From the IMG/VR virus record IMGVR_UViG_2740892230_000021: a stretch of 4,195 nt of DNA. One strand, written 5' to 3'. This document shows positions 1 through 4,195 of the stretch, piece after piece. Source of the DNA: a virus. Its lineage: Duplodnaviria > Heunggongvirae > Uroviricota > Caudoviricetes. Position 1 is the stretch's first letter, and each line of letters opens with the position of its first letter. Below the pieces are notes generated by a model. That model worked only from the letters and a program-made list of their open reading frames with translations, was not told the DNA's origin and made no database searches. A program made the position numbers and the translations under genes.

Positions 1-277
1 GCACGGAATCTTCATGCCAGCGGGTATCGCTGTAGCGCGTTTTTTGCTCATCCTCAGCATTGGCATAACTGAAGGACGTAATCAGCCCCAGCGCGTCCGT
101 AAACTCATAACGGTATTTCACGTTAATCCCGTTCAGATCATCGCTACCGGGAACGTTCGTCGAGGCATGGAGATACCCCGCGCTCAGCGTGGACTGATGT
201 TCTGCTGCACTCGCTGGCGTAGCAGCGGCGACCTGCCAGACTACTGCGGACAAAATAACAGTACATAATTTACGCAT
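1..277 (-). CDS. lom: Lom/Ail/PagC-family outer membrane protein, N-terminal 92 codons (copy 1; 3' end lies beyond window start)
   Basis: ATG at 277-275 (minus) with GAGAGG Shine-Dalgarno at 283-288. Hand translation: MRKLCTVILSAVVWQVAAATPASAAEHQSTLSAGYLHASTNVPGSDDLNGINVKYRYEFTDALGLITSFSYANAEDEQKTRYSDTRWHEDSV. Signal-peptide-like N-terminus followed by GINVKYRYEFTD and RYSDTRWHEDSV motifs as recalled for lambda Lom. Confidence 0.85.
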   Translation of the reverse strand, partial: MRKLCTVILSAVVWQVAAATPASAAEHQSTLSAGYLHASTNVPGSDDLNGINVKYRYEFTDALGLITSFSYANAEDEQKTRYSDTRWHEDSV

Positions 278-306
278 AATTACCTCTCGCTTTTCTNNNN
301 NNNNNN

Positions 307-546
307 CGTTTTTTGCTCATCTTTGGCATTGGCATAACTGAATGACGTCACCAGCCCCAGCGTGTCCGTAAATTCATAACGGTATTTCACGTTAATGCCC
401 TTCAGGTCATCACTGCCTGGCATATCAGTATGGGTCTGAAGATACCCGGCGCTTAGTGTGGACTGATGCTCTGCTGCGCTCGCTGGCGTACCAGCGGCAA
501 CCAGCCAGACTACTGCGGACAGAATAACAGCACATAATTTACGCAT
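307..546 (-). CDS. lom: Lom-family outer membrane protein, N-terminal 80 codons (copy 2; bounded by N gaps)
   Basis: ATG at 546-544 (minus), same SD (552-557). Translation from ORF track: MRKLCAVILSAVVWLVAAGTPASAAEHQSTLSAGYLQTHTDMPGSDDLKGINVKYRYEFTDTLGLVTSFSYANAKDEQKT. Homologous to copy 1 with many substitutions. Confidence 0.85.
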
Positions 547-575
547 AATTACCTCTCGCTTTTCTNNNNNNNNNN

Positions 576-660
576 CCTGCTGCTCAGACGCCCATGCAGG
601 CGCACCGGATACGGTCAGACAAATGGCTGCGGACAAAATGGCGGCATAAAGTTTACGCAT
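576..660 (-). CDS. lom: Lom outer membrane protein, first 28 codons (copy 3, lambda-like signal peptide; the copy physically linked to the J 3' end in this block)
   Basis: ATG at 660-658 (minus). Translation MRKLYAAILSAAICLTVSGAPAWASEQQ is near-identical to the lambda Lom signal peptide as recalled. Truncated by the N run at 566-575. Confidence 0.85.
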
Positions 661-665
661 AATTA

Positions 666-671
666 CCTCTC
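666..671 (-). promoter_or_regulatory. Shine-Dalgarno (GAGAGG) for lom copy 3, 5 nt upstream of the ATG
   Basis: Minus-strand sequence gcGAGAGGtaattATG. The same element precedes lom copies 1 and 2 (283-288, 552-557). Confidence 0.65.
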
Positions 672-681
672 GCTTTTCTGC

Positions 682-708
682 AATAAAAAAGGCACCATTT
701 CTGGTGCC
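682..708 (-). terminator. Putative intrinsic terminator downstream of J: 6-bp GC-rich stem (GGCACC / GGTGCC), 6-nt loop, then TTTTTTATT on the minus strand
   Basis: Plus-strand 691-708 ggcacc atttct ggtgcc is a perfect inverted repeat. On the minus strand it is followed by a T-tract (plus 682-690 aataaaaaa). It lies 20 nt after the J stop and about 20 nt before the lom ATG. Confidence 0.5.
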
Positions 709-727
709 CGTATCTGGGTTATAAAAT

Positions 728-1527
728 TCAGCTAATCGTGATGCCTGCAGTGGCTTTCTTCATCACAACAACCAGCAAATCGCTGATACTTGCTGTGGGA
801 TACCAGCCATTTACCAGCCATGCTGACACCGAAAACTCCAGTGTCATGTGACCGTGACCGGCAGGCATATCAATAACGCCACTGTAAATCAGCGTATTAT
901 CCAGCGCGGTACGGTTATAAATTTCAGCACCGTTTTTCCGCACTATCAGACGGCATGAGGAGTAAATATCAGTATGCTCTCTCTCATGCTTAGCGCCACT
1001 GAATGCCACAGCCGGAATAACAATTTGCCGGTCAAACGGCTGATCGTCATAAACCCTGACGGTAATGGTCCCTGATGGCCACCGCTCCGGTGCCCGGGAG
1101 TCACGGGGGAAAGCTTTGCCCACTGTTTTAACGAGATCGCCTTCAATCTGGTTCGCGGACAGTTTTCCCAGAACCCGGCAGTTCTCGTTAATCGTGACGT
1201 TGTTGAGCGTCCCGGAATTCGCATTCACGTTACCGCTGATATCAGCATTTCTTGCGGTCAGCCTGCCCTCCGGCGTCAGGGAAAACGTCGGGGGATTGGC
1301 GGACGAGGTGATACTCACCGCAAACAGCCGCTTCAGGAACACATCGTTCATGAACAACTGATTCCCCTGCGCCACAAATAACGGCGTGGTGTTGCCGTCC
1401 TCCGGGTTAATCATCGCAATACGGTCAGCCAGCAGCAGTATGTTGCTCAGGGGCTGGCCATCAGTATCCTCAATCCCCGCTCCAATACCGGCAACATAGG
1501 GTATGCCATTTTTTGTTTTCTGTACCT
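728..1527 (-). CDS. J: Host specificity / tail tip protein J, C-terminal about 266 codons including stop (divergent receptor-binding end)
   Basis: Stop TGA at 728-730 (minus). Translation ends ...[102 protein letters not shown]. Upstream [14 protein letters not shown] and [15 protein letters not shown] motifs match lambda J as recalled. Confidence 0.9.
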
Positions 1528-1537
1528 NNNNNNNNNN

Positions 1538-1693
<156 letters not shown>

Positions 1694-1703
1694 NNNNNNN
1701 NNN

Positions 1704-2138
<435 letters not shown>

Positions 2139-2148
2139 NNNNNNNNNN

Positions 2149-2578
2149 TTGCTGGCGTTATCTTCCGTCAGCTCAAAGTTTTCCAGCAGTTCCTTGCCGA
2201 GATGCGTTTTATTGATCAACCCTTTATAAAAATTCAGATAACCTTCCGCATCATCGCTCGCCCGACCAACGGCCTCCACAAATGCCGATTTACCAACGGT
2301 GTTCACGCTGCGGATATAAAAGTAATAATCATAACCCGGCTTAATATTGCTACTGGCGGCTATCCAGTACAGCGCCGTACCAAGATAACGCGCGCTGGTT
2401 TCAACCTGCCTGATATCGATAATCCGCTTTTCCGAGAACCAGAACTCAAACTGCACCGTCGGGTCATATACAGCCAGTTTCGGGACCGCTGTTATCTGAA
2501 AATACCCTGGTATCAGTTCAATAGTGACAGGCGCTGCCGGTGCCGCAATCCGGAACGATACCGACGCCGGATCGCCCT
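2149..2578 (-). CDS. J: J fragment (central region, variant B, overlapping variant A and extending toward the N-terminus)
   Basis: Translation [145 protein letters not shown] 2149-2430 is homologous to 1860-2138. Confidence 0.88.
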
Positions 2579-2588
2579 NNNNNNNNNN

Positions 2589-2776
2589 TGCCGGATCGCC
2601 CTGCTGTCCCCACGCATTTACCGCCCGGACTGTCAGTCTGTAGTTCCCCAGCGCCAGTTGCGTGAAGCGGTATGTGGTTTCCGTCGTCCGGGCCGTGCTG
2701 ACCAGCCGCTCACTGCCGTCATCCGCTGTTACGGTCAGACGGAGCAGGAAGCTCACGCCCTTCACCACCTTCGGCG
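2589..2776 (-). CDS. J: J fragment
   Basis: Translation PKVVKGVSFLLRLTVTADDGSERLVSTARTTETTYRFTQLALGNYRLTVRAVNAWGQQGDPA. About 13-bp sequence overlap (gccggatcgccct) with the end of block 2149-2578. Confidence 0.88.
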
Positions 2777-2786
2777 NNNNNNNNNN

Positions 2787-3101
2787 GCTGCCCCCACGCA
2801 TTTACTGCCCGGACTGTCAGCCTGTAGTTCCCCAGAGCCAGTTGTGTGAAGCGGTAAGTGGTTTCCGTCGTCCGGGCCGTGCTGACCAGCCGCTCACGGC
2901 CGTCATCCGCTGCCACGGTCAGGCGAAGCAGGAAGCTCACGCCCTTCACCACCTTCGGCGTGTCCCAGCGCGCCAGTACCTGATACTCCCCGCTGTCTGC
3001 AGTGACTTCGGCGGTCAGATGCTGCACTGCTGGCGGCGTGACACCATTCACCGTGCCGCTCTGGTCACCGTCAAAGTGCGCCCCGTTATCCACGATGGCC
3101 T
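2787..3101 (-). CDS. J: J fragment (variant overlapping 2589-2776 and extending toward the N-terminus)
   Basis: Translation AIVDNGAHFDGDQSGTVNGVTPPAVQHLTAEVTADSGEYQVLARWDTPKVVKGVSFLLRLTVAADDGRERLVSTARTTETTYRFTQLALGNYRLTVRAVNAWGQ. Differs from the previous block at a few residues (TVAADDGRE versus TVTADDGSE). Confidence 0.88.
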
Positions 3102-3111
3102 NNNNNNNNNN

Positions 3112-3467
3112 GTATTCCCCGCTGTCTGCGGTGACTTCTGCGGTCAGGTGCTGCACCGCTGGCGGCGTGACACCATTTACCGTGCCGCTCTGGTCGCCGT
3201 CAAAGTGCGCCCCGTTATCCACGATGGCCTCTTTTTCCGGTACATGCTGCACGGCGGTGATGGCATACGTGCCGTCGTCGTTCTCACGGATACTCACGCA
3301 GCGGAACAGGCGCTGGCGCAACGTCGGCAGCTTAAGCCCCCACACGCTGTATTCAGCAACACCGTCAGGAACCCGGCTCACTTTTACCTTCACGCCGTCG
3401 GTGACGGACTGGACCTCCACGCTGACCGGATTGCCACTTCCGTCAACCAGGCTTATCAGCGTGGTAC
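3112..3467 (-). CDS. J: J fragment
   Basis: Translation ...LISLVDGSGNPVSVEVQSVTDGVKVKVSRVPDGVAEYSVWGLKLPTLRQRLFRCVSIRENDDGTYAITAVQHVPEKEAIVDNGAHFDGDQSGTVNGVTPPAVQHLTAEVTADSGEY. Its low-coordinate end duplicates 2980-3101. Confidence 0.88.
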
Positions 3468-3477
3468 NNNNNNNNNN

Positions 3478-3659
3478 CTCCCCTGCCCGTCAACCAGGCT
3501 TATCAGCGTGGTGCCGGAAGATGGCAGCGTGATTTCACGGTCGAGCGTCAGCGTCCGGGTCTGGCTGTTTACCGCCAGCACGCGCCCGCCGGTGCGGATA
3601 CCGGCATAGTCATCATCGCAGATTTCAATGACATCGCCCGGTACATGGCGAAGCCCTTC
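3478..3659 (-). CDS. J: J fragment
   Basis: Translation EGLRHVPGDVIEICDDDYAGIRTGGRVLAVNSQTRTLTLDREITLPSSGTTLISLVDGQG. About 24-bp overlap with the high end of block 3112-3467. Confidence 0.88.
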
Positions 3660-3669
3660 NNNNNNNNNN

Positions 3670-3766
3670 CAGCCCCCATACGCTGTATTCAGCAACGCCG
3701 TCAGGAACACGGCTCACTTTCACCTTCACGCCGTCGGTGACGGACTGAACCTCCACGCTGACCGGA
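3670..3766 (-). CDS. J: J fragment, short allelic duplicate of 3343-3440, placed out of colinear order
   Basis: Translation PVSVEVQSVTDGVKVKVSRVPDGVAEYSVWGL. In J this stretch belongs C-terminal to the 3478-3659 block, but it sits on the N-terminal side of it. Confidence 0.8.
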
Positions 3767-3776
3767 NNNNNNNNNN

Positions 3777-3853
3777 AGCACCCACGCTGAAGTCCACGGT
3801 CTGCGTCTCCAGCAGCTCCGTTTTAATCAGCCACAGCCCGGCGCGGTGTGCCT
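3777..3853 (-). CDS. J: J fragment, short allelic duplicate of 3864-3940
   Basis: Translation AHRAGLWLIKTELLETQTVDFSVGA. DNA is near-identical to the start of the next block, with a few silent differences. Confidence 0.8.
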
Positions 3854-3863
3854 NNNNNNNNNN

Positions 3864-4081
3864 GGCACCCACGCTGAAGTCCACGGTCTGCGTTTCCAGC
3901 AGTTCTGTTTTAATCAGCCACAGCCCGGCGCGGTGTGCCTGCCCCCGGCTGGTACAGCCAAAAGCATCCATCTTCGTGACGTTACGACCGTAACGGGCAA
4001 TGGCCTGCGTGTCCTCCACAAGCTCTGTCGCCGTCTCCCAGCCGTTATTCGGGTCAATCCAGTTCACCTCAACGGCATTAT
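3864..4081 (-). CDS. J: J fragment
   Basis: Translation NAVEVNWIDPNNGWETATELVEDTQAIARYGRNVTKMDAFGCTSRGQAHRAGLWLIKTELLETQTVDFSVGA, matching lambda J as recalled. Confidence 0.88.
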
Positions 4082-4091
4082 NNNNNNNNNN

Positions 4092-4195
4092 ATCTTCAAC
4101 AAGCTCTGTCGCCGTCTCCCAGCCGTTGTTCGGGTCAATCCAGTTCACCTCAACGGCATTATGGCGGTCCTTCAGGGCGCTGAAGCTGTAGCGGA
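4092..4195 (-). CDS. J: J fragment (runs off the window end; 5' part of the gene not in window)
   Basis: Hand translation in the frame starting at 4193: RYSFSALKDRHNAVEVNWIDPNNGWETATELVED. Its low-coordinate end duplicates 4005-4081. The M at 4148 in the ORF track is a GTG (internal Val) called as a start. Confidence 0.88.

Follow-up and report, generated by a model that had tools for sequence, protein, structure and literature searches.

Does a row of three different lom 5' ends at one end of a viral scaffold reflect a physical arrangement of genes, and what does it say about the prophages from which the sequence was derived? The question is raised by a 4,195 nt stretch of DNA (hereafter, the window) from the IMG/VR record IMGVR_UViG_2740892230_000021, which is classified among the Caudoviricetes. 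A first-pass annotation described its left end as three distinct lom 5' ends stacked back to back, and took these as evidence of at least three lom-bearing prophages. Over its whole length, the window consists of 14 blocks of 77–952 nt (4065 called bases in all), split by 13 runs of N. All 13 of these runs have a length of exactly 10, i.e. they are uniform linkers, and pairwise comparison shows that adjacent blocks are paralogous variants of each other with 84–96% identity. The three blocks that had been delimited at the left end (1–296, 307–565 and 576–660) are present, but the last of them does not stop at the lom start and actually extends to nt 1527. Coordinates are summarised in Table 1.

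Table 1. Features of the 4,195 nt window (positions count from its first nucleotide).
Feature	Position	Strand	Details
Block 1, lom type 1 5' end	1–296	-	ATG 275–277; 92 codons (2–277); RBS context 278–296
N10 scaffold linker	297–306		between blocks 1 and 2
Block 2, lom type 2 5' end	307–565	-	ATG 544–546; 80 codons
N10 scaffold linker	566–575		between blocks 2 and 3
Block 3	576–1527	-	type 3 lom 5' end, intergenic region and J 3' end
lom type 3 5' end	576–660	-	left end of block 3; ATG 658–660; 28 codons
Copies of the shared 28-nt string	269–296, 538–565, 652–679	-	RBS, start codon and next two codons
Terminator-like hairpin	690–709	-	GGGCACCAGAAATGGTGCCT then T-run TTTTTATT; between J stop and lom RBS
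Gene J 3' end	728–1527	-	includes C-terminal receptor-binding domain; stop codon 728–730
Blocks 4–14	1538–4195	-	eleven J fragments joined by N10; staggered paralogous variants, overlapping in reference coordinates

The three gene starts themselves are genuine, and their occurrence is far beyond chance. Translation of the minus strand gives MRKLCTVILSAVVWQVAAATPASAAEHQ... for type 1, MRKLCAVILSAVVWLVAAGTPASAAEHQ... for type 2 and MRKLYAAILSAAICLTVSGAPAWASEQQ for type 3, which are the three distinct N-termini originally reported. All score above the curated cutoff (23 bits) of the Pfam family Ail_Lom (PF06316), with 183.4, 163.2 and 34.3 bits, respectively, and all matches begin at profile position 1. 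At the DNA level, the lom blocks have matches in thousands of E. coli genomes, to genes that carry an Ail/Lom annotation, and the lowest E-value is 5e-151. Block 1 is 99.7% identical to the lom genes of E. coli FORC_069 and O104:H4, where they lie downstream of gpJ, while block 2 matches the lom of many complete E. coli genomes, and that of S1-JOR-02-A, with 100% identity, and is 99.6% identical to that of phage 2G7b. Block 3 as a whole (type 3 lom start and J 3' end) reaches at most 98.4% identity to complete E. coli genomes. The exact 85-nt type 3 start was found in 31 IMG/VR contigs and one JGI metagenome contig, none of which has N10 runs or a 100% match to other blocks; neither this sequence nor a pattern spanning the N10 junction had a match in GTDB representative genomes.

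By inspection, the N-termini resemble signal peptides, with a basic MRK, a hydrophobic core, and then ASA followed by AE, or AWA followed by SE. A complete eight-stranded barrel of about 199 aa with an aromatic end is absent from the window, which carries only codons 1–92, 1–80 and 1–28 of the three types, and the type 1 reading frame continues past the left end. As the truncations fall at the ends of blocks or of the window, they reflect the assembly and not the genes; full-length homologues of 199 aa are present at the KY204, 2G7b, S1-JOR-02-A and FORC_069 loci.

The DNA identity between types 1 and 2 is 86.5%, and 68 of 80 residues are shared, a divergence unlike that of sequencing noise or of near-identical strain variants. 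A difference between these copies in the mature barrel had been pointed out previously, and is confirmed (LHASTNVPGSDDLNG versus LQTHTDMPGSDDLKG). Three of the 12 substitutions are in the signal-peptide region (positions 6, 15 and 19), six are at positions 37–49, and three are at positions 62, 66 and 75, so that six of the nine in the mature region are clustered at the predicted first extracellular hairpin. From the topology of OmpX, and an alignment to OmpX, positions 37–49 are predicted to fall at the upper end of strand 1 and in extracellular loop L1. The idea that the substitutions lie in surface loops thereby gains partial support, from the six that coincide approximately with L1 in this predicted topology. 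Such clustering would be compatible with surface-exposed variability in the Ail/Lom family, and as such is not new.

All three types have the form of the common 199-aa Ail/Lom protein of E. coli prophages, which they resemble in the signal-peptide-like N-terminus, in the position directly downstream of gpJ, and in the start of the mature protein, (A/S)E(H/Q)Q..TLSAGYL...GINVKYRYEFTD, and from which they differ in that no full-length gene is present in the window. The type 3 start had been likened to lambda, but it matches only 9 of 28 residues of lambda Lom and 25 of 28 in the Lom of the KY204 prophage, which has the common 199-aa form, and the resemblance to lambda was rejected. Lambda Lom (NP_040601, 206 aa; PDB 9wso chain C) begins with MRNVCIAVAVFAALAVTVTPARAEGGHG and belongs to the same family, with the same J-lom-stf gene order; its identities to types 1, 2 and 3 are 32/90, 32/79 and 9/28 (approximately 35–40% to lambda over the region present), and its first loop region is longer than that of E. 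coli prophage Lom. The full-length type 2 homologue of 2G7b aligns to lambda Lom (PDB 9wso_C) and, over the whole barrel, to OmpX and Ail of the OmpX/Ail/PagC group of barrels (PDB 1QJ8 and 3QRA; E approximately 1e-18 to 1e-19), from which Lom differs in having longer extracellular loops. Serum resistance and invasion are known for the wider family, but are not ascribed to the prophage copies. The chain labelled 'Outer membrane protein lom' in PDB 9wso has the lambda Lom sequence and is a possible template for mapping loop variation; a literature search found no paper on this entry.

The first-pass view of Lom as a moron of the Ail/PagC/OmpX family, expressed by lysogens and linked to adhesion, agrees with published work on lambda Lom, which is expressed in lysogens and linked to buccal epithelial cell adhesion (PMC3594210, PMC7067206). 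For the copies in the window, an adhesion function would be carried over from lambda by homology.

To the right of its lom start, block 3 carries an intergenic region and the 3' end of tail-tip gene J. The latter matches the Pfam families Ig_GpJ_C (130 bits) and Phage_Tail_Tip (68 bits), and is annotated as gpJ in matching complete genomes. Across the C-terminal domain (nt 728–1527), identity does not exceed 98.4% among 5426 complete E. coli genomes, and, for this hypervariable domain, the sequence is a slightly novel allele. In each case lom lies directly downstream of J on the same strand, as seen for type 3 in the window and for types 1 and 2 in complete genomes, and the reference loci carry a single lom after the intergenic region and gpJ: type 1 in FORC_069, type 2 in S1-JOR-02-A and 2G7b, and a type 3-like gene in KY204. 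The intergenic sequence (GCAATAAAAAAGGCACCATTTCTGGTGCC... on the plus strand of the window) is near-identical across these four loci, and since it is common to the prophages it was assembled once, inside block 3.

Between the two genes is a terminator-like hairpin, which is also found in the reference prophages. In FORC_069 the stem reads GGCGCC...GGCGCC, the changes being paired on both arms so that pairing is kept, which suggests that a structure dividing J from lom has been conserved. The hairpin would be compatible with lom being a separately regulated moron; no sigma-70 consensus promoter was found in nt 576–900, and the downstream end of lom is outside the window.

How the blocks relate to a natural J-lom region was examined by mapping them to phage 2G7b (KY204 was dropped as reference because its J is too diverged in mid-gene). 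In 2G7b, the 14 blocks together cover no more than 2587 nt of lom-J, at a depth of 1–3, so that approximately 1.5 kb is redundant, and the same collapse to 2587 nt is seen in every top-ranked complete E. coli genome and phage. The lom stacking is a product of scaffolding and does not represent a physical arrangement: the three 5' ends are not back to back but are separated by N10 linkers, and they belong to blocks that fold onto this one short region. In a physically real array, truncated 5' pieces of lom and partly duplicated stretches of J would stand in tandem, with short unresolved gaps between them, as a result of repeated recombination between prophages. Runs of N are by themselves no proof that the flanking pieces are non-adjacent, and recombination between lambdoid prophages is common; but the layout of the window was not seen among the top-ranked matches of 4977 E. 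coli and 252 phage records; in each of these top matches the 2587 nt form a single-copy place.

The order of the blocks is also inconsistent with that of the reference. Blocks 10 and 11 (nt 3478–3766) are reversed relative to 2G7b, with block 10 mapping to 5155–5336 and block 11 to 5058–5154, which adds to the evidence that the order of the blocks is not collinear with a natural sequence. Blocks 2, 4, 6 and 14 (nt 307–565, 1538–1693, 2149–2578 and 4092–4195) are 99.8–100% identical to one prophage of E. coli S1-JOR-02-A, whereas the interleaved blocks 1, 3 and 5 are just 87–93% identical to it. A single real haplotype thus threads through alternate blocks, and one of the source prophages is a very close relative of a widespread lineage to which 2G7b and other top-ranked matches among complete genomes belong.

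The ends of the blocks point to the way in which they were generated. Six blocks (1, 2, 7, 8, 12 and 13) have, at their right ends, exactly 34 nt in common with the paralogous neighbour, while at their left ends most blocks begin 0–15 nt from a difference, and very short nodes of 77–97 nt have been retained in the scaffold. We infer that the 34-nt shared ends are the k-1 signature of nodes from a de Bruijn graph with k=35, and the type of assembler is deduced in the same way. Such ends also account for the appearance that all three lom blocks terminate in the same ribosome-binding site and start context. An identical 28-nt string (TTTACGCATAATTACCTCTCGCTTTTCT on the plus strand, agaaaagcgagaggtaattATGCGTAAA on the minus strand) is indeed present in all three copies, and in the four reference loci as well, but the point at which it is cut is the end of a graph arm and not a biological boundary: that blocks 1 and 2 both end at 19 nt upstream of the ATG is explained by their last mutual difference, which lies 34 nt before that point.

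These details argue further against a physically real array. It would have to be reconciled with the equal length of all 13 gaps, with six block ends placed exactly 34 nt past the last paralogue difference, and with thirteen independent truncation or duplication events, each at a variant boundary, which is not credible. Were it true, the array would be either a scar of recombination or a cassette-like reserve of different versions of the Lom N-terminus and loop 1, but it is exceedingly improbable and already close to refuted.

The artefact closely resembles the collapsed-repeat forks of Velvet-style short-read assemblies, with which it shares N10 linkers, short nodes, 34-nt (k-1) ends and paralogues placed in series. 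In Velvet, the nodes are written out to the scaffold with a set minimum of 10 N between them; a search of the literature for this convention gave no confirmation, only an unrelated mention. The window differs from such forks in that block 3 is unbroken at the fork. This block joins type 3-specific and shared parts, where a strict de Bruijn unitig would break, and so repeat resolution, or another algorithm, must be assumed.

A likely course of events can be proposed. The sequenced DNA would have contained the J-lom modules of at least three lambdoid prophages (or remnants), near-identical in the J-lom intergenic region and J 3' end, and diverged over the 5' portion of lom and patchily within J. 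Identical stretches would have been merged by the assembler into single nodes, and divergent stretches would have stayed as separate short nodes, with each variant-specific node reaching k-1 bases into shared sequence on one side. The scaffolder would then have set the alternative nodes in series, with 10-N gaps of minimum length. On this account the three lom starts would be three arms of one fork at nt 652–679, and not chromosomal neighbours. What begins in each arm is an ordinary gene for an Ail/Lom outer-membrane beta-barrel, which intact genomes carry once per prophage, downstream of J and the terminator-like hairpin.

If the stack is an artefact, what remains of the prophages it was thought to represent? 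Three distinct sequences, those of blocks 3, 4 and 5, cover 2G7b reference positions 4056–4138 in J. Together with the three lom 5' sequences, of which they are independent, they show that the sequenced DNA contains at least three diverged J-lom modules. To this extent the proposal of at least three lom-bearing prophages holds, for the lom 5' end and for the J stretch, but some of the modules may be in defective prophage remnants and not in intact prophages.

Whether the modules come from one genome or from several can be judged from how frequently lom is repeated in E. coli. Of 5426 complete E. coli genomes, 4273 contain a place where 80% or more of the query (block 1 or block 2) is covered. 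Among all genomes that gave any match, the number of lom places has a median of 2 and reaches 13–15. With such a base rate, the prior strongly favours paralogues in one genome. The other source to be considered is a mixed sample (a metagenome, a contaminated culture or a virome), in which the lom types and J fragments would come from different strains or phages and give an identical scaffold artefact. Within the window, the arms are not phased to one chromosome. The best complete-genome matches of blocks 1, 2 and 3 are different strains, whose top lists do not overlap, and block 3 does not exceed 98.4% identity to any complete E. coli genome. Among the matches listed (one place per record), no complete genome had all three lom types in near-identical form. 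However, prophage mosaicism accounts for a different best-matching strain for each arm, and the majority of complete E. coli genomes contain more than one lom place. Three IMG/VR contigs (UViGs) of one IMG genome, id 2526164630, each carry the exact 85-nt type 3 lom 5' end, and this genome is an example of several lom-bearing prophage regions within one record. A mixed sample is, on balance, rather unlikely, and we consider it probable that the window is a scaffold artefact to which three or more J-lom modules contributed, most probably those of a single poly-lysogenic E. coli- or Shigella-like genome, the single-genome origin being the part that we infer.

Scaffolds of this kind also give rise to misleading open reading frames. 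A 126-aa ORF (nt 280–660, minus strand) is a chimera, in which a type 3 Lom N-terminus is followed, across XXXX, by type 2 Lom. A 443-aa J ORF (nt 1470–2801, minus strand) has an apparent internal duplication, in which a string of 24 residues occurs twice, and this is blocks 5 and 6 juxtaposed. Gene callers that permit genes to span N will produce false fusion or duplication proteins from such scaffolds, and chimeric ORFs across N10 linkers can be mistaken for tandem gene arrays. The value of the present case is mainly cautionary. In biological terms, no more can be read from the window than the presence, in the sequenced DNA, of three or more diverged J-lom modules, which are common in E. coli; that an E. 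coli-like host can harbour a number of diverged lambdoid prophages bearing lom is already known and is ordinary.

Follow-up and report, generated by a model that had tools for sequence, protein, structure and literature searches.

A lambdoid phage's choice of outer-membrane porin, and hence the range of strains it can infect, is set by the C-terminal domain of its tip attachment protein J. In the window, by which we mean the whole stretch of 4195 bases that was analysed, the minus strand of 728-1527 encodes a J C-terminus that departs strongly from that of lambda, and this raises two questions: which porin such an end would recognize, and whether it is a replacement grafted onto a lambda J gene or part of a different J. 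The choice of porin bears on the spread of Stx-converting and other prophages and on engineered lambda particles for DNA delivery in the gut, and the allele class concerned here has already been used to target O157:H7 through OmpC. The reading set out below, which we hold to be highly likely, is that the region is the C-terminal quarter of J from a lambdoid prophage of a non-lambda lineage, with a receptor-binding domain of the 1A2 type, a mechanism like that of lambda and A8, and most probably OmpC of the EDL933 type as its porin.

The window is a scaffold of alternative prophage alleles

The window is made up of 14 blocks of 77-952 bases, joined by runs of exactly 10 N, and the interval of interest lies wholly within one of them, block 576-1527. 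The joins, and the neighbouring block that matters for the argument, are as follows.

297-306, 566-575, 1528-1537, 1694-1703, 2139-2148, 2579-2588, 2777-2786, 3102-3111, 3468-3477, 3660-3669, 3767-3776, 3854-3863 and 4082-4091: runs of N
1528-1537, no strand: contig join of 10 N, recognized from the block map, the overlapping J coordinates of its neighbours and the 34-nt exact overlaps of block ends
1538-1693, minus strand: separate contig with a lambda-like J allele for residues 869-919 (98% identical to that stretch of lambda J), derived from another prophage

Read on the minus strand, the blocks encode parts of lom and of J, the tail-tip gene. In lambda-J coordinates the parts of J overlap: blocks 1704-2138 and 2149-2578 correspond to J 751-895 and 702-843, and blocks 576-1527 and 1538-1693 to lambda J 867-1131 and 869-919. 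At six block ends exactly 34 nt are shared with another block, a pattern characteristic of de Bruijn-graph contigs (k = 35) that were broken at branch points. In the window, collapsed repeat contigs with alternative J and lom alleles from several lambdoid prophages have been joined into a scaffold and, given the overlapping J coordinates and the 34-nt overlaps, the adjacency of two blocks carries no linkage information. Neighbouring blocks of such a gapped multi-prophage scaffold cannot be compared as the structure of one gene. Open reading frames that span N gaps are artefacts; one of them, a 292-residue frame at 728-1606, was considered and rejected because it runs through an N gap.

All J blocks except 576-1527 are lambda-like, with 87-100% protein identity. 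The peptide of block 1538-1693 (…HYVAGLGLS…PMFVAQ) recurs as an identical stretch in the J protein of phage 2G7b. Block 2149-2578 (minus strand) contains a third, more diverged J allele, covering residues 702-843, with 87% protein identity to lambda and 65% to the J of Escherichia coli KY204 described below, and its neighbours are 92-100% identical to lambda; this block suggests that the source genome had at least three distinct J genes. The lom family is also present with three different 5′ ends on the minus strand, in blocks 1-296, 307-565 and 576-660 (MRKLCTVILSAVVWQVAAA..., MRKLCAVILSAVVWLVAAG... and MRKLYAAILSAAICLTVSG..., respectively), which implies a source genome with at least three lom-bearing prophages. 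Blocks 1-296 and 307-565 finish in the same 34 nt, and the ribosome-binding and start region (...AGAAAAGCGAGAGGTAATTATGCGTAAA) is common to all three.

The interval encodes the end of J, followed by lom

Block 576-1527 contains the following features.

728-1525, minus strand: 3′ end of the lambda-type tip attachment (host specificity) gene J, the last 265 codons plus the TGA stop at 728-730
1250-1525, minus strand: backbone-specific part, fragment residues 1-92, covering the last part of the helical shaft and the greater part of the central straight fibre
731-1249, minus strand: apparently exchangeable receptor-specificity cassette of 173 residues (NADISG...AGITIS), matching the 1A2 graft piece
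731-1123, minus strand: Ig-like receptor-binding domain, fragment residues 135-265, from the PF12421 match and an AlphaFold2 model
690-709, minus strand: terminator-like hairpin in the 67-nt J-lom spacer, an 8-bp stem with 5 G-C pairs (GGGCACCAGAAATGGTGCCT, then TTTTTTATT), from a pattern scan
576-660, minus strand: first 28 codons of lom (MRKLYAAILSAAICLTVSGAPAWASEQQ), running from the ATG at 658-660 to position 576, where the contig ends and cuts the gene; from the ORF list and the block translation

The J fragment is cut on its 5′ side by the contig end at 1527, where two leftover bases (1526-1527) abut the N run. Its reading frame is intact, with neither stop nor frameshift across the 265 codons. 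Against lambda J 867-1131 it aligns with one gap and 140 of 265 residues identical (53%, E = 3e-87). Identity to lambda J is 55% over residues 867-919 (window 1366-1527), 76% over 920-985, 54% over 986-1039 and 34% over the last 93 residues (1040-1132). At the DNA level the match of the block to lambda shrinks to 233 nt at 76% (blastn). Two Pfam families cover most of the fragment: PF09327 (Phage_Tail_Tip) on residues 2-106, with 67.7 bits and E 1e-18 (cut-off 22), and PF12421 (Ig_GpJ_C) on residues 135-265, with 130.4 bits and E 6e-38 (cut-off 26.2), the latter over positions 1-135 of a 135-position profile. As in lambda, J is followed by lom, whose start lies 67 nt downstream in the same block; all close genomic matches have a gene annotated as Ail/Lom family next after J, and the order K/I-J-lom-stf is found at the closest genomic and phage matches. 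By its domain pair, its collinear homology, its position before lom and its fold (see below), the product is a lambda-type tip attachment protein J, the central tail fibre.

These figures confirm what the sequence-only reading had observed, namely a J C-terminus homologous to that of lambda yet strongly diverged from it (53% over 265 residues, 34% over the last 93). The peptides it quoted are present on the minus strand of 728-1527, and the lambda motifs that it named (FDRQIV, IVDMPAGRGNVILTFTL and VMVIKKQALGISVV) agree with lambda J. It was also right that 1366-1527 is more diverged than the lambda-like segment 1538-1693, with 55% against 98% identity to lambda J. A 92-residue frame at 946-1224 (minus strand, alternative frame) is spurious.

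The hairpin at 690-709 folds as RNA with -19.1 kcal/mol (z = -2.0) and lies within a stretch that is 100% identical in DNA to phage 2G7b. In the record of phage 21 a terminator is annotated after J, at the equivalent place.

We take the gene to be presumably complete and expressed in its source genome, although it could be truncated there, the N-terminal three quarters being absent from the window. One alternative is that the fragment derives from a decayed cryptic prophage, with an OmpC-type domain in a gene that no longer functions. The gene is seen only from residue 893 on, database products of the same region (P0027, P0035, P0038 and P0098) are frameshifted or fused, and the copies of the region in E. 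coli genomes (median 2, maximum 15) lie in many cases in defective prophages. Still, this alternative appears unlikely to us, as 265 codons run without stop or frameshift, the protein matches J from two complete, isolated phages, 2G7b and PhiR5_1, at 99-100% identity, and downstream neither the terminator-like hairpin nor the start of lom is damaged.

The fragment belongs to a separate J lineage

The J fragment is collinear with residues 893-1157 of the 1157-residue J of E. coli KY204 and 99.2% identical to it, with 2 differences in 265 residues. Compared with lambda J, this 1157-residue protein is 67% identical overall and 40-88% per 50-residue bin, and it has a 28-residue insertion in the shaft. 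The backbone part at 1250-1525 is of the lineage of KY204, Stx2a_1447 and PhiR5_1 and not of lambda's, with 99% protein identity to KY204 J and 55-76% to lambda. By these comparisons the block fits a separate J lineage and not a lambda J with a replaced end.

The earlier argument that this J copy is a mosaic with its distal portion replaced does not hold. Segments 1366-1527 and 1538-1693, on whose difference it drew, cover the same J residues (867-919 and 869-919) and so are alleles of two genes, and the block is collinear at 99% with the 1157-residue J. A wider version would have a lambda J gene with its distal part replaced from about residue 867, one gene running from the lambda-like blocks into 576-1527. 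In its favour, every other J block in the window is lambda-like (87-100% protein identity), no block upstream of residue 893 has the 1157-residue backbone, and natural lambda-backbone genes with such a receptor-binding end exist, for example in 2G7b. We nonetheless consider it very improbable. Since 1538-1693 covers the same residues as 1366-1527, the two are not consecutive parts of one gene, and the 34-nt overlaps of block ends are typical of de Bruijn contigs, so that adjacency in the scaffold says nothing about linkage. The switch in 2G7b is placed near residue 960, whereas the window block is non-lambda already from 867 and of the KY204 type at 99%, and the closest full-length genes differ from lambda over their entire length. 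The two readings differ in the sequence expected past 1527: for a J of the separate lineage, which we prefer, this would be the KY204-type …QRVQKDTNDDLAALYMLK-VQKTKNG…, as opposed to the lambda-like …NAMWAVKIE.

The receptor-binding end behaves as an exchangeable cassette

Comparison with phage 2G7b at the DNA level delimits the unit that carries the receptor-binding end. From about 1250 to 664, a span that includes the J-lom spacer, window and 2G7b are 98-100% identical, against 52-88% on either side. The right boundary lies just inside lom, the lom genes of the two diverging after the first few codons. The J of 2G7b is lambda-like and switches to the 1A2-type end near residue 960 (‘NADISG’); over its N-terminal 982 residues it has been described as >97% identical to lambda (Andrews and Fields 2020). 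The receptor-binding end together with the J-lom spacer (664 to ~1250) thus behaves in these alignments as a recombination cassette exchangeable between two J backbones. Such exchange is already known behaviour of gene J.

The allele to which this end corresponds has been studied experimentally. Brödel et al. (Nature 2024; PMC11338833) took C-terminal parts of natural gpJ variants from prophages, joined them to residue 964 of lambda J and screened the fusions on a lamB-deleted recipient supplied with ompC variants from plasmids; the chimeras A8 and 1A2 were characterised. Upstream of residue 964 chimera 1A2 is lambda by construction, whereas the window has the backbone of the 1157-residue lineage; the two share the same length and the same C-terminal end. 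The published 1A2 gene is codon-recoded DNA given in a supplement, available to us as machine-read text with dropped and inserted bases, and 6 of its 168 positions are illegible. In a frameshift-aware protein-to-DNA alignment of the cassette (731-1249) with gpJ ‘1A2’, 157 of 162 legible residues are identical. Of the five mismatches two are clean, one is doubtful and two fall in a damaged stretch, and three of the five adjoin OCR damage. The clean differences are R in the window for K in 1A2 (HEREH/HEKEH) and G for N (LVNGW/LVNNW), and the doubtful one is F for L (AVAFSG/AVALSG). DNA strings of the window gave no match in the supplements of Brödel et al. because the 1A2 graft is codon-recoded.

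The G/N difference falls in a predicted loop of the receptor-binding domain.

791-814, minus strand: predicted loop VNGWYPTA, from the secondary structure of the model and alignments

Its third residue is G in the window, 2G7b and P0009, N in 1A2, KY204 and Stx2a_1447, and D in P0027, P0035 and P0038, and this polymorphic site aligns to about lambda residue 1106. We take lambda residues 1104-1107, with OmpF-enabling mutations at 1104 and 1107, to be host-range hot spots in the same loop. The text of Andrews and Fields (2020) gives no numbered lambda host-range positions.

The two or three differences from 1A2 probably leave the receptor unchanged. One could suppose that the private residues, the glycine in LVN(G/N/D)W and the arginine in HEREH, tune the acceptance of OmpC variants, so that the allele would not be functionally equal to 1A2; we regard this as rather unlikely. 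If it were so, it would speak for an arms race in which prophage tips contend with the roughly 75 OmpC variants that occur naturally in E. coli, and for a host range unlike the published one.

Near-identity to 1A2 points to OmpC as the receptor

When placed on lambda J, the 1A2 end mediates DNA delivery into lamB-deleted cells through OmpC of the EDL933 type and not of the K-12 type (PMC11338833; bioRxiv 10.1101/2025.02.28.640725). According to the source data, delivery by 1A2 reached ~98% at an MOI of ~230 on K-12 cells with EDL933 OmpC, and 2-5% on K-12 OmpC (PMC11338833). Judged by its near-identity to this allele, the receptor-binding end in the window is for practical purposes the 1A2 allele, and its receptor would be OmpC. 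The receptor experiments concern 1A2 itself, and the window sequence is known by sequence comparison.

In the machine-read source sheet of Extended Data Fig. 2, the panel C numbers (EDL933 OmpC) for both 1A2 and A8 are the same as those of panel B (K-12 OmpC) (PMC11338833). This duplication is at odds with the text of that paper; the 8a sheets do fit it, with ~98% delivery by 1A2 on EDL933 OmpC (PMC11338833).

The sequence-only reading had argued that the divergence of this J end points to a receptor other than LamB. Its conclusion is supported by the published experiments on the near-identical 1A2, whereas its reasoning is unsafe when it stands alone, as phage 21 illustrates. LamB is the native receptor of phage 21, and a single substitution in J, I1025T, adds OmpC (PMC11336670); I1025 sits at the trimer axis, just before the domain (PMC11336670). 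The equivalent position in the window was found by position mapping.

1133-1135, minus strand: Leu codon equivalent to I1025 of phage 21 J

In the receptor-binding domain phage 21 is 49% identical to lambda and 82% to A8, and the window is 67% identical to phage 21, 42% to lambda and 63% to A8. The tip of phage 21 is equally far from that of lambda and still uses LamB, so divergence alone proves no change of receptor, and the assignment follows instead from near-identity to the tested allele 1A2. Among domains with demonstrated LamB binding, those of lambda (42%) and phage 21 (67%) fall well short of the 97-100% identity that the window shows to the 1A2 class. LamB use is possible within the broader clade, phage 21 being 67% identical in the domain.

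That the domain in the window itself still uses LamB, with the OmpC use of 1A2 a property of the chimera or of a few private substitutions, could appeal to phage 21 (67% identical to the window and 49% to lambda, natively on LamB and one substitution away from OmpC) and to the 2-3 residues that separate the window from 1A2, but it strikes us as most improbable, since 1A2 came out of a screen on a lamB-deleted recipient and its activity tracked the OmpC variant supplied, the differences from 1A2 are conservative (R/K) or at a naturally polymorphic site of the allele class, and the window shares about 97-99% of its residues with 1A2 but no more than 67% with any LamB user.

We also considered whether the divergence from lambda is concentrated in the predicted loops, and rejected this. 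It extends over the whole model, strands being 38% and loops 47% identical, in a comparison at the level of the domain, as the LamB contact residues are not listed in the main text of PMC11101478.

Predicted fold and mode of action

An AlphaFold2 model of the cassette (731-1249) was built with 13 natural homologues. Its pLDDT values are 87-97 over the Ig-like domain; confidence is low for the first 40 residues, a part that in the real protein is a trimeric β-prism. The best fold match to the model in the PDB is 9wcb (E 4.7e-18), followed by 9wca, 8xck and 8xcj, with E-values from 1e-15 to 5e-18 and TM-scores of about 0.7. Entry 9wcb is titled ‘Open state of A8 gpJ 713 central tail fiber with OmpC G17 from E. 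coli EDL933’, and 9wca is the closed state; 8xck is the lambda fibre alone and 8xcj the lambda fibre with LamB. A sequence search of the PDB likewise ranked A8 gpJ 713 (9wca/9wcb) above lambda J.

For lambda, Ge and Wang described how four bottom loops (L1-L4) of each Ig-like domain enter the porin lumen (PMC11101478). On binding, the three domains move apart at the bottom and come together at the top, the β-prism is compacted and twisted by new hydrogen bonds, the helical shaft flips and the tail tip opens (PMC11101478). The closed and the OmpC-bound open states of A8 point to the same mechanism with OmpC for that fibre. By analogy with lambda and A8, the allele in the window would probably open in the same way. 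Three copies of J would form a β-prism fibre capped by three Ig-like domains, the loops of which may insert into a trimeric outer-membrane porin. Binding of the porin would spread the three domains, and the movement would travel up the fibre and open the tail tip for ejection of the DNA. The porin would most probably be OmpC of the type found in E. coli O157:H7 EDL933 and many other strains, rather than LamB or the OmpC variant of K-12.

Occurrence and relatives

Similar DNA, covering >= 80% of the block, is present in 3263 of 5426 complete E. coli genomes with a best identity of 98.4%; an exact DNA match to the block was found in none of these 5426. Carrier genomes have two copies in the median and as many as 15, and the annotation is in every case J with an Ail/Lom protein after it. 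Another 210 phage records contain similar DNA, mostly long-tailed Stx1a- or Stx2a-converting phages and phages induced from natural isolates. In a large protein collection the domain has thousands of member sequences, nearly all from E. coli, and many of these are labelled ‘partial’ because a contig end cuts them, as it does the fragment in the window. The allele is thus known to be abundant and already characterised, and its OmpC receptor has been determined and exploited; one more copy from a draft genome adds nothing new to this.

Over the last 146 residues the fragment is 100% identical to phage 2G7b, 98-99% to PPompW prophages, Stx2a phages, PhiR5_1 and JLK-2012, about 63% to phage 21 and about 42% to lambda. 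Phage 2G7b (LR595866, genus Nesevirus), which the literature presents as a recent isolate, differs from the window in its lambda-like backbone upstream of ‘NADISG’. The J proteins (1157 residues) of the KY204 prophage, of phage PhiR5_1 and of the Stx2a-converting phage Stx2a_1447 are collinear with the fragment over all 265 residues and share the J-lom arrangement. The gpJ of A8 has the same fold, with 63% identity to the window in the receptor-binding domain and a 4-residue deletion and a 5-residue insertion in loops. Its receptor family is OmpC as well, but A8 accepts both K-12 and EDL933 OmpC whereas 1A2 accepts only EDL933 OmpC of those two (PMC11338833). Lambda J (P03749; PDB codes 8xcj, 8xck and 8iyk) and phage 21 J belong to the same family and agree in domain order, fold and position in the tail cluster; they natively use LamB (PMC11101478, PMC11336670), in contrast to the allele in the window with its most probable use of OmpC.

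Among phages induced from ECOR strains (records PV340545 for PhiR5_1, PV340566 for PhiR47_1, PV340547 and PV340555), those with a 1A2-type J end have E. coli C or ECOR13 as recorded host. For two whose J end is more lambda/434-like, with about 40% identity to the window, the host given is K-12 MG1655. The pattern fits the failure of 1A2 on K-12 OmpC, but it is a weak one as other lambda/434-like ends are listed on ECOR13.

Several related database sequences have irregular frames. P0027, P0035, P0038 and P0098 carry part of the domain in a shifted frame, the same as that of the spurious ORF at 946-1224, which suggests pseudogenes with frameshifts, or sequencing errors, in the other genomes concerned. 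In P0001 and P0084 the domain is fused to unrelated N-termini.
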